From Escherichia phage vB-EcoP-XT18, in sequence record OR757434.1: DNA of 64,000 bases. The stretch is one strand, 5' to 3'. The notes beneath the pieces are model-generated. The model made no database searches and had not been told where the DNA came from. It saw only the letters and a program-made list of their open reading frames with translations. Position numbers and translations under genes: made by a program. Within the stretch, counting starts at the first letter, position 1. The number at the start of each line of letters is the position of its first letter. Below are positions 1-64,000 of this stretch, piece by piece.

Positions 1-18
1 ATCATCTTTTGTAATGGT

Positions 19-213
19 GTGCAGAAGGATGAGGTTTGTCGACAGTTAGGTTTCTTTGTAGATATCTGGATTGACGATTTCCCTGTTGGAATCCCCAAAA
101 AGGACCACCTAGATGGTATGCTGAAGGGTGTAAGACTTAATGACCTTAGGGCAGCACCTCCTGTAGAAATAGCCGCTCCTGTGTACTCTGAAGAGCCTCT
201 GGTGATTCGATGA
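19..213 (+). CDS. hypothetical protein
   Basis: ORF at window edge in co-directional gene block; true start may lie upstream of window; no motif recognised. Confidence 0.25.
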   Translation: MQKDEVCRQLGFFVDIWIDDFPVGIPKKDHLDGMLKGVRLNDLRAAPPVEIAAPVYSEEPLVIR

Positions 214-352
214 AAAAGTATAGTGTATGGTTTAACGAGGTAGAAGAAGGTTTTGATGAAGTTGGTGGATGGGTTAATATCCTAAACACTGATGATATAG
301 AAGAGGCCGAGAAGTGCGCCCTAAACTATAACTCTGGATATTATGAAAGAAA

Positions 353-595
353 TTGGGAATACGAGGAAGAAGTATGATTTGGATTCACACTTATAGAATT
401 GGAAAGAAAGGGCTTACTACTGTTCACACATCTGAAGACAGTGCTAAAGCATCTCAGGCTGTACTGAAAGGAAAGATCACACCTTATGTAGTCGCTGAAG
501 AAAAGAAAAGTCCTCCGGTTCTAGAATATCTAGGAACAGGTAAGGCTTACACAGCACTGGATGTTATTAACAACAAACAAGGAGATGTGGTGTAA
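353..595 (+). CDS. hypothetical small protein
   Basis: ORF in compact + strand block; no motif recognised. Confidence 0.25.
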   Translation: MGIRGRSMIWIHTYRIGKKGLTTVHTSEDSAKASQAVLKGKITPYVVAEEKKSPPVLEYLGTGKAYTALDVINNKQGDVV

Positions 596-799
596 AATGG
601 AATACATTGATAAATACTCAAGTGAAGATTCAAAAGACGCTGAAGTTTTGTTCGTACTGAAAACAGACTGTTTAGAACATGGACAGCTTATCAACTTTAT
701 TGAATTGGCAAAACTTAAAGAAGAAATTGATCAACTATACAGTGATGAGCAATCCAGATTACTTTCCTTGTCCCTGCTAGGTGACTTAACCTGTGATGG

Positions 800-1282
800 T
801 TGCATGATATGATAGAAGATCTTCTGGATGAGTTCTTTGTTTGTGATTTATCATCTGGGAAAGTGTTCTGGAGAATTCACAACGGAACAAAATGCAGGCG
901 GGGTGACGAGGCAGGAACTTCAAAAAAGGATGGAAGAGTGCTTATTCGATTGAAAGGAAGAGCCATTTACAGATACCACATCATTTGGTATTTTGCTAAT
1001 GGTGTTTTACCTAAAGATCAAATAGATCACATTGATCGAAACCCTTCCAACGATTCCATAGGCAACCTTAGAGAAGTTAACAACGAGAATAATTCTTGGA
1101 ACAAGGGTTTGAACTCTAACAACACATCAGGAGCTAAGGGCGTATACCTCAATTCAAGAGGGAAGTACATAGCCAACATACATATTAGAGGTAAAACTAA
1201 ATACCTAGGAACTTTCTCAACCCTAGAGGAAGCCGTCTCTGTTAGAAACAGAGCGGAGGAAGATCATAAATTAACTACCTAA
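800..1282 (+). CDS. HNH homing endonuclease with AP2-like DNA-binding segment
   Basis: HNH-type segment IDHIDRNPSNDSIGNLREV plus C-terminal GVYLNSRGKYIANIHIRGKTKYLGTFSTLEEA resembling AP2 domains of phage homing endonucleases. Confidence 0.55.
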   Translation: MHDMIEDLLDEFFVCDLSSGKVFWRIHNGTKCRRGDEAGTSKKDGRVLIRLKGRAIYRYHIIWYFANGVLPKDQIDHIDRNPSNDSIGNLREVNNENNSWNKGLNSNNTSGAKGVYLNSRGKYIANIHIRGKTKYLGTFSTLEEAVSVRNRAEEDHKLTT

Positions 1283-1291
1283 GAGGTCTTT

Positions 1292-1930
1292 ATGGCTGAA
1301 GTTTATTTTGCAGGAGATGGTCACTTAGGCCATCGAAACATCTGTAGTTTTCGTAAGCAATTTAAAAACATCGAAGAACATGACAAAGCAATTCTGGCTG
1401 CTTTTGACCACGTAACCAAACGTGATAAAGTTTTCTTTACCGGTGATTGGGTGTTTGAAAAGTATGCCCTTGACATCATCGCTGAAGTTAGAGGAGAGAA
1501 GCATCTGGTCTTAGGAAATCATGACAGATTAGAACTTCTCCCTGATATGATGAAAGTCTTCCGTAGAATCTCTGGTGACTTTAAATATAAAGAGTTTTGG
1601 GTAACTCATATTCCTATTCACTCTGATGAAATGAGAGGAAAGTATAATATCTATGCTCATACTCATAATTCTACTATCAGAGATTGGAGATACTTTTGTA
1701 CTTCTATGGAACAGATTGATTACAGAGCTGTGTCTCTGCAAGAAATTCGTAAAGAGTTCGCTGCAAGAAAAAGCATTTTAGAAACTACATTATTTCCAGT
1801 GGGAGATAAAAGTAGAGAGCAATTGGATGAAATCCGAAAGAAGATTCAATTAGAATCTCAAGCAGAATCTAACTTACTTTTTCAGAGAACAGTAGAACAA
1901 ACTAGTTTTAAAGGTCTTTTAGAATGGTAG
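1292..1930 (+). CDS. calcineurin-like metallophosphoesterase
   Basis: Metal-ligand motifs GDGHLGH, FFTGDW, LGNHD, HTH in canonical order. Confidence 0.6.
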   Translation: MAEVYFAGDGHLGHRNICSFRKQFKNIEEHDKAILAAFDHVTKRDKVFFTGDWVFEKYALDIIAEVRGEKHLVLGNHDRLELLPDMMKVFRRISGDFKYKEFWVTHIPIHSDEMRGKYNIYAHTHNSTIRDWRYFCTSMEQIDYRAVSLQEIRKEFAARKSILETTLFPVGDKSREQLDEIRKKIQLESQAESNLLFQRTVEQTSFKGLLEW

Positions 1931-2196
1931 AAGTTATTGTTTTAAGTTAAGTTTTCTTTTGATTTTAATAGAGAATCAAAGTCCTAGGAGTCCTCAACCT
2001 AAATCAAGGATTTCCTCAATTCTCTATTTTTATCTCGCAGGTGTCTCCTGCCCTTCGGTACTTGCAAGGGTTACGATGATTGCCCAATATACAAGCCTGC
2101 AATAGCTTTACTAGCTATACAATATATACATTACTAGTGTGTTATATCTACTACCAAAGATACTTATATTATATAGTACCCTTATCGGTATAAGCG

Positions 2197-2205
2197 TAAT
2201 GTATA
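2197..2205 (+). promoter_or_regulatory. TAATGTATA motif (putative phage-sigma-dependent promoter element)
   Basis: Exact 9-mer about 60 nt upstream of the 2264 ATG; same or near-identical 9-mer recurs upstream of other genes. Confidence 0.3.
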
Positions 2206-2263
2206 CTATACATAACCGCTCAAAGAGAGCAACAATCTTTCAAATTAAATAAGGAAATTAATA

Positions 2264-3010
2264 ATGAGCATGATCCCAACTATCGCAACTTCTTCTCGTA
2301 AATCCAACTACGATATTATCCCTGATGGTGAATATGAAGCACGTATCGTTCGTGTAGTAGGTTTGGGTGTTCACAATCGTGATCCTTGGGTTGACCCGAA
2401 GACCAAAGCAGTAACTCCTAAGAATCCAGCTTTCCGTATGGATTTGGCTTTCGAGCTGATTGGTGTTGATGCTACTGGTAAAGATTCCGATGGTAAGGCA
2501 TTAGAACCACGTCCTGCTTGCCAGTTCAAGAGTTATGATGTAAACCCACGAGCTAAGAACTCTGGTATTCTTGATCTCTGCAAGATGATTGACCCAAGCA
2601 TTCAAGCACTGAAAGGTGATCTGTCTTGGTTTAAGGATGTGTTGTTAGGTCAGCCTGTTAACATTCTGGTTAACTCCTACACTAACAAAGCTGGTGAAGT
2701 TAAAAACTCCATCAAGACCATTTCTCCAATCCCAACCAAATATCGTGCAGCAGTTGGTGAAGCTCGCAGTCCTCTGGTATTCTTCGAACCGTATGCGGAA
2801 ACCGATGAGAACGTAGCATCCTATCAACTGATGTTCCCGTTCCAGCGCAACCTGCTTACTCAAGCTAATGACGCTAAGAACATGCCTCTGGCTGGTCGTG
2901 AAATTACTCGTGCTTCTGAAACAGAGCAGAAAGAAGCTACTCCTTCAATCCCTACGATTGATAAAGAGCCTGCTTCTACTTATGAAGATGACAACGACAG
3001 CCCATTCTGA
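2264..3010 (+). CDS. putative ssDNA-binding protein
   Basis: Strong RBS aaggaaattaataATG; acidic C-terminal tail YEDDNDSPF resembling SSB C-termini; followed by strong terminator. Confidence 0.45.
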   Translation: MSMIPTIATSSRKSNYDIIPDGEYEARIVRVVGLGVHNRDPWVDPKTKAVTPKNPAFRMDLAFELIGVDATGKDSDGKALEPRPACQFKSYDVNPRAKNSGILDLCKMIDPSIQALKGDLSWFKDVLLGQPVNILVNSYTNKAGEVKNSIKTISPIPTKYRAAVGEARSPLVFFEPYAETDENVASYQLMFPFQRNLLTQANDAKNMPLAGREITRASETEQKEATPSIPTIDKEPASTYEDDNDSPF

Positions 3011-3031
3011 TAACTCTCCTTGTTATAGCTT

Positions 3032-3055
3032 AGCCACCTTCGGGTGGCTTTTTTC
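3032..3055 (+). terminator. rho-independent terminator
   Basis: agccacc-ttcg-ggtggct hairpin followed by TTTTTT. Confidence 0.7.
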
Positions 3056-3067
3056 GTTGGAGTCAAT

Positions 3068-3418
3068 ATGCAAAGCACTTTAAGTGATAATCTAGGATTT
3101 GTTATCTTCTCTGCTCTGGTGTTCTTTGGTGGTATGAAGTTTAATGAGTACAGAACAGACAGTAACAATCTGGATAAAGAAAAGCATCAACAAGAGTTAG
3201 AGATTGAAAGAAGTAAGGCAGCTGATGAAGTTGCTCAGAGAGTTCTTACCGGTTTATCCAACTGGAAGAAGAACACGGAAACCGTTTATAAAGAGATGCA
3301 TTATGAGAAAACTAAACCAGTTTTTTATAATGTCTGCGCTAGTGATGACTACATCCGCATGTTCAACGAGCGACAGCAGCAGGCAATCGATGCCCTTACC
3401 AACAAACCTAAAAGCTGA
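3068..3418 (+). CDS. putative i-spanin (Rz-like): N-terminal TM helix plus charged coiled-coil
   Basis: Start chosen at internal ATG with GGAG RBS (track ORF 3044..3418); hydrophobic LGFVIFSALVFFGG then EKHQQELEIERSKAADEVAQ. Confidence 0.35.
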   Translation: MQSTLSDNLGFVIFSALVFFGGMKFNEYRTDSNNLDKEKHQQELEIERSKAADEVAQRVLTGLSNWKKNTETVYKEMHYEKTKPVFYNVCASDDYIRMFNERQQQAIDALTNKPKS

Positions 3419-3559
3419 ATGTAGGGTTGACCTGCCTCTTTTAGAGAGTGCTCAAGGAAAGGCACTAGCCACTACGTTGGAGTGGTATCAGGACCAGTAC
3501 ACAGAATGTGCTGCTAATCACAATGGATTGTTAGAAGCTCTGAAAGAGCGTGGAGTAGA

Positions 3560-3563
<4 letters not shown>
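3330..3563 (+). CDS. putative o-spanin (Rz1-like lipoprotein) overlapping in +1 frame
   Basis: MSALVMTTSAC lipobox-like signal (TSAC) then Pro-containing periplasmic segment; overlaps 3' end of upstream gene as in overlapped spanin pairs. Confidence 0.3.
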
Positions 3564-5049
<1,486 letters not shown>

Positions 5050-5059
<10 letters not shown>

Positions 5060-5664
5060 GTAATGAGCCTAAACCTTTAGTAGTAATTCTTAATGGGCCT
5101 CCGGGTTGTGGTAAGGATACGATAGCTGAGGAGTGGTTACTAAAATCCCACATTGCGTCTTATTCTCGTTATATTAAATCATTTAAAGAGCCTATGTACA
5201 AAGTCGCCTCCGCAGCATTAGGTTTGAACTTGGAGGATTTTCTGGAGTTTTATAAAGATCGAAACTGGAAAGAAAAACCTAGGCCTGAATGGGGAGGTAG
5301 GTCTGTCAGAGATTTAATGATTTCCACAAGTGAAGATTACTTAAAACCTATGTTTGGTAAGAACTACATGGGAACCCAAGCAGTAAATAGTATCAAGTCA
5401 GAAGGAAGGAATCACAATGATGTTATCCTGTTTACTGATGGTGGGTTTGAAGCAGAGGTGAGAGAGCTAGAAAAGTCTTTCAATGTAGTAGTAGTTCAAG
5501 TTCACAGGAATGGTTGTGATTTTTCTGGAGATTCTAGGAATTATATTGAAGGGGAGCAGTTAGAAACTTGTACATTATCCAACAATCGAACTATTTCGGA
5601 AGCTCGGTACTACTTGGATTGGATTATAGCTGAAAATAGAGATAAAGTTTATGGAAGAAGTTAA
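5050..5664 (+). CDS. P-loop kinase (dNMP kinase-like)
   Basis: Walker A LNGPPGCGKDT near N-terminus; size and context fit nucleotide or polynucleotide kinase. Confidence 0.45.
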
Positions 5665-6469
5665 GCTCCCTGAAGTAGCTATAGTGGATGCTGACGTTCT
5701 TCGATATGAAGTGGGTGCTCTTACTCAGGAGCATCCCTTCCTTGACACAGGACGTGTTCCAGTTGATTACAATTTCATGATTGAACGACTTCAGTACAAG
5801 ATAGATACTATAATTGCTCGATCAGGTTGCAGTAAGGTTGTGTTCTACTTCAGCGAAGGTGGTAACTTCCGTTTCGATGTTGCTAAGCAGCAAGACTACA
5901 AAGCAAACAGACCTCCCGGAGAAAGACCTTTCCACTGGCAAAACGTTGGTGATTACATTAAAGGTAAGTATGAATACATAGATGTATTTGGGAGAGAGGC
6001 TGATGATGCACTAGCTGAAAGGCAACGTAGGGATAAGAACACTATCATCTGTACTAGAGACAAGGATTTGTTGATAACTCCCGGATGGCACTACCGTTGG
6101 GCTTGTGGAGAAAGACAGAAAGAAGTTCCTCCTCACTATGTATCTGATTTAGTTTCATGGCAAAACTTCTTCTATCAGATGCTGATTGGAGATGGTACAG
6201 ATAATATCCCCGGATGTGGAGAACGTAAAGAAGTTATGTGGGGCGGTAAGCTTCAGCTTCGACGTCAAGGTGTTGGGAAGAAGGCAGCAGCTAATCTATT
6301 GGCTGGTGTTACAGATAAGTGGACCATGTATCATATAGTACGAATGGAATATTATAAGAGATTTGACATTGAAGATGAAGAGAAGATGCTTGAAAATGCT
6401 CGTCTGCTCTTTGTTGGTCAGACTCCGGAAGACCTGTTCGACTGGACATGGTTAAACAAATCTTGGTAA
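5651..6469 (+). CDS. 5'-3' exonuclease / flap endonuclease
   Basis: LIGDGTDNIPG...GKKAAANLL H3TH-type motif typical of Pol I-family 5' nucleases; acidic clusters DAD, EADD. Confidence 0.7.
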   Translation: MEEVKLPEVAIVDADVLRYEVGALTQEHPFLDTGRVPVDYNFMIERLQYKIDTIIARSGCSKVVFYFSEGGNFRFDVAKQQDYKANRPPGERPFHWQNVGDYIKGKYEYIDVFGREADDALAERQRRDKNTIICTRDKDLLITPGWHYRWACGERQKEVPPHYVSDLVSWQNFFYQMLIGDGTDNIPGCGERKEVMWGGKLQLRRQGVGKKAAANLLAGVTDKWTMYHIVRMEYYKRFDIEDEEKMLENARLLFVGQTPEDLFDWTWLNKSW

Positions 6470-6482
6470 TAAGGATATTATA

Positions 6483-6674
6483 ATGGGTAAATTTGATTAT
6501 CGTTCATATGATGAAAACTCCTCCAATCGTGAATCTCGTAAAGAGCAGCGTATTAAATACAGTCATGAATTAGGAAATCGCTATATTAAAGAAAAGCGTG
6601 AAAAAGTATCACATCGAGTAGATAAACGTGTATGGGAAGAAGATGATATGAGTATAGGTTATGGCGAAGGCTGA
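6483..6674 (+). CDS. hypothetical small basic protein
   Basis: ORF with RBS in compact block. Confidence 0.3.
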   Translation: MGKFDYRSYDENSSNRESRKEQRIKYSHELGNRYIKEKREKVSHRVDKRVWEEDDMSIGYGEG

Positions 6675-7062
6675 GAAGACACGCTGTAGTGGAATGTGGA
6701 CTGAAGCTCGTTACAACTCTTTCATCAAGTCAGGGATTCGTTCTCTGACTAGAAAGTGGAAGCCCATGTTCGATGCACTAGCAGACGCCAAGACAGAGCA
6801 GAAGGTTAATCCAAAGACAGGAAGACTGGCAATGCACTTTAAGTGTGCCATGTGTGGTTCTGACCACCCTGTAAAGGATATGGCTATTGACCACATAGAG
6901 CCTATAGTTCCTCTTGACCATGAAGCAACTTGGGATGAAATCATCTCTCGTGCTCTGTGTGAGAAAGAAGGTTTTCAGGTTCTGTGTAAAGACCCTTGTC
7001 ATAAGATTAAAACAAAAGAAGAGAATGATGCAAGAAAACAATTCAAAAAAGGAAATGAGTGA
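6661..7062 (+). CDS. HNH endonuclease
   Basis: CAMCGSDHP ... IDHIEPI ... LCKDPCH metal/HNH motif set. Confidence 0.5.
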   Translation: MAKAEKTRCSGMWTEARYNSFIKSGIRSLTRKWKPMFDALADAKTEQKVNPKTGRLAMHFKCAMCGSDHPVKDMAIDHIEPIVPLDHEATWDEIISRALCEKEGFQVLCKDPCHKIKTKEENDARKQFKKGNE

Positions 7063-7282
7063 TGATCAAAAATCTACGCAACAAGTGCTTCGCTTTCGCT
7101 ATCGCAATTGGAGAGGCGAGGTTGCTGACCGGTCCGTTATTCCACTCCGAACCTCCGTTGCTAGCTCCCGTTTTCATAACGGTGGCAAACCTTGTTGGAT
7201 TATGACAGCGATAGATATAGAGAAAGATGAGATTCGAGAGTTCAAACTCTCTGACATTATTCAGTATTACGATTTAATCTAG
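7055..7282 (+). CDS. hypothetical small protein
   Basis: ATG with AAGGA RBS overlapping stop of upstream HNH gene (ATGAGTGA); downstream portion of track ORF 6914..7282. Confidence 0.3.
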   Translation: MSDDQKSTQQVLRFRYRNWRGEVADRSVIPLRTSVASSRFHNGGKPCWIMTAIDIEKDEIREFKLSDIIQYYDLI

Positions 7283-7719
7283 GAACTGACATGATCACAC
7301 AAGCAGATAAAAATAAACTCTTCGACTTAATCCACGATCTATTAGAAGCTCAGAGCTTTATTGATAATGTCGAGACTTGGGAGATGGAAGCAGCTGGAAA
7401 AGCTTTTGATGAAAGCGAAGAGAAACTTACTAATTTTATAAACACAATCTAGGAGGGTGTATGAATGAAGGAGTTGTTATTCTTGGCAGTAAATCAGATT
7501 GGTTCTACGGAGGCATCTCAGGATGCTTTGAAGATGAACATCCAGACTTCTGAAGAGAATTGGGATGTATGACGAATTTGATGGTTTTTGAAAAGATAAA
7601 ACAGAGCAAAATTGATATGATGAAAAAGTTCAAAGCGGCTTATGATAAAGCTGTTAAAGAAGGAACTATCACTTACAAGAAAATCTAGAAATAAATAAAG
7701 CCCCTTCCAAGGAGGATTA

Positions 7720-8085
7720 ATGGGAACATGGAGGTTTAGAAAAACAGAGCCATCTAATGTTCGTGGTCTTTGTGTTTTGTGCAACAAGAACCCTCAGAAA
7801 TCAAAGGGTGGTGGAAAGTTTGCACCCTTGTGCTCTCCTTGTAATAAAAGAGAGTATGAGAATATGGATGCACACAGAGAGCGTACTAGAAGGTATAAAT
7901 CACCATATGTAGACTTTAAGAAAGAAGTGTGCGAGATGTGCGGTTTCATCCCTAAACACACTTGCCAATTAGATGTAGATCACATAAATGGTAACCACAA
8001 AGATAACAGAGAAGAAAACCTTCAAACACTTTGTGCGAACTGTCACAGACTGAAAACGTTTACCAATAAAGATTGGGGACGTTAA
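7720..8085 (+). CDS. HNH endonuclease
   Basis: CVLCNK ... CSPCNK ... DVDHINGNHKDNREENLQTLCANCH classical HNH signature. Confidence 0.6.
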   Translation: MGTWRFRKTEPSNVRGLCVLCNKNPQKSKGGGKFAPLCSPCNKREYENMDAHRERTRRYKSPYVDFKKEVCEMCGFIPKHTCQLDVDHINGNHKDNREENLQTLCANCHRLKTFTNKDWGR

Positions 8086-8092
8086 ATAATAA

Positions 8093-8128
8093 AGCCCTCT
8101 TGGATTTCTCCTTGAGGGCTTTTCTTTT
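8093..8128. terminator. bidirectional rho-independent terminator between convergent modules
   Basis: agccctc ... gagggct hairpin flanked by TTTCTTTT on + strand and a T/A-rich run on - strand. Confidence 0.6.
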
Positions 8129-8129
8129 A

Positions 8130-11100
8130 TCACTCCTTAGGTCGAACTCTTACACGGAGTCTCGATTGACGCTTACTGCGTTCAAGCTTCTCTGACAATG
8201 AGCCACGTTTAATCTTCGGCTTCCCTTCGTCATTAAACTTCTCCAAGAACTGCAAGTACTCAGTACGATTCGTTGTCTTGTAAGAAGGAATCTTAACATC
8301 AGGGTTCTCTTCAATCACACGTCTCATCTTCGCTACATCATCCCTGCCAAGCAACTTACTCTTAGCCTGTTCAGCTGTAGAACCAAAGATCTTCTCCAGT
8401 GCTCTGGATTTGTTACCACCTGCGGAAGAAGCACCAAGTTTAGCAATAGCAGAATAATCATCAGCACTAAACCAAGCTACCGGATTATCGCCATACTTCT
8501 TCTTGTTTTCAGCAGCAGTCTGCAATGCACGTACAAAGCGACGGTTGTTACCAGCCTTATCTGCACCATGAACCCTGTCTAAAACTTCAGCCACACTAGC
8601 TAACTCATCCAAGCTCTTCCCACTCAAGAAAGCTTTCTCTACTTTATCAGCAAAGACTTCTTCCTGCTGCTTAATACTTTCCAAGATATCAGAATTTGCT
8701 TGAGATTTTTCATCGTCAGGCAGAGCAGAACGAATCTTCTCCATCTCCATCTCTTCCTCTTGCAGTTTCTTAATATCAGAGTCAACCTTCTGAGCTTCCT
8801 CAATAGCCTTCCTAGTATCCGAATCCAAATTATCAATCTTACCTTCAGTATCTCCAGTAACCTTAACAATCTCTTTCTCGATAGGAGTCATTGATTCGTA
8901 CTTCTTAGCAAACTTCTCAACATCAGCCTCGATACGAGAACGAGCATTCTGATGTTCAGTTGGAGTCATAGGCTTCTCAAGAAGTGCATAACGGTTATCC
9001 ATGTAGGAACCAGCAAACGCTTCAGCATCCTCTCTAGATATGCCCTTATCTTCCATAGTACGCACCAGACGGCGATGAATGTCATCACGTTGACGTTGTA
9101 CTGCCATAAGGTCATTCTCACGCTCTTGGGCCGCTTTAAGCTCTTCACTGCGCTTAACTCTCTTGTCCACATCAAACTTACGGTTCATCTCTTCCGCTTG
9201 CTCATACATCTTGTTCCACTTGGCCTGACGAGCATCTTCCTCTGCATCAGTTAAACGACGCTGACGATCAAGGTAATCTGACTCGGCGTTGTGGATACGT
9301 TCAATGTAACTACGGAACTTCTCTGGAGGAACTGGAGAGTTCTTGTCATGGTGAGCAGCCAACTGTTTCAATGTACGAGATTCCTGAGCCTCACGAACAG
9401 GTTTAGGTAAACCTTCCATCATCTTCTCAATCTCACTCTTCTGAGCTGCAATAGCCTCTAGAGTTTTACGTTCATTCTCAACAGCAGCCTTAGCATCTGA
9501 ACGAGCCTGAGCTTTGTTTTTCAGAGTGGCAAGACGTTCTTCACGAGCCTGTAAATGCTTAGCAGCAGCTTCATACTGAGAGTTCTTGTTAGCTTTGTTG
9601 AAGGCATTCACTTCTCTGTTATAGGTGTTAATAAACCCATCCCAAACATCCTTCATCTGACCAACTTCCAAAGCCTCTTCTCTACCAGCCTTCTCTGAAG
9701 ATTTAAACTTCCCATCTACATAATCATTCATCAGCTTACGCATAGCATCTTTCTGAGCAGGACGTAAAGGTTCTGAATCAATCAAAGTGTCAATCTCAGA
9801 CTGAAGCTCTTTCTTCTGGTCAACCAGTTTAGGAGCATCTTTCTTATCAAAAGCTTTGTTCTCTTCTAGAGCTTGTTGATACAGTCTATCAAACTCATCC
9901 TCACGCTGCTTCTGATACAATCTTTCAGCACGACGTTTCAGACTATCCAAGTTAGTAACGTTCCCACCTAAACCTTTCTCTTCAGCACGTAATGCCTTAG
10001 TAGCAATATCTTCTGGCAGACCACGTTCCTTAACCCATTCAGCAAAATTAGTTCGTACAGTGTTGTTCTTAGCAGTAGCAATACCTTGCTGAGAAGACAA
10101 CTGGTTACGAGCCATTTCTTCATGACGTTCAGTGTTGATAGCATTATCTTCCTGACGAATACGACGCATCAATTCCTTAGGATCACCTTTATAAGCCAAG
10201 AAGTTTTCAGCAGTAGCTTTAGCCTTAGCAGCCTTAGAGTACAGAGAACGAGCAAAGCGTTCTGCACGATCTTTAGTAGCCTGACGAGCAGCACTAGACA
10301 TAGCAGCTAAACGTTCTACACCACTTGCCGGTTTAACGTCCTGTACAGCTTCCTTAGGAGCTTTAGGAGCACGGGCAGGTAATGGCTCAGCTTTGACTGT
10401 TGGTTCCTCTACGGTTGGTTCTGGAGCCTGTGCGGCCTCTTCTTGAGCACGTTGCTGTTCCATTGCACGACGTTCCTCTAAAGGGTTACGAGCAGGGAGA
10501 GGTTCAGCCTGTGGAGCTTGTTCGACCGGAGCTTCTTGAGCCTGTGCTGCCTCTTCTTCAGCGCGACGCTGTTCAGCCTGACGGATAGCACGTCTTTGCG
10601 CAACTAAATCACGAGCTGTAAGAGGGGTTTCTTGAGGAGCAGAAGAAGAAAGATTTTCTTCCGTCACAGTACTAGAAGAAGGCTCCCGAACCGGTTCGGT
10701 TTCTACGTCATTTTGCGTCTTAAATTTAATGTCACCAACAACTGGTTCTTCTTCCATTTTAGCACGAGCTTCATCAGCAGTAGACTTAGCACGAGCAACT
10801 TCCAAATCACCACGAGCCAGAGAGCGGATAGCTTCACTGTTAGATTCTTGTTGCTTAACACGTTGAGAGCGAGCACGCTGAGAAGAGAAGCGATTCAGAG
10901 CATACTTAGCAGCACCGAGTGTGTTCATAACCAGACTAGGAGAAGAAGCCTCACGGAATCCATCATCAGTCAGGGACGTCCAACCACGGTCTTGGTTGCT
11001 CATGAACTTAGCTGTATTATTCAGAGTGTAAGCATCTTGAATAGGATTAAAACCTTCAGGCATACCTTTCAGTTTCTTCAACCCACCAATAGCTTTCTTC

Positions 11101-12551
11101 ATCTCTGGAGAAACATTATCAGCCATCTTCTGTAGTTCAGCAGCTTTCTCTACAAAGTTATTAAAGTCTTCACCATCACGAGCTTTGAATCGATTTGCTT
11201 CATTGTAGAAAGTCTTGTAAGCATCAATGAAATCACGGTCAGCTTGTGTACGGTTCTTAATGTCAATCGGACTACCAGTAAAATCACCAGAAGCTCGGAG
11301 AGAAACTAACTCACGATCAAGATTATCCAGAACATCTGTAAGAGCTTTAGTGTTATCCTTTGTGTAATCAGCCATTGCATCTTTCATAGCAACAGCTTGC
11401 TTCTGGTTGTGCTCGTTATCAGCGAATGCTTTACCACGAACTTTAGAAGGAGAAGCCAAAGGATTGAGGCCAGGAATGTTAGAATGTTCTTTCTGAACAG
11501 AAGCAGCTTTCTCGGCACGAGCTTGGTCTGTATTAAGGATGCGCTGAGCAGCAGGAGAGTCTACAGCAACAGCATCTGTGATACGGAATCCGTTCTCATC
11601 CAGAAGGTTAAGGGCAGAAGCGGCGTTAGCAGTTTCAGCTTTAGAGTATGCTTCTTTCAGCTCATCAATGTTCTTAGCACTACGAATTAATTCATCATCA
11701 GCAGCAATGTCAGTCTTTGCATACTCTGGAGTATTCTTAAAGACAGCAGAATCTGGACGACTAATCAAACCATGGACACCACCAACTGCACCACCGAATG
11801 CAGCACCCATAGCGCCTTCTTCAATAGCACCTTCTAAGACATTAGAAAAGGTTGTGTCATCACCATGTTTGTTCTGAGCTTCAGCAGCACCTACAAGAGC
11901 ACCACCTTTAGCACCAGCCACTGCGTTACTAGCAACGTTCTGACCAATACGACCAAGTGTAGACTCAGCTGTACCAACAGCACCCGGAAGGATTCTCTGA
12001 GCTGCATAGTTAGCACCACCAACTAGAGCGGCATCCAGAACAGACTTATCTTCTCCCTCTTCAGGAGTTTGGTCTGCATATGCACGACCTGTCTCACGAC
12101 CTGCAATGATAGCAGCGGCAGCTAATGGGTTAGCAACAGTCAAACCAATATCACCAACAACGCCAGCATATTGCCCAGCAGTTTTACCAATCCCATCCTC
12201 AATCTTATCCATACGATCTTTCAGAAGGTTCTGAGAGTTCTCTTGGATACGCTTACCATAACTAGTTTGTGCTCCAGCTAGATTCTCACCAATCTCAACT
12301 AAACCACCAATACCTTTAGCAGCACTAGCTGCAATGTTTGCACCACCAGATTGAAGAGCATTTGACACACCTTGAGCAAACTCACCTATAGCACCACGTT
12401 CTTCTTGTTGTGGTTGTGCTACTGGTTGTTCCTCAGGAATAGAGCCACCTGCTGCCTTATATTGTTCTCTCATTTGAGCTTGACGCTCCGGAGAGGCATT
12501 CAGATACGCAGGAGCTTTGGAAGCTTCTTCCCACGGTTTAATGTTAGCCAT
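8130..12551 (-). CDS. large internal virion protein (putative ejection/core protein, long coiled-coil region)
   Basis: About 1470 aa; Ala/Gly-rich N-terminal third then long K/E/R/A-rich coiled-coil-like region; start set at ATG with AAGGAG RBS 45 nt inside track ORF 8130..12596. Confidence 0.45.
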   Translation of the reverse strand: MANIKPWEEASKAPAYLNASPERQAQMREQYKAAGGSIPEEQPVAQPQQEERGAIGEFAQGVSNALQSGGANIAASAAKGIGGLVEIGENLAGAQTSYGKRIQENSQNLLKDRMDKIEDGIGKTAGQYAGVVGDIGLTVANPLAAAAIIAGRETGRAYADQTPEEGEDKSVLDAALVGGANYAAQRILPGAVGTAESTLGRIGQNVASNAVAGAKGGALVGAAEAQNKHGDDTTFSNVLEGAIEEGAMGAAFGGAVGGVHGLISRPDSAVFKNTPEYAKTDIAADDELIRSAKNIDELKEAYSKAETANAASALNLLDENGFRITDAVAVDSPAAQRILNTDQARAEKAASVQKEHSNIPGLNPLASPSKVRGKAFADNEHNQKQAVAMKDAMADYTKDNTKALTDVLDNLDRELVSLRASGDFTGSPIDIKNRTQADRDFIDAYKTFYNEANRFKARDGEDFNNFVEKAAELQKMADNVSPEMKKAIGGLKKLKGMPEGFNPIQDAYTLNNTAKFMSNQDRGWTSLTDDGFREASSPSLVMNTLGAAKYALNRFSSQRARSQRVKQQESNSEAIRSLARGDLEVARAKSTADEARAKMEEEPVVGDIKFKTQNDVETEPVREPSSSTVTEENLSSSAPQETPLTARDLVAQRRAIRQAEQRRAEEEAAQAQEAPVEQAPQAEPLPARNPLEERRAMEQQRAQEEAAQAPEPTVEEPTVKAEPLPARAPKAPKEAVQDVKPASGVERLAAMSSAARQATKDRAERFARSLYSKAAKAKATAENFLAYKGDPKELMRRIRQEDNAINTERHEEMARNQLSSQQGIATAKNNTVRTNFAEWVKERGLPEDIATKALRAEEKGLGGNVTNLDSLKRRAERLYQKQREDEFDRLYQQALEENKAFDKKDAPKLVDQKKELQSEIDTLIDSEPLRPAQKDAMRKLMNDYVDGKFKSSEKAGREEALEVGQMKDVWDGFINTYNREVNAFNKANKNSQYEAAAKHLQAREERLATLKNKAQARSDAKAAVENERKTLEAIAAQKSEIEKMMEGLPKPVREAQESRTLKQLAAHHDKNSPVPPEKFRSYIERIHNAESDYLDRQRRLTDAEEDARQAKWNKMYEQAEEMNRKFDVDKRVKRSEELKAAQERENDLMAVQRQRDDIHRRLVRTMEDKGISREDAEAFAGSYMDNRYALLEKPMTPTEHQNARSRIEADVEKFAKKYESMTPIEKEIVKVTGDTEGKIDNLDSDTRKAIEEAQKVDSDIKKLQEEEMEMEKIRSALPDDEKSQANSDILESIKQQEEVFADKVEKAFLSGKSLDELASVAEVLDRVHGADKAGNNRRFVRALQTAAENKKKYGDNPVAWFSADDYSAIAKLGASSAGGNKSRALEKIFGSTAEQAKSKLLGRDDVAKMRRVIEENPDVKIPSYKTTNRTEYLQFLEKFNDEGKPKIKRGSLSEKLERSKRQSRLRVRVRPKE

Positions 12552-12589
12552 AACGTCTCCTTTTATAAATAAAAATGTCCTACCCCCTA

Positions 12590-12598
12590 TATACATTA
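12590..12598 (-). promoter_or_regulatory. TAATGTATA motif upstream of large virion protein gene
   Basis: Reverse complement of tatacatta; overlaps the track's upstream ATG, supporting the downstream start. Confidence 0.3.
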
Positions 12599-12618
12599 TA
12601 GAAGGCAGGACTTAGGTC

Positions 12619-14274
12619 TTATTGAGCGAACCAGCTGGTGTCTTCAACAGCTGATAAAGCACCGTTTAGTTTAGGATTGGTTGCTGCACCACCAACTGCC
12701 TCTTCTGCCTGTTCAGAGAAAACACCGAGTGGGTCATAGAAACCACCAGAAGGAATTGCACGGTTAACCAATGCAGTAGCCCTCTTCTTATCCATACCTG
12801 AACCAATGTACGCTTCGATAGTAGCTCTCTTAGCATCAGCAACACCTTTCATTGCAGATGTATGACCAACATTAGCCTGCTTACGGGCATAAGAAAGAGC
12901 AGAGTCAGTAGGACGCCATCCTGACTTAAGAGCAAACTTGTTGCCAACACGAATGAAGATTGATGGGTCTTCTGCGAAGTGTCCCAAGTCTTCTTCGGTA
13001 AGGGAACGAGTAGCACCGATTTCAGCCCTTGCGGAGTTCATGATAGCCTGCATGTAAGCAGAACGAGCTGTCTGGTAGTCTTTATCTTTAACTGCTTTGT
13101 CAGCCAAATCCAAGTCTTTGTTGGACTGGTTAAACAGACCACCTTTCTCTGCCCACTGCTTAGCAACTGTACCTTCAGCTGTGTTCTGAGCAAGACGAAC
13201 TTCTTTCGGGTTAAAGTTAAAACTCTGAGCAACTTGTTCAGCACGTTCAGCCTTAACTTTATCACGATAACCAATCAACTCTTTCTGACGTTCAAAGTTC
13301 ATGTCAGTTCTCTTTTCAGCAGCACGACGAGTTTCCTCAGCACGTTCACGCATAGACTGCTCTTGAATCTGTTGACGTCTATCCCATTCAGCATTCTGAC
13401 GTTCTTCACGAGCAGCATACAGAGCTTCCTGTTGAAGAGGGTCTTTAGCTTTCATCTTCAGAAGAGAAGGATCACCCTGAGCTATAGCAGCTGCAATTGA
13501 GTCTTGAGAGAAACCTTGTTCAATCAGAGCATCACGGTTAGCTTCCAGTTGCTTTTTAGTCTCATCTTGATTAGCCATCCCCTGACCAATCTGGAATGCT
13601 TCGATAGGAGATTTACCTGACATGATAGAAAGACCTACACCCATTAAACCTGTATAGAAACTAGAGTTCTGATAGAAAGGTTCTTTCTGTAACTTCTTCC
13701 AAGCTTCTGAAGGATCTTTAGCTTTTGCAACTTGCAAGATATCATTGTTAACACGCTCTTGATCTTTAGTACGAGTAGCAGCAGCCATTCCGTCACCGGT
13801 GTCTTGTCCTTGAGCAAGAGTATTAACAACACCTTGTGCTTGTTCAACCTGAGAAGGAGTAAACTCCATAGGACCAGTTTCTAGTGGCTTGGCAGGAGGT
13901 GTCACCGGAAGAGGGTCACTAGGCATAAGTCCAGCATCCTGCAAACCTTGATCAGTAGATAAATTAGGATTAGCTGCTACAGGGGCTGGTGCTCCAATGT
14001 CAATACCCTGAAGACTTGTTGGGGTTCCTTGATTCTGTTGTTCCATAAGACGTTGCTGGAATCCCGGATTCATCATAGCATTCTGATCTTCTTCTGCCTG
14101 AGAGACAAGACCTGCGAGAGATGAAGGTACAGCAGGACGCTGGTACATAGAAACATCCGCTGTCTGAGTAGGTCTAGCCATATAAGGAGAGGCCGAAGCC
14201 GCTCCCGGATTAACACCGTAGAAAGTATTTCTCGGGTCACGACTTCTGACCTGAGCGTAAGTTGTCTGTTGCAT
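12619..14274 (-). CDS. internal virion protein (Gln/Ala/Glu-rich)
   Basis: Position in structural operon; compositional bias; no enzymatic motif. Confidence 0.4.
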   Translation of the reverse strand: MQQTTYAQVRSRDPRNTFYGVNPGAASASPYMARPTQTADVSMYQRPAVPSSLAGLVSQAEEDQNAMMNPGFQQRLMEQQNQGTPTSLQGIDIGAPAPVAANPNLSTDQGLQDAGLMPSDPLPVTPPAKPLETGPMEFTPSQVEQAQGVVNTLAQGQDTGDGMAAATRTKDQERVNNDILQVAKAKDPSEAWKKLQKEPFYQNSSFYTGLMGVGLSIMSGKSPIEAFQIGQGMANQDETKKQLEANRDALIEQGFSQDSIAAAIAQGDPSLLKMKAKDPLQQEALYAAREERQNAEWDRRQQIQEQSMRERAEETRRAAEKRTDMNFERQKELIGYRDKVKAERAEQVAQSFNFNPKEVRLAQNTAEGTVAKQWAEKGGLFNQSNKDLDLADKAVKDKDYQTARSAYMQAIMNSARAEIGATRSLTEEDLGHFAEDPSIFIRVGNKFALKSGWRPTDSALSYARKQANVGHTSAMKGVADAKRATIEAYIGSGMDKKRATALVNRAIPSGGFYDPLGVFSEQAEEAVGGAATNPKLNGALSAVEDTSWFAQ

Positions 14275-14287
14275 ATTTATCTCCTAA

Positions 14288-15256
14288 TTAAGAACTAGCC
14301 ATCCCGCCAATCACCCCTCCAGCCAAGGCACCCCAAGGACCAAAAGAAGAGCCAGCTGCTGCACCACTCATAGCTCCACCAAGGAAACCACCTTTGCCAC
14401 CAGATGTTTTAGTAGTTGTAGTTTGTCCGAGAGCACCGTTAAGTACACCTGCTGCACCTAGTTGGTTGTTAATGTCCTGCCATCCCCAGTTAGCTGCGTT
14501 CTGAGCATTCTGGTAGGCATTATCATATTCATTCTGTTGTTGCTGTTGTTGCTGCAACCCTGCATTCCATTGATTCATCATTTGCTGTTGAGACAAATTA
14601 GCACCTTGCTGGCCTAAGTTAGAAAGATTAGAACCGATAGTAGAAAGACCTGAGAGAGCAGCTGCCTGATTCTGCCTATTACCAGAGAGGATGCTTTCAG
14701 CTTGACTAATAGCTGAGTTATAGGCGCTATTGGTAATATCTGTTGCTTGTCCTTGCATCTGATTCAGAGCATCGCCTTGAGCGAAAGATTTAGCCATACG
14801 AGCACCTGAACCCTGCTGACCAGCATACTGTTGAGCTAACTGAGGCAAAGCATTACGTGCTAGGTTCTGTTGAACTTGTTCGTTATTAGCTGTAATAGCT
14901 GCTTGCACAGCATCGTCATCATACAATTGACCAGCAAGAGCACCAATCTGTTCTCCAGTAACCCCACCTTGTCCAGAAAGGCTCTGGTAGCCTTTATAGG
15001 CATTATCTAGATAACCCAACCCTTGGCCTGCTGCATCCATGTATTGTTGTGAGAGAGTCCCTAGAGCACCAGATTGTGCCAAGTTGTTAAGAGCTTCTGT
15101 CTGGTTGTTATTAAACCCTACATTGTCACGATAAACATAATCCCCTGAACTAGTATTACCAATCTGCTGGTTAAGCTGGTCAATATACTGTTGAATGTAT
15201 TCAGGGCGAATCATTTGAGAAGTAGTCTTACTACCCCCGCCTCCGAAAAGTCCCAT
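14288..15256 (-). CDS. virion protein, Gln/Asn/Gly/Ala-rich low complexity
   Basis: Poly-Q stretch (QQQQQQQ) and G/A-rich termini; structural operon. Confidence 0.4.
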   Translation of the reverse strand: MGLFGGGGSKTTSQMIRPEYIQQYIDQLNQQIGNTSSGDYVYRDNVGFNNNQTEALNNLAQSGALGTLSQQYMDAAGQGLGYLDNAYKGYQSLSGQGGVTGEQIGALAGQLYDDDAVQAAITANNEQVQQNLARNALPQLAQQYAGQQGSGARMAKSFAQGDALNQMQGQATDITNSAYNSAISQAESILSGNRQNQAAALSGLSTIGSNLSNLGQQGANLSQQQMMNQWNAGLQQQQQQQNEYDNAYQNAQNAANWGWQDINNQLGAAGVLNGALGQTTTTKTSGGKGGFLGGAMSGAAAGSSFGPWGALAGGVIGGMASS

Positions 15257-15268
15257 ATTAAATCTCCT

Positions 15269-16321
15269 TTAGTTTGCTCCGAATGCCCCTAAGACCCCAC
15301 CTAAGATATTATTACCCGTTGTGGATAACCAGTTAGACTGACCTTTCTGTTGAGAAAGATTAGAACCTCCAATCATAGGACCAGCCATTCCAGATTGCCC
15401 ACCTGAGTTGTTATAGGAACTCCAAGCATTCTGAGTCTGTTGGTTAGGAGAGAAAACTCCCATACGACCTGCAATACCCAAACCAGTGATACCAGCACCT
15501 AGGAGCTGTTGTCCAGTATTAATCCCCGGAGCAGCATTCTTAATCGTGTATCCAGCCATAGGACTTACACTATTTAGTACATTAAGCTGATTGTTAAGCT
15601 GATTCCATCCATACTGCTGAGAGCCGATAGCATTCTGCCAATTAATATCAGCCTGAGCTTGGGCTTGTTGCTGTTGCAGATTGCCAGCCATGAGTTGATT
15701 CTGAATGGCCTGTTGAGTTGCCTGAACACCTTGAGCACCTAGGTTGAGGTTCTGTCCAGCTAGACCGGATTGAGCACCAAGTAACCCTCTCTGGAAGTTC
15801 TGATCTTGTTGCAAAGCACTTACACCCATATTCTTGCCACTGATAGTACGAGACAGGTTTGTATTAGCACCATTCAAAGCAGCCCCTTGAGCCGCAGCCC
15901 TACGGAGAGAACCAGAATCAGAGCCATTGCCAAGAGAGACATTAGAAGCTGCTTTGCTAGTAGCTTGTGCAAGAGCTGAGTTGTTTAGTCCTTTACTAAA
16001 GTTATTAACACCCTCAGCCGTAACTCCACCACCATTGACAATATTCTGATACTGTTGAGCAAGAGAGTTGAGTTGGTCCAAACCTTGCTGTGTACGAGGT
16101 GTGTACATATCAGCTAATTGCTTTTGAGTTGTAGAAGCTGCTAAGTTATTCAGAGCACCTTGTTGGTTGCCATTAAACCCAGCCAGCTGTTGGGAAATAA
16201 ATCCCTGATCGTTGTTCTGCATATTCTGAGCATTAGCAACAATCTGCTTCAGCAGGGCATCAACCTGAGAGGAAGGAGCCACTGTGGTTTTGCTAGAAGC
16301 TGATTTTCCAAATAAAGACAT
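15269..16321 (-). CDS. virion protein, Gln/Asn/Gly-rich low complexity (paralogue-like of 14288..15256)
   Basis: Similar composition and repeated NNQL/LNNLA-type motifs. Confidence 0.4.
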   Translation of the reverse strand: MSLFGKSASSKTTVAPSSQVDALLKQIVANAQNMQNNDQGFISQQLAGFNGNQQGALNNLAASTTQKQLADMYTPRTQQGLDQLNSLAQQYQNIVNGGGVTAEGVNNFSKGLNNSALAQATSKAASNVSLGNGSDSGSLRRAAAQGAALNGANTNLSRTISGKNMGVSALQQDQNFQRGLLGAQSGLAGQNLNLGAQGVQATQQAIQNQLMAGNLQQQQAQAQADINWQNAIGSQQYGWNQLNNQLNVLNSVSPMAGYTIKNAAPGINTGQQLLGAGITGLGIAGRMGVFSPNQQTQNAWSSYNNSGGQSGMAGPMIGGSNLSQQKGQSNWLSTTGNNILGGVLGAFGAN

Positions 16322-16340
16322 AAGTCCTCCTTAACGATTA

Positions 16341-17123
16341 TTACTTAACACCAATGCTAGCCAAACGTCTGAGCACTGCTTGTGTTTGTGGACTGTACTG
16401 AGAACCTGCTGCATGAGGTGTACTCACTCTCTGAACTGTTTGAGAAGTAGGAGGTTTACCAGCAAGCATAGCAGCTACTCCTAATACTGCATTACCAAAG
16501 TTCTGTTGAGGCTTCTGGTCTTCACCTTCCTGTACTTCATCAGAGTAAAACTCTACCGGATTACCACCTAAAGCACCTGTCTTAGAAGCAGAAATCTCTG
16601 CCTGAGTTGGAGCTTGTGCAGCCTTCTCTCTATTTAGATTTTCTGGATTAAACTGGTTGACCGGTTGGACAGCTTGCAAAGCTCCAATAGGGTTAGCAAT
16701 CTGAGAAGCTGCATCACCATAGAAAGGGAGAAAATGTTTGTTGTTCATTGAATCAAGAGCCTGAGGGGTAAACCCTCTTTTACCAGCGAACATCTGCTTA
16801 GCACCACCTATACCTTCTGAATAACCAACCATTGCTTTCTTAACATCACCATTAAAAGCCTTTAAGTTATCTCTAATATAACGAGCACCCATGTCAATAT
16901 TTTTTGCTGGGTCCAGTCTATCTTCCAGCTTATATCCATAGTCTTTAGCCAACCCTTTACTGATCTGCATTAAACCTACAGGACCAGTTCCAGAGGCCAC
17001 TTTAGGACGTCCACTAGACTCTCTTTGGATTACAGCATGAATCAAAGCAGCTGGTATTCCATACTTCTTTGAAGCCTGTTGAACCATTGGGTCTAGTTCT
17101 TCAATACCCATTTTAATTGCCAT
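16341..17123 (-). CDS. virion-associated lytic transglycosylase (SLT domain)
   Basis: ESSGRPKVASGTGPVGLMQI matches the SLT catalytic E-S ... GLMQ motif. Confidence 0.7.
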   Translation of the reverse strand: MAIKMGIEELDPMVQQASKKYGIPAALIHAVIQRESSGRPKVASGTGPVGLMQISKGLAKDYGYKLEDRLDPAKNIDMGARYIRDNLKAFNGDVKKAMVGYSEGIGGAKQMFAGKRGFTPQALDSMNNKHFLPFYGDAASQIANPIGALQAVQPVNQFNPENLNREKAAQAPTQAEISASKTGALGGNPVEFYSDEVQEGEDQKPQQNFGNAVLGVAAMLAGKPPTSQTVQRVSTPHAAGSQYSPQTQAVLRRLASIGVK

Positions 17124-17135
17124 AATATCTCCTTG

Positions 17136-18167
17136 TTATAGTCCAGCAAAAACCTTAGCTGCATTCATTACAGGAACTGATAGATTAACTACAGTGTCAG
17201 CTCCTAGGTCGTAATTTTGATCCCACTGAAATAGGTATCTTCCATAGCCAGTTCCTATGCTAGAGCCGCTCATTGTGTGAGATCTCATTTGCTGATATCT
17301 CCATCCACTACCTTGGCCTTTTATTGCACCTATTCCAGAAGTAAGAGGTATCATAGGATACGACATTCCAGTGTTACCACCACCTGAACCTATAAAAGTA
17401 TCTACAGTGAAAGGTGTTCTGTTAGTAGAGAAGACGCACTGAGTGGTGCCCGGAGAGTAGATATTCAAACCCCCGTTATGCTCAGGAACGCCAGCTCCGT
17501 TGCAGAATACGGCAATCCTCACAAAGACGGACCCTCCTTCATTAGTGTTTCCGTTGACATAAGGCCTATTCTGATAGACTCGAATAATCCTGTCATCAGA
17601 TGTGTAAGATAAACCAACCCCTCCATCAGACCAATTAGCAAATACAACAGCATTGGTCATATTGAACCCACCAATATTTGGTATCTGAAGGGAGTTGTTT
17701 ATGGTCCCCTGCCAAGCCCAAATACATTGACCAACAACCCCACTATCCGATATTGAGAAGTAGTCTGCTGTATTGGAAAAGGTAATTCCATAATTCCTAT
17801 CCGCTCTAGGCCATATTTGGTATACGTTGAACCCACAGTCGAACAGAGGGTTACTACCTGGGTTCTGATTCAGAGTGACTCTAAAAGAGGAGTTGTTTTC
17901 TACGTAGATATCATTCACACAATAAACATCAGGAACTAGGTTAGGAGGGACTTCCCATTGCCAGCATAAAGAACCAGTAGGAACAATAACTATCTGACCA
18001 CTGCCATCCCACCCACTAATAGGGAAAGACCTCCCTGCCCCGTTAAAGTTAAAACTTCCTCTTATACTATTCTTGAACTGAGGGAAAGTACTTCCACTGT
18101 CTATGAAAAGAGGGGCTGGTGTAGCTGGTCCCGGCCCTACCGGTTGTGTCCAAATTCCATATGCCAT
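17136..18167 (-). CDS. tail/virion structural protein
   Basis: Position between tail fibre-like gene and transglycosylase; no motif recognised. Confidence 0.3.
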   Translation of the reverse strand: MAYGIWTQPVGPGPATPAPLFIDSGSTFPQFKNSIRGSFNFNGAGRSFPISGWDGSGQIVIVPTGSLCWQWEVPPNLVPDVYCVNDIYVENNSSFRVTLNQNPGSNPLFDCGFNVYQIWPRADRNYGITFSNTADYFSISDSGVVGQCIWAWQGTINNSLQIPNIGGFNMTNAVVFANWSDGGVGLSYTSDDRIIRVYQNRPYVNGNTNEGGSVFVRIAVFCNGAGVPEHNGGLNIYSPGTTQCVFSTNRTPFTVDTFIGSGGGNTGMSYPMIPLTSGIGAIKGQGSGWRYQQMRSHTMSGSSIGTGYGRYLFQWDQNYDLGADTVVNLSVPVMNAAKVFAGL

Positions 18168-18168
18168 A

Positions 18169-19137
18169 TCACCAACTCCCTATCCTAATTCTCAGAGCAC
18201 CACTTCCATCATAGAAGTCTATCCTGTTTCCATTCATCCATAATTGTGCCCCACCTGTGCCACCCATAACGAAATCACCTCCAACAGTAAACCTCCAGTT
18301 AGTACCTGACATTGTACCAGCAGTTATTTTATCAGCAGACAAACTTTGAATCTGAGCATTGGTGATTGATACGTTGGTAATCTGCCCCCACTCAATAGTA
18401 GCAGTTGCAATTTGAGCAGAGGTGATAACTACGTTAGTGATATCAGCAAACTCCATAACAGCTCTACCGTTCTCAACTCTGAATGGGGTACTTCCTGACG
18501 TGCCATCAGATACCACAAACTTATCAGCTGTTACTTGGAACTGGCTTATAGTGCCATTGTTTGTTAGCTTTACCCCTGCTGTCTTGCCGTTTACTGTGGA
18601 ATTAACACCCCAAGTAGCCTCATACTCGGTGAGCTTCATATACTGAGATGCACTTCCTGTGCCATTAGTGAGATCAGATTGAATAAGAGCTATCTCTTGT
18701 CCTTGGTCGTTAACAATCCCTTCGACAGTTTGGATAGATGCTGTATTTCCTTCTATAGACGTTTTGATACCGGACACAGTTGAATCCAGCTTGACAGGAG
18801 GACTAACAGAATTATCCCAAATGTCATCAGTGGATAGATTACCCATTTGTGTTATGATATCTGCAATGGCAGTCTCAATCTCTGTAGTAACACGGTTCTC
18901 TAGTTCATCGAATTGTAAATTCATAGCATGAAGAGCTTTAATACGAACATCAATCTCCTCATGGATTTCATCTATAGCTTGGAACATTTGATTAGTTGCA
19001 GTACTGATATTCTGGAGTTCATCATATATTGCAACGTTGTTAGTTTCTACACTCTCAGAGGTGTTTAGAAAACCCACACTATAAGGTTGTGTTGTGTTGT
19101 TTCTTCCGGTATTCTTACGAAAGCCACCAGCACCCAT
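18169..19137 (-). CDS. tail fibre-like protein
   Basis: N-terminal coiled-coil-like region then Ser/Thr/Gly-rich beta-rich C-terminus; strong RBS AAGGAGG. Confidence 0.4.
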   Translation of the reverse strand: MGAGGFRKNTGRNNTTQPYSVGFLNTSESVETNNVAIYDELQNISTATNQMFQAIDEIHEEIDVRIKALHAMNLQFDELENRVTTEIETAIADIITQMGNLSTDDIWDNSVSPPVKLDSTVSGIKTSIEGNTASIQTVEGIVNDQGQEIALIQSDLTNGTGSASQYMKLTEYEATWGVNSTVNGKTAGVKLTNNGTISQFQVTADKFVVSDGTSGSTPFRVENGRAVMEFADITNVVITSAQIATATIEWGQITNVSITNAQIQSLSADKITAGTMSGTNWRFTVGGDFVMGGTGGAQLWMNGNRIDFYDGSGALRIRIGSW

Positions 19138-19154
19138 ATAACCTCCTTCTTATA

Positions 19155-19181
19155 AACAAGAAAAGGGAGCACGAAGCTCCC
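19155..19181 (-). terminator. rho-independent terminator
   Basis: gggagc-ttcgt-gctccc hairpin followed by TTTTCTTGTTT on - strand. Confidence 0.55.
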
Positions 19182-19187
19182 TTAGTA

Positions 19188-22145
19188 TTATCTTCGCCCG
19201 CCAACAGCAAATTCAATAGTTAGGCCATTGATAGCTGCATTACTGTTAACATCATTATCTATAACATTATAGAATAGATACGGATGGTTCAGTCGGACAC
19301 CTACATGTCTGTCCACACCAATCGTATAAGACTTTTCACTGTGAATATGTCTATCTTCCTGATCAGAATACTGACTACCGCCAGCTTGGAATATATAGGT
19401 ACCTGACCCTGTTACTTGTGGACGGAATCGGTTTATGTGCTTCTGATTCCATTCGTTAGTTACATTGTCAAAATCTATACCAGTTCTTTCCAGTTTCATC
19501 TCTAAAGGCTTCCTGACAACAATATCATTCAACCTATCGAATGAGTAGTCATAAGGACCTACATCCACTTGGTAAAAGCCTTTCATCCAAGAACCTACTA
19601 CAGTGACTCTCTGACGGAAGTTAGTAGAATCCTTTCTCCACACAAGTTCACTGATTGAAGGGTCATCCCAAGTATACTCTTGGAAATCCACCCAAGTAGG
19701 ACCTTTCTCTAGAGTTGGAGGATCAACTAAACCGATACAATGAGAGAATGGGATTGTACGGAAAGACCATGTATCAAACTCATAGTTCCATACAGCGGCT
19801 TTAGTACAAGCAAAACTCCCAGCAGGCTCTCCGGGTCCAACATAGAGAATCCACACTTCCTTCTTATCTTGATGTAAGTGAACCTTAGTGGCTAAAGGGT
19901 TTACTAAACAGATTTCGTTGATAAGCATGTTCTTGACCCTGTTGGATGCAATAGATTTCTTAGTTGCACCATTGTGTAGAATAACATCATTCTGAGTAAC
20001 AACAAAGTGACTGCTCTCAACTTCAACCACACACTCAGGAGCTAAGATTCCAGAATCGTTGAAGAGCTTCTTGAACATTAGTGGTTGATATGTGTTGTTA
20101 GTTGGGGATCCGATGTAAGTCTCAAACTCTGTGTAGATAAATAAGTAATCCTTAAGAGGAAGAATCTCAACTAAACTACCGTTTGAGTCAGCTAAATCTA
20201 TATACCCAGCATATCCATTTTCCAGAGCCTCAGTCTGACCTACAACGTTTGCCGCTAAGTCTGAAGTCACATATCTATCGTAAGCAAAATCATCCCATAA
20301 AGTAGGTGCCTTATTCTCATTAGCGTAATTAGACCAGCGAAGGCGAAGAGGATAGTGAGTGGTAACCCCTGATGCATTAGACTCTCGCATATTAAGAGCA
20401 AATAGGCGATTATTAAATGCACGAATCCTTTCGCACTTCCAGTTATATTTTACAACAGATGGGTTTCCGTTAGCATCAACTATCGTCTGCTCCCCCCACC
20501 CCGGAAGATCTGTGAAGTACTCAGAGGCAAACTCTTTTACTTGAGGGGTTTCGTAGTGAGTGGTGAATACTGCGCAGTTAGAAATAATCGTATTGTACCA
20601 AGGATATTCCTCAAACGCTTCATAGTCTCTACGAGCTACCTGACTAGCAGTACAGGTTATCTTCACTTTGCCAGTCTTAATAGCAGTTAAGGTAAAGGAA
20701 GGCCCAGTAGTGGAAGTAGAGGATACATATCCCGGCTGATCTACCACCCAATTATAAAGATAGTCTCCTTCAGGGAATGCCGTTGCAGTTATTACTAATT
20801 CATCTCCAACATCAATTTCAGTATCCACAATGTCAAGAGTTAAAGTTTCAAGTTGAGCTGACCTTGACATAACTGCATTTAAAGAATAGGCTTCGACTCC
20901 ATCAACCATAGAATAGTCATAAAAAGGGTTGCCCTCTGACATAGCCGAAGTGTCGATACCTGAATCCGTAGAACTCGGTTCTTCAGGAGGAGCTGATGCA
21001 GCAGCAAAAAGGGTTCTACTTGACAGCTCAACTCTAACACTACAGGTAGCTGTCCTCTCACCTTCTTCCGTAGTTGCTGTTATAACTGTGAACCCAGCTG
21101 TGAGTCCAGAGATAGTACCTTGAAGACCTGTTCCAGAAACAGTAGCAATATTTGGATTAGAGGAGGTCCAAGTTATTTTCTGATTTGCAGCATTTGATGG
21201 GATTAAACTAGCATACAAGACATATGACGCCCCACGGTTAATTTGTAAATCTGTTTGACTCAAAGATATACTGTCAATTTGATTAATAACACTAACAGAA
21301 CATTCTGAGGTCTTAGACCCATTGCTTGCAGTTATTAGTGCATTACCTACTCCTTGAGCGGATAAAACTGCTGTAGTAGTATCACCGTTAGGAGCTACAG
21401 AAATAATGGCTGGGTTAGAAGAAGTCCATGTTAGAGGGGTCTTACTGGATGTTGCTGTAAGTGTGGTTGTTCCGCCTTTACGGAGTTGGACAGAGTCCCG
21501 GTTAAGGAAGATACCAGAATCAGAATCAACAACCCTTACGGAGATGCTGGCAGTCACAGAATCATCTTCATTAGAGACAGTGACAGTAAAGCTGCCCTCA
21601 TTAGATAAGACACTCAATGTAGCTTTCTTACTATCATCAGGATCAACTAGTATTGAACCATAAGAAGGATTACTAACCTCCCACACAAGAGATGGTGTAG
21701 TAACACCCTCCGGAAGAAGAGATACCTCAAGAGTCTTGCTTTCATTAAAATTCATAATGACAGACGTTTCTTTAGGGATGATCTCCGTTAGTACAGGATT
21801 TATCTTAACATAAGACACAGCTTTTTTGGTGACTGTAGCCACTCTTCGACTAACATCAATCATAGATTCGTTGTTCAGTCTAAAAATACTCTTATCTGTA
21901 CCTACCAGCAAGAAGCTATTGTTAGCGCTAAAGTAGTCAAAAGGCATTGAAGCGAATGATAATGGTTTTATTTCTTTATCACTCTCAACGTAAGAAAGAG
22001 GGGCAGAGCCCCCCGTTTTAAACACACGCTGTTCTACAAACCGAGCATTGATTGCATTAGTGAATGCATTAGGAGCCAGATCTGTAGGAGATTGGTCGGC
22101 AATAACACCAACCGCACCCAAAGATTTTATTGGGTAGAGAGCCAT
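19188..22145 (-). CDS. tail protein with bacterial Ig-like (BIG2-type) domains
   Basis: 985 aa; repeated Ig-like segments (e.g. TLEVSLLPEGVTTPSLVWEVSNPSYGSILVDPDD, TLTATSSKTPLTWTSSNPAIISVAPNG). Confidence 0.5.
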   Translation of the reverse strand: MALYPIKSLGAVGVIADQSPTDLAPNAFTNAINARFVEQRVFKTGGSAPLSYVESDKEIKPLSFASMPFDYFSANNSFLLVGTDKSIFRLNNESMIDVSRRVATVTKKAVSYVKINPVLTEIIPKETSVIMNFNESKTLEVSLLPEGVTTPSLVWEVSNPSYGSILVDPDDSKKATLSVLSNEGSFTVTVSNEDDSVTASISVRVVDSDSGIFLNRDSVQLRKGGTTTLTATSSKTPLTWTSSNPAIISVAPNGDTTTAVLSAQGVGNALITASNGSKTSECSVSVINQIDSISLSQTDLQINRGASYVLYASLIPSNAANQKITWTSSNPNIATVSGTGLQGTISGLTAGFTVITATTEEGERTATCSVRVELSSRTLFAAASAPPEEPSSTDSGIDTSAMSEGNPFYDYSMVDGVEAYSLNAVMSRSAQLETLTLDIVDTEIDVGDELVITATAFPEGDYLYNWVVDQPGYVSSTSTTGPSFTLTAIKTGKVKITCTASQVARRDYEAFEEYPWYNTIISNCAVFTTHYETPQVKEFASEYFTDLPGWGEQTIVDANGNPSVVKYNWKCERIRAFNNRLFALNMRESNASGVTTHYPLRLRWSNYANENKAPTLWDDFAYDRYVTSDLAANVVGQTEALENGYAGYIDLADSNGSLVEILPLKDYLFIYTEFETYIGSPTNNTYQPLMFKKLFNDSGILAPECVVEVESSHFVVTQNDVILHNGATKKSIASNRVKNMLINEICLVNPLATKVHLHQDKKEVWILYVGPGEPAGSFACTKAAVWNYEFDTWSFRTIPFSHCIGLVDPPTLEKGPTWVDFQEYTWDDPSISELVWRKDSTNFRQRVTVVGSWMKGFYQVDVGPYDYSFDRLNDIVVRKPLEMKLERTGIDFDNVTNEWNQKHINRFRPQVTGSGTYIFQAGGSQYSDQEDRHIHSEKSYTIGVDRHVGVRLNHPYLFYNVIDNDVNSNAAINGLTIEFAVGGRR

Positions 22146-22154
22146 ACTTCCTCC

Positions 22155-22958
22155 TTAACTAATACGTCTCCAGATATATGCTGCACGGAAAGGTGGTAGC
22201 GTATTTATAGGTTGACGAGATACGTCATCATAGCCAAATGTTGCATTGCCAGTGATAGAGTGGGTGTGGGTATCAGAACTTGTTACAGCAGAATATCCAC
22301 TACCTGGACTGTACCAGTTAGGTGAGCTATTATGACCACTTGCATCTCCACGTCCAAATGATGTAGTGTGTGAGTGTGTATAGTTAGAAAGAGAAAAACT
22401 TGAACCAGAGATTGTAGTCAATGGCAGGTTCTCTGTCTTAACTGTGTTGTAAACACGACCACCTGTAGCACCAGCAGTAAACTCCACACGCTGAGCATTA
22501 GGGACTGTCCCATCAGGGTTCACAACCCCAGCACCCATGATAACACCAGTAACTGCTGTCCAGATACCAAACCCTAAAGATGTAGAATCTCCAGGGTTAA
22601 TATCTTCCTCAGTGATGTAATAAGACCCAACCCTGTAAATCTTATTCTGCATCCAGTTGAGCATAAAAGATTCCATTTGAGCTTTGGTGGTAAAGTCGCT
22701 ATTACCAGTACCTGCTGTACCGTTCTTAATCATCAGACCACCAACATCCATATAGTCACCAGCAAAAGAGATCTTGTCAGAGATGGCGGCTAGTGTATCA
22801 GAATCTACTGTCATAGGCTCAGTTAAGTTGGGGAATGTGTTCTGTAATACTTGCTTAACTAGGCGCAGCTGGGCTGCACCTTCATAGATATAATCTCTAT
22901 CACGAGGATAGAGAGGGTTTAAGTCGGTAACTACTACCGCATTAGTTTCAATAGCCAA
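22155..22958 (-). CDS. tail fibre protein with collar-like C-terminal region
   Basis: Gly/Ser/Thr-rich C-terminus ending QPINTLPPFRAAYIWRRIS, resembling tail-collar fibre ends. Confidence 0.4.
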   Translation of the reverse strand: MAIETNAVVVTDLNPLYPRDRDYIYEGAAQLRLVKQVLQNTFPNLTEPMTVDSDTLAAISDKISFAGDYMDVGGLMIKNGTAGTGNSDFTTKAQMESFMLNWMQNKIYRVGSYYITEEDINPGDSTSLGFGIWTAVTGVIMGAGVVNPDGTVPNAQRVEFTAGATGGRVYNTVKTENLPLTTISGSSFSLSNYTHSHTTSFGRGDASGHNSSPNWYSPGSGYSAVTSSDTHTHSITGNATFGYDDVSRQPINTLPPFRAAYIWRRIS

Positions 22959-22970
22959 GAGGCACCTCCA

Positions 22971-23462
22971 TTAATATTTACCTTCGGTATAAAGATCAGC
23001 TTCTGCAACCCTTCTGTTATGAAGACCCTGACTTCTCTGCTTCACTCCCTTGACCGTTATCTTATCCCAACGAAGAAATTCAGAATATACATCCCCTTTA
23101 ACGTCTCCATTGATAACCTTCCTTAACTTAGATGTGCTCAAAGCCCCACTACCAACATTAAAGTTGAAAGAGGTGAGTGCATCAAACTCATGAACTAGCA
23201 AAGGAACCTTTATGTTCTTCTGAGTAGCACGAACAGAGTCTTGTGTGTCTCTATCTAGCAGAGCTAGACAATCCTCTATAGAATACGTTAATCCTTGTCT
23301 AACCGGATAACCATTCATATCGCGCGTAGCCCCTACACATATCGTCCAGATACCTGCGGAATCTTTATAAGCCTTAGTTCTCATACCCTCATGCTTCATG
23401 ATAAATTCAATTCCAGCTGGGCTTAAGTTTAATTGTACAGGTGGCAATGCGGCGTTATCCAT
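22971..23462 (-). CDS. endolysin, GH24 (T4-type) lysozyme
   Basis: HEGMRTKAYKDSAGIWTICVGAT matches the catalytic Glu/Asp/Thr triad spacing of T4 lysozyme-family enzymes. Confidence 0.7.
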   Translation of the reverse strand: MDNAALPPVQLNLSPAGIEFIMKHEGMRTKAYKDSAGIWTICVGATRDMNGYPVRQGLTYSIEDCLALLDRDTQDSVRATQKNIKVPLLVHEFDALTSFNFNVGSGALSTSKLRKVINGDVKGDVYSEFLRWDKITVKGVKQRSQGLHNRRVAEADLYTEGKY

Positions 23463-23491
23463 TTCTAACCTCCTTTTGTAGTCCCTTTAGA

Positions 23492-23710
23492 TTAAGGTAA
23501 TATCTTTCTCAGAGCGTTAGATTCAGCATCAGGACAAATAACAACTAAGTTATTTTGAATTATTCTCTGCTTACATTGAGAACTAAGTTTCTCTACTGGA
23601 GCAGGGATATTTACTAATGGGTGAACTGCACCTACAGGAACTGCGGTCGACACCACAACACCTGCACCTAAACACACCAAACCATATGCAGCTTGTTTCA
23701 TCATTTTCAT
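23492..23710 (-). CDS. small membrane protein, possible holin or lysis accessory protein
   Basis: Single hydrophobic segment AAYGLVCLGAGVVVSTAVPVGAV; immediately upstream of endolysin. Confidence 0.3.
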   Translation of the reverse strand: MKMMKQAAYGLVCLGAGVVVSTAVPVGAVHPLVNIPAPVEKLSSQCKQRIIQNNLVVICPDAESNALRKILP

Positions 23711-23825
23711 TTAAGTGTCTCCTATATATTAACCTCTTGAGATATATTAGTTTCATTACCCATCAAGAAAAGGTACTGCTAAAAATTCTTGATGGGCTGT
23801 TCTTATCACATATAGAGTATCAAGA

Positions 23826-25898
23826 TCATATCAATCCATAGATGATGTTGTGAAGAACACACCCCCCAACTGCGCCACCTATGTTGAAATTAATTTCAGC
23901 CTTACTGGACCCTGGAGGAACTGAATCAATAACAGCATAGAAACTGAACGAGTTGTTACTAGGTATGTAATATCCAATAGACTCAGAAACTGCATTACCT
24001 GCTGAATCTAGAAACCTAATAGATGCTAGTGTAGTGGTTGTATTCTTAGCCCAAAAACCAAACTGAAAGTATCTTCCGGGATGACACTCACTCACTGATT
24101 GGGTGAAGTTTGCCGAGCTAGTCGTATCTGGGACACCAAAAGAGAATGATGTGTTAAACATAGGAGACGAACTCGGAACATCATTGGGTTGAGAAACTGA
24201 CACTACCCCTGATCCTGTTTGACTAAATGTCCAGTTAGATGTATTTAAGAATTGCCCGGAACCATTACTAAGACTATTAATGTAAGGGCTTACAATAGAT
24301 CCAAGATCCCACCTACTTAAGACAAAACCAGCTCTAGGGTAACATCCGTTAGACACAACTCTCTTACTATCACCGCCGATGAGTTGGCGAGTAGGGAAAC
24401 CAGTGGCTAGAGTATTGTTGCCATACAGAGGTAGAGAGCAGTTTGTCAGAGAAACAAAACCATCCCCATTACTTACTATAGGGACAGAACTAAAACCTAC
24501 AGGGACCAAAATTGTCGAATCTTTTATGCTCAATCTCGAACTACCATTAACAGAAAAAGAAACAAAAGACTGATCCGGTTGATACTCAATGTTCCCATTA
24601 GAAAAAACAACTGTGGCGTTGTCTGTCATTATAATGGTTGGGTCAAAATATCCAGACTTTTTCCCAGCAGGAAGTGAACACGTATCAAAGATGAATTGTC
24701 CATTCTCAAAAGTAAAAGGTCCTCCGTTATCCACGCACCAGCAGTGATTGAACTTTATAACTTCTCCAGAGTTCGCTCTTGATTTAAAAACAACCGTGTC
24801 CGTAAAGCTTCTACTTATTGCACATTTGTCAAAAAGGATCCTATATGAATTATCAAGGAATTCAAGACCAGCTGTTGAGATAAAACCACAATTTTCTATC
24901 CGAACTTCCGACACCTCCCCACTATCAGTCCCTCCAATTACAACCTTTCTGGCACCTAGACCAACAAAGGACACTCCTGATATCTTAGCTGTTGAAGAAA
25001 TCGAATCTCTAAGCCCATAATCTGTGTTTGAATTTATAATCTTCAAGAAATATTGACCTGTTGCTCCAGCCCCTTCCTGAAGCTTACAATTATTATAGCC
25101 TATCAAGGCTCCTTTAGAAACGTCAATAGCTATCTCAGATAATACGGATCCAGAAGTTGGAACTATACAATCGTAACCAGAGGAGTTCACTTTGTTGATA
25201 TAAACAGCAATATCCCCGCTGCCAGTGTAGCCTGCATCAAACACAGAAGCTTCTCCAGAGAATAGCAACCTCTTCCATTTTACAGAAACTCCACTGAAAA
25301 CCACCACCCCATCAGCTGTTTCTGAATTGTCTATTGCTACAAACACACCCCCTCCCATATTAGCCCCTTCGACATAAGATCTTACAAAGACTTTGTCACC
25401 TACAGAAGCTCCCTCTAAGGTCTGAAGTTGTTCAATAGAGGGGAGATCTCCAATAAGATTAAACCCTGTAGGCAGGCCTAGTTCTTGAGAGACCACATTA
25501 GATACCTGACCTAATGCCACTGCTTCGTCACTCTCAACGGCGTTTGGTATACGTATAGGTTGAGAAAAAGTTACCTTATTTGTCATCGAAGTAATATCTG
25601 AGTTAGCCCCACTCTTAGCCGCAACCAGTGCGAGCCTTGCCGTGTCCGGAGAAGAGGCTCCTGTACCACCTTTCGAAATAGGAACAATATTTTCTACAGA
25701 AACATCACCTAATCCTAAATTAGATCTAGCAATAGTAGTATTAATTGCTCCTGTACCACCTTTCGAAATAGGAACAATATTTTCTACAGAAACATCACCT
25801 AATCCTAAATTAGATCTAGCAATAGTAGTATTAATTGCTCCTGTACCACCTTTCGAAATAGGAACAGGCTCCTGTACCACCTTTCGAAATAGGAACAA
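23826..25898 (-). CDS. tail fibre, C-terminal portion (begins inside frameshifted repeat array)
   Basis: N-terminus is 30-aa repeats ISKGGTGAINTTIARSNLGLGDVSVENIVP; TTG start without RBS lies inside the repeat. Confidence 0.55.
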   Translation of the reverse strand: MFLFRKVVQEPVPISKGGTGAINTTIARSNLGLGDVSVENIVPISKGGTGAINTTIARSNLGLGDVSVENIVPISKGGTGASSPDTARLALVAAKSGANSDITSMTNKVTFSQPIRIPNAVESDEAVALGQVSNVVSQELGLPTGFNLIGDLPSIEQLQTLEGASVGDKVFVRSYVEGANMGGGVFVAIDNSETADGVVVFSGVSVKWKRLLFSGEASVFDAGYTGSGDIAVYINKVNSSGYDCIVPTSGSVLSEIAIDVSKGALIGYNNCKLQEGAGATGQYFLKIINSNTDYGLRDSISSTAKISGVSFVGLGARKVVIGGTDSGEVSEVRIENCGFISTAGLEFLDNSYRILFDKCAISRSFTDTVVFKSRANSGEVIKFNHCWCVDNGGPFTFENGQFIFDTCSLPAGKKSGYFDPTIIMTDNATVVFSNGNIEYQPDQSFVSFSVNGSSRLSIKDSTILVPVGFSSVPIVSNGDGFVSLTNCSLPLYGNNTLATGFPTRQLIGGDSKRVVSNGCYPRAGFVLSRWDLGSIVSPYINSLSNGSGQFLNTSNWTFSQTGSGVVSVSQPNDVPSSSPMFNTSFSFGVPDTTSSANFTQSVSECHPGRYFQFGFWAKNTTTTLASIRFLDSAGNAVSESIGYYIPSNNSFSFYAVIDSVPPGSSKAEINFNIGGAVGGCVLHNIIYGLI

Positions 25899-26030
25899 TA
25901 TTTTCTACAGAAACATCACCTAATCCTAAATTAGATCTAGCAATAGTAGTATTAATTGCTCCTGTACCACCTTTCGAAATAGGAACAATATTTTCTACAG
26001 AAACATCACCTAATCCTAAATTAGATCTAG
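25657..26030. repeat. tandem 90-bp (30-codon) direct repeats, about 4 units, with a 31-bp partial duplication
   Basis: Unit gctcctgtaccacctttcgaaataggaacaatattttctacagaaacatcacctaatcctaaattagatctagcaatagtagtattaatt repeated in tandem; extra 31 bp at 25867-25897. Confidence 0.85.
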
Positions 26031-26892
26031 ACCCCTCTGCCGTGGAAGAACCCGTACCGCCTTGGAGCAGAGAGAGAGGTGTGGTTAGACCTGAGAGGGA
26101 GGTAATATCTGAGTTAGAGCCACTCTTAGCTGCACCGGTAATCTGCTCAACAGTATAGTCTCCGGCCTGCGGTGATACAACACCTGTCCGTGAGTTAAAA
26201 CTGGAAACCACCTGTAAAGAAACTTCTCCTGTTTGAGCAACACCTCCATTAAGAGATACTGACCGAACAGAGGGGATTAGATTAGCAATGTCAACCATTG
26301 AGGTTCTATACAGCCCACCAGAGTCCTTATCTACGAAAAAACCATAATCATCCGACACAGGAATACCAACAGGAGTTTCCCCAATGTCTGAAATTGTACC
26401 ATCTGTTCCGTCACGACCCGGCTTCCCTTCTGGAATACCAAAAGAGAATACACCAGTTGTATTGTCATAGGAACCCGTTGCCAAACTACCTGGGGGTAGT
26501 AGCGTCGTCTGTACCGTCATATTAGAAATAATATCAAGCTGTTCTAGGACTTGCTGCGTTGCTTCTCTTGAAAGATCTGTAGCTGCATTTGTATTGTCAA
26601 TAGCCTGTCCCGTAGACTGAATAAGACCTAGAAGAGTCTGATTCTGTGCTTCAAAGTCTTCTTTAAGTTGCTTAATGTCAGACTCTAGCAGGAACCCTTG
26701 AGCGTATAGACGTTCTACCTCAGCAAGAATCTCATCTACTGAAGAATATTTAGTCTGGGATAACAGCGCCCAATATTTAGCATCAGCTGCATACTCAGCC
26801 GCTGATTTATAAGCACCAATTGATCCTTCTGTAGCACCAAATTGGCCTACATTATTCACCGCTGTAGGTGCTGAATTGTTGTAACTGATCAT
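25831..26892 (-). CDS. tail fibre, N-terminal portion (terminates inside repeat array)
   Basis: C-terminus carries the same 30-aa repeats then goes out of frame after the 31-bp duplication. Confidence 0.55.
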   Translation of the reverse strand: MISYNNSAPTAVNNVGQFGATEGSIGAYKSAAEYAADAKYWALLSQTKYSSVDEILAEVERLYAQGFLLESDIKQLKEDFEAQNQTLLGLIQSTGQAIDNTNAATDLSREATQQVLEQLDIISNMTVQTTLLPPGSLATGSYDNTTGVFSFGIPEGKPGRDGTDGTISDIGETPVGIPVSDDYGFFVDKDSGGLYRTSMVDIANLIPSVRSVSLNGGVAQTGEVSLQVVSSFNSRTGVVSPQAGDYTVEQITGAAKSGSNSDITSLSGLTTPLSLLQGGTGSSTAEGSRSNLGLGDVSVENIVPISKGGTGAINTTIARSNLGLGDVSVENIVPISKGGTGACSYFERWYRSN

Positions 26893-26901
26893 ATTATCTC
26901 C

Positions 26902-27678
26902 TTATACACGAGAAGTACGAATACCATAAATATCAGGCAAGCTGCTCTGAAGCCGAGTCATGTTATTCGGAATTGCGATAGGTGAACCTGAGTACTCTTG
27001 TTTCTTATTCTGCTCTACCATTTCATCAAGGATAGCTTTTCCTAATGCTGACCATTTCTGAACTCCGTTGTCATCTTGAACAAACAAGCAAGCATGACGT
27101 AGAGTAAAGTACAGAAGAAGTTCTGGTGCGATAGTAAGAATAGCACTAGTGTCTGTGTCTTCATGGAATTCCGGTGGGTCTGCATAATAACTAAGAATTA
27201 CTGAGTTTTCTGCTGGAATCAAAGGACTTCCATCATCAGGGTAATACGGAGTGTCTGCTTCGATGCTAGGATAGAAAATGAAACGACTACCGAAACGAGC
27301 AAAGTTAACAGGTTGATTGTTCCAATGAGATGGGTTAATTGTTCCATGCTGTCTACGATAGCTAATCTCTTCAGGAGATGTTACTTGGAAGATTGTACCA
27401 TCTTTGGCTCTCATCATCCATTGAGCTTCTAAGTAATCAGGAGGAATGTAAGCTACTCCATCTTTAATATCTAAATACACTTCTTTTTCCAGAGGAGGGA
27501 TACGTAAATTACGATAAATCTCTTTCTCTGCAAAGTTAATAAAGTTTGGAATTTGATTAACAAATTCGTCATCGTCCCTATCTGCCCAGAGGGCCACGGC
27601 CTTCTTTAGCCACCCATAGGTATTGATGGGGTATTGAACGTCAGGCAACATAGGATACCTCCTTCCAGTTTGTGCCAT
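26902..27678 (-). CDS. virion structural protein (possible head-tail adaptor or tail tubular protein)
   Basis: Position between capsid and tail fibre genes; no motif recognised. Confidence 0.3.
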   Translation of the reverse strand: MAQTGRRYPMLPDVQYPINTYGWLKKAVALWADRDDDEFVNQIPNFINFAEKEIYRNLRIPPLEKEVYLDIKDGVAYIPPDYLEAQWMMRAKDGTIFQVTSPEEISYRRQHGTINPSHWNNQPVNFARFGSRFIFYPSIEADTPYYPDDGSPLIPAENSVILSYYADPPEFHEDTDTSAILTIAPELLLYFTLRHACLFVQDDNGVQKWSALGKAILDEMVEQNKKQEYSGSPIAIPNNMTRLQSSLPDIYGIRTSRV

Positions 27679-28153
27679 TGATTATCAGGCTTATTGTACT
27701 TGAAGAGACTCCAAACTTCCTAGCTAAAGCTCTAGCTCCGAACTGTCTGTCCCTCGGTTTATAGTTCTCTAAACAGAAAAGAACTTGTTCTTTAGTAAGT
27801 TTGGAATTAGGGTTATCCTCAAGATTTCTTGGTGTTGAGAGTTTTGTTTCATAAGCATGTACACAGTTTTCTTGTTGAGTACACCACTCTAGATTCTCAA
27901 TCCTGTTATCATCTTTTATTCCATTCTTATGGTTGACATAATCCTTCCCTTCTACTTTAGGAAGAAAGAGTTCAGCTATGACCCTGTGCTCTAGGTACGA
28001 TTTCTTCTTGAAGGTTAGTACACGATATCCCTTATTATTAATACATCCAGCACGTTGCCCTTTCTGTTTATTGAATATGTTACTCATAGACCAGAAAAGA
28101 TGCCCTGTATTTGGGTTATATGTAAAAGCTCCTCTGAAATCTGGCATTGCCAT
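27641..28153 (-). CDS. HNH homing endonuclease
   Basis: YLEHRVIAELF ... VNHKNGIKDDNRIENLEW HNH_3-type motif; inserted between capsid and tail genes. Confidence 0.6.
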   Translation of the reverse strand: MAMPDFRGAFTYNPNTGHLFWSMSNIFNKQKGQRAGCINNKGYRVLTFKKKSYLEHRVIAELFLPKVEGKDYVNHKNGIKDDNRIENLEWCTQQENCVHAYETKLSTPRNLEDNPNSKLTKEQVLFCLENYKPRDRQFGARALARKFGVSSSTISLIINGTNWKEVSYVA

Positions 28154-28186
28154 AGGTTGTCCTCCTTGTTATATGTAGACAAAGAA

Positions 28187-28195
28187 TATACATTA
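28187..28195 (-). promoter_or_regulatory. TAATGTATA motif
   Basis: Reverse complement of tatacatta, 35 nt upstream of HNH start, just downstream of terminator. Confidence 0.3.
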
Positions 28196-28222
28196 CACAC
28201 TAGCTTGTATAGGTCTTAAAAC

Positions 28223-28247
28223 GAAAAAACCCCGCCCGAAGGCAGGG
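28223..28247 (-). terminator. rho-independent terminator after capsid gene block
   Basis: ccctgcc-ttcg-ggcgggg hairpin followed by TTTTTT on - strand. Confidence 0.65.
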
Positions 28248-28254
28248 TCTAATT

Positions 28255-28698
28255 TTAAGCAGCAGGTGTTACACCTGTGAATTCACAAGTGGCTGTTACA
28301 AGAGGTTTAGTCTCGTGTGTAGCTGTAACAGAGACTGCACCCGTAGCAGTATCAGCAAGAGTCAAAAGACCAGCTGCACTAACAGTGCCCGCTTCCGGAG
28401 GAGTTACCTCAAAAGTATAGTCACTTCCGGTAGAGTTTGTTGCTGTAAACATAGTAGAGAATGCGGTTGTTGATCCACCCACCTTCCCTGAAATCGGACC
28501 TCGGCTAACAAGGGTAGGTTCAGGGTCAGCAATAGCTGAGATCGTAGATGTACCGGATTTACCACCTTTAGTAGCTTTCACTGTAATCGGGGTTTCTTGC
28601 GACGCACTCGGTGCAGTATACAGTCCAGAAACAGAAATAGCCCCACCACCCTCAACGGACCAAACAAATCCAGTTGTTGATGTGGAGCTATCACTCAT
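28255..28698 (-). CDS. Ig-like (BIG2-type) domain, probably expressed as -1 frameshift C-terminal extension of the major capsid protein
   Basis: Frame stays open 31 codons upstream of the ATG into the capsid gene; upstream in-frame translation TITVSPSSVASLPTGATQQFTATA is itself Ig-like; no own RBS. Confidence 0.5.
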   Translation of the reverse strand: MSDSSTSTTGFVWSVEGGGAISVSGLYTAPSASQETPITVKATKGGKSGTSTISAIADPEPTLVSRGPISGKVGGSTTAFSTMFTATNSTGSDYTFEVTPPEAGTVSAAGLLTLADTATGAVSVTATHETKPLVTATCEFTGVTPAA

Positions 28699-28781
28699 TT
28701 GTGCTGTAGCTGTAAACTGCTGAGTAGCCCCCGTCGGAAGGCTTGCAACCGACGAAGGACTAACAGTTATGGTATCTACTG

Positions 28782-29843
28782 TTACGCCGCCACTGCCTTT
28801 CCCGCAGCAGTGAACAGAACACCGGAAGCATACGGGTTGCGGTGACGCAGACCAACTTCCATCTCAATCATCCATTTTTCGTAAGAACCATCTTTAGCCA
28901 GTTCAGTACGTTTCGGAGCACGCAGAACCATCTGAGTCCAGTCAGCGCTACGGAAGAAGTAAACTGCATCGGTAGGCATCCAACGGTTAACGATGATTTT
29001 GTAGCTCTGGCCCAGCGGGTCAGTGATGCTGTTAACTTCGTAAATGAACTGCTTGGTGTTTTCAAAGATACGCTTACGTGAACCCTGAGTATTTTCTTGC
29101 AGACCAGCGAAGATCTTAGCATGAGCCGGGTTAATCATGATGATATCTGCTTCAGAACCAGCGGTGTACAGTTGCAGAGTCATATCAAAGATATCTGCTT
29201 CATCAAAGCCGATGTTAGTAGCCGGGTTAGAAGCGTTCTGTGCAACTTTAACAGTGATTGCACCAGTATCCGGGTCAGCAGGACCATTCTTGGTCTTGTC
29301 AACAACGCCGCCAGCCAGACCACCGTGAGCACACAGGAACTGGAATGCACCAGTCTTACGAGCTGCATGGGTGTCGTTCTTGCCAATCTGATCTGGGTCA
29401 GCGGCAGAGTTAGTCAGGTATTGGTCAGCCAGAACGTCGGTACGAGCCTGACCAGACAGAAGGATTTTCTCGAGGTCACGCTTGATCTCTTTACCTTTCT
29501 TCTCCAGCTGGTACATCAGTTCGCGACCACGACCGTAGTTAGCGGTGGTGTTAGCAGTGTCAGAAACACGAACAACCTTACGCAGAATCTGAGTAACGTT
29601 AGACTTGATAACAGTCGGTTTCATTTCGCCGTCTTCAGCACGAGAGCCTTCGACGTGTGCGTTATTACCATCAACGCTTGCCAGTGCATCGGTCTGCCAG
29701 CTAAAGATAGTCTGGTTGATAGACTCTTTACCGGTCATGGATACGAACGGGGTATCCTGAGGGGACAGAACAGAAATCCAGTTAGCAAAAGAAAGTTTTT
29801 TACCATTCTGGTCATACGATACAAATAAAGTTGGATTAGCCAT
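28782..29843 (-). CDS. major capsid protein
   Basis: 353 aa with strong RBS TAGGAG directly downstream of scaffold gene and followed by strong terminator; order terminase-portal-scaffold-capsid. Confidence 0.6.
   Translation of the reverse strand: MANPTLFVSYDQNGKKLSFANWISVLSPQDTPFVSMTGKESINQTIFSWQTDALASVDGNNAHVEGSRAEDGEMKPTVIKSNVTQILRKVVRVSDTANTTANYGRGRELMYQLEKKGKEIKRDLEKILLSGQARTDVLADQYLTNSAADPDQIGKNDTHAARKTGAFQFLCAHGGLAGGVVDKTKNGPADPDTGAITVKVAQNASNPATNIGFDEADIFDMTLQLYTAGSEADIIMINPAHAKIFAGLQENTQGSRKRIFENTKQFIYEVNSITDPLGQSYKIIVNRWMPTDAVYFFRSADWTQMVLRAPKRTELAKDGSYEKWMIEMEVGLRHRNPYASGVLFTAAGKAVAA
28797..28803 (-). other. candidate -1 ribosomal frameshift heptamer G_GGA_AAG
   Basis: X_XXY_YYZ pattern 7 codons before capsid stop; possible downstream hairpin aacagt ... 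actgtt. Confidence 0.4.
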
Positions 29844-29884
29844 GTTATGTTAGCTCCTATACTATTAAATAATTAATTTGTCGA

Positions 29885-30970
29885 TTAATCTACGAGGAAT
29901 TTGAATGCGTCTTCGTGACTAACGCGACCCTCTGCGAATGCCTTGGCAACCTTAGCGTTGTCTGGCTTATTGGAAGTACGAGACTTTGCAGCATCAGACT
30001 TCACAACCTTGCGTGGAGCACCGGGACGTTTAATCTTAGCCATCACCTGCTGCTTACCTTTATCAAATTGGTATGCTTTATGGAGAGCTAGGAAAATAGA
30101 CGGACGGTTTTCCTTCAATACTTCTTCTTCAGTAGCACCTAAGTCAATTGCATATTGCATTAAGTTTTGATATAAGTTTTCATCCCAATTTGGAATCTCA
30201 CGTTTCAGAATATTAACGCACTCAATACTTTTGGCTTGGAAAGCTTCCTGTTCTTTAGCTGCTGCTTCCTGCTTAACACGCATCTGAGCCTGTTCAAGCT
30301 GGTTACGACGAGCTGTGTACTTCTCTAGGAAACGTTTGTTTTCAACATATGCTTGAGGATCTTCTACTGCAAGCTTGTCCCAATCAAATCCGTTGTAATC
30401 TTCAATTACTCGGTCTGCTTCTAAAGACGCTAATTCTAATACATCCTTCAAACCTACTACACGTTCCTCAAATGCTTCCATGTGACGCTGAAGAGTTGAT
30501 TCTCGTTCGGTCATGTCAGCACCAGTAAGATAGCCATTGGAGAGTTCTTCAATAGTCATCTCACGTCCATCAGGAAGGGTGATAACGGTTTCGTAGTCTA
30601 CATCAAAGACCTCACCATCACCGTCAGCAGAATCATCTTCATACCCTGCATCGCTTGAGTCTTCCTCTTCTGCTTCAGTGTTTTCATCACCTTCATCAGA
30701 GTCATCCCCATCTTCTTCGACTTCGCCTTCCTCATCATGATCTTCCCAACCATCTTCATCTTCGAACTTAAGCTCATCGCTTTCACCGAGAAGGTCGGTA
30801 TCAAAGTCGAAATTGTCACCGGTATCTTCCGGGAACTCATCGTCAATGTCCACTTCTGGTTCTTGTTCAGATTCTAATCGACCAAGTTCTTCTTTAAAAG
30901 AACCTTTCAGGTCATCCAGTTGGAGGAAAGATTTAAAATCGTTCGGGTCAATATAATTATCTTGTGGCAT
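29885..30970 (-). CDS. scaffolding protein (putative)
   Basis: Highly acidic N-terminal half (D/E runs), helical C-terminal half; between portal and capsid. Confidence 0.5.
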   Translation of the reverse strand: MPQDNYIDPNDFKSFLQLDDLKGSFKEELGRLESEQEPEVDIDDEFPEDTGDNFDFDTDLLGESDELKFEDEDGWEDHDEEGEVEEDGDDSDEGDENTEAEEEDSSDAGYEDDSADGDGEVFDVDYETVITLPDGREMTIEELSNGYLTGADMTERESTLQRHMEAFEERVVGLKDVLELASLEADRVIEDYNGFDWDKLAVEDPQAYVENKRFLEKYTARRNQLEQAQMRVKQEAAAKEQEAFQAKSIECVNILKREIPNWDENLYQNLMQYAIDLGATEEEVLKENRPSIFLALHKAYQFDKGKQQVMAKIKRPGAPRKVVKSDAAKSRTSNKPDNAKVAKAFAEGRVSHEDAFKFLVD

Positions 30971-31206
30971 TATGAAACATCTCCTGCACTATTGATAGCA
31001 GCTTTTATGACCTCTTTTAAGCTACCCACCATTTTATACTTTTGATAACAATCTTCGCGTTTCTTATTCTCATGAGGTTCAGTTTGAACTATCTCTGTCA
31101 TGAGTCTTTCTTTCAATGCCTCTAATGCTGCGTCAAGACTGCCGTTAAGATTGAGAGCCGCCAAAGCGGCGGCGTGCTCTTTATTGAATTGATGCCTAAT
31201 GTTCAT
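30970..31206 (-). CDS. hypothetical small protein
   Basis: Between portal and scaffold genes; translationally coupled. Confidence 0.3.
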   Translation of the reverse strand: MNIRHQFNKEHAAALAALNLNGSLDAALEALKERLMTEIVQTEPHENKKREDCYQKYKMVGSLKEVIKAAINSAGDVS

Positions 31207-31215
31207 TCGACGTCC

Positions 31216-33459
31216 TTACTTTTTACTTCCAAGACGTTTGCCTGGAATCCGTGAATCTTTGAGAGAAGCTTGTTGCTCTTTCTTAGTTACATTTGCTTCT
31301 TTCTTCTGGAGTTCCAAAGTTTTATCCTGAACACGAGATTGCTGAACAATCTTCTCTTGGTCAACCTGATGTTCCATAACCATCTGCAATTCTTTCAGTA
31401 CAGACTCATACTGACGGACCTGCTGTTGCATAAGAGCTAACTTGTGCTTAGCTTGTTCCAGAGTTGCATTGTTATCTTCTTTACGGTTTTCCAGAGTCAT
31501 AGCATCTGCTGCATTTTCTTGCTTGAACTGCAACTCTTCCTGACGCAGACTTAATTCATCCGCAGCTTTCTGCTGTTCGAATGTAGTACGTTCACGCTGG
31601 TCGAATGCATCAGCAATCATCTTCTGAGAAGAAGCCTGTACGTTCTCAACCTGTGCTTTAGTCATCTCGAGCTGGAGGATTTCCATCGGAGACGGCTCAG
31701 GAGGCTGATACTGTTCCAGAGGCAGTAGGTATTTGTGAGTGTCTTTAATACCCATCAACTCAAAGATCTGTGCAGTCATGTAACGGTCTTGCTCCAAACC
31801 GAAGAGAGGTGCTAACTGTGCATCTGCTGCAATCAGCTGCTTCAAGCTAATCAGTTTCTGTGCACGTTCTGCTTTTTCATTAGGAGAGATAGCTACAACA
31901 ACTTGAAGATTGTGACGAGCTGGTAATTGTTTCGGATTTACCTGAACCATACCACGAGGGGTTTGTACCTCAATAGGAACTTCACCATTTTCTCTGATAA
32001 GGCTATAAATACCACGCATCAATTCAACCATACCATTGTGAGCAATGTTACGACATACCATACGGAGACGGTTCTGTGCAGCATTCATCATCAAGCCTAC
32101 GGTTGCATAAGCGTTATCGTTCTTAAACACATCAGGGTTGATACCCATGCCAAGTTTAGTTACACCAGTACGTGTCTCTTTAAGCTCCTCAGACATACCT
32201 AGGAGGCCATCAATACCTTGAGGTAGGTTATGGTATGGGAACAGGTCGATAGCGTCCTGACGTTCCATTTCAACCACTCCACCGGGACGGTTATCAAGCA
32301 GAGAGCGACGATCGTATGCACCAACAAGAGCTTTGTATCGACCATAGTTAGCATTGTTGACGTTATCAATATAACCACGAACTAACGCGGTACGTAAATC
32401 CTGAATATCTTTCGTAATGTCATAGACTGACTGACCATAGAAGGAACCCGGAATCGGATACGGACAGAAGGTTACAAACGGAATGTGAGTTACTTCTTCA
32501 GTGTGAAGGATATGCTCACCAGCTTGAATAACCTGATAGAGTTTAGATTCTTTATTCTTATCTAGAACACCAGTACGGATGTAGTGCTCATAAACCCAAA
32601 CCATAGTAGCGATATCTTCAGTATCTGTGCCAATGTCAGCATCAATGTCCTGACGCCAGTCAGTACGAGACCAAGCAACTGTAGATTGAGTGGTATCCAT
32701 CGTGTCTGTCCAGTCATTAAATGCTTCAATCTCATCTTTAGGGAAGCCCATAGCAACCAGATCTTCTTTAGAACGACGTACACGATGACAGAAATATTGT
32801 GCATCTGCAAAAGAGGTAGCATGTTCATCAACAAAGATTTGCTCTGAAGGAACATATTCAACTTTCACACGTTTAACAGTTTGTTCATAAGTAACTTTAA
32901 CATCTACTGTACCGTCTTCATTTTCTTCAGTGAAGATTTCCAGATTCTTGAGTCCACCAGCTTCTAATCCCTGAACATATGCAGCCAACGCTTCCGGTGG
33001 TACACCTTCAGCTTCTTCAGTTTGAGTAGAAGTGTGCTCATCCCAATAATACTTGATAAAAGAGTTACGAGTAACTAGACATTCTTGTGCAGCAGAGGAG
33101 ATAATATTGTATCCCGGATTGTCACGCAGAAGAATTTGGTTAACTAGTTTAGTTGCTACATCAGCAGCATCAGAGTCCTGTTGGTTATCAGCTACAAAAG
33201 TAACTGCTTCATCACCAGAACAGAATACGTTAATAATATCTTGCAATGTACCGTTAACGGATTCCCAAACAGTACGATCTACCCAACTAGAGCTGCCAGC
33301 AGTTACTGGTGCAGGTAAGTTACCATAGAAATATTCCCAAGCTTCACGAGCATAGCCCTTAACAGCCATGTCAACGTAACCTTGAGCGTAATTAAAACGA
33401 CGTTGAAGGTCAACACGTAACTCGTCCAACACCTCTTCACTATATTTTTGCTTAGCCAT
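31216..33459 (-). CDS. portal protein
   Basis: 747 aa directly downstream of large terminase; size and order typical of portal; C-terminal coiled-coil/charged tail. Confidence 0.6.
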   Translation of the reverse strand: MAKQKYSEEVLDELRVDLQRRFNYAQGYVDMAVKGYAREAWEYFYGNLPAPVTAGSSSWVDRTVWESVNGTLQDIINVFCSGDEAVTFVADNQQDSDAADVATKLVNQILLRDNPGYNIISSAAQECLVTRNSFIKYYWDEHTSTQTEEAEGVPPEALAAYVQGLEAGGLKNLEIFTEENEDGTVDVKVTYEQTVKRVKVEYVPSEQIFVDEHATSFADAQYFCHRVRRSKEDLVAMGFPKDEIEAFNDWTDTMDTTQSTVAWSRTDWRQDIDADIGTDTEDIATMVWVYEHYIRTGVLDKNKESKLYQVIQAGEHILHTEEVTHIPFVTFCPYPIPGSFYGQSVYDITKDIQDLRTALVRGYIDNVNNANYGRYKALVGAYDRRSLLDNRPGGVVEMERQDAIDLFPYHNLPQGIDGLLGMSEELKETRTGVTKLGMGINPDVFKNDNAYATVGLMMNAAQNRLRMVCRNIAHNGMVELMRGIYSLIRENGEVPIEVQTPRGMVQVNPKQLPARHNLQVVVAISPNEKAERAQKLISLKQLIAADAQLAPLFGLEQDRYMTAQIFELMGIKDTHKYLLPLEQYQPPEPSPMEILQLEMTKAQVENVQASSQKMIADAFDQRERTTFEQQKAADELSLRQEELQFKQENAADAMTLENRKEDNNATLEQAKHKLALMQQQVRQYESVLKELQMVMEHQVDQEKIVQQSRVQDKTLELQKKEANVTKKEQQASLKDSRIPGKRLGSKK

Positions 33460-33493
33460 CTATTCTCTCCCTCGGTTGATAGCTTAAATAAAA

Positions 33494-33516
33494 GAAGGGA
33501 GGACAAACCTCCCCTC
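33494..33516 (-). terminator. hairpin with flanking T-runs (terminator/attenuator between terminase and portal)
   Basis: gaagggagg-acaaa-cctcccctc with T-runs on both strands. Confidence 0.4.
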
Positions 33517-33685
33517 TTGTTTTTCTTTCTAGCTGCACTTAAGGTAGCAAATCACCTGAATTTCTTAACCATAAGACTAAAAGGGAGGTCGTAGCCTACT
33601 CTCCCCAACAAGCCGCCAGAATGCTTGTCCCCTACACTAGAAAGACCAATTTCTGGCCTAAGTCTCTCTAGAAACTCTTAGGATT

Positions 33686-35227
33686 TTAGTAGCTCTGATT
33701 CCATCTGCTTACGTTTGCCTCATACAAAGAAGCGCTTCCGTAGCTAACATCATGCTTAGAGCGACCACGATGTGTAACAGAGCACGCTGAATAGCGCATT
33801 GCATCCATTAAGTCATCATGTTCTTTAATAATCTTACCAACCTTACGGTGATATCTAGCTTTCTCTTCGAATAGCTTAGCGTTAGCGGCTGTGTTAAAGA
33901 CTTTAAAGCGTCCACTCATCATTCTTTCTCGGATATCTGTGATTCCCGGTTCTACAAAGAAGTTCTTTTTACCATCCATTCCAATTTTGTTGTAGAAGGT
34001 CTCACTCTGTACGTTAACTCCTGCATTCTTATAGAATTGAGCAACAGATGAGCCACTACCTTTCTCAGTATTGTCCGCATCATGCGGTAGGATGACAGGA
34101 ATCCACTGACCACGACCATTAATAGCTGGAGCATGATACACTGGAGTAAAGCCACCTTCTTTATATGAGTCGTAAACATAGATAGTATCCGTGTTTGCAT
34201 CGTAAGCTGTCCAAACAGCAGCAGTTGGGTGATCAATACCAATATCAATTGCACAGACACGTTTCCACGTATCAGGAATTTCGAATGGTTCACATTTAAT
34301 TGTGTCATCCGATACATCATATATCAAACCACTTCCTAACAATGGCATACCTTTTGAACGCATCTCTAACTGCCACGCTGGAATACCTTCAGTCATATCT
34401 TTTATATCTTGGTCAGTGATGTGTCCACCTAGGTCTGCATGAGCATCCCACCAAGAAGCATTCTGGAAATACAGAGAACCTGTGTTCTCATCTCCTTCAC
34501 CTTTCATAAATTTATCTACCAGTTCAGTTAAACCGTTCTCTGGTGTAGCTGTAATTGTAACTAGACCTTTAGTTGTGAGTGTACGTGTGACGCACTGTGC
34601 GAATATAGCCATAGACTCGTATGGATCTTCTTCGTCTAACCAAATGTAGTCAACTGTTGCACCCATCAATGTGTGTTCACCCTGTTGGGTTGAACGGAAT
34701 TCTAATGTACTTAAACCGTCAAACTCTCCTCTCTCATTTTGATGTTTGATTTGTACGATTTGAAGTTTGTTACCATCTCGTTCTATCGTATCAATGACGA
34801 TAGCATCACGAGGAATGACACCTGTCCCTAATAAATTTGTATCCTTTCCGATAGGTGTACCAAACAATTCCTTTTGCAATACTTTCCTTGTGGAATCCCC
34901 TGTAATACCAACTGCCCATGCTAAGATAGGTCTTTTAAATTTATATCCTGTCCACCAAGTTGGGTAGCGACCTGTGACATGACAAGCAAACTCGTATGCC
35001 TCGCTATAAGATTTACCAACACGGTTCGCTGCACACAAGAATCTAAAGCGATGCTTCAATCCTGCTGCATAAAATTTCTTTTGGAAGTCATACGCCTTGA
35101 AAGACAAAATCTTATTATACTTCCTCCATTGGTCACGCTCTTTCAACATATTCAATAGTGCTTTCTTTTCGTCTACACTAAGGTTGTTACCAGTTAGAGC
35201 TTCATAAATTTGTTTATCTAATGACAT
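33686..35227 (-). CDS. terminase large subunit
   Basis: Walker A-like CAANRVGKS near N-terminus, C-terminal nuclease-like acidic residues, 513 aa, upstream of portal. Confidence 0.7.
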   Translation of the reverse strand: MSLDKQIYEALTGNNLSVDEKKALLNMLKERDQWRKYNKILSFKAYDFQKKFYAAGLKHRFRFLCAANRVGKSYSEAYEFACHVTGRYPTWWTGYKFKRPILAWAVGITGDSTRKVLQKELFGTPIGKDTNLLGTGVIPRDAIVIDTIERDGNKLQIVQIKHQNERGEFDGLSTLEFRSTQQGEHTLMGATVDYIWLDEEDPYESMAIFAQCVTRTLTTKGLVTITATPENGLTELVDKFMKGEGDENTGSLYFQNASWWDAHADLGGHITDQDIKDMTEGIPAWQLEMRSKGMPLLGSGLIYDVSDDTIKCEPFEIPDTWKRVCAIDIGIDHPTAAVWTAYDANTDTIYVYDSYKEGGFTPVYHAPAINGRGQWIPVILPHDADNTEKGSGSSVAQFYKNAGVNVQSETFYNKIGMDGKKNFFVEPGITDIRERMMSGRFKVFNTAANAKLFEEKARYHRKVGKIIKEHDDLMDAMRYSACSVTHRGRSKHDVSYGSASLYEANVSRWNQSY

Positions 35228-35388
35228 ACTTCCTCCAGTTTAAAAATAGAAAAGGGAAAGTCCCTTCGTCAAAGAACCTCCCCTCTCCACTACAAGGGTA
35301 CACTGCAAAAGAACATCGTGGCAATAAAACTATAACAACCCTTAGATTGCTAATCAGATGATCTTCGACAGCTCCCTGTTTCCTTTAA

Positions 35389-35862
35389 TTAACTCTCGTC
35401 CGCTTCCTCCCCCTTTTCAGCGTCCTCAGAGTTGTCTTCTTCTGGAGGCATAACGTCGATACCAAGTGCTCCAGTCAAGAAGTCCTTGATTTGTGCATTC
35501 AATGATTCTTCGTTAATTACATTCTCTTCCTCAATCTTAACTTCAACAGAGGCCGCCTTAGGATATACCAGATCTGCAACTTTTGATGCAGCCTTGAATC
35601 TAAGATCAGGTGGAATATTAGGATCTTCGTAAATTTGAATTAACACTTCATCAGGAGACAAATGACTTGCAGCAACACGGTCCAACATTAATTGTGTCAG
35701 TTTACCTCTACTACCTCTGGGTCGTCCGAATTTATTTCCCTTTTGAAACTTCCCATTGCTTGGGTTCATACCACGGCCTTCAAGTTCTTCCGTTACTCCG
35801 GGTAATCTTCCTGTAATCTCAGCTACCTGTGCAGGTGTGAGTTCTCCGTTTTCTCCAAACAT
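35389..35862 (-). CDS. terminase small subunit (putative)
   Basis: 157 aa, basic N-terminal segment and acidic C-terminus, immediately upstream of large terminase. Confidence 0.4.
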   Translation of the reverse strand: MFGENGELTPAQVAEITGRLPGVTEELEGRGMNPSNGKFQKGNKFGRPRGSRGKLTQLMLDRVAASHLSPDEVLIQIYEDPNIPPDLRFKAASKVADLVYPKAASVEVKIEEENVINEESLNAQIKDFLTGALGIDVMPPEEDNSEDAEKGEEADES

Positions 35863-35889
35863 TTTATACTCCTTCTACATTATCAACAA

Positions 35890-35913
35890 CACAAAAAGCC
35901 TCCCAAGGGAGGC
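35890..35913 (-). terminator. rho-independent terminator
   Basis: gcctcc-cttg-ggaggc hairpin followed by TTTTTGT on - strand. Confidence 0.5.
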
Positions 35914-35918
35914 AAACA

Positions 35919-36551
35919 TTACTTACAATCACCAACGGACAGGTTAAACATCTTACCTAAAGTAACTATCTCACCCTCCCACGGAAGTTCTACACCCTTC
36001 TCTTCCTCTAAAAGAATAGAGCCGTCGACCAAAAATTTTTCGTAGTCTCGCAGTGCGTCGTCTACTAACTCACTCTTGTGAATCCACGTAATTGTTTCTG
36101 TACCATCTTCTTCGATTCGAACATCACGATGCCATTCATCTTTAGAGGTAATGTAATCATGGAGCATTTCATATTCAGCTTCTTCAATCATCTCAATCAT
36201 TGCACGAGCATAGTCAGGAAGGTGATCATGTTTAGTAGATTCATATTCAACTACTTCCAGAGTAGATGGTTGTGTTTTAGTTTTAGAGTTAGGGCGAGTA
36301 GTATGAATCAAATCTAACATGTTTTTGTTCTCCGTAATATTTGGTTTAAGAATACTTCCACTATACAAATCTTGTACAGCCAGTCCTGAGATGTTTCCCA
36401 TAGTTTCTAAATGTTGTAAGCTACAACCAGAGCGACATAGCTGTGAATTATACTCGTTAAGGTCCATCGCTTGGGTGTGGAAAGGAGAGCCAGAAGGGAA
36501 ACTACCTCCATAAATACCTTCCATGTTACGTGCGATTATTTGATTATTCAT
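35919..36551 (-). CDS. hypothetical protein
   Basis: First sizeable gene of leftward operon; no motif recognised. Confidence 0.3.
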   Translation of the reverse strand: MNNQIIARNMEGIYGGSFPSGSPFHTQAMDLNEYNSQLCRSGCSLQHLETMGNISGLAVQDLYSGSILKPNITENKNMLDLIHTTRPNSKTKTQPSTLEVVEYESTKHDHLPDYARAMIEMIEEAEYEMLHDYITSKDEWHRDVRIEEDGTETITWIHKSELVDDALRDYEKFLVDGSILLEEEKGVELPWEGEIVTLGKMFNLSVGDCK

Positions 36552-36798
36552 CTGTCTCTCCCTTGCTGTAATCTTTATACGTTTCTACTTTGTAAGTGCA
36601 GAATGCTCTAAAGAAGAGCCAACCTAAGCTACTCACATCAATGGTAATATCGAAATCTGTTTCATCATCTAGGTCAACAAGACGACCTAAGCATGTAGCT
36701 TCCATCCCATCTTCAGAGTCACTATTGACTACGAAAGCGTATGTCTCCGTTCTGAACCGAGGCACTATCTCTGATAAAAAGTCTAATACTAAATTCAT
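36544..36798 (-). CDS. hypothetical small acidic protein
   Basis: ORF overlapping start of downstream gene. Confidence 0.3.
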   Translation of the reverse strand: MNLVLDFLSEIVPRFRTETYAFVVNSDSEDGMEATCLGRLVDLDDETDFDITIDVSSLGWLFFRAFCTYKVETYKDYSKGETDE

Positions 36799-36849
36799 AA
36801 CTCTTCTCCTCTGAATAAGAGTATAAAGGGCTAGTCATATCTAACCCGT

Positions 36850-36950
36850 AAAGGCCACGTCATCAAAGATGACTACCTCATACTAACAACCCGTGTACTC
36901 TGAAGTAAAGGGCATGTCATAAAGGCACCCTCATGTTAAGGCCATGTCAT
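36850..36950. repeat. three direct repeats AAGG(C/G)CA(C/T)GTCAT
   Basis: aaggccacgtcat, aagggcatgtcat, aaggccatgtcat within about 100 bp in the divergent control region. Confidence 0.6.
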
Positions 36951-37344
36951 TAGTCATACTTGATACATCTTGCTATAGAGAAGCAGATGAATAAACAGAA
37001 GACTATTACTAACCAAAAGATTATTTCCATTAAGACCTATCCACCCACGTACTGAATCTCAACTTACCACATTCCTTACACTTCCATGTTGATAGGTAGA
37101 GACCGTGTATTCTTTCATCCCCGTAAGCTTTACGAAGAAGGTAGTAATTGTGCTTACACTTCATCCGTCTAAATACTTTAATTAGATTCATTAAGTTCTC
37201 TCTTAAGCTTATATATAACAGTTCAAAATTCTGATTTGACCGAGTGGGGCTAGGCCCTCTGCGGCGAATTGTTAAAAAGGGGGAGTCCTCAAATAAAAAA
37301 TGGTTATTGGCAATGCCTTTACACCTTCTTCCACGTTCCAACCT

Positions 37345-37750
37345 TTCCCCGTGCCTACTCCCCGTAATTATTCCCCCGTGTATACTACCCAATACATTAC
37401 CTACCCGTTTATTTAGTTCCCCTTTACTGAATGGATGAAAGGCTAGCACTGTATAGGCCAACTGATTAGTCTGCTAATAATGCCATTAATGATGGTCACC
37501 ACTCCCCATAGTTTGAGTGTAAATAGTTTCAATAGTGATTGTTATGAGTGCAATAATGATGTATGTATTAATTAAGTGGATGATTGTGTTTCTTTTAATA
37601 ATTTCTTTTAATTACTTTCTTTTTCAGCGTGCATGAGCGTAGCGAATGGTCTTTGATGTTTGAGTTATACAATTATTTAAGTGGTATATTATTACCGCAC
37701 TATCTGGCAATGTTCCCCCGTGGTCTGTCCTGCGGTTGTATGTTCCCCGT
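37345..37750. repeat. iteron-like direct repeats TYCCCCGT (at least 6 copies)
   Basis: tttccccgtg, ctccccgtaa, ttcccccgtg, tacccgttt, gttcccccgtg, gttccccgtcc; three copies spaced 13-14 bp. Confidence 0.55.
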
Positions 37751-38054
37751 CCTATAGAGATAGTAGAAATATTTTACCCGTAGGACTTGCTTTCTTTATT
37801 AAGAAGTAGTAAATTGTATTCATCGAAGCGAAGCAGTGATGCAAAGTAGCTAGATGGTAGTAAGCTCCATGAAGGATAATCGTCCTAAGTAGTGGAGAAT
37901 GTTTAAAGATAAGGACTCTGCGATTGACTGGTGAAAGCTGGAACACTATCGAGTCAGTGAAGAGGCCAACTGAGCAATGGCCCTACGTATAAAAGAGAAA
38001 TACGTGCTATCTTGTGAAACATGAAACCAAATACACATCAATGAGGATTCACAA

Positions 38055-38546
38055 ATGGCTAAGGTAATGCAGGTAGTTAATCTGGCAAGCTATGTACTGG
38101 TTGCCGCGATCGGTGTTAGTGCACTGGTAACATCTCTTTCTGATAAGGCTATCGCTAGTCCAGCTCCTGCAACTAATGCCGCTGATGTTTTCGCTAGTTC
38201 CATTAATAAAGGTTGGATGATTTGCAACGGTGCGGATAGTGACGGCAATACCATCGCGTTAAAGATGAAATTTAGTAACGTAACAAATGAAGGCGTTCTC
38301 TTTCAATCTAAGACGTTGGACGGTCAGCCTAACAGTGATCTGGTACTCAAGCGTGCTGATAATGATGCGGATATGGTGACGTTCGGCACTGTACAACGTT
38401 ATGAAGACGTTAAAGCTGTTACCAATCTTGTGAGCTACGGTCCGGTCAATGAGTCGATGATTGCTACCACTGTTTACAATAACGCTGATAATGCTGTTTA
38501 CACTGTTCACGTTAATCTAGCCAACTGCATCAAGGCCAGTAAATAA
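38055..38546 (+). CDS. secreted/membrane-anchored early protein
   Basis: N-terminal hydrophobic signal-like segment; first gene of rightward early operon. Confidence 0.4.
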   Translation: MAKVMQVVNLASYVLVAAIGVSALVTSLSDKAIASPAPATNAADVFASSINKGWMICNGADSDGNTIALKMKFSNVTNEGVLFQSKTLDGQPNSDLVLKRADNDADMVTFGTVQRYEDVKAVTNLVSYGPVNESMIATTVYNNADNAVYTVHVNLANCIKASK

Positions 38547-38572
38547 ATAACCTATTCTTGGGAGTGTAAAAC

Positions 38573-38824
38573 ATGGCTATCAAAGAAGTTAAATTATCTA
38601 GCGGGTTTTCTTGTTTTGTTTGTGATACTTTTATTGCGTTCAGCTTGAAAGAAGATGATGTGATAATCCCTGCCGTTGCTTTTTGTTCCATGAGTTTTAA
38701 CGAGGCCAAAAAATGGCTTCAATTGGTGCGCATTGATATTAATCGCGATGACTTCCGATCAATCTATGTTGACGGTGATTTGTCGCTTTCTGGTCTTCTT
38801 GAGATTGATTTGCCTAAATGGTGA
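38573..38824 (+). CDS. hypothetical small protein
   Basis: ORF in compact operon. Confidence 0.3.
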   Translation: MAIKEVKLSSGFSCFVCDTFIAFSLKEDDVIIPAVAFCSMSFNEAKKWLQLVRIDINRDDFRSIYVDGDLSLSGLLEIDLPKW

Positions 38825-38835
38825 GGGATTGATTC

Positions 38836-39045
38836 ATGGTCAATGGCGTTGTTGTTAATGATAGCGTAACTATCTTTGATAATGTTGTGTCAGTTGCAAG
38901 TAGTCGCGGTGAAAGTCGTGTACCGCTTGCCATATTGTGCAACCTTTCGGAATTTAGCGCACGAATTACGGTTGCTTATTTAGGCGGCACTTTATCCGGC
39001 CCTGAATATGTATCTATGCTCAAATACAATAAGGAGTGGTCTTAA
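38836..39045 (+). CDS. hypothetical small protein
   Basis: ORF in compact operon. Confidence 0.3.
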   Translation: MVNGVVVNDSVTIFDNVVSVASSRGESRVPLAILCNLSEFSARITVAYLGGTLSGPEYVSMLKYNKEWS

Positions 39046-39308
39046 TGGCTAAAGAGTACAGCTTTACCATCCCGACTCATAACTATGGTGAGATTGATTT
39101 CTCATACACTGATAACTCTGACATGTGTTTAATCCTGTTTACTAGTGGCGATAAGACTAATGCGGTTGAATTTCCTGCCGTTGCTCTAATCATGGATGAC
39201 GTTATAGCAGGTCAGTATCTGGCGCAACGTGGGATTCTCCTTTCTCTGGAAGAGATCGAACTACTTAGCGTAGCAGTTTTTGGTGAGGGTAACAGTGATG
39301 ATTCATGA
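39036..39308 (+). CDS. hypothetical small protein
   Basis: AAGGAG RBS, overlapping start/stop. Confidence 0.3.
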   Translation: MVLMAKEYSFTIPTHNYGEIDFSYTDNSDMCLILFTSGDKTNAVEFPAVALIMDDVIAGQYLAQRGILLSLEEIELLSVAVFGEGNSDDS

Positions 39309-39488
39309 CTATTTTTGGCGGTGCTTATTCGTTGTTACAGTGGCGTCATTCGTCGCTGATATGCTTTATTCTTACATCCTTTGAGGTCCGGTTGTGTTAT
39401 TTCTGTTTTTGTTTGTCGTTGGCTTCATTTCTTTAAACTATTTATTGATTGTTGCCGCTTTCGATATTCTTAAACTTATTATTGAAGG

Positions 39489-39863
39489 TTGATTACTATG
39501 TGGTTTATTAAATTCGTCGTTAAAACGGTTGTAGGCTTTTTTCTGGTTGTTCTTCTGTTGGGTGTCCTGCTATCAGCTATGGGTAGCGTTAAGGCTGCAA
39601 CATTTTCCCCTGCTACGGTTGACGGCTTGCAATGTACCTACCTTGTAGAAAACTATTCGACTGGTAAAAAGTCACCTAAGGTTATTATTTTACATGTAAA
39701 TGATTTCGAGCATGTACAATCATACGCTAAGACTATTCAGCTAGTGAATGAAACCACTGGCAAACAAATCACGGTCGATCACTTGATGCGCTCGTCGTTG
39801 ACGCTCTTTGACGAGTCTATGAATGAAGTAGAATCCGGTAACGGTCAGTGTGTAAATCCTTAA
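39489..39863 (+). CDS. membrane protein (N-terminal TM helix)
   Basis: FIKFVVKTVVGFFLVVLLLGVLLSAMG hydrophobic segment. Confidence 0.35.
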   Translation: MITMWFIKFVVKTVVGFFLVVLLLGVLLSAMGSVKAATFSPATVDGLQCTYLVENYSTGKKSPKVIILHVNDFEHVQSYAKTIQLVNETTGKQITVDHLMRSSLTLFDESMNEVESGNGQCVNP

Positions 39864-39942
39864 TCCTTGTGGGCCTGTTCTTTTTGACCATTGTCGGTGC
39901 AATGGGCCTTTTCTATGCTGTCATAATGTTAGGAGTTTAAAA

Positions 39943-40266
39943 ATGAAGAAGTTAATCGTTGGCTTGGCTGTTGGTTTGTCTTTGTTTGCTGGTAGTGCTA
40001 GCGCATACATGAAATGCGGAAGCATTGGAGTGGTCACAGCCTCTAATGGTGCTAAAAATCTCACCGCTTTAGGTAAGACTTGGTCCGCTACTGAGGTTAT
40101 CACTTTAGAAAATGGCTTAAAGGCTGTAATCTATGATAACCGGAAAGATGGTTCAATTCTTCGGGTTGTTCCTACGGAAGATGGGAAAACGGTTGCCATT
40201 ATCTATTATCGAGATGCGGAATCTAATCTTAATGGTAATCCTGTGCTTTCCGGTATGTGCCGATAG
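39943..40266 (+). CDS. secreted periplasmic protein
   Basis: Signal peptide MKKLIVGLAVGLSLFAGSASA. Confidence 0.4.
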   Translation: MKKLIVGLAVGLSLFAGSASAYMKCGSIGVVTASNGAKNLTALGKTWSATEVITLENGLKAVIYDNRKDGSILRVVPTEDGKTVAIIYYRDAESNLNGNPVLSGMCR

Positions 40267-40602
40267 TCTATCTGATGCTCTAAATCCTTCCTATAAGCCT
40301 CCTAGTGAGGCTTTTCTCATTTCTAAGGTGATTGTATTCCTTACCCTCCTTTAGCTCATTGTGATGCGTCTGAGAGCGTCAAATAGTGCTTTACAAGCCT
40401 GTTTTAGTATGTTATTCGCGTGCGCGTTCCTTTACCTACTCCTCTACGAAAAAGTTTAAAATAATTTGCTTTGCCCTATTGCATTACTCACTGGTTGGCG
40501 TATACTTCAATTCATCGGGTACGATGAAAAACATACAAGGCAAGAAATTGCCCCGCTCTTTAAAAATCAGGCTAGAAAGTGAAAAAATACTTGAAAAAGT
40601 AT

Positions 40603-40630
40603 TTGACAACTGGAAAGCCTAACCTATAAT
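40603..40630 (+). promoter_or_regulatory. near-consensus sigma70 promoter (TTGACA-16 nt-TATAAT)
   Basis: tatTTGACAactggaaagcctaaccTATAATgagc in ORF-poor region. Confidence 0.5.
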
Positions 40631-41055
40631 GAGCATAAGTCAGCGATGACGTGAAACATCCCCGCTCTTTAAAAACTTATCATCTTGCCCTTTCGCATAG
40701 ATTCAAGCGAGATAAGGGAAAAGAATAAAAGAAGATGATAAAAAAGAGGTTGCAAACGTGGTTAAGGTAGTTCATACTAACCACAAGTTAACAAAACAAC
40801 GTTAACTAGTTCCCAAGTCAACGTATCGCGGGAAAGGTGGCACATAGTGCAGCGAGTAGTTCGGGAGTAGGCGCCCCGTTAATGAATAAGTAAGCCTTTA
40901 ATGATGCAGTGATTAGCAGACACTATAAAAGGCTAAAAACGCTCTTTAACAATATGGATCATAAGTTTAAGCCTTATCGCTTAATCTTCAATCAAATAAA
41001 GCTGGTTGATATATCCTCCCAATAGCGGGAACGACGAAAAAGATTAAAAAAGCGG

Positions 41056-41084
41056 TTGACAGCAAAAACATCATGGTCCATAAT
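41056..41084 (+). promoter_or_regulatory. sigma70-like promoter (TTGACA-17 nt-CATAAT)
   Basis: gcggTTGACAgcaaaaacatcatggtcCATAATgagc; same ATAATGAGC downstream context as the first promoter. Confidence 0.45.
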
Positions 41085-42008
41085 GAGCGTACTCACTAGG
41101 CAAATCACCGCTTCAGTGAAAAGCGAAACAACGGCTTACAGTTGCGTAGCGTGAGAAAGCACGCTGACAGATTTACCGCTCTTTAATAATTTAAACGTCC
41201 CCATATATCGGTTAAATATGCTGGAAGATAATAACCATCGGAAAGCATACCAGATAAAACGGCGTAAAACTCCCTAAACCATCAGGGTAAACAGTTTTAC
41301 AATCCCTTAACTGGAAACGTCACCACTGATAAGCGGATTCATTGAGTACACGCAACGGTTTAAGCTAATCGCCCACGGTTAAGGGTAGCGGCGGCCATCG
41401 CTAACACGGTGCTACAGTGAAATAAGTTAATCAGGGCAGACAAGTCCGACGAAATAACGCTCAATTGAGAGCGGCGGGGGATGGTTAAAGGGTAGCAAAT
41501 TGCTATTTAACAATAAGGTTTAGTGTGAACGTTTACGATGCGAACGGCTTGAGATTCGTCTTATGATGAAAGTACATAGTCGGTTTATGTAGTAAACTCG
41601 CCGAAAGATATAAAACGCCGGAATAATAGGCGGTTAGTGACTCTTTCGCAATAGTATCCCATAGTGGGCGATGACTAGCGAAAGAGAGCTGATATAAAAG
41701 GATAGGCGGGAGCGAAAGCAAAGTAAACGATATTGCCGACGGTTACATCAATGTAACTAATTAGAGTCGGACGCACTGCCTTATTGTGGTGATTGATCAT
41801 CGCTATCAGGTCGGCTTGGTTTATAGCGACTAATTAAAGATACCAGTTGAAACACCACGGATAAGGGGGCGGCAAGGTTAACTCCTGACAAGACCGCCCC
41901 CCTTATCAATAATTACTTAACAATGAGTGATTATCGATAAGTCAATGGCGACTTAAAAAGCTCATAGAGAGCGGGGCATAGTGCCCTTACAATTGAAAGG
42001 TGAATATC

Positions 42009-42908
42009 ATGGCTAAAATTTTTAATCTGGTTAAAGAATCTGGTTTTAACGCACTGGCTAACAACATTCGCAGCAATAACGCGGCGATCAAACAAGATGT
42101 TTCTAATTTTCTGTTAGGGCACTTGCAGCACTTCCGTAGCAATGGTAAAAAGCTGGACGTATTGCAGGCGGCGGTCGATTTTCTGTTAACCGAACGTTTC
42201 CGCGATATGGATGTGATTGCCACTGCAATTACTTTCCTGACTCCGATCAAGTTTAACACCGATGCGGCAAATGGGCGTAAGAAGTGGATTAATCTGGAAG
42301 GTGAAGCGAAAGCGAAAGAAGATGCGAAAGAAGCGCAAATTAAGGCCAAAATGGAACAAAACCGAGCTCGCTGGTCAAATGCTTTCGAAAATTTTGCCCT
42401 CGGTCGTGAAATTGAAGTCGATAATCCTAACTTTTACAAAGGTTGCAATGACAACGTGGCGGCCCACCTTCAAATCCCGGCGAAAAATAAGGAAGATTTT
42501 AACCAAGATATTTACGCCTTAGTTGAACGCTTGAATGCAATCCGTATTGAAGCCAAATTGCTGGCTGATGAGCGCAACGGCGCTACCAGTGATAATACTA
42601 TTGCCTTGAGTGAAGAAGTGGGGAAAGTTAAAAAGTCCTTTGATTCACTCATCAAGAAAGTCACGGCTTCAACGGTAGCGATCTCTGACGACTATCTGAT
42701 GAACGCATCAAGCAAGGAGCTGGAATCACTTGATTCATATGCCGATGAAATGGAATCAACCATCGCAAAAATGCAGGAAAAATTGGATAATCTGCGCGGT
42801 CGTATCTCTTCAACAGTTGCAATCCGTACCGAACAAGCTGCGAAAGAAGAAGAGGAAGAAGTATTGCGTAAAGCGGCTGAGATTATGGCGGCACGTCAGG
42901 CGGCATAA
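42009..42908 (+). CDS. abundant early protein of unknown function (helical, Lys/Glu/Ala-rich)
   Basis: ATG with AAAGG RBS (track ORF from GTG 42000); followed by strong terminator. Confidence 0.4.
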   Translation: MAKIFNLVKESGFNALANNIRSNNAAIKQDVSNFLLGHLQHFRSNGKKLDVLQAAVDFLLTERFRDMDVIATAITFLTPIKFNTDAANGRKKWINLEGEAKAKEDAKEAQIKAKMEQNRARWSNAFENFALGREIEVDNPNFYKGCNDNVAAHLQIPAKNKEDFNQDIYALVERLNAIRIEAKLLADERNGATSDNTIALSEEVGKVKKSFDSLIKKVTASTVAISDDYLMNASSKELESLDSYADEMESTIAKMQEKLDNLRGRISSTVAIRTEQAAKEEEEEVLRKAAEIMAARQAA

Positions 42909-42932
42909 GTAAGACAATCTAAATAAACATAA

Positions 42933-42965
42933 GGCGCTATCTTAACGGGTAGCGCCTTTTCTTTT
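42933..42965 (+). terminator. rho-independent terminator
   Basis: ggcgcta ... tagcgcc hairpin then TTTTCTTTT. Confidence 0.65.
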
Positions 42966-43010
42966 ATCAGTGCATTGATTCAGTGCATTAATCAAAGAAT
43001 CTAATCAAAG

Positions 43011-43238
43011 GTGATGATCATGTTAATTACGCATACCACGATTTATAGGAATCTTGTCAACGGTCAACATTACCGCCTATCTAAAAAGTATGGCGTTGAA
43101 TGTAAATGTGTTATTACCGGTGAATGGTATCCGTCGCCAATGAAGATTGAAACGTTGGAACGTGACGCTGTTAGTTATGTTATCACGCAAGAAACAACGT
43201 TAGGCCGTATCTTAAGAAAGCTGGGATTAAGAAAATGA
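43011..43238 (+). CDS. hypothetical small protein
   Basis: ORF with RBS. Confidence 0.3.
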   Translation: MMIMLITHTTIYRNLVNGQHYRLSKKYGVECKCVITGEWYPSPMKIETLERDAVSYVITQETTLGRILRKLGLRK

Positions 43239-43459
43239 TATTCAGTAGCAATTTTGGCAAGTGTCCTATTTGTGAGAAACATCGCAGCACGGGAAATCAT
43301 CGAAAATGTAGTAAGATATTACAGCGTCAACGTGATAACAATCATTGGGATACTGTACACACTAATCAGCGTAAAGAAGAAGTTAGAAAAATGGCTGTTA
43401 AAGCATCATTTGCTCAATCCACCCGTATTGAACACATTCAAAGGTATCAAGCATTATGA
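43235..43459 (+). CDS. hypothetical small basic protein with CxxC/H motifs
   Basis: CPICEKH ... HRKC. Confidence 0.3.
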   Translation: MIFSSNFGKCPICEKHRSTGNHRKCSKILQRQRDNNHWDTVHTNQRKEEVRKMAVKASFAQSTRIEHIQRYQAL

Positions 43460-43665
43460 TCACTAACATTTCAGAATTTAAGAAAGCACCTTCCCGCTTG
43501 TTAGGCCGTCGTGTAGTATATCTTTATAGCAACAAAGGTAAATGTACAACCGGAAGAATTACAACGGTGAGTAGTGCCAATAAGAAACTACTAAAATTAT
43601 GTGTAGCTATGGATGACGGTACAATCCTGCTACGCAGTTGGAAGTCATTTAGTTTACTCGATTAA
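43456..43665 (+). CDS. hypothetical small protein
   Basis: Overlapping start/stop ATGA. Confidence 0.3.
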   Translation: MITNISEFKKAPSRLLGRRVVYLYSNKGKCTTGRITTVSSANKKLLKLCVAMDDGTILLRSWKSFSLLD

Positions 43666-43734
43666 GTTATTTGTTCAAGCCTATCGACTTGATGGGCTTG
43701 CCCGATATAACTTATCACTGAAAGGAATAAGATT

Positions 43735-44178
43735 GTGGCTAAATCTAAAATCAGCATGAAGGGCGGGCGTTGTTTTTCTATCTCTGAACTGGAGAAAGAG
43801 AAGCCGAAGGCAACCAATCACGTCAGTAAGCGCAGTTTAAAACGTCGTGCTGCAAAGGCTGAAGCTGAATCTCATATCCCTTCTAGTGTGGCAAAACGTG
43901 TAGGCCATCGCGTCCATCGTGCTGATGCGTTATTGTTAGCCGATCACAAACGTTCTTTATTACAGAGCGGGGGAGCTAAAACAGAAGAGGAGAAGAAGTT
44001 AGAAATCTTCTGTAATGGTCGCACCCGTGGTAAACAGAAATTTAAAGGTAGCACGAAAGACCCGCAGGCTTTTCCTAAGACAAGTCAGTGTGCACCTGAT
44101 GTATTCTACGCAGATAGCAAACACAAATGGGGAGTTGAAAAATACATTGACCCCATCAAAGAGGCAAGGGTTAAGTAG
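43735..44178 (+). CDS. hypothetical basic protein
   Basis: Lys/Arg-rich 147 aa. Confidence 0.3.
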   Translation: MAKSKISMKGGRCFSISELEKEKPKATNHVSKRSLKRRAAKAEAESHIPSSVAKRVGHRVHRADALLLADHKRSLLQSGGAKTEEEKKLEIFCNGRTRGKQKFKGSTKDPQAFPKTSQCAPDVFYADSKHKWGVEKYIDPIKEARVK

Positions 44179-44343
44179 TAGGAATATAGTCCCCTCTTTT
44201 AGTACTATGACGCTCTTTCTATCGCGTCGTGCCTTCTCCCCATTTGAAGCTTCCGCATAGCCGCCTTTGAGCGGCTTTTGTCGTTGCCGTAAGCGCATTT
44301 ACGAGTGTTTTTACTGCAATAGTCATGTATTGCTTTCAGGTTT

Positions 44344-44369
44344 GCCCCGGCTACGGCTGGGGCTTTTTT
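44344..44369 (+). terminator. rho-independent terminator
   Basis: gccccggc-tacg-gctggggc then TTTTTT. Confidence 0.6.
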
Positions 44370-44418
44370 ATGCCCGTAAAACAGGAGGTAGCAAGTTCTG
44401 ATAACAACGGCCCAGCTA

Positions 44419-44808
44419 ATGTTGACATTGACTATTTATTATGAGGCAGGGGACCAGCCAACCGCATGTAAAGCTATGGTTGCGGATACCGTGATAAATA
44501 GAATGGCTCAACGAAAACTGACCGCTGAACAGGTGATAAGACAAAAGAACCAGTTTGAGTGGATTCCGGTACTATTAAAACAGGAGAAACCTTATAAACG
44601 TTATGTAAAGCTGGTTCGTGATAAAAATCCGATGACTAGGCAAACCATTGGAGAAAGCGAGCGACTTGCTAAACGTGCCCTTAAGAAGAATTATGTTCCT
44701 CTGTATAGTGGGACTTACTTTCAGAGTAAGAGCGAAGGGGTGCCAAAATGGTATGCCAATCCTATGTATTGTGGTGATTTAGTGTTCGATAATAGCTCTA
44801 GGGAATAA
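44419..44808 (+). CDS. SleB/CwlJ-like cell-wall hydrolase domain protein
   Basis: IYYEAGDQPTACKAMVADTVINR ... QKNQFEWIP ... GTYFQSK ... PKWYAN parallels the SleB-family motif pattern. Confidence 0.5.
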   Translation: MLTLTIYYEAGDQPTACKAMVADTVINRMAQRKLTAEQVIRQKNQFEWIPVLLKQEKPYKRYVKLVRDKNPMTRQTIGESERLAKRALKKNYVPLYSGTYFQSKSEGVPKWYANPMYCGDLVFDNSSRE

Positions 44809-45007
44809 TCACTAGTGCCAGATTTGACAAACTAAATTCCTTTATAAACCAACCACTTAGTAAATTTATTGAAAAAGATGGTAGTATTCTGGGACTATGG
44901 GTAATGCTCTGTATATAGACCCTTTGAAAATTTCTTAGAAAATAAGTTTACTAAATATAACTTACTTAAATAATATTACTTTTAATCTCTGATAAAGGGT
45001 AAATAAT

Positions 45008-45304
45008 ATGACTTTAGAAGTATATAAATTCCTTTTTGTAAGCTGTTTAACTATCAGCGTTATAGGATTTATTGTTCTCAGAAACAAAGCAGCAAGCTGG
45101 GAGAGAATGTATAGATCTCTAGTCCGAGTGGATGAGATGTATAATGAGAAAGTTAAAGCAACGCTTAATGATCTTATTATGCAAGTAGAGGACAGAAACA
45201 AGCGTCTTCAGAATCTCAACCATGAAGTATTGCGCCTTGCTCGTGCTAATGAAGACTTGCGAGTAGCTATTGCTAAACAGCAGGAGATTAACAGTGAAAG
45301 TTAA
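45008..45304 (+). CDS. membrane-anchored coiled-coil protein
   Basis: N-terminal TM (FLFVSCLTISVIGFIVL) then helical region. Confidence 0.35.
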   Translation: MTLEVYKFLFVSCLTISVIGFIVLRNKAASWERMYRSLVRVDEMYNEKVKATLNDLIMQVEDRNKRLQNLNHEVLRLARANEDLRVAIAKQQEINSES

Positions 45305-45527
45305 TATTAAGCCTGATCATACTACACTTCGTTTAAATAACATGAGGCCGGGTGCTCTGTTTCATTTTAAAGGTTCTCTCTATATCAGAACCGGATTAAC
45401 AACTGACTATCACGTCAATTGTGTTAACGTGGTTTCTGGAGAGCTTATTGTTATCAGCAAAAACGAAGTCTGCCAAGTGCGCAATGATCTCCACATAACT
45501 AACATCGAGGCTAAAGATGAAGATTGA
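45270..45527 (+). CDS. small protein, GDVF-motif paralogue family
   Basis: LRLNNMRPGALFHFKG motif. Confidence 0.35.
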   Translation: MLNSRRLTVKVNIKPDHTTLRLNNMRPGALFHFKGSLYIRTGLTTDYHVNCVNVVSGELIVISKNEVCQVRNDLHITNIEAKDED

Positions 45528-45774
45528 TCTTGAATTAAAAGACCCAGACCTTACAGTGGGTGATTTAAAGCTTGGAGATGTGTTCCAAGTTAAAGCTACA
45601 CGCGTCGATCATTATTTGGTTGTTAGTTTATTCACTCCACACGTAACCGAGTCGAACAGGAAAGATTCTGGAACAGTTGTGCTTGGTTTAAGAACTAATC
45701 AGGTTATGAAGCTCAATTCAAAACTTCCTGTAATCCTTATCCCAGATGCAGTAATTACTAATAAAGGTAAGTGA
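45517..45774 (+). CDS. small protein, GDVF-motif paralogue family
   Basis: DLKLGDVFQVK motif. Confidence 0.4.
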   Translation: MKIDLELKDPDLTVGDLKLGDVFQVKATRVDHYLVVSLFTPHVTESNRKDSGTVVLGLRTNQVMKLNSKLPVILIPDAVITNKGK

Positions 45775-45993
45775 ATGGAAATTAAAGTGGTTGATTATCC
45801 TAAATATGCAAATGCAGAAGACGTTAAGGGTGGTGATGTTTTCTCTTACGATAAACGTTTCTGGCTGATGCTAGAAGATAAAACCCTTGATGGTTTGTGT
45901 AAGGCTGCTAACTTGAGCAGTGGTTATGTTGAAGTCTTCGGTCTATCAACCACTATTATGCCACGTCCTGATCTGTGTTTATCCCAAAAGTAA
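45775..45993 (+). CDS. small protein, GDVF-motif paralogue family
   Basis: VKGGDVFSYDKRFWLMLEDK; close to 48786..49007. Confidence 0.4.
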   Translation: MEIKVVDYPKYANAEDVKGGDVFSYDKRFWLMLEDKTLDGLCKAANLSSGYVEVFGLSTTIMPRPDLCLSQK

Positions 45994-46351
45994 CACCGAC
46001 TTATAGCCCTTGTGTTTACCAGAGGGCTATGTGAGGGTGTTCCTCATTAACTTATTAATTCAGGCATATGCCACACCGCTAGGGAGAGCTTGCTCAAACA
46101 TCCGGTGCTAGACTAAAACCTGTTAATTTTCGAAAGACTTTCCGGTATGTAGGGGTACGTATTGGTTTGGGATTCAGGAGACTTCCTAGGGGTAGGGAGT
46201 CTTCACCAGTTGGAATAAGAGATAGCTCTAGAACCTGAACTCTTAGGCAGAGAAGGTCGGCAATGAGTACGCGGTCAGGATTAGTCTACTGACTAGGGCT
46301 ATCCCTTATATCAACTGGCAATAATGCCTCCACTAACAAAGAGAGATAGGT

Positions 46352-46492
46352 ATGAAAGTATCAACCAAACGTATGAACCGCCCTGAGCGTATGGATGCAG
46401 TAGCTAACGGTGCTCTGAAACTGGAAGGCTTCTGGGTTCATGCAATGTCGGCTATTCGTAACAAGCAAGGTAATTGGACATATAACAGTTAA
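46352..46492 (+). CDS. small basic protein (46 aa)
   Basis: ATG with GAGAGATAGG RBS after long intergenic region; followed by terminator. Confidence 0.3.
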   Translation: MKVSTKRMNRPERMDAVANGALKLEGFWVHAMSAIRNKQGNWTYNS

Positions 46493-46500
46493 TAAATAAA

Positions 46501-46530
46501 AGGCTGCCTTCGGGCGGCCTTTGTTGTTTT
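46501..46530 (+). terminator. rho-independent terminator
   Basis: aggctgcc-ttcg-ggcggcct then TTGTTGTTTT. Confidence 0.65.
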
Positions 46531-46574
46531 AATTAAGGGACAACTCTTACTTAAACTAACAAGAGGAAGCTCAA

Positions 46575-46751
46575 ATGTCTAAGCAAACAATCAAGAATAC
46601 ACAAGCTGGTTACTCTTATGTTAACTCTCCTTGCTGTGGTGCTCGTGTTAATCTGGTTAAGGAAGAGGTTCGTATCGTTCAGCGTGGCGCTACTGTTGTT
46701 CGTTCATGCTGTGTCTGTGGTAATGATATTTTTATCAAAGGTAAAGTATGA
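46575..46751 (+). CDS. small zinc-ribbon-like protein (CC ... CC)
   Basis: SPCCGARV ... SCCVCGND motif; AAGAGGAAG RBS. Confidence 0.35.
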   Translation: MSKQTIKNTQAGYSYVNSPCCGARVNLVKEEVRIVQRGATVVRSCCVCGNDIFIKGKV

Positions 46752-46972
46752 TTATCGTCCACTCTGAACCTAAAGATAATACTTTTGGTAGTCTACGTAA
46801 TGGTGATGTATTCTCTCTAGAAATAGACGGGGATACAAAACCTCCTTTATACATGAAGGTTATGCACAGACATGCTATCTGTATAAAGAATCCTGAAACA
46901 AGATTCACCTTTGATAGAACTTGCCCTGTCAAATACTATCAAGCTACCCTAAATGTTAGGAGAGTAGGATGA
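46748..46972 (+). CDS. small protein, GDVF-motif paralogue family
   Basis: LRNGDVFSLEIDG. Confidence 0.4.
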   Translation: MIIVHSEPKDNTFGSLRNGDVFSLEIDGDTKPPLYMKVMHRHAICIKNPETRFTFDRTCPVKYYQATLNVRRVG

Positions 46973-47220
46973 AAAACTTCCAAGCTGCACCAATAACTAA
47001 AGCGATCGCAGTTAGTGATGTGATGATGACTGTTCCTCTGAACACTCGTTACATTGCAATTGACAAGATGGGTTATGTATGGGCTTGGAAGATTAAGCCT
47101 AGCTATAACGCATTGTTTGACGAGTTTGTTTGTACTGGTACTTACAGTCCTACATTCTTGGGTTTATTTGGAGAGTTTGAAGGTCAGTATAAAATCATTA
47201 CTCTCCCTGCTTGTGTTTGA
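46969..47220 (+). CDS. small protein, paralogue of 47228..47461
   Basis: RYIAIDKMGYVWAWKIKP vs RYLATDSNGEVYGFTHKP. Confidence 0.35.
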   Translation: MKNFQAAPITKAIAVSDVMMTVPLNTRYIAIDKMGYVWAWKIKPSYNALFDEFVCTGTYSPTFLGLFGEFEGQYKIITLPACV

Positions 47221-47227
47221 GGTTCTG

Positions 47228-47461
47228 GTGAAGACTAAAGAGGTTAAATATTTTGGTGAAGTTATTAAAATAGGTAACTCTATAAGATATTTAGCAACTG
47301 ATAGCAACGGCGAAGTGTATGGGTTTACTCATAAGCCAGAAATTCGTGGGTATGCTTGGGCACTCCCTTATGGAACTCCATTCGAGACTGGAGGGGCTGT
47401 TTATCTTAATGATAATGGACCTCTGTTTGGGTGGAAAACATCTCTCGTTGAGGTGGTATAA
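47228..47461 (+). CDS. small protein, paralogue of 46969..47220
   Basis: GTG start with GAGG RBS; in frame of track ORF 47054..47461. Confidence 0.3.
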   Translation: MKTKEVKYFGEVIKIGNSIRYLATDSNGEVYGFTHKPEIRGYAWALPYGTPFETGGAVYLNDNGPLFGWKTSLVEVV

Positions 47462-47636
47462 TTATGTTCAAGTGGTTTAAATATCTCTTCCATCTCCATG
47501 AGTGGGAGACAATCAAAGCGGTTAGTTTAAATACATACAATGAGTTTGGTAAACTGGAAAGTACCGGAACTCGTTACATACTTCGATGTAAAACATGTGG
47601 TCATATCACTAAGCGGGATATGATCTAAGAGGTGTT

Positions 47637-47846
47637 ATGTTCTTTCGTAAGAAAAAGCCCGAAGATTCTGGATGTAAACATGAGTGGGTGATCACTGAAA
47701 ACTTACATATCACTCACGCTAAAGACACTCCAGTTGAAGCGAAAGAGTCTCGTGTATCTCGTGTCTGTAAACGCTGTTTGAAAATAGAACAGCATAAAGT
47801 CCCCGGTCATATAGGTCATGATGTGGCCTTGCGTATCTTCAGTTAA
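47637..47846 (+). CDS. hypothetical small protein
   Basis: ORF with Cys pairs (CKHEW ... CKRC). Confidence 0.3.
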   Translation: MFFRKKKPEDSGCKHEWVITENLHITHAKDTPVEAKESRVSRVCKRCLKIEQHKVPGHIGHDVALRIFS

Positions 47847-47864
47847 ACAAATTCAGAGGTTAAT

Positions 47865-48173
47865 GTGAAACAAAAGCATTTTATCATCTCAACCTTACTA
47901 CTAATGACAACCATTGGTATCATCTCTGTTAATAGTGCAGAGATTGGGGTTAAGTATCAGAGTGTTCAGCAATGCACTCTTAAAGAGCATAGCTTAACTG
48001 GTATCAAAGAATCTCATGGTATGGTAAGAGATGGGCTTCTGTTTGTAGAAACAACTTCTGGTAATCGTGTCATGGCTACTGATGGCAAAGAAACAAAGTA
48101 TGCCTACTTCCCTGATACAACAGGCTACTACACTTTTGAAGAGAAGGATTGTAAGAAGTCTTTCTCTTTATAA
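47865..48173 (+). CDS. secreted small protein
   Basis: N-terminal signal-like FIISTLLLMTTIGIISVNSA. Confidence 0.35.
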   Translation: MKQKHFIISTLLLMTTIGIISVNSAEIGVKYQSVQQCTLKEHSLTGIKESHGMVRDGLLFVETTSGNRVMATDGKETKYAYFPDTTGYYTFEEKDCKKSFSL

Positions 48174-48182
48174 ATAAATCAA

Positions 48183-48257
48183 GTCCCTATAGTTAAAAGG
48201 ATATAACAGATTTCTTCTAAAAATCCATTCTAGGTTCGAGTCCTAGTGGGGACGCCA
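48183..48257 (+). tRNA. tRNA-Arg (anticodon UCU), CCA encoded
   Basis: Hand-folded cloverleaf: acceptor GTCCCTA/TGGGGAC (one G-U), U8, D-stem GTTA/TAAC, anticodon stem GATTT/AAATC with loop CTTCTAA (U33, TCT), T-arm CTAGG-TTCGAGT-CCTAG, discriminator G, CCA. Confidence 0.75.
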
Positions 48258-48277
48258 AATCAAATAGGAGGTGTGTT

Positions 48278-48577
48278 ATGAGTTGGGGTGGTGTAATATC
48301 CTTAATCTGTATCTTCCTTGTCTGTGTGGCCCTTACAGGCTGCGTACAGAGCCGTCCTGATAGATGGTGTGCAGTAGCAGTGGATGGTATTTGTGTATCT
48401 CGCTGGCATAAAGGTGAGAAGGTTCCTTCTGGTGAAATTGATATGCGCTGGAACGGAGCAACCTGCTCTAATGCTAACCCTTCTATCAACGAAGAGAAGT
48501 CTACGCCAGACAATGTTGTGATTGATACAGCGTTGTGGTGTGGTGGCTCTACGACTACAACCGGTAAGGAGTGGTGA
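48278..48577 (+). CDS. lipoprotein
   Basis: Signal with lipobox LTGC (ICIFLVCVALTGC); AGGAGG RBS. Confidence 0.45.
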   Translation: MSWGGVISLICIFLVCVALTGCVQSRPDRWCAVAVDGICVSRWHKGEKVPSGEIDMRWNGATCSNANPSINEEKSTPDNVVIDTALWCGGSTTTTGKEW

Positions 48578-48578
48578 T

Positions 48579-48776
48579 ATGAATTACACGTCTACAAAGG
48601 TGTTAATTGATTCGATTAATAACACCTCAGAAGCTGTACAGGAGCGTTTAATACAAGATGTAAGCAATGATATTAAGTTCTTTGTTAAACGCCGCCTGTT
48701 AGGTTCTAAGGCTTATTACAGAGCTAAAGCTGAGTTAACTAAGAGAGTGTTTCTCTTACACGGCTTGGTGTATTAA
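48579..48776 (+). CDS. hypothetical small protein
   Basis: ATG with AAGGAG RBS in frame of track ORF 48522..48776. Confidence 0.3.
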   Translation: MNYTSTKVLIDSINNTSEAVQERLIQDVSNDIKFFVKRRLLGSKAYYRAKAELTKRVFLLHGLVY

Positions 48777-48785
48777 GGAACTCGT

Positions 48786-49007
48786 ATGAAATTAGATTCT
48801 AAACAATCCCTTAAAACTGTTGAACTGTCCACACTGCCAAACGGAAGTATTTTTGGTCATGATAAACACTTCTGGATTAAAACAGACTACTTGAACGATG
48901 GGTATATTACCTGCGTCAACCTTTGGAATGGTTCAGTGGATGGCTATCGCCCTAGTGCAAAAGTAGTCCCTCAGCCTGATGCAAAGGCTATAGGTTTAGT
49001 TTATTAA
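48786..49007 (+). CDS. small protein, GDVF-motif paralogue family
   Basis: LPNGSIFGHDKHFWIKTDY. Confidence 0.4.
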   Translation: MKLDSKQSLKTVELSTLPNGSIFGHDKHFWIKTDYLNDGYITCVNLWNGSVDGYRPSAKVVPQPDAKAIGLVY

Positions 49008-49016
49008 GGAGTTTAT

Positions 49017-49190
49017 ATGAGCTGTTTTGGTGGTGGTGAAATAGATGACGATTATGACATGGAATCCAACGGTACATGTCCTGATTGTGGGTGTGAAACA
49101 TTTGATGGAGTGTCAGTATATCCTGCCTGTAGTTATTCACCAGTAGTTTGTAAAACATGTGGAGATCAACCTTGTGATCAGTCCTGTTAA
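49017..49190 (+). CDS. small Cys-rich protein (57 aa)
   Basis: CPDCGCE ... PACS ... CKTCGD ... CDQSC; AAGGAG RBS. Confidence 0.3.
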   Translation: MSCFGGGEIDDDYDMESNGTCPDCGCETFDGVSVYPACSYSPVVCKTCGDQPCDQSC

Positions 49191-49979
49191 GAGGTTTTAT
49201 GACTGAAGAATTTTTAAAGTGGTTTGGAAATACCTTCAAAGAATATCTATTCTCTCCAGAAGACTTTGAAGAGCTGAAAACCTACACTTGGTTGGCTTGG
49301 AGAGATAGCCGACGAGAGATGAATAAGTAATATCGTGAAGGATTCTTACGAGAGTCCTTTGAGATAGGACTTCAGATCTCCTATCAAACTAACATTCACG
49401 TAACTAGCCCATAAGGGCGTTACCCTTTAATAACCCAGCCCACTAAGGGGGCGGGAGTTTAGTGCTGGATTTAGCATAACGCTTATTCCTACAAAGGCAT
49501 CCGATTGTTAGATCTTACATGCAATATTAATTAATAGGATAAGGGAGGATTCGTCCCCTCCCCCTATTTATAAATTATCAGGAGGGTGCATTAGCTGATT
49601 AGCTGTAGAAGGGAGGCTGATATCTACAGCGTGGCCCAGAGTTAGTGTACTCTCCTGATGAGTAGATACCTCATCACGGTAAGCTGTGGAATAATCTTTA
49701 CAGAAGTTACTTAAAGTAGCCTGTACGGCCCTCAGCAAAGAGTCCGGACGATATCTGAGTGACTTTAAAAACAGATGGAGCCAGGTGGAATCCCTGGCAA
49801 TCAATTACAGGTATAGCTTATGAGGCTAATTAATGCAGAGCCTATGGTAAAGCAGTCGCCCGTGGTCAAATGACCGTATGCCCATTGGGTGCATCCCTTT
49901 GGTGATGGCTAGGGAGTCCGAGCGTAGGTCCGAACCCTACACCTGTAACCAAATCAAACAATATCTAATTGGAGGATGT

Positions 49980-50291
49980 ATGAAAGCTCGAAGAACTATA
50001 TGGACTCCGATGCAGATTGAAAATCTTCGGAGACTAATCAAAGAGTACTCTGTTCAAGAGGTTGCTCAGATTATGAATGTAACGGAGAATGCAGTTAATA
50101 CAGCTTGCACTAAGTTTGGTATATCAAGAGCTGCAATCCGAGTCAAGTGGTCTAAAGAAGAAGACCAGTTCCTTATCCGTAATGCTGGGTTCATGTCTAT
50201 TCAGAGAATGGCTGACATGCTCGGTAGAAGCTATGCTGCTGTACAGAACAGGGCATGTATGCACCTTAACATTAGCCTTAAACTTAAATAG
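49980..50291 (+). CDS. small HTH DNA-binding protein (putative transcription regulator)
   Basis: Internal ATG with GGAGG RBS in track ORF 49878..50291; HTH-like VQEVAQIMNVTENAVNTACTKFGIS. Confidence 0.4.
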   Translation: MKARRTIWTPMQIENLRRLIKEYSVQEVAQIMNVTENAVNTACTKFGISRAAIRVKWSKEEDQFLIRNAGFMSIQRMADMLGRSYAAVQNRACMHLNISLKLK

Positions 50292-50299
50292 GAATCAAT

Positions 50300-50485
50300 A
50301 TGAAAGTTAACGAGTTAAATAGAACTACCAAGACTGTGAAACTCCATACTCTGAAGAAGGGTGATACATTCCGTTTAGAGGAGAATGGACCAATCCACAT
50401 GGTCTGCACTGCGGCATCTACTAATTGGGTGGAAGTTGCACGAGATCGAGTAGTGTGTGTGTCAGGCTGGAAGATGGTAATCTGA
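50300..50485 (+). CDS. small protein, GDVF-motif paralogue family
   Basis: LKKGDTFRLEENG. Confidence 0.35.
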   Translation: MKVNELNRTTKTVKLHTLKKGDTFRLEENGPIHMVCTAASTNWVEVARDRVVCVSGWKMVI

Positions 50486-50552
50486 GTGGTCCGGTCGAGG
50501 GGATTCCTGTTATCCCTGTTAAAGTTGAAGCTAACGTTATTAAGGGTTCTAA

Positions 50553-50798
50553 ATGAAGATCATCCCAAAGATTAAAGATAACACTGTTTCATTGGCTACA
50601 ATTATTCCCGGAAACCCTTTCGTAGTTCAAAGAGGAACAGCATCCCCTCAGTATTACATCCGTGTCAATAATGTGTCCAACAAAATCTCTGTCGAAGAAG
50701 GTTGGATTACTATAGTCAATCTTCTTACTGGTGTATTAGGTGTTATGAAAAGTGATGCCCCAGTTGAAGTGATTCGTATGTCAGTGGTTCAGGAGTAG
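50553..50798 (+). CDS. small protein, GDVF-motif paralogue family
   Basis: IIPGNPFVVQRG. Confidence 0.35.
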   Translation: MKIIPKIKDNTVSLATIIPGNPFVVQRGTASPQYYIRVNNVSNKISVEEGWITIVNLLTGVLGVMKSDAPVEVIRMSVVQE

Positions 50799-50803
50799 TG
50801 TAG

Positions 50804-51046
50804 ATGAGCACAATACATATCAAGGTCCATCACAAAGAAGAAAAGAAACTCTTTGTTAAAGATCTATCAATCGCTGATATCTTTACTTTAAAAGAAGATG
50901 ATAATCAGGTCATCTATTTGATGATGCCTGTGACTGAAGGGTATCGAAGGGCTGTTTGTTTGGGTACAGGTGTACCTCGTCCTGTTGCTGATACCCTTGA
51001 AGTTGGTGAGAAGTTTAGTAAGGCTGAAATTATCTTAACTTCGTAG
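50804..51046 (+). CDS. small protein, GDVF-motif paralogue family
   Basis: LSIADIFTLKEDD. Confidence 0.35.
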   Translation: MSTIHIKVHHKEEKKLFVKDLSIADIFTLKEDDNQVIYLMMPVTEGYRRAVCLGTGVPRPVADTLEVGEKFSKAEIILTS

Positions 51047-51276
51047 GAAAACAAATGAGACGTAAAGCATATTCTTATGACGATATGATTAACCAGAAAG
51101 GCTTCGGTCAACGACAGCCTGACGGTTCAATTATCTGGTTCGTAAACGGGCAGAAAAAGGTAGCTAAATAAGCCTTCTTCTCTCCTCCTTTTAGTACTAT
51201 GACGCCTCTCTGTGGGCGGACCAATTTGCGTAGGGAATTCCCTCTACGCAGCCATAATTTTTAAGGAATTTCCCCT

Positions 51277-51510
51277 ATGTCTAAAGTAAGCGCAATTGAT
51301 GCAATCCGTCAACCGTTCCAGTTCCAATCCAAATCAACCCAAACCTTCAGCGAACCTAAGCAAATTCGCTTGGGTGGCACAGAGAAGACTGTGTTCGATC
51401 TGGCTAAAAATAAAAGTGTTACCGTAGTTGATGGTGGCACTCTGGTTAACGTTTCCCATCGTATCCGCACTGGCAAAACTGCCAAAGATCGTGCTAAGAA
51501 AGGTGAGTAA
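51277..51510 (+). CDS. hypothetical small basic protein
   Basis: ORF with RBS. Confidence 0.3.
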   Translation: MSKVSAIDAIRQPFQFQSKSTQTFSEPKQIRLGGTEKTVFDLAKNKSVTVVDGGTLVNVSHRIRTGKTAKDRAKKGE

Positions 51511-51752
51511 TGAAAATAGGGAAACCAGCTAAGGATGCTCTATCGAAGATTAGTGATGTCTCTATTGGGGAAGTTTTCTCAGCAGAGCACTTTTCAAGTT
51601 ACTACATGAAAATCCCTGACACTAAAGTAGAGGGTTACATCATTCCTGCCAACGCAGTTAACCTGAACACAGGCCATCTGTCTGCATTCAAACCTGATTC
51701 ACAGGTTACTGAGATCAAGGATGCCTATCTCGCCTTTGGTGGGGATAAGTAG
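51510..51752 (+). CDS. small protein, GDVF-motif paralogue family
   Basis: VSIGEVFSAEHF. Confidence 0.35.
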   Translation: MKIGKPAKDALSKISDVSIGEVFSAEHFSSYYMKIPDTKVEGYIIPANAVNLNTGHLSAFKPDSQVTEIKDAYLAFGGDK

Positions 51753-52140
51753 AGTGACATTTATAGCCTTCCCTCCGGAGGGCTATGTGAGTCATTCTGA
51801 CTCAACTAACCTAATCTTAATATATTTCCCGTATGGGGCCGATGCTAGGGCGAGGAATATTCCTCAAACATCCGTCGGATAGATATTTTAAGAGCAGGTT
51901 ATCCACAGATATTGGGTAATATCTTTTTGGATTTAAAGCTTGGCTCTTTTCGGAGAGTCCTTTTTTAAATTCAACGAGAGGAAATATGTCTAAATTAGAT
52001 TTAAAACTGCTAGCAGCAGCGGTAGTGATTTGTGCACTAGCACTGGTAACGCAGAGAACATCTGGATTTATTCAGTGTTTCTTTTCTGGGCAATCCACTT
52101 ATCAGTGGGTTATTGACGAGTGTAAACAACAGGAGTAAGT

Positions 52141-52503
52141 ATGAATACACGTCCCATTAAGGGCAACGTTAATATTGAAACTCTGAACAAGGTTGCATCA
52201 AATCTCGGTGGAATGTCCAACGAGGATCTTGAGCAAGAACTTGCTTGGATTGCAAATGGTATCAAAGTTGCTAAAGGTAAGATTGCTCGTGAGCAAAGCA
52301 ACATGAAAGCTCACAAGTATATCATCCGTCGTGCAAATACGTTACCAGAGCGGGTTGTACATCTTGCCCGTAAAAACTACGAAGATGCAAAGAAAGCTAT
52401 GGAAGAAGCTACTTTCCAGAAGCACCAATTTATGAACAACTACAGAAACTTCCGAGATATTCTTTATATCCGTAAGTCAATTGAGTTGATTAAAAACCAA
52501 TAG
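52141..52503 (+). CDS. hypothetical protein
   Basis: First sizeable gene after intergenic element; helical, basic. Confidence 0.3.
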   Translation: MNTRPIKGNVNIETLNKVASNLGGMSNEDLEQELAWIANGIKVAKGKIAREQSNMKAHKYIIRRANTLPERVVHLARKNYEDAKKAMEEATFQKHQFMNNYRNFRDILYIRKSIELIKNQ

Positions 52504-52514
52504 AGGTTGGTATA

Positions 52515-53708
52515 ATGTTTCCAGTAACATTAGAAGATACTGAAGGTAATGTTTTAACGGTCCACCCTCCTTGTTATGGGTTCCTTCAGCTTCGCAACTA
52601 TAATGGTGGCGTTGATGAAGATGATTACGAAGATGAATACTTCGACCCTAACATGTATGAGGCAACTCATGGGTGGAATATGCACGTTCGAGTGTGGCAT
52701 GAAGAGGCTAACGTTCGTAGTGCTGATGGGGAAGAGTTCCTGCTAAGCCGAGAGATGGATATGTGTAAAATCAAGCATATCTGGAACTCCGGAACTCACA
52801 TGAAGATGTTAGGTTTTAGACGATGGCGTGATGAAAAACCTGTATCCGCAGATTTAGGTTGGGGTGCAATTGATCACGAAGGCGAGCTTAAAAATAACAT
52901 TGAGCACTGGAATGATAAAAACCCTGAGTATCAAACCTCACCTCGTGCTGTACTGGAAGCTATGGAAGCATTTGTGGACAAAGATCGTCCCTCCTGTTTA
53001 CGCTGGCACGAAAAAGGTTTTATGGGTGTAGCAACTGAGAATGTTCCTGCTGATCGTTGTCTGTTCTATTTAATGTTAGATCGAACCTTCTATTGTGATG
53101 ATGAAGAGAGTCAAGTTGAAACCTTCCTTCATAAATGGTTGGTTGAAGGATGGACAATTCTTCAGGCTTACGTTTACTCACGAATGGTTAGCACTTACAC
53201 TAACCTCTTGGGTGAAACGAAAGCTACTCTGGTTGGTAATGATTGGGATGCTTGTATCTTCCCAGCGTCGTTGTTTACGGTTGGTATGGCTGATAAATAT
53301 GCTGAAGCATTTCAAGTGCCTTGGCGTCAACAGTCGTATAGGGATGGGTGTGGTCACTTCCGTGATGAAGATTTTAAGTGGATTCGTTATGAGAATGATG
53401 AAACAGCAGAATTACGAGTTAATAATTCGATGTTCTTGCCGGTGATGCACCCTGATTTAGTAGAGAGCGAATCAGAAATCCTGAAATGTGACAACCTTCT
53501 GATCAACTTTACTCGTCGCGTGTCTAAAAATGAGAGAACATCTAACAGGTTAATCTACGGCATTCGTGCTGAGGCTAAAGATCTGTTCAACATCTACAAC
53601 ATTGTTCAGCGATTTAGTAGTGGGATTCTGGACCAAAGTTCGGAGTATTCAGTGATTCCATCCTCTGAGTGGGATGGTGTTATGAGCGGATTATTTTTAG
53701 GAAAATAA
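52515..53708 (+). CDS. hypothetical protein, component of amidoligase cluster
   Basis: 397 aa, translationally coupled to cluster; no motif recognised. Confidence 0.35.
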   Translation: MFPVTLEDTEGNVLTVHPPCYGFLQLRNYNGGVDEDDYEDEYFDPNMYEATHGWNMHVRVWHEEANVRSADGEEFLLSREMDMCKIKHIWNSGTHMKMLGFRRWRDEKPVSADLGWGAIDHEGELKNNIEHWNDKNPEYQTSPRAVLEAMEAFVDKDRPSCLRWHEKGFMGVATENVPADRCLFYLMLDRTFYCDDEESQVETFLHKWLVEGWTILQAYVYSRMVSTYTNLLGETKATLVGNDWDACIFPASLFTVGMADKYAEAFQVPWRQQSYRDGCGHFRDEDFKWIRYENDETAELRVNNSMFLPVMHPDLVESESEILKCDNLLINFTRRVSKNERTSNRLIYGIRAEAKDLFNIYNIVQRFSSGILDQSSEYSVIPSSEWDGVMSGLFLGK

Positions 53709-53718
53709 AAGGTTAGTT

Positions 53719-54690
53719 ATGTCAATCTCCACAACGATCGTACCTCTGAATCTTCAACAAGATTTAGGGGAACAGAAGTTCTTAGGTCGTGGGTGCTTCG
53801 GTATCCACAACTATATGCAAGGCCAGTGTGTAAATGATATTAATGGTGAAGTTATCACTGAAGAGGGGCGTTATAGACGCTTCAACCGTGATATCAACTT
53901 GCAATTGGAGATGTTGAATTACTGGACTCACTCTTTTCACGGTCATGTTCCATCTGAAATTGAAAAGAACTTGGTTGAAACAGCAGACATTATGAACTCT
54001 ATGTCTTGCTATCGTGATGTATTTACAATCACTTCAGCGAATAGTGTAGCTGTCAACCTCCGTGAGCATCCAGCAGATCAAATCTTCACAGGACTTATGC
54101 TTTTCCGTAGTATTCTGGAAGGGCAGTATCGTGGAATGGATTTCCTAGCAGAAGGAATTGAAGACAGGGAAGAGTGGCTGAAGCGTAAACGCATCGGCAT
54201 CGCTCTAGTGTTAGCTGGGTTGGGTCGTGACTTCTTCGGTGGGTGGTCTCAACGAGGAAGAGCCAATGGGAGTAGCGAGAGCACCTCTATTGTTATTAAT
54301 AACAATATGTCAGCAGCAGCATTCCTTCCTTTGGTTGTAGACTCTGATGAATACACGAAGCAAGTATGGGTTCAAAACCCCTTCGGTGTTGGTGACAATG
54401 AGAATGGTTATGTTCGTAACCACAACCAAGATGCCTTACGAAGATTTGCTCGTGCTAAAGATCAAGACCCGGACGAGTATGAAACAATGTCAGAGTGGTT
54501 AAGACTCTGGTCCAACTGTCATGGTCACAAACGTGAAGCAATAGACAATAAGTTGGAAAACATTACAGTACAAAACTTTACAGCCCGACTAATTCAGCGT
54601 ACTGGCCTAAGCTCTGGCCTTACTATTGAAGAAGTTGGTAACACAATCTCATCTCTCTTTTCTGAACTAGTGGAGTATTACAATGACTAA
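53719..54690 (+). CDS. hypothetical protein, component of amidoligase cluster
   Basis: 323 aa; overlaps start of next gene. Confidence 0.35.
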   Translation: MSISTTIVPLNLQQDLGEQKFLGRGCFGIHNYMQGQCVNDINGEVITEEGRYRRFNRDINLQLEMLNYWTHSFHGHVPSEIEKNLVETADIMNSMSCYRDVFTITSANSVAVNLREHPADQIFTGLMLFRSILEGQYRGMDFLAEGIEDREEWLKRKRIGIALVLAGLGRDFFGGWSQRGRANGSSESTSIVINNNMSAAAFLPLVVDSDEYTKQVWVQNPFGVGDNENGYVRNHNQDALRRFARAKDQDPDEYETMSEWLRLWSNCHGHKREAIDNKLENITVQNFTARLIQRTGLSSGLTIEEVGNTISSLFSELVEYYND

Positions 54691-55489
54691 GCGCAAATTC
54701 CTTATTGGGAGCGATCCCGAGATGTTCGTTCGTACCAGCAATGGCATCATCACCTCTGTGGCTGGTCTGTTAGGCTGTTCTAAGGACGATAAGATCACTC
54801 TGGCTAAGGATGTTCGTCTTCAAGAGGACAACGTACTGGCTGAGTTTGATATTGACCCACAGAGCGGCTTTGAAGCGTTTAACGACAACATGCAACGTGG
54901 TATCGATCTCACCAACAATGTCCTGAACAAACTGGACATGGAAACAGCTCCGGGTGTTAGCTCTCACATCTTCACTGAAGAAGAGATGAAGACTTTCAAT
55001 GAATCAGCGTTCATCTTCGGGTGTACTCCTGATTTCAACGCTTTCACTGGTCAGAAGAATCCATCCCCGACTTCTCAGAATAAAGGGCTTCGTACTGCCG
55101 GTGGTCACGTACATCTCGGCGTAGTTGGTGCTTTGGATATCACTCTGCAAACTCAGATGATGCTGGGTGTGCTGTGTGACTACTTCCTGTCCCTCCCAGC
55201 AGTTATTATGGATAAAGACACTCGCCGTAAAGAACTGTACGGCAAAGCATCTGCAATCCGTTATAAAGACTATGGTATTGAATACCGTTCACTGTCTAAT
55301 TTCTGGATTAGCGATCGTGAAAACCGTAAGTTTGTTTACGATCAGGTTGACAAGGTTGTTCAGCAGTGTGATATGTCCACTCTGATGGCATTGCACTCTC
55401 GCCTTCCGATTGAGAAGCTTCATGAAATCATTAACGGCAACAACGTTAAAGAAGCGGACCAGCAGATCAAACTCCTTCAGGTAGCATAA
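54683..55489 (+). CDS. glutamine-synthetase-like amidoligase (paralogue 1)
   Basis: Ordered motif triad IGSDPEMF ... GGHVHLG ... GIEYRSL parallel to 56113..57216. Confidence 0.4.
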   Translation: MTKRKFLIGSDPEMFVRTSNGIITSVAGLLGCSKDDKITLAKDVRLQEDNVLAEFDIDPQSGFEAFNDNMQRGIDLTNNVLNKLDMETAPGVSSHIFTEEEMKTFNESAFIFGCTPDFNAFTGQKNPSPTSQNKGLRTAGGHVHLGVVGALDITLQTQMMLGVLCDYFLSLPAVIMDKDTRRKELYGKASAIRYKDYGIEYRSLSNFWISDRENRKFVYDQVDKVVQQCDMSTLMALHSRLPIEKLHEIINGNNVKEADQQIKLLQVA

Positions 55490-55498
55490 GAGGTTATC

Positions 55499-56116
55499 GT
55501 GAGCTTAGTAGCTGATTTTTCTCATTACTATAATGGTACATGGATTGCTAAACGAGCAGGTAATATCAACCTTCCGTGTTTTGTGATTGGTGTTGAGCAG
55601 AGCGGTAACTTCCGCAGTGATGACTTCTCTCACGAAGCAGAACAGGCTCTGTACTTTGTTGTAGAGCAGTGGTACAAGAACGAGCAAGGGAATCTTCGAA
55701 ACACTGTGATGAACATTCCAGTGTTCGACCCAACCTTGATTCTTGAATCACCTGATGTTGGTTATCTGTTCCATAATGGTAACACTGTAAGCTGGACTCA
55801 TATTAACCCTGTTCGTCAGAGAGCAAAGGGTTTGATGGGTAACAAGATTCGAAATGCTCCGGGTGTTGGTCGTGCTATCTCCGGGGAGATGGTTTACAGT
55901 CTGTTCAATCCTGAATTCGAAGGATTGGTCACTCGTTATATTTACATCAACCCTACTGATGGTAAGGTGCATTATAAAGGTGCACTGGTAGGACAAGTAG
56001 ATCTGGAAGCGCCTCGTGACTCTTACGGTCAGCAACCGATGCGACTTCTGGAACACTTTCATCACATTTCTGAAAACCTTAGCAATTACAATATTACGTT
56101 GGTGGATTCGTTATGA
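55499..56116 (+). CDS. hypothetical protein, component of amidoligase cluster
   Basis: 205 aa; overlapping start/stop with neighbours. Confidence 0.3.
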   Translation: MSLVADFSHYYNGTWIAKRAGNINLPCFVIGVEQSGNFRSDDFSHEAEQALYFVVEQWYKNEQGNLRNTVMNIPVFDPTLILESPDVGYLFHNGNTVSWTHINPVRQRAKGLMGNKIRNAPGVGRAISGEMVYSLFNPEFEGLVTRYIYINPTDGKVHYKGALVGQVDLEAPRDSYGQQPMRLLEHFHHISENLSNYNITLVDSL

Positions 56117-57216
56117 CAACTGTAGCGCAAACTTTTGGATATCGAGAAGGTCGTTTAACTGAGGCGCATAGTTCAATTGCACTTCAGTGCGGTGTCGGTA
56201 TTGAACTTGAACTCGAAGGTTCCGATCATATCGAAGCAGATATGTGGGATTGTACAGAGGATGGTTCCCTGCGTAATGGTTGTGAAATGGTATGTTCACG
56301 ACCTTACAACGGACAGGAGTTGTTAGACGCTATCAACAACCTGAGTGAAGCAGTAGCTGAATCGCACGCCGAGGGGACTTGGCGTTGCTCTACTCACGTT
56401 CATATGGATATGAGGGATGCTGATAGTAATATCCTCAAGAAAACCATTCTCGCTTGGACCTTCTATGAAAAGATGTTGTTCAAGTGTTCAGGCTACCATC
56501 GTTACCGTAGCAACTTCTGCCCTGCTTTCGCAGTGGTACAAGCACAGGTAATGAATGCCTCTGACGCATTTAACTACGACGATGAAGAGTTCTTCAACCG
56601 TCTGGTTCGTTCATGGGATAAATATACATCTCTGAACCTTCTGCCACTTGCCCAATACGGTTCGATCGAGTTCCGTATCAGTGAGCCTAAGTGGAAACGT
56701 GGTCAACTTCTCAATCTGGTTAACCGCTTCTTGATGTTGAAGAAGCTTGCATTAGATAACGCAGAGATGAGCAATGATCAGTTTATTGATCATTTAAATA
56801 CTGTACGATTTGCCCCAATGCTTCCTTACCTTCCTCTGGATTATAATCTGGACGAATCGGATTTGCATTCAGGCTATTGTATGGCCCGTGATGTTTTGTA
56901 CTGTCGTTCTCATGAAGTAGAACAGTCTGGTCGTATTCGTTTACGTCGAACCAACTCCAACGGAGAAGTTCTTGTTGACCTACGTCATATCTCAGACTTC
57001 TACGGATTCCTTGGATATGTCCGAGGGAACGCTAACAACTTGTACCAAGAGATTCTGGTTATGCTTCGTACAACTGATCTATCTACTGTACGATCTGCAC
57101 CAGAGCAACGTATCCGTGCTATTTTTGACTTGCTACGTGAGTCAGGTCACAGTGATAACAACATCACAGGGTACATTCCAGATCATCTGGAAAATCAGTT
57201 AGAGCAAGCGCTGTAA
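56113..57216 (+). CDS. glutamine-synthetase-like amidoligase (Amidoligase_2-type, paralogue 2)
   Basis: GIELELEG ... EDGSLRNGCEMV ... STHVHMD ... GSIEFRISE motif set. Confidence 0.5.
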   Translation: MTTVAQTFGYREGRLTEAHSSIALQCGVGIELELEGSDHIEADMWDCTEDGSLRNGCEMVCSRPYNGQELLDAINNLSEAVAESHAEGTWRCSTHVHMDMRDADSNILKKTILAWTFYEKMLFKCSGYHRYRSNFCPAFAVVQAQVMNASDAFNYDDEEFFNRLVRSWDKYTSLNLLPLAQYGSIEFRISEPKWKRGQLLNLVNRFLMLKKLALDNAEMSNDQFIDHLNTVRFAPMLPYLPLDYNLDESDLHSGYCMARDVLYCRSHEVEQSGRIRLRRTNSNGEVLVDLRHISDFYGFLGYVRGNANNLYQEILVMLRTTDLSTVRSAPEQRIRAIFDLLRESGHSDNNITGYIPDHLENQLEQAL

Positions 57217-57295
57217 TCAATGGGTGCCTCTGACAAAGGGGCACAATTTAAAGGTTAATTAGATGAAAGGGTTTACCCTTCAGGTGGATTAGAAA

Positions 57296-64000: not shown

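Follow-up and report, generated by a model that had tools for sequence, protein, structure and literature searches.

Nine small genes in the early block

The window analyzed here is a stretch of 64,000 nucleotides from Escherichia phage vB-EcoP-XT18 (OR757434.1), a phiEco32-like Kuravirus with E. coli as its host. Between positions 45,294 and 51,752 it contains nine members of one family of small proteins, a short repeat that disrupts one of them, and two genes of a second family. The features are listed below with coordinates, strand, protein length, and PHROG matches, and for the main family also with the phiEco32 ortholog, the motif, the hhalign probability against the remaining members, and dN/dS.

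45294..45527, + strand: member 1, 77 aa; phrog_16423; ortholog phi32_115; motif MRPGALF; hhalign 98.6%; dN/dS 0.17
45517..45774, + strand: member 2, 85 aa; phrog_9955; ortholog phi32_114; motif LKLGDVF; hhalign 98.7%; dN/dS 0.15-0.18
45775..45993, + strand: member 3, 72 aa; phrog_6570; ortholog phi32_113; motif VKGGDVF; hhalign 98.9%; dN/dS 0.12-0.17
46748..46972, + strand: member 4, 74 aa; phrog_10911; ortholog phi32_109; motif LRNGDVF; hhalign 97.0%, E 9e-11; dN/dS 0.07-0.08
46969..47220, + strand: second family, copy A, 83 aa; phrog_1972, 13913, 19703
47228..47461, + strand: second family, copy B, 77 aa; phrog_23941, 1972, 11307, 19703
48786..49007, + strand: member 5, 73 aa; phrog_6570; ortholog phi32_104; motif LPNGSIF; hhalign 98.8%; dN/dS 0.04-0.09
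50300..50556, + strand: member 6, disrupted; phrog_7832; motif LKKGDTF; hhalign 97.2%
50453..50462, + strand: (GT)5 tract with the +2-bp insertion that frameshifts member 6
50553..50798, + strand: member 7, 81 aa; phrog_7431; ortholog phi32_96; motif IIPGNPF; hhalign 98.2%; dN/dS 0.07-0.25
50804..51046, + strand: member 8, 80 aa; phrog_12612; ortholog phi32_95; motif LSIADIF; hhalign 97.2%; dN/dS 0.10-0.18
51510..51752, + strand: member 9, 80 aa; phrog_12612; motif VSIGEVF; hhalign 99.1%; dN/dS 0.10-0.15

Within the Kuravirus early block the nine genes lie at four syntenic positions, where they are closely packed or overlapping, and each is preceded by a ribosome-binding site. Members 1 and 2 overlap by 11 nt, and the start of member 7 overlaps the stop of member 6 (ATGA). 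The start at 45270 that an earlier note on this DNA assigned to member 1 is probably 24 nt too far upstream. Member 6, as it stands in this sequence, is split between ORF 50300..50485 (61 aa) and an out-of-frame tail in ORF 50425..50556. The tract responsible is (GT)4 in XT73, XT32, and 12 other records, and the insertion is private to this genome; with the 2 bp taken out, member 6 is an 84-aa protein.

Orthologs of the family in phiEco32 are phi32_95-98, 104, 109, and 113-115. The early block of that phage is transcribed by the host sigma-70 RNA polymerase (PMC12276001, PMC8948821, PMC9965538, PMC4281155), and the orthologs of the nine genes fall inside it. Orthology to phi32_95-115 and the published temporal classes (PMC12276001, PMC8948821, PMC4281155) suggest that the nine genes belong to the early class, in agreement with their previous description as small early proteins. 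A local scan of the block found 18 consensus sigma-70 promoter sites where 21.8 were expected, which is no enrichment, and early expression of the block therefore rests on the literature. An Rfam scan gave a tRNA as its sole match. Family members are absent from the protein list of the SU10 proteomics study, and the paralogous family is unmentioned in the accessible Kuravirus papers.

An old and diverged paralogous family

All nine genes encode versions of one single-domain protein (72-85 residues) and are old paralogs that have diverged from one another; the expanded paralogous family proposed in the earlier note is upheld by profile tests. In leave-one-group-out comparisons, in which the ortholog group of each ORF was removed, all nine matched the rest of the family with hhalign probabilities of 97.0-99.1% (E 9e-11 to 8e-19), while ten neighboring small-ORF groups used as controls reached 0.1-9.8%. 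Distant relatives bridge all of the PHROGs involved. Member 3 matches member 5 with an E-value of 8e-9. Member 4 is the most divergent copy (E 3.7e-4) and is linked to the family through distant relatives. Member 9 is the most central sequence, with cross-hits to PHROGs 6570, 7431, 16423, and 34455, and its allele type is found in only 17 phage records. The paralogs are 15-31% identical to the reference copy, and no DNA-level repeats were found between them, so that recent duplications are absent.

A chance or compositional likeness among unrelated short ORFs would be in keeping with the many weak pairwise BLAST E-values (0.01 to 1) and with the motif as first written, LxxG[DSNE][VIT]F, which fits only four of the nine ORFs. 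A relaxed form of the motif, [LVIM]xx[GA]xxF, is nevertheless carried by all nine at residues 16-21, within a single domain that begins at residue 1. Profile similarity is significant for every one of the nine ORFs, a shuffle test gave p=1e-11, and the bridging sequences and the convergence of independent structure models point the same way. Together these tests refute a chance resemblance, which can for practical purposes be dismissed.

The family fold is predicted to be a five-stranded SH3-like small beta-barrel, on the basis of AF2 models of two of the nine members. The model of member 9 (51510) has five strands with a pLDDT of 79.6 and a pTM of 0.68, and that of member 2 (45517), made with only its own orthologs as the alignment, also has five strands (pLDDT 78.5). 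Built from independent alignments, the two models have the same viral structural neighbors (BFVD), and the beta-like patterns described in the earlier note are borne out by the beta-rich prediction. Homology of the nine proteins and a common fold are together considered highly probable. Only M1, Phe23 (strand 2), an aromatic residue of strand 3, and two turns, one of Gly-Asp and one with Gly that follows strand 4, are conserved across the family. The alignment columns M1, G20, and F23 are invariant and G55 is near-invariant, with the exception of member 8, which has Ala where Gly20 is usual. These shared residues appear to be structural. The loops that join strand 2 to strand 3 and strand 3 to strand 4 differ in both length and sequence, and member 2 has a long variable loop from strand 3 to strand 4.

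The second pair of paralogs, at 46969 and 47228, is also real. It is a separate family (phrog_1972) that is unrelated to the main one; hhalign gave 0.5% for copy A against the main family.

Purifying selection keeps each intact copy of the main family. The dN/dS of each intact copy against its orthologs lies between 0.04 and 0.25, at dS values up to about 1-2. Copy number (5-9) and alleles differ between related Kuraviruses, and XT73 and 4E8 are without member 3.

Possible functions

As the conserved positions seem to serve structure and the loops are variable, the proteins most likely share one scaffold and serve as binding modules without enzymatic activity. They would be synthesized from host sigma-70 early transcripts just after genome entry, and with diversified loops on the shared barrel the individual paralogs would differ in the host (or phage) macromolecule that they bind. 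Their role would most likely be conditional: the proteins would fine-tune expression or neutralize host factors that are not essential, for example defence or nucleoid proteins, rather than kill the host. The targeting of host factors or defence systems that was suggested earlier is thus plausible. LUZ24 gp7 is the only family member with assay results, and it inhibited neither growth nor biofilm formation of the host. This speaks against host shut-off as a general role and is compatible with counter-defence. The phage group, Gordonclarkvirinae, has broad and unexplained resistance to RM and other defence systems. Taken as a whole, from homology to function, this explanation falls slightly short of being probable, and its binding-module and conditional host-modulation part is put forward as a tentative proposal.

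Other roles can be envisaged for proteins with this predicted fold. They may be nucleic-acid binders of the LSm, KOW, Tudor, or HspQ type that modulate phage or host mRNA stability, translation, or transcription, with paralogs recognizing different sequences or structures. This is possible but rather unlikely, as the nine proteins have a net charge close to neutral (-2 to +4, pI 4.9-9.5) and the paralogs share no conserved surface patch of basic or aromatic residues, the invariant residues being Gly, Phe, and Met only. In addition, wild-type T4 GoF and MotB.1 were without effect in an RNA reporter assay (PMC12152347), and homology to the T4 family was not detected. It is very unlikely that the family consists of host shut-off factors that each block an essential machine such as RNA polymerase, the replisome, or the division apparatus. 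LUZ24 gp7 did not impair growth, in contrast to four unrelated early proteins of LUZ24. The phiEco32 protein gp79, an RNA polymerase-binding inhibitor of sigma-70 that also acts as a co-activator for gp36, resembles the family in that it is small (82 aa), comes from the same phage group, and reprograms the host. It can be ruled out as a member, however, because it is helical (PMC12276001) while the family models are all-beta, its gene phi32_79 is elsewhere in the genome, and it scores -1.2 bits against the family profile. Copies have also been gained, lost, and swapped among close relatives, and one is frameshifted here, a pattern typical of accessory rather than essential functions.

The same variability in copy number, the lack of any known function, and the inactivation of member 6 with no sign of compensation would suit copies that are redundant or nearly neutral, left over from old duplications and without distinct targets, such as dosage copies of one function. 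This reading is highly doubtful. The low dN/dS in every intact copy shows that each is individually maintained, and the identity to the reference copy of just 15-31% is a poor fit to dosage redundancy. If the proteins are instead binding modules, they might belong to a pan-phage evolvable binder scaffold that has been expanded lineage by lineage, with each paralog neutralizing a different host defence or nucleoid protein and the nine-copy set contributing to the defence resistance of Gordonclarkvirinae. In this extended form the proposal is speculative and unlikely.

The wider superfamily and known systems

The nine genes belong to a widespread phage superfamily that is not a Kuravirus-specific invention and is broader than the earlier note supposed. 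A profile search reached up to 2,623 clusters (50% identity), including N4 gp21, LUZ24 gp7, and four genes of Salmonella phage 7-11. The superfamily occurs in a large number of phages, most of which are virulent and infect Gram-negative bacteria. The search also reached a SprT-like protein of bacterial origin in which there are five copies in tandem; a word-index search by way of this Tenacibaculum SprT repeat found no domain fusions. Giant matches of 1-3 kaa (NHL-repeat, cadherin-like, and others) were judged to be spurious, with scores summed over beta-strand repeats. Two of them gave Pfam matches, to NHL-repeat and cadherin, and the rest of the group was judged alike, so that the 2,623 clusters are an upper bound.

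Searches of Pfam, NCBIfam, PADLOC, and PDB sequences with the family gave nothing significant, and the superfamily has no Pfam or NCBIfam model and is uncatalogued as one family. Each of the nine ORFs matches a PHROG at E 1e-13 to 1e-41. The existing entries for these proteins (PHROGs 6570, 7832, 7431, 8365, 16423, 9955, 12612, 34455, and 10911) are all of "unknown function", and PHROGs splits the superfamily into at least nine families, which are united here by cross-hits, bridging sequences, and profile-profile tests. Kuraviruses are frequent therapeutic-phage candidates, and their early genes are almost all "hypothetical". A single superfamily with a predicted fold, in which nine early genes and at least nine PHROG families come together, replaces many orphans with one testable object, and a partner or phenotype of one member would bear on hundreds to thousands of phage proteins. 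Should the members be target-specific inhibitors, they could help to explain the defence resistance of the group and supply new small protein inhibitors. Otherwise, a block of ORFans is still removed from the unknowns, and a seed alignment for a Pfam-type family is gained.

Several known domains resemble the family at the level of fold only, namely FeoA, the C-terminal SH3-like domains of DtxR and IdeR, KOW, and Tudor. The nine ORFs have no match at E<=1 to FeoA (PF04023), KOW (PF00467), LSM (PF01423), Tudor, or other Pfam models, and 119 distant relatives have none to the same models at E<=0.01. The family lacks the metal-binding histidines and the glycine motif of KOW. [quoted passage not shown] 2025, PMC12152347). 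The family described here is predicted to share with the N-terminal domain of the T4 proteins a five-stranded antiparallel barrel whose nearest PDB neighbors are FeoA and IdeR-type SH3 domains. With a barrel, a linker, and a C-terminal domain, the T4 proteins are two-domain proteins of 119-141 aa, whereas here the barrel makes up nearly the whole chain of 72-85 aa. T4 has three copies to the nine found here, and its proteins do not have the GDxF signature. Homology was detected neither with the HMM (scores of about 0 bits) nor with a GoF profile, which gave hhalign values of 0.1-0.6% against 86-95% for positive controls in a test of low power that gives only 0.3% for MotB.1/Frd.2 with GoF. The T4 proteins are therefore kept as a fold-level analogue.

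True homologs are found in N4 (gp21), LUZ24 (gp7), and 7-11 (gp110, gp112, gp131, and gp133). They have the same MK[IV]...GxxF...Y.K...N.V.L.TG signature and match the family with hhalign probabilities of 92-95%. HMM E-values are 1e-15 to 1e-9 for N4 gp21, LUZ24 gp7, and 7-11 gp112 and gp131, and weaker for 7-11 gp133 (8e-7) and gp110 (8e-4). These homologs are uncharacterized early or middle proteins, and a literature search on N4 gp21 found nothing relevant. There is one copy in N4 (30 kb scanned), one in LUZ24 (14 kb scanned), four in 7-11, and nine in the phage described here.

The paralogous family and its genes

The nine small early-block ORFs (named by their starts 45270, 45517, 45775, 46748, 48786, 50300, 50553, 50804 and 51510, and numbered here as members 1 to 9) are all found in the window and form a real paralogous family, as the earlier note proposed. 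Leave-one-group-out profile tests, HMM recovery and the hhalign network all agree on this. The motif by which the family had been described, L-x-x-G-[DSNE]-[VIT]-F, is literally present in four members and absent from five, and none of the 450 other window ORFs of at least 35 aa has it. A relaxed form, [LVIM]xx[GA][DSNEA]xF, is found in all nine at residues 16-21, and at arbitrary positions in 14 of the 450 other ORFs.

Profile comparisons delimit the family. An HMM seeded with the seven members cross-linked by PHROGs was searched against the 459 window ORFs, and the left-out ORFs 45517 (E 3.9e-5) and 46748 (3.7e-4) were the top non-seed matches, the third-ranked being already at E 0.28. An iterated search of the window and seven related loci converges in the window on exactly the nine members and the displaced tail of member 6. 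Profiles made only from each member's own orthologs join the paralogs into a single connected network in hhalign (links of 55-97%), and score 2% or less against ten control groups from neighbouring small ORFs. The cleanest test used hhalign to set each ortholog-group profile against a family profile lacking that entire group. Every one of the nine groups matched, at 97.0-99.1% (E 9e-11 to 8e-19) and along almost the whole length, with controls at 0.1-9.8%, showing that the shared motif has statistical support. A shared SH3-like small beta-barrel is predicted for the proteins, in keeping with the beta-like patterns noted earlier.

The genes are preceded in every case by a Shine-Dalgarno-like sequence, and neighbouring genes abut or overlap (gaps of -11, -11, 0, -4, -4 and -1 nt). 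The true start of ORF 45270 is most likely GTG 45294 (77 aa), since this is where both the PHROG profile and the XT73 annotation begin, with a GGAG ahead of it. With KBNP1711, phiEco32 and XT73 orthologs as reference, dN/dS of the eight intact paralogs is 0.04-0.25 (pooled 0.16; dS 0.16-1.95), showing that each intact copy is under purifying selection. No DNA-level repeats were found between paralogs, so the duplications are old. Member 6 (ORF 50300) has (GT)5 at 50453-50462, within 50300..50556, where XT73 and XT32 have (GT)4. The two extra bases shorten the protein from 84 to 61 aa, and its displaced remainder is readable in ORF 50425..50556. The insertion is absent from all 14 other deposited phage records carrying the gene, so it is either a sequencing or assembly error or a private (slippage) mutation.

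The early block and its variation

The window is from a Kuravirus (Gordonclarkvirinae), a phiEco32-like podophage. Matches to region 45000-52000 come from 172 phage records, the best being Escherichia phage vB-EcoP-XT73 (96.9% identity, 94% of query); the vB-EcoP-XT32 ortholog of member 9 is 100% identical. Every related record annotates the family genes as "hypothetical protein". The block that holds them consists of dozens of short, tightly packed ORFs on the + strand and includes:

48183-48257, tRNA-Arg(TCT), in the middle of the early block
~49980-50291, D5-like transcriptional regulator, within the early block

From the place of their orthologs in a block assigned by the literature, the family genes are probably of the early class, which the host sigma-70 holoenzyme transcribes before the gp79/gp36 transcription switch (PMC12276001; see also PMC9965538 and PMC4281155 on the early class of this phage group). 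Consensus sigma-70 promoter matches are not enriched in 43500-53000. Terminator-like hairpins are enriched there (13 versus 6.2 +/- 2.0 expected), with strong ones on the + strand at 44344-44363 and 46499-46522. ORF-free gaps occur at 45994-46351 and 49331-49979.

Several other features of the block were observed. An exact 18-nt repeat, CTTTTAGTACTATGACGC, occurs on the + strand at 44196-44213 and 51188-51205 (0.05 copies expected by chance). Each copy is intergenic, lies just past a stop codon and precedes terminator-like hairpins by 20-45 nt. The repeat is conserved at equivalent positions in XT73 (two copies), XT32 and phiEco32, and may serve in regulation or RNA processing. Directly after the tRNA, ORF 48278..48577 (99 aa) has a lipoprotein-type signal (…LTGC…), and its phiEco32 ortholog is annotated "putative phage lipoprotein"; it may have a superinfection-exclusion-type function. 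Directly upstream of the first paralog cluster, ORF 45008..45304 has relatives labelled "DNA helicase" (phrog_12154). At 98 aa it is far too small for a helicase, so the label looks like a propagated error; the protein appears to begin with a hydrophobic helix, after which comes a coiled-coil-like segment.

Copy number and alleles vary among related phages, with gain and loss of the accessory type. Nine copies are found in the window, phiEco32 (gp95-98, 104, 109, 113-115) and KBNP1711, eight in XT73, six each in 4E8 and ECBP2, and five in IME267; in the phages compared, the copies always lie in the same four slots. KBNP1711 has two adjacent member-5-type copies (L003 10383-10835), which share 56% and 99% identity with that of the window, and XT73 has a 69%-identical member-2 allele (L001 3518-3772) between neighbours that are 98-100% identical. 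These patterns suggest recombinational swapping of alleles. In the same slots, the variants of Suseptimaviruses reach only 25-40% identity. Only 17 records have the member-9 allele, and other genomes have a 33-37% identical variant at that position. Farther away, four copies are found in Salmonella phage 7-11 and one each in N4 (30 kb examined) and LUZ24 (14 kb examined).

Distribution of the superfamily

No Pfam or NCBIfam model exists for the large phage superfamily to which the family belongs, and PHROGs divides it into at least nine families. PADLOC likewise has no model of it. A word-indexed search of 5.8 billion proteins gave 107 clusters, many on ~77 kb contigs and all orthologs of seven of the nine paralogs. 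Scanned in full with HMMER, 1.84 billion cluster representatives gave 2,623 matches at E<=1e-3. This is an upper bound, since it apparently includes repeat-driven false positives: a few giant proteins, among them NHL-repeat and cadherin-like ones. Of the best 150, most are 67-106 aa long, stand alone and match from their first residue, and some matches are two-fold or three-fold tandem fusions. When member 9 is aligned with 118 distant stand-alone relatives, M1, G20 and F23 are invariant and G55 nearly so (consensus MKI...L..GDVF......YMK...N.V.L..G). None of these 119 sequences has a credible Pfam match. They match phrog_6570 (114), 7832 (91), 7431 (85), 8365 (75), 16423 (61), 9955 (35), 12612 (31), 34455 (14) and 10911 (9), thus bridging all PHROGs of the nine window proteins. 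Direct tests place N4 gp21 (hhalign 95%), 7-11 gp131 (94%) and LUZ24 gp7 (92%) in the superfamily, and 7-11 gp112, gp133 and gp110 were also confirmed. Its unification yields a defined, widely distributed experimental target.

Kuraviruses, 7-11 and LUZ24-like Pseudomonas phages also have in common a block of amidoligase, COOH.NH2-ligase, glutamine amidotransferase, ATP-grasp and gamma-glutamyl cyclotransferase genes. It lies downstream of the small early genes (52515 onward in the window, phi32_80-88, and L017 5443-13075 in LUZ24), and upstream of it in each phage group is a small-barrel family member.

The small barrel is also present in cellular proteins, as seen in MFV0249145.1, a chromosomal 478-aa protein of a Tenacibaculum sp. 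MAG (L010 3583-5019). Its N-terminal SprT-like metalloprotease domain precedes five tandem, very basic barrel copies (LPIGSVFEYKN…Y.C.KL…), each at ~1e-6 against the broad profile and one at hhalign 86%. This hints at nucleic-acid binding in the cellular setting.

Function and known systems

The earlier note proposed host factors or defence systems as targets, and the best-supported reading is that the proteins are a diversified set of binding modules, acting conditionally to modulate the host or counter its defences. No catalytic signature, and none of a known family, can be recognised in them. Across the superfamily, conservation falls on turn glycines and core hydrophobic or aromatic residues, and indels and most sequence variation fall in the loops between strands 2-3 and 3-4. 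This pattern points to non-enzymatic binders, each paralog with its own target, and fits a constant scaffold that would present variable binding surfaces. With a charge near neutral, the proteins resemble neither DNA mimics nor strongly basic DNA binders. A serious rival is that they bind nucleic acid, as suggested by KOW and LSm-type structural neighbours, the basic SprT-fused repeats and the T4 GoF precedent.

The only experimental datum found on a family member concerns LUZ24 gp7. Of 13 early ORFans, gp7 included, that were expressed from a single copy in P. aeruginosa, four inhibited growth; gp7 was not one of them, and it did not lower biofilm formation either (PMC4635203, main text and Table S2). 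This result, and the fact that copies are gained, lost and in one case frameshifted, favour a conditional role rather than the shut-off of essential host machinery. Such a role could be counter-defence, nucleoid-protein neutralisation or expression tuning; the broad defence resistance of the phage group is circumstantially compatible with the first.

The accessible Kuravirus literature (that is, other than the original phiEco32 papers) makes no mention of the paralogous early family. The family is unrelated to gp79, the small protein known to bind RNA polymerase in this phage group. The closest analogue is the T4 GoF/MotB.1/Frd.2 family, and membership in that family fails the tests run. [quoted passage not shown] The T4 proteins differ in having two domains. 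They resemble the main family in the kind of fold, FeoA and IdeR-type structural neighbours, early class, very divergent sequences and non-essentiality. The kind of protein is already known: multi-copy small beta-barrel early proteins of virulent phages.

Follow-up and report, generated by a model that had tools for sequence, protein, structure and literature searches.

Two intergenic spacers in the early region of Escherichia phage vB-EcoP-XT18 carry paralogous copies of a conserved, structured RNA domain encoded on the + strand, and selection acts on the fold of this domain, not on a hexamer pattern. From sequence comparison we estimate a probability of roughly 0.9 that the element represents an undescribed RNA family of about 125 nt, transcribed within the long sigma-70-driven early operon of phiEco32-like phages. 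No family in Rfam release 15 matched either spacer, at the gathering score or at E values up to 10; the matches seen were at chance level only (sR15, TarB and SdsR) and lay outside the core. ARAGORN and Rfam placed no tRNA or tmRNA at the elements, the only such gene in the window being tRNA-Arg at 48183–48257. No description of the element was found in the searchable literature, a scope that did not take in the primary phiEco32 papers. The element is therefore a well-supported orphan RNA motif, new to Rfam.

The window is the whole stretch of DNA that was analysed, 64,000 nucleotides of sequence record OR757434.1. Its 45–53 kb portion is 90–97% identical to Kuravirus (phiEco32-like) coliphages, and both spacers holding the element are 100% identical to those of phage vB-EcoP-XT32. 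Scanning the whole window showed that three sequence blocks each occur at two places only, with no mismatches and on the + strand: GAGGGCTATGTGAG at 46022 and 51778, GCTAGGGNGAG at 46078 and 51844, and CTCAAACATCCG at 46093 and 51863. The blocks have one order and similar spacing at both sites, and a gapped alignment of copy 1 with copy 2 gave the same block order. A lone shared 14-mer is unremarkable, about 7.6 such pairs being expected per 64 kb; the joint expectation for three colinear blocks is about 5e-6. The duplicated, ordered set of elements described in an earlier note is thus real, and the hairpin assigned there to both copies was found at 46002–46011/46022–46031 in copy 1 and at 51762–51772/51777–51787 in copy 2. 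The limits given there need a small correction, as the true start of each copy is slightly further 5′, at AGTAAC (45989) and AGTGAC (51753). A small gene had also been placed downstream of each copy; + strand ORFs are present at 46352–46492 and 51986–52138, the second starting at 51986 and not at 51976. The pair was overlooked by a repeat finder because indels separate the copies.

Mechanical ORFs overlap both copies (46010–46111 and 51721–51882), and in a few GenBank records CDSs for a hypothetical protein are annotated across the elements. These frames would suit an explanation of the similarity by chance or by unannotated small ORFs, to which the joint expectation of about 5e-6 and the conservation of each copy in about 100 genomes (98 phage records for copy 1 and 102 for copy 2) are opposed. 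Substitutions in stems are compensatory, and differences in length are not multiples of three, copy 2 for example measuring 132 nt in the window and 130 nt in phiEco32. The indels therefore indicate that the element is RNA rather than protein-coding sequence. Chance or coding has a vanishingly small probability and is essentially excluded.

To define the fold we used two covariance models. R1 was built from nine copy-2 sequences taken from Kuravirus and Suseptimavirus only, to avoid circularity, and R2 is broader. Both copies adopt one + strand fold of five helices: H1, H2, H3, P4 around an internal loop of 7 × 7 nucleotides, and P5 as a cap. The parts of the two cores are as follows; H1 to H3, P4, P5 and the internal loops are those of the covariance model fold.

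45989–46113, + strand: copy 1 core RNA (R1 52.6 bits, E 5.8e-10; R2 97.8 bits)
45989–45994, + strand: copy 1 AGUAAC, containing the stop codon of the upstream ORF (45991–45993)
45992–45997 (AACACC) with 46036–46041 (GGUGUU), + strand: copy 1 alternative helix P0, predicted by RNAalifold
46002–46011 with 46022–46031, + strand: copy 1 H1
46033–46036 with 46042–46045, + strand: copy 1 H2
46063–46072, + strand: copy 1 H3
46074–46078 with 46103–46107, + strand: copy 1 P4
46079–46085 (CUAGGGA) and 46096–46102 (AAACAUC), + strand: copy 1 internal loop
46086–46095, + strand: copy 1 P5
51753–51884, + strand: copy 2 core RNA (R1 163.7 bits; R2 140.4 bits)
51753–51758, + strand: copy 2 AGUGAC, directly 3′ of a stop codon (51750–51752)
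51754–51758 with 51791–51795, + strand: copy 2 P0
51762–51772 with 51777–51787, + strand: copy 2 H1
51789–51794 with 51798–51803, + strand: copy 2 H2
51828–51837, + strand: copy 2 H3
51839–51844 with 51873–51878, + strand: copy 2 P4
51845–51851 (CUAGGGC) and 51866–51872 (AAACAUC), + strand: copy 2 internal loop
51852–51856 with 51861–51865, + strand: copy 2 P5

R1 recovered every copy 1 (50–67 bits, E 1e-9 to 1e-13) and every Moazamivirus element (93–99 bits, E 1e-19 to 1e-20). In the window it found two sites only, both on the + strand, and no score on the reverse strand exceeded 23 bits, compared with 164 bits on the + strand. In the alignment based on R1, 97.2% of pair cells were paired. 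When copy 1, copy 2 and the element of Salmonella phage 7-11 were aligned, all five helices had changed in sequence and kept their pairing. A larger alignment of 22 sequences had 96.3% of pair cells paired, as against 80.2% after shuffling and at most 44% with the partners slid out of register; two-sided (compensatory) changes were present at 20 of its 30 pairs, and none of 500 shuffles attained the observed value on any of five measures. Both copies and the distant phages retain this fold, and compensatory changes affect every helix. A conserved regulatory RNA structure had been one of the suggestions of the earlier note, with covariation across related phages as a check, and these results establish the structural part of it.

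G-U wobbles account for about 10% of pair cells and become A-C mismatches when read on the other strand, on which 86% of cells would pair. Together with the low reverse-strand scores, the wobbles therefore indicate that the functional strand is the transcribed + strand. The folding z-score of copy 2 was −5.0 on the + strand and −3.8 on the − strand.

About 13 near-invariant unpaired bases are set within helices that covary freely. Most conspicuous is the internal loop, with the nearly invariant consensus CUAGGG(A/C) / (G/A)AACAUC. H3, a hairpin of 3 bp with an RUAU loop, stands beside P4, and an A/U-rich linker separates the 5′ part (P0, H1 and H2) from the H3-P4-P5 core. The pair flanking P5 was A-G in 12 sequences, C-A in 6 and A-A in 2, and never C-G (Fisher p = 7e-4), and it switches within three separate lineages. 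This pattern indicates that the position probably forms a specific non-Watson-Crick pair. The AGUAAC segment at the 5′ edge can pair with the 5′ arm of H2 to form P0, so that P0 and H2 are mutually exclusive; each keeps its pairing through compensatory changes, and in most members their energies lie about 1–4 kcal/mol apart. In copy 1, P0 encloses H1 and excludes H2. Its six pairs are all kept in seven of seven copy-1 sequences, and RNAalifold on copy-1-type sequences showed a C-G / U-G / U-A change at one of them.

The element extends well beyond the Kuravirus group. Copy 2 has a counterpart in Salmonella phages of the 7-11 group, which belong to a different family (Grimontviridae), at 70–73% identity. 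Phages 7-11 and pSal-SNUABM-01 have a single element each, of the copy-2 type, and no second copy was found in the 45 kb of each that was searched. Further members were sought by a pattern scan of metagenome and genome collections. The unrelated, phage-like contig JBOFGJ010000684.1 (L047) contains a very divergent copy, scoring 48.6 bits with R1 and 93 bits with R2. Its H1 and P4 stems are wholly different in sequence; H3 and the base of P5 are retained, and the two loop strands are identical. Over the 8 kb compared, an Srd-like anti-sigma protein was the one protein that L047 had in common with 7-11, and no protein was common to L047 and the window. Its relatives are the Citrovirus phages of the Zobellviridae (CVT22, Pecta and Klyazma), and CVT22 and Klyazma are annotated with a sigma factor of their own, as is phiEco32. 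R2 detected weak homologues in noncoding gaps of the early region of Klyazma (32 bits, E 3e-5) and CVT22 (29 bits, E 2e-4), in which part of the loop is altered, to CUAGGAA and CUACG respectively. The IMG/VR matches beyond Kuravirus and Moazamivirus (L005–L007, L015, L016, L018 and L050) and a match in Serpens (L048) were rejected as chance matches in coding regions with no model score. The element would mark a conserved control point at the RNA level across phages of Escherichia and Salmonella and more distant ones, which have hardly any early proteins in common.

Synteny with phiEco32 and WFI101126 shows that the + strand carries early genes here. Copy 1 lies between homologues of phi32_113 and phi32_112, and copy 2 directly before a phi32_90 homologue, at what is by synteny the phi32_91/90 position. 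The ORF after copy 1, the phi32_112 homologue, encodes 46 aa with a basic N-terminus. A homologue exists in 7-11; in L047, Klyazma and CVT22 the element is followed by ORFs that bear no relation to this one. We accordingly rejected the ideas that the element regulates one conserved gene 3′ of it or that such a gene encodes an N-like partner, since phi32_112 and its homologue in 7-11 are the only related pair among the ORFs that follow. Upstream, different phages carry different ORFs, and the exchange point is exactly the AGTAAC edge: WFI101126 has an inserted gp128, and phi32_91 replaces the 80-aa ORF of the window. Both upstream ORFs of the window are distant paralogues from one small-protein family. 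A role at the level of the transcript therefore fits these neighbourhoods better than control of a single gene. Copy 2 marks the border between variable small early genes and conserved downstream genes without a promoter of their own.

Strong sigma-70 promoters were found only at 40603 (12/12), 41056 and 41885, and none between 43 and 55 kb, so that the copies lie 5 and 11 kb downstream of them. Copy 1 is itself preceded by strong terminators at 42931 and 44344, neither of which has an element ahead of it, and terminator-like sites in the 43–55 kb stretch were about twice the shuffled expectation. In SU10, three sigma-70 promoters are located in the gene 120/121 spacer and one more upstream of CDS125, and CDS 69–125 are classed as early; phiEco32 too has three sigma-70 promoters within one spacer (PMC4281155). 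The SU10 spacer is the counterpart of the window promoters at 40603, 41056 and 41885, and the stretch holding both elements belongs to the SU10-type early class. Only two early promoters have been validated in 7-11, both at the right genome end (PMC8948821). As the promoters lie only upstream or at the genome end, the genes past the terminator that follows copy 2 must be reached by read-through.

These data also bear on the promoter class, possibly of middle promoters, that the earlier note had proposed. A small ORF does follow each copy, and copy 2 contains the only sigma-70-like site in the elements, a weak 9/12 match (CTGACT-18-TATATT, 51797–51826) at which Suseptimavirus keeps TTTAAT with equal spacing. 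The match is lost in copy 1 and in 7-11, however, and a promoter scan of the element region gave fewer sites than shuffled sequences. The gp36-dependent middle/late promoter of phiEco32 is tAATGTAtA, situated 6–8 nt upstream of the transcript start (PMC8948821). In the window this motif occurs exactly at 2125, 2197, 12590 and 28187 only, none of them in or near the elements, and no match within one mismatch was found inside either element. Both copies lie in the early-gene stretch, away from the middle and late genes at which gp36 promoters are placed. There is no conserved promoter upstream of H1 because that DNA is coding sequence that differs between phages. The pattern of conservation is that of base pairing and not of hexamers, and a promoter, either gp36-dependent or a sigma-70 promoter for the small downstream genes, is very improbable and essentially excluded. 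H1, the shared hairpin, is followed by GUGAG with no U tract and so is not an intrinsic terminator.

Outside the common core, the two types carry different 3′ extensions:

46142–46204, + strand: copy-1-specific extension with two GGGG-tetraloop hairpins (UA-GGGG-UA), predicted by RNAalifold
46142–46165, + strand: copy 1 hairpin A, loop 46152–46155, predicted by RNAalifold
46177–46204, + strand: copy 1 hairpin B, loop 46189–46192, predicted by RNAalifold
51807–51901, + strand: copy-2-type long-range helix P6, predicted by RNAalifold from 13 copy-2-type sequences
51807–51812 (UAACCU) with 51896–51901 (AGGUUA), + strand: outer pairs of P6
51816–51820 (CUUAA) with 51888–51892 (UUAAG), + strand: inner pairs of P6
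51899–51907, + strand: predicted DnaA box, an exact match to the 9-mer TTATCCACA (flanked: GGTTATCCACAG)
51942–51966, + strand: intrinsic terminator, GGCUCUUUUCGGAGAGUCC followed by U6, from a terminator scan

In the copy-1 extension TAGGGGTA occurs exactly at 46150 and 46187, its only positions in the whole window, and the lower stem of hairpin B shows compensatory changes in RNAalifold. Related features lie 3′ of the element elsewhere, a hairpin with a GUAGGGGUA loop in Klyazma and AGGGGU / UAGGUG loops in L047. The copy-1 type lacks its own terminator.

In the copy-2 type, P6 would enclose H3 and P4/P5, and it is also present in the single-sequence minimum free energy fold. Among the 13 sequences its six outer pairs are near-invariant, with one U-U in one sequence (pair 71–162), and its five inner pairs show some two-sided changes between Kuravirus and Moazamivirus. 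We therefore regard P6 as a predicted helix with moderate support; when the copy-2 type was examined for RNase III features, it appeared as an imperfect duplex of about 17 bp. The terminator starts 44 nt and ends 20 nt upstream of the next ORF (51986), and the records of 7-11 and SU7 carry a terminator annotation for it. Its distance from the element is fixed and its stem is conserved in all 13 sequences, with the second pair G-U in 10 and A-U in 3; the loop and the pair adjacent to it vary. Stop codon, core and terminator thus form a unit of about 215 nt that is conserved across three genera. No convincing conserved anti-terminator pairing with the terminator was found, only low-complexity complementarity of 4–6 nt that varies between genera. 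The predicted DnaA box is situated between the copy 2 RNA core and the terminator. It is one of only two exact matches to TTATCCACA in the window, and GGTTATCCACA does not vary in any copy-2-type sequence, those of four Salmonella phages included. A site with one mismatch to the DnaA box is present at 51740.

A repeated intergenic element whose edges are points of gene exchange recalls the PeSL cassettes of T4-type phages (Arbiol et al. 2010), in which repeats of an early promoter and a stem-loop reportedly flank shuffled ORFs. As there, the elements described here lie in a hyper-variable early region and their edges are gene-swap points between related phages. Unlike PeSL, with its promoter and simple stem-loop, they have no promoter and form a complex fold with invariant loops under strong selection. 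The primary function might lie in the DNA, as a recombination joint for early cassettes or a site controlled by replication or DnaA, with the RNA fold secondary. The change of gene content exactly at the AGTAAC edge is consistent with this, as are the perfect, invariant predicted DnaA box of the copy-2 type and copy 2 of Suseptimavirus, which carries a copy-1-type H1 and so indicates a probable exchange between the copies. Compensatory changes and G-U pairs in five helices nevertheless signify selection on a single-stranded + strand fold, and duplex DNA sites need no such pairing. Neither the copy-1 type nor L047 or Klyazma has the DnaA box, moreover, so the box cannot explain the core that all share. 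The cumulative GC skew does not turn at either 46 or 52 kb; for this reason, and with a single DnaA box accompanied by the one-mismatch site, a replication origin at the elements was rejected. It therefore appears quite improbable that the DNA is the primary site of action. Cassette exchange or DnaA binding may add to an RNA role and cannot explain the covariation.

The lack of a gene link, the position at cistron boundaries, the switch at the stop codon and the coupling to a terminator together suggest a cis role in the fate of the transcript. Our preferred reading, held tentatively and at somewhat less than even odds, is that the element may be a cis-acting punctuation module of the polycistronic early transcript, affecting read-through, processing or stability. 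We infer that it would work as follows. A ribosome terminating on the upstream ORF would cover P0, and the P0/H2 switch, which overlaps the stop codon, would sense that translation of that ORF had just finished. H1 and H2 could provide a protected 3′ end for the upstream message. The invariant internal loop would be the recognition surface for elongating RNA polymerase, an associated factor or an endonuclease, and its binding partner would decide whether the transcript is continued, cut or ended. In the copy-2 type, the module would be hard-wired to the conserved terminator about 60 nt downstream, with the DnaA box between, and could set or regulate read-through at the border of variable and conserved genes, in the manner of lambda nutR/tR1. 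The copy-1 type would have this core joined to the GGGG-capped hairpins that lead to the next ORF.

The transcription programme of phiEco32-like phages has so far been described solely in terms of promoters, the phage sigma factor and gp79, and the passage of an early operon of 25–45 kb, driven from one end, through internal terminators has hitherto not been addressed. The coupling of copy 2 to a DnaA box and a sequence-invariant terminator hints that host replication status may be linked to a switch for the downstream genes. As phiEco32-like phages are used for therapy and engineering, the elements are also of practical interest as natural cassette junctions.

Two known systems resemble a punctuation module of this kind. 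Lambda nut consists of a short boxA and a boxB hairpin of 15 nt, and HK022 put is about 70 nt long with two hairpins. Like lambda nutL/nutR and HK022 putL/putR, the elements are two diverged copies of a structured RNA, in gene orientation, in an early operon transcribed by host polymerase, with one copy just 5′ of an intrinsic terminator that must be passed for later genes; the 5′ part, two adjacent hairpins (H1 and H2), also resembles put, which was compared by description only. Unlike nut and put, they comprise five to seven helices and a 7 × 7 invariant internal loop, and are found 5 and 11 kb from the promoters, after the terminators at 42931 and 44344. When the element sequences were read through, no boxA (CGCUCUUA-like) or boxB-like hairpin was found, the only GCUCUU string at the elements being the 5′ arm of the terminator stem, and no N-like partner was identified among the downstream ORFs. 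The distance from the promoters, past earlier terminators, therefore argues against a classical put/nut device. The RNase III signals R0.3 to R1.3 of T7 are single irregular hairpins of about 50–60 nt and about two helical turns, which leave a protective hairpin on the upstream message. They too are a repeated set of similar hairpins with an internal loop, placed between the genes of a polycistronic early RNA that the host polymerase makes in a coliphage. Here, unlike in T7, P4 and P5 make up 9–11 bp around a large loop, and H1 to H3, P0 and P6 are additional conserved parts. By this comparison, the element appears to resemble nut/put and the T7 RNase III sites in logic and to have the defining features of neither. 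Resemblances to a kink-turn, a loop-E/sarcin-ricin motif, an 11-nt receptor or a CsrA site were looked for by eye, and none fitted.

Several observations speak against a punctuation role. Leaky internal terminators would by themselves explain downstream expression without antitermination, and the elements lie 5 and 11 kb past the promoters and after terminators, unlike put and nut, which load before the first terminator. P4 and P5 are shorter than the approximately two helical turns typical of RNase III substrates. With five to seven helices and 13 near-invariant loop bases, the element also exceeds known processing and antitermination signals in elaboration.

The invariant loops and variable stems, and the lack of a tie to any particular neighbouring gene, would also suit a stable, trans-acting small RNA, in which the released core would bind a host or phage protein or pair with a target through the loop bases. 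A cut in the A/U-rich linker or in the P6 stalk would free the core, together, in copy 2, with termination at 51966. The copy-2 type forms one unit from stop codon to terminator, P6 flanks its core like a processing stalk, and the tRNA gene at 48183–48257 indicates that the early transcript is processed in any case. Against this, the variable coding sequence upstream contains no conserved promoter, and the copy-1 type lacks a terminator. When transcripts of the phage itself were searched for complementarity to the loops, one good site only was found, GGATGTTACCCTAG, a 14-nt sequence at 24334–24347 on the − strand that is complementary to both loop strands. The site belongs to a tailspike module of the O78 type that only XT32 and XT73 possess, and because of this restriction the complementarity was judged to be due to chance, and a guide-RNA function was rejected. 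We consider a trans-acting RNA unlikely, though by no means negligible as a possibility.

Invariant unpaired bases framed by covarying helices are typical of ribozyme cores and aptamers. The H3-P4-loop-P5 core, with its 13 or so such bases and covarying non-canonical pair, might thus be a new class of self-cleaving ribozyme, which would cut the early transcript between genes, or a riboswitch aptamer, which would control the downstream terminator or ORF. Phage ribozymes likewise occur in several copies per genome, in gene orientation, with no gene link and in unrelated phages, and the copy-2 type has the geometry of an aptamer followed by a terminator. Opposed to this are the lack of any Rfam ribozyme or riboswitch match at E values up to 10, the alteration of part of the loop in the Citrovirus homologues and the lack of a conserved alternative pairing between core and terminator. 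The downstream genes, being unrelated and without a common function, argue against a metabolite sensor, and with no conserved anti-terminator pairing the features of a riboswitch are not seen. A ribozyme or aptamer is on balance improbable. It is doubtful, but conceivable, that the core has an activity of its own in a wider sense, as either a self-cleaving ribozyme or a put-like antiterminator of new architecture that reprograms host RNA polymerase. Such an activity would be common to phages that use the host core polymerase with their own sigma factor (Gordonclarkvirinae, Grimontviridae and Citrovirus-like Zobellviridae).

A third intergenic region, at 49890–49915, had been thought to be related to the two copies. 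It gave no covariance-model match even with filters off, and its shared 9-mers are at chance level: TAGGGAGTC at 49910–49918 matches 46193–46201, in the downstream hairpin of copy 1 and not in its core, and GCTAGGGAG at 49908–49916 matches the core at 46078–46086. By our own estimate, about 0.9 isolated 9-mers are expected by chance between spacers of such size. For this third spacer a different hairpin is predicted, in which UAGGG pairs with CCCUA. R2 detected a possible degenerate copy of the 5′ half at the opposite end of the spacer:

49326–49440, + strand: possible degenerate 5′-half copy (R2 22.9 bits, E 0.0065 in a 219-kb search)

The match was not recovered in five other Kuravirus/Suseptimavirus genomes and is without the conserved internal loop and P5, and its status as a third copy is uncertain. 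Its features are an AGUAAU at the stop codon of the upstream ORF, a pair of hairpins, AACUAAC and a hairpin of the form CCC-AUAA-GGG.

Among related phages, changes in gene content were found to fall exactly on AGTAAC, the 5′ edge of the elements. Before copy 1, phage WFI101126 carries one additional 101-aa gene (L001 1505-1810, compared with window position 45994); before copy 2, phiEco32 has phi32_91 (L003 1576-1791), a position taken in the window by an 80-aa ORF unrelated to it (51510-51752). The elements may be cassette junctions. Copy 2 of three Suseptimavirus sequences carries helix H1 of the copy-1 type (L019 1381-1414, L013 2583-2616 and L022 1375-1408), with 91% identity over 34 nt to copy 1 in the window, and the apical part of H1 is different in Kuravirus copy 2. 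From sequence comparison, this distribution suggests that the two copies in one genome have exchanged sequence.

The genes next to this edge seem to have relatives elsewhere in the early region.

45775-45993, + strand: ORF immediately 5′ of copy 1
51510-51752, + strand: ORF immediately 5′ of copy 2, a distant paralogue of the preceding one
45517-45774 and 46748-46972, + strand: further ORFs, putative members of the same family

The ORFs upstream of both copies are of the phrog_6570 / 12612 type, about 75 aa long, and those upstream of the element in phages 7-11 and SU7 belong to this same family. Because the DNA motif TGGTGATGT(T/A)TTCTCT recurs in the window (at 45831, 46801 and 51566), the small-protein family seems to be present in multiple copies across the early region.

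Two candidate sites lie in or beside copy 2.

51899-51907, + strand: putative DnaA box, a perfect 9-mer TTATCCACA inside GGTTATCCACAG
51797-51826, + strand: predicted weak sigma-70-like site inside copy 2 (CTGACT, 18 nt, TATATT)

The DnaA-box 9-mer follows the RNA core of copy 2, ahead of the terminator, and shows no variation among all copy-2-type elements, including those of Salmonella phages. Its flanks are the same as those of the high-affinity R1 and R4 boxes of oriC and of the pBR322 origin box. A second DnaA box, with one mismatch, is present on the - strand at 51740-51748. If the sigma-70-like site were active, it would yield an RNA of about 130 nt consisting of H3, P4/P5, the long-range helix P6 and the terminator. 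Similar spacing is present in Suseptimavirus, and is not kept in 7-11 or in copy 1.

Other signals were located elsewhere in the early operon.

40603-40630, 41056-41084 and 41885-41913, + strand: predicted strong sigma-70 promoters (12/12, 11/12 and 10/12 consensus, respectively)
42931-42958 and 44344-44363: predicted strong terminators downstream of these promoters
46142-46165 and 46177-46204, + strand: predicted hairpins 3′ of copy 1, capped by GGGG tetraloops (UA-GGGG-UA)
48183-48257, + strand: tRNA-Arg(UCU) gene, between copy 1 and copy 2
49331-49979, + strand: spacer of about 650 nt without an ORF, the longest of the operon

The three promoters are grouped within one noncoding region of about 1.6 kb, and neither terminator is preceded by a structured element. 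As the tRNA gene is embedded in the operon, the early transcript must undergo host RNase processing regardless. Exact TAGGGGTA occurs in the window only within the two GGGG-capped hairpins; G-rich loops of a related kind are also found 3′ of the element in the divergent contig JBOFGJ010000684.1 (about 3160-3230) and in Klebsiella phage Klyazma (L053, about 47130-47160, - strand).

A site complementary to both invariant strands of the internal loop, with a one-base gap, was considered.

24334-24347, - strand: GGATGTTACCCTAG

It lies within an O78-type tailspike gene, and the complementarity was judged to be due to chance because this gene is confined to XT32 and XT73.

Predicted hairpins are abundant in the ORF-free spacer, for which Rfam coverage was that of the whole-window scan at gathering thresholds only. 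At 49326-49440, the broader covariance model of the element, R2, gave a weak match restricted to the 5′ half.
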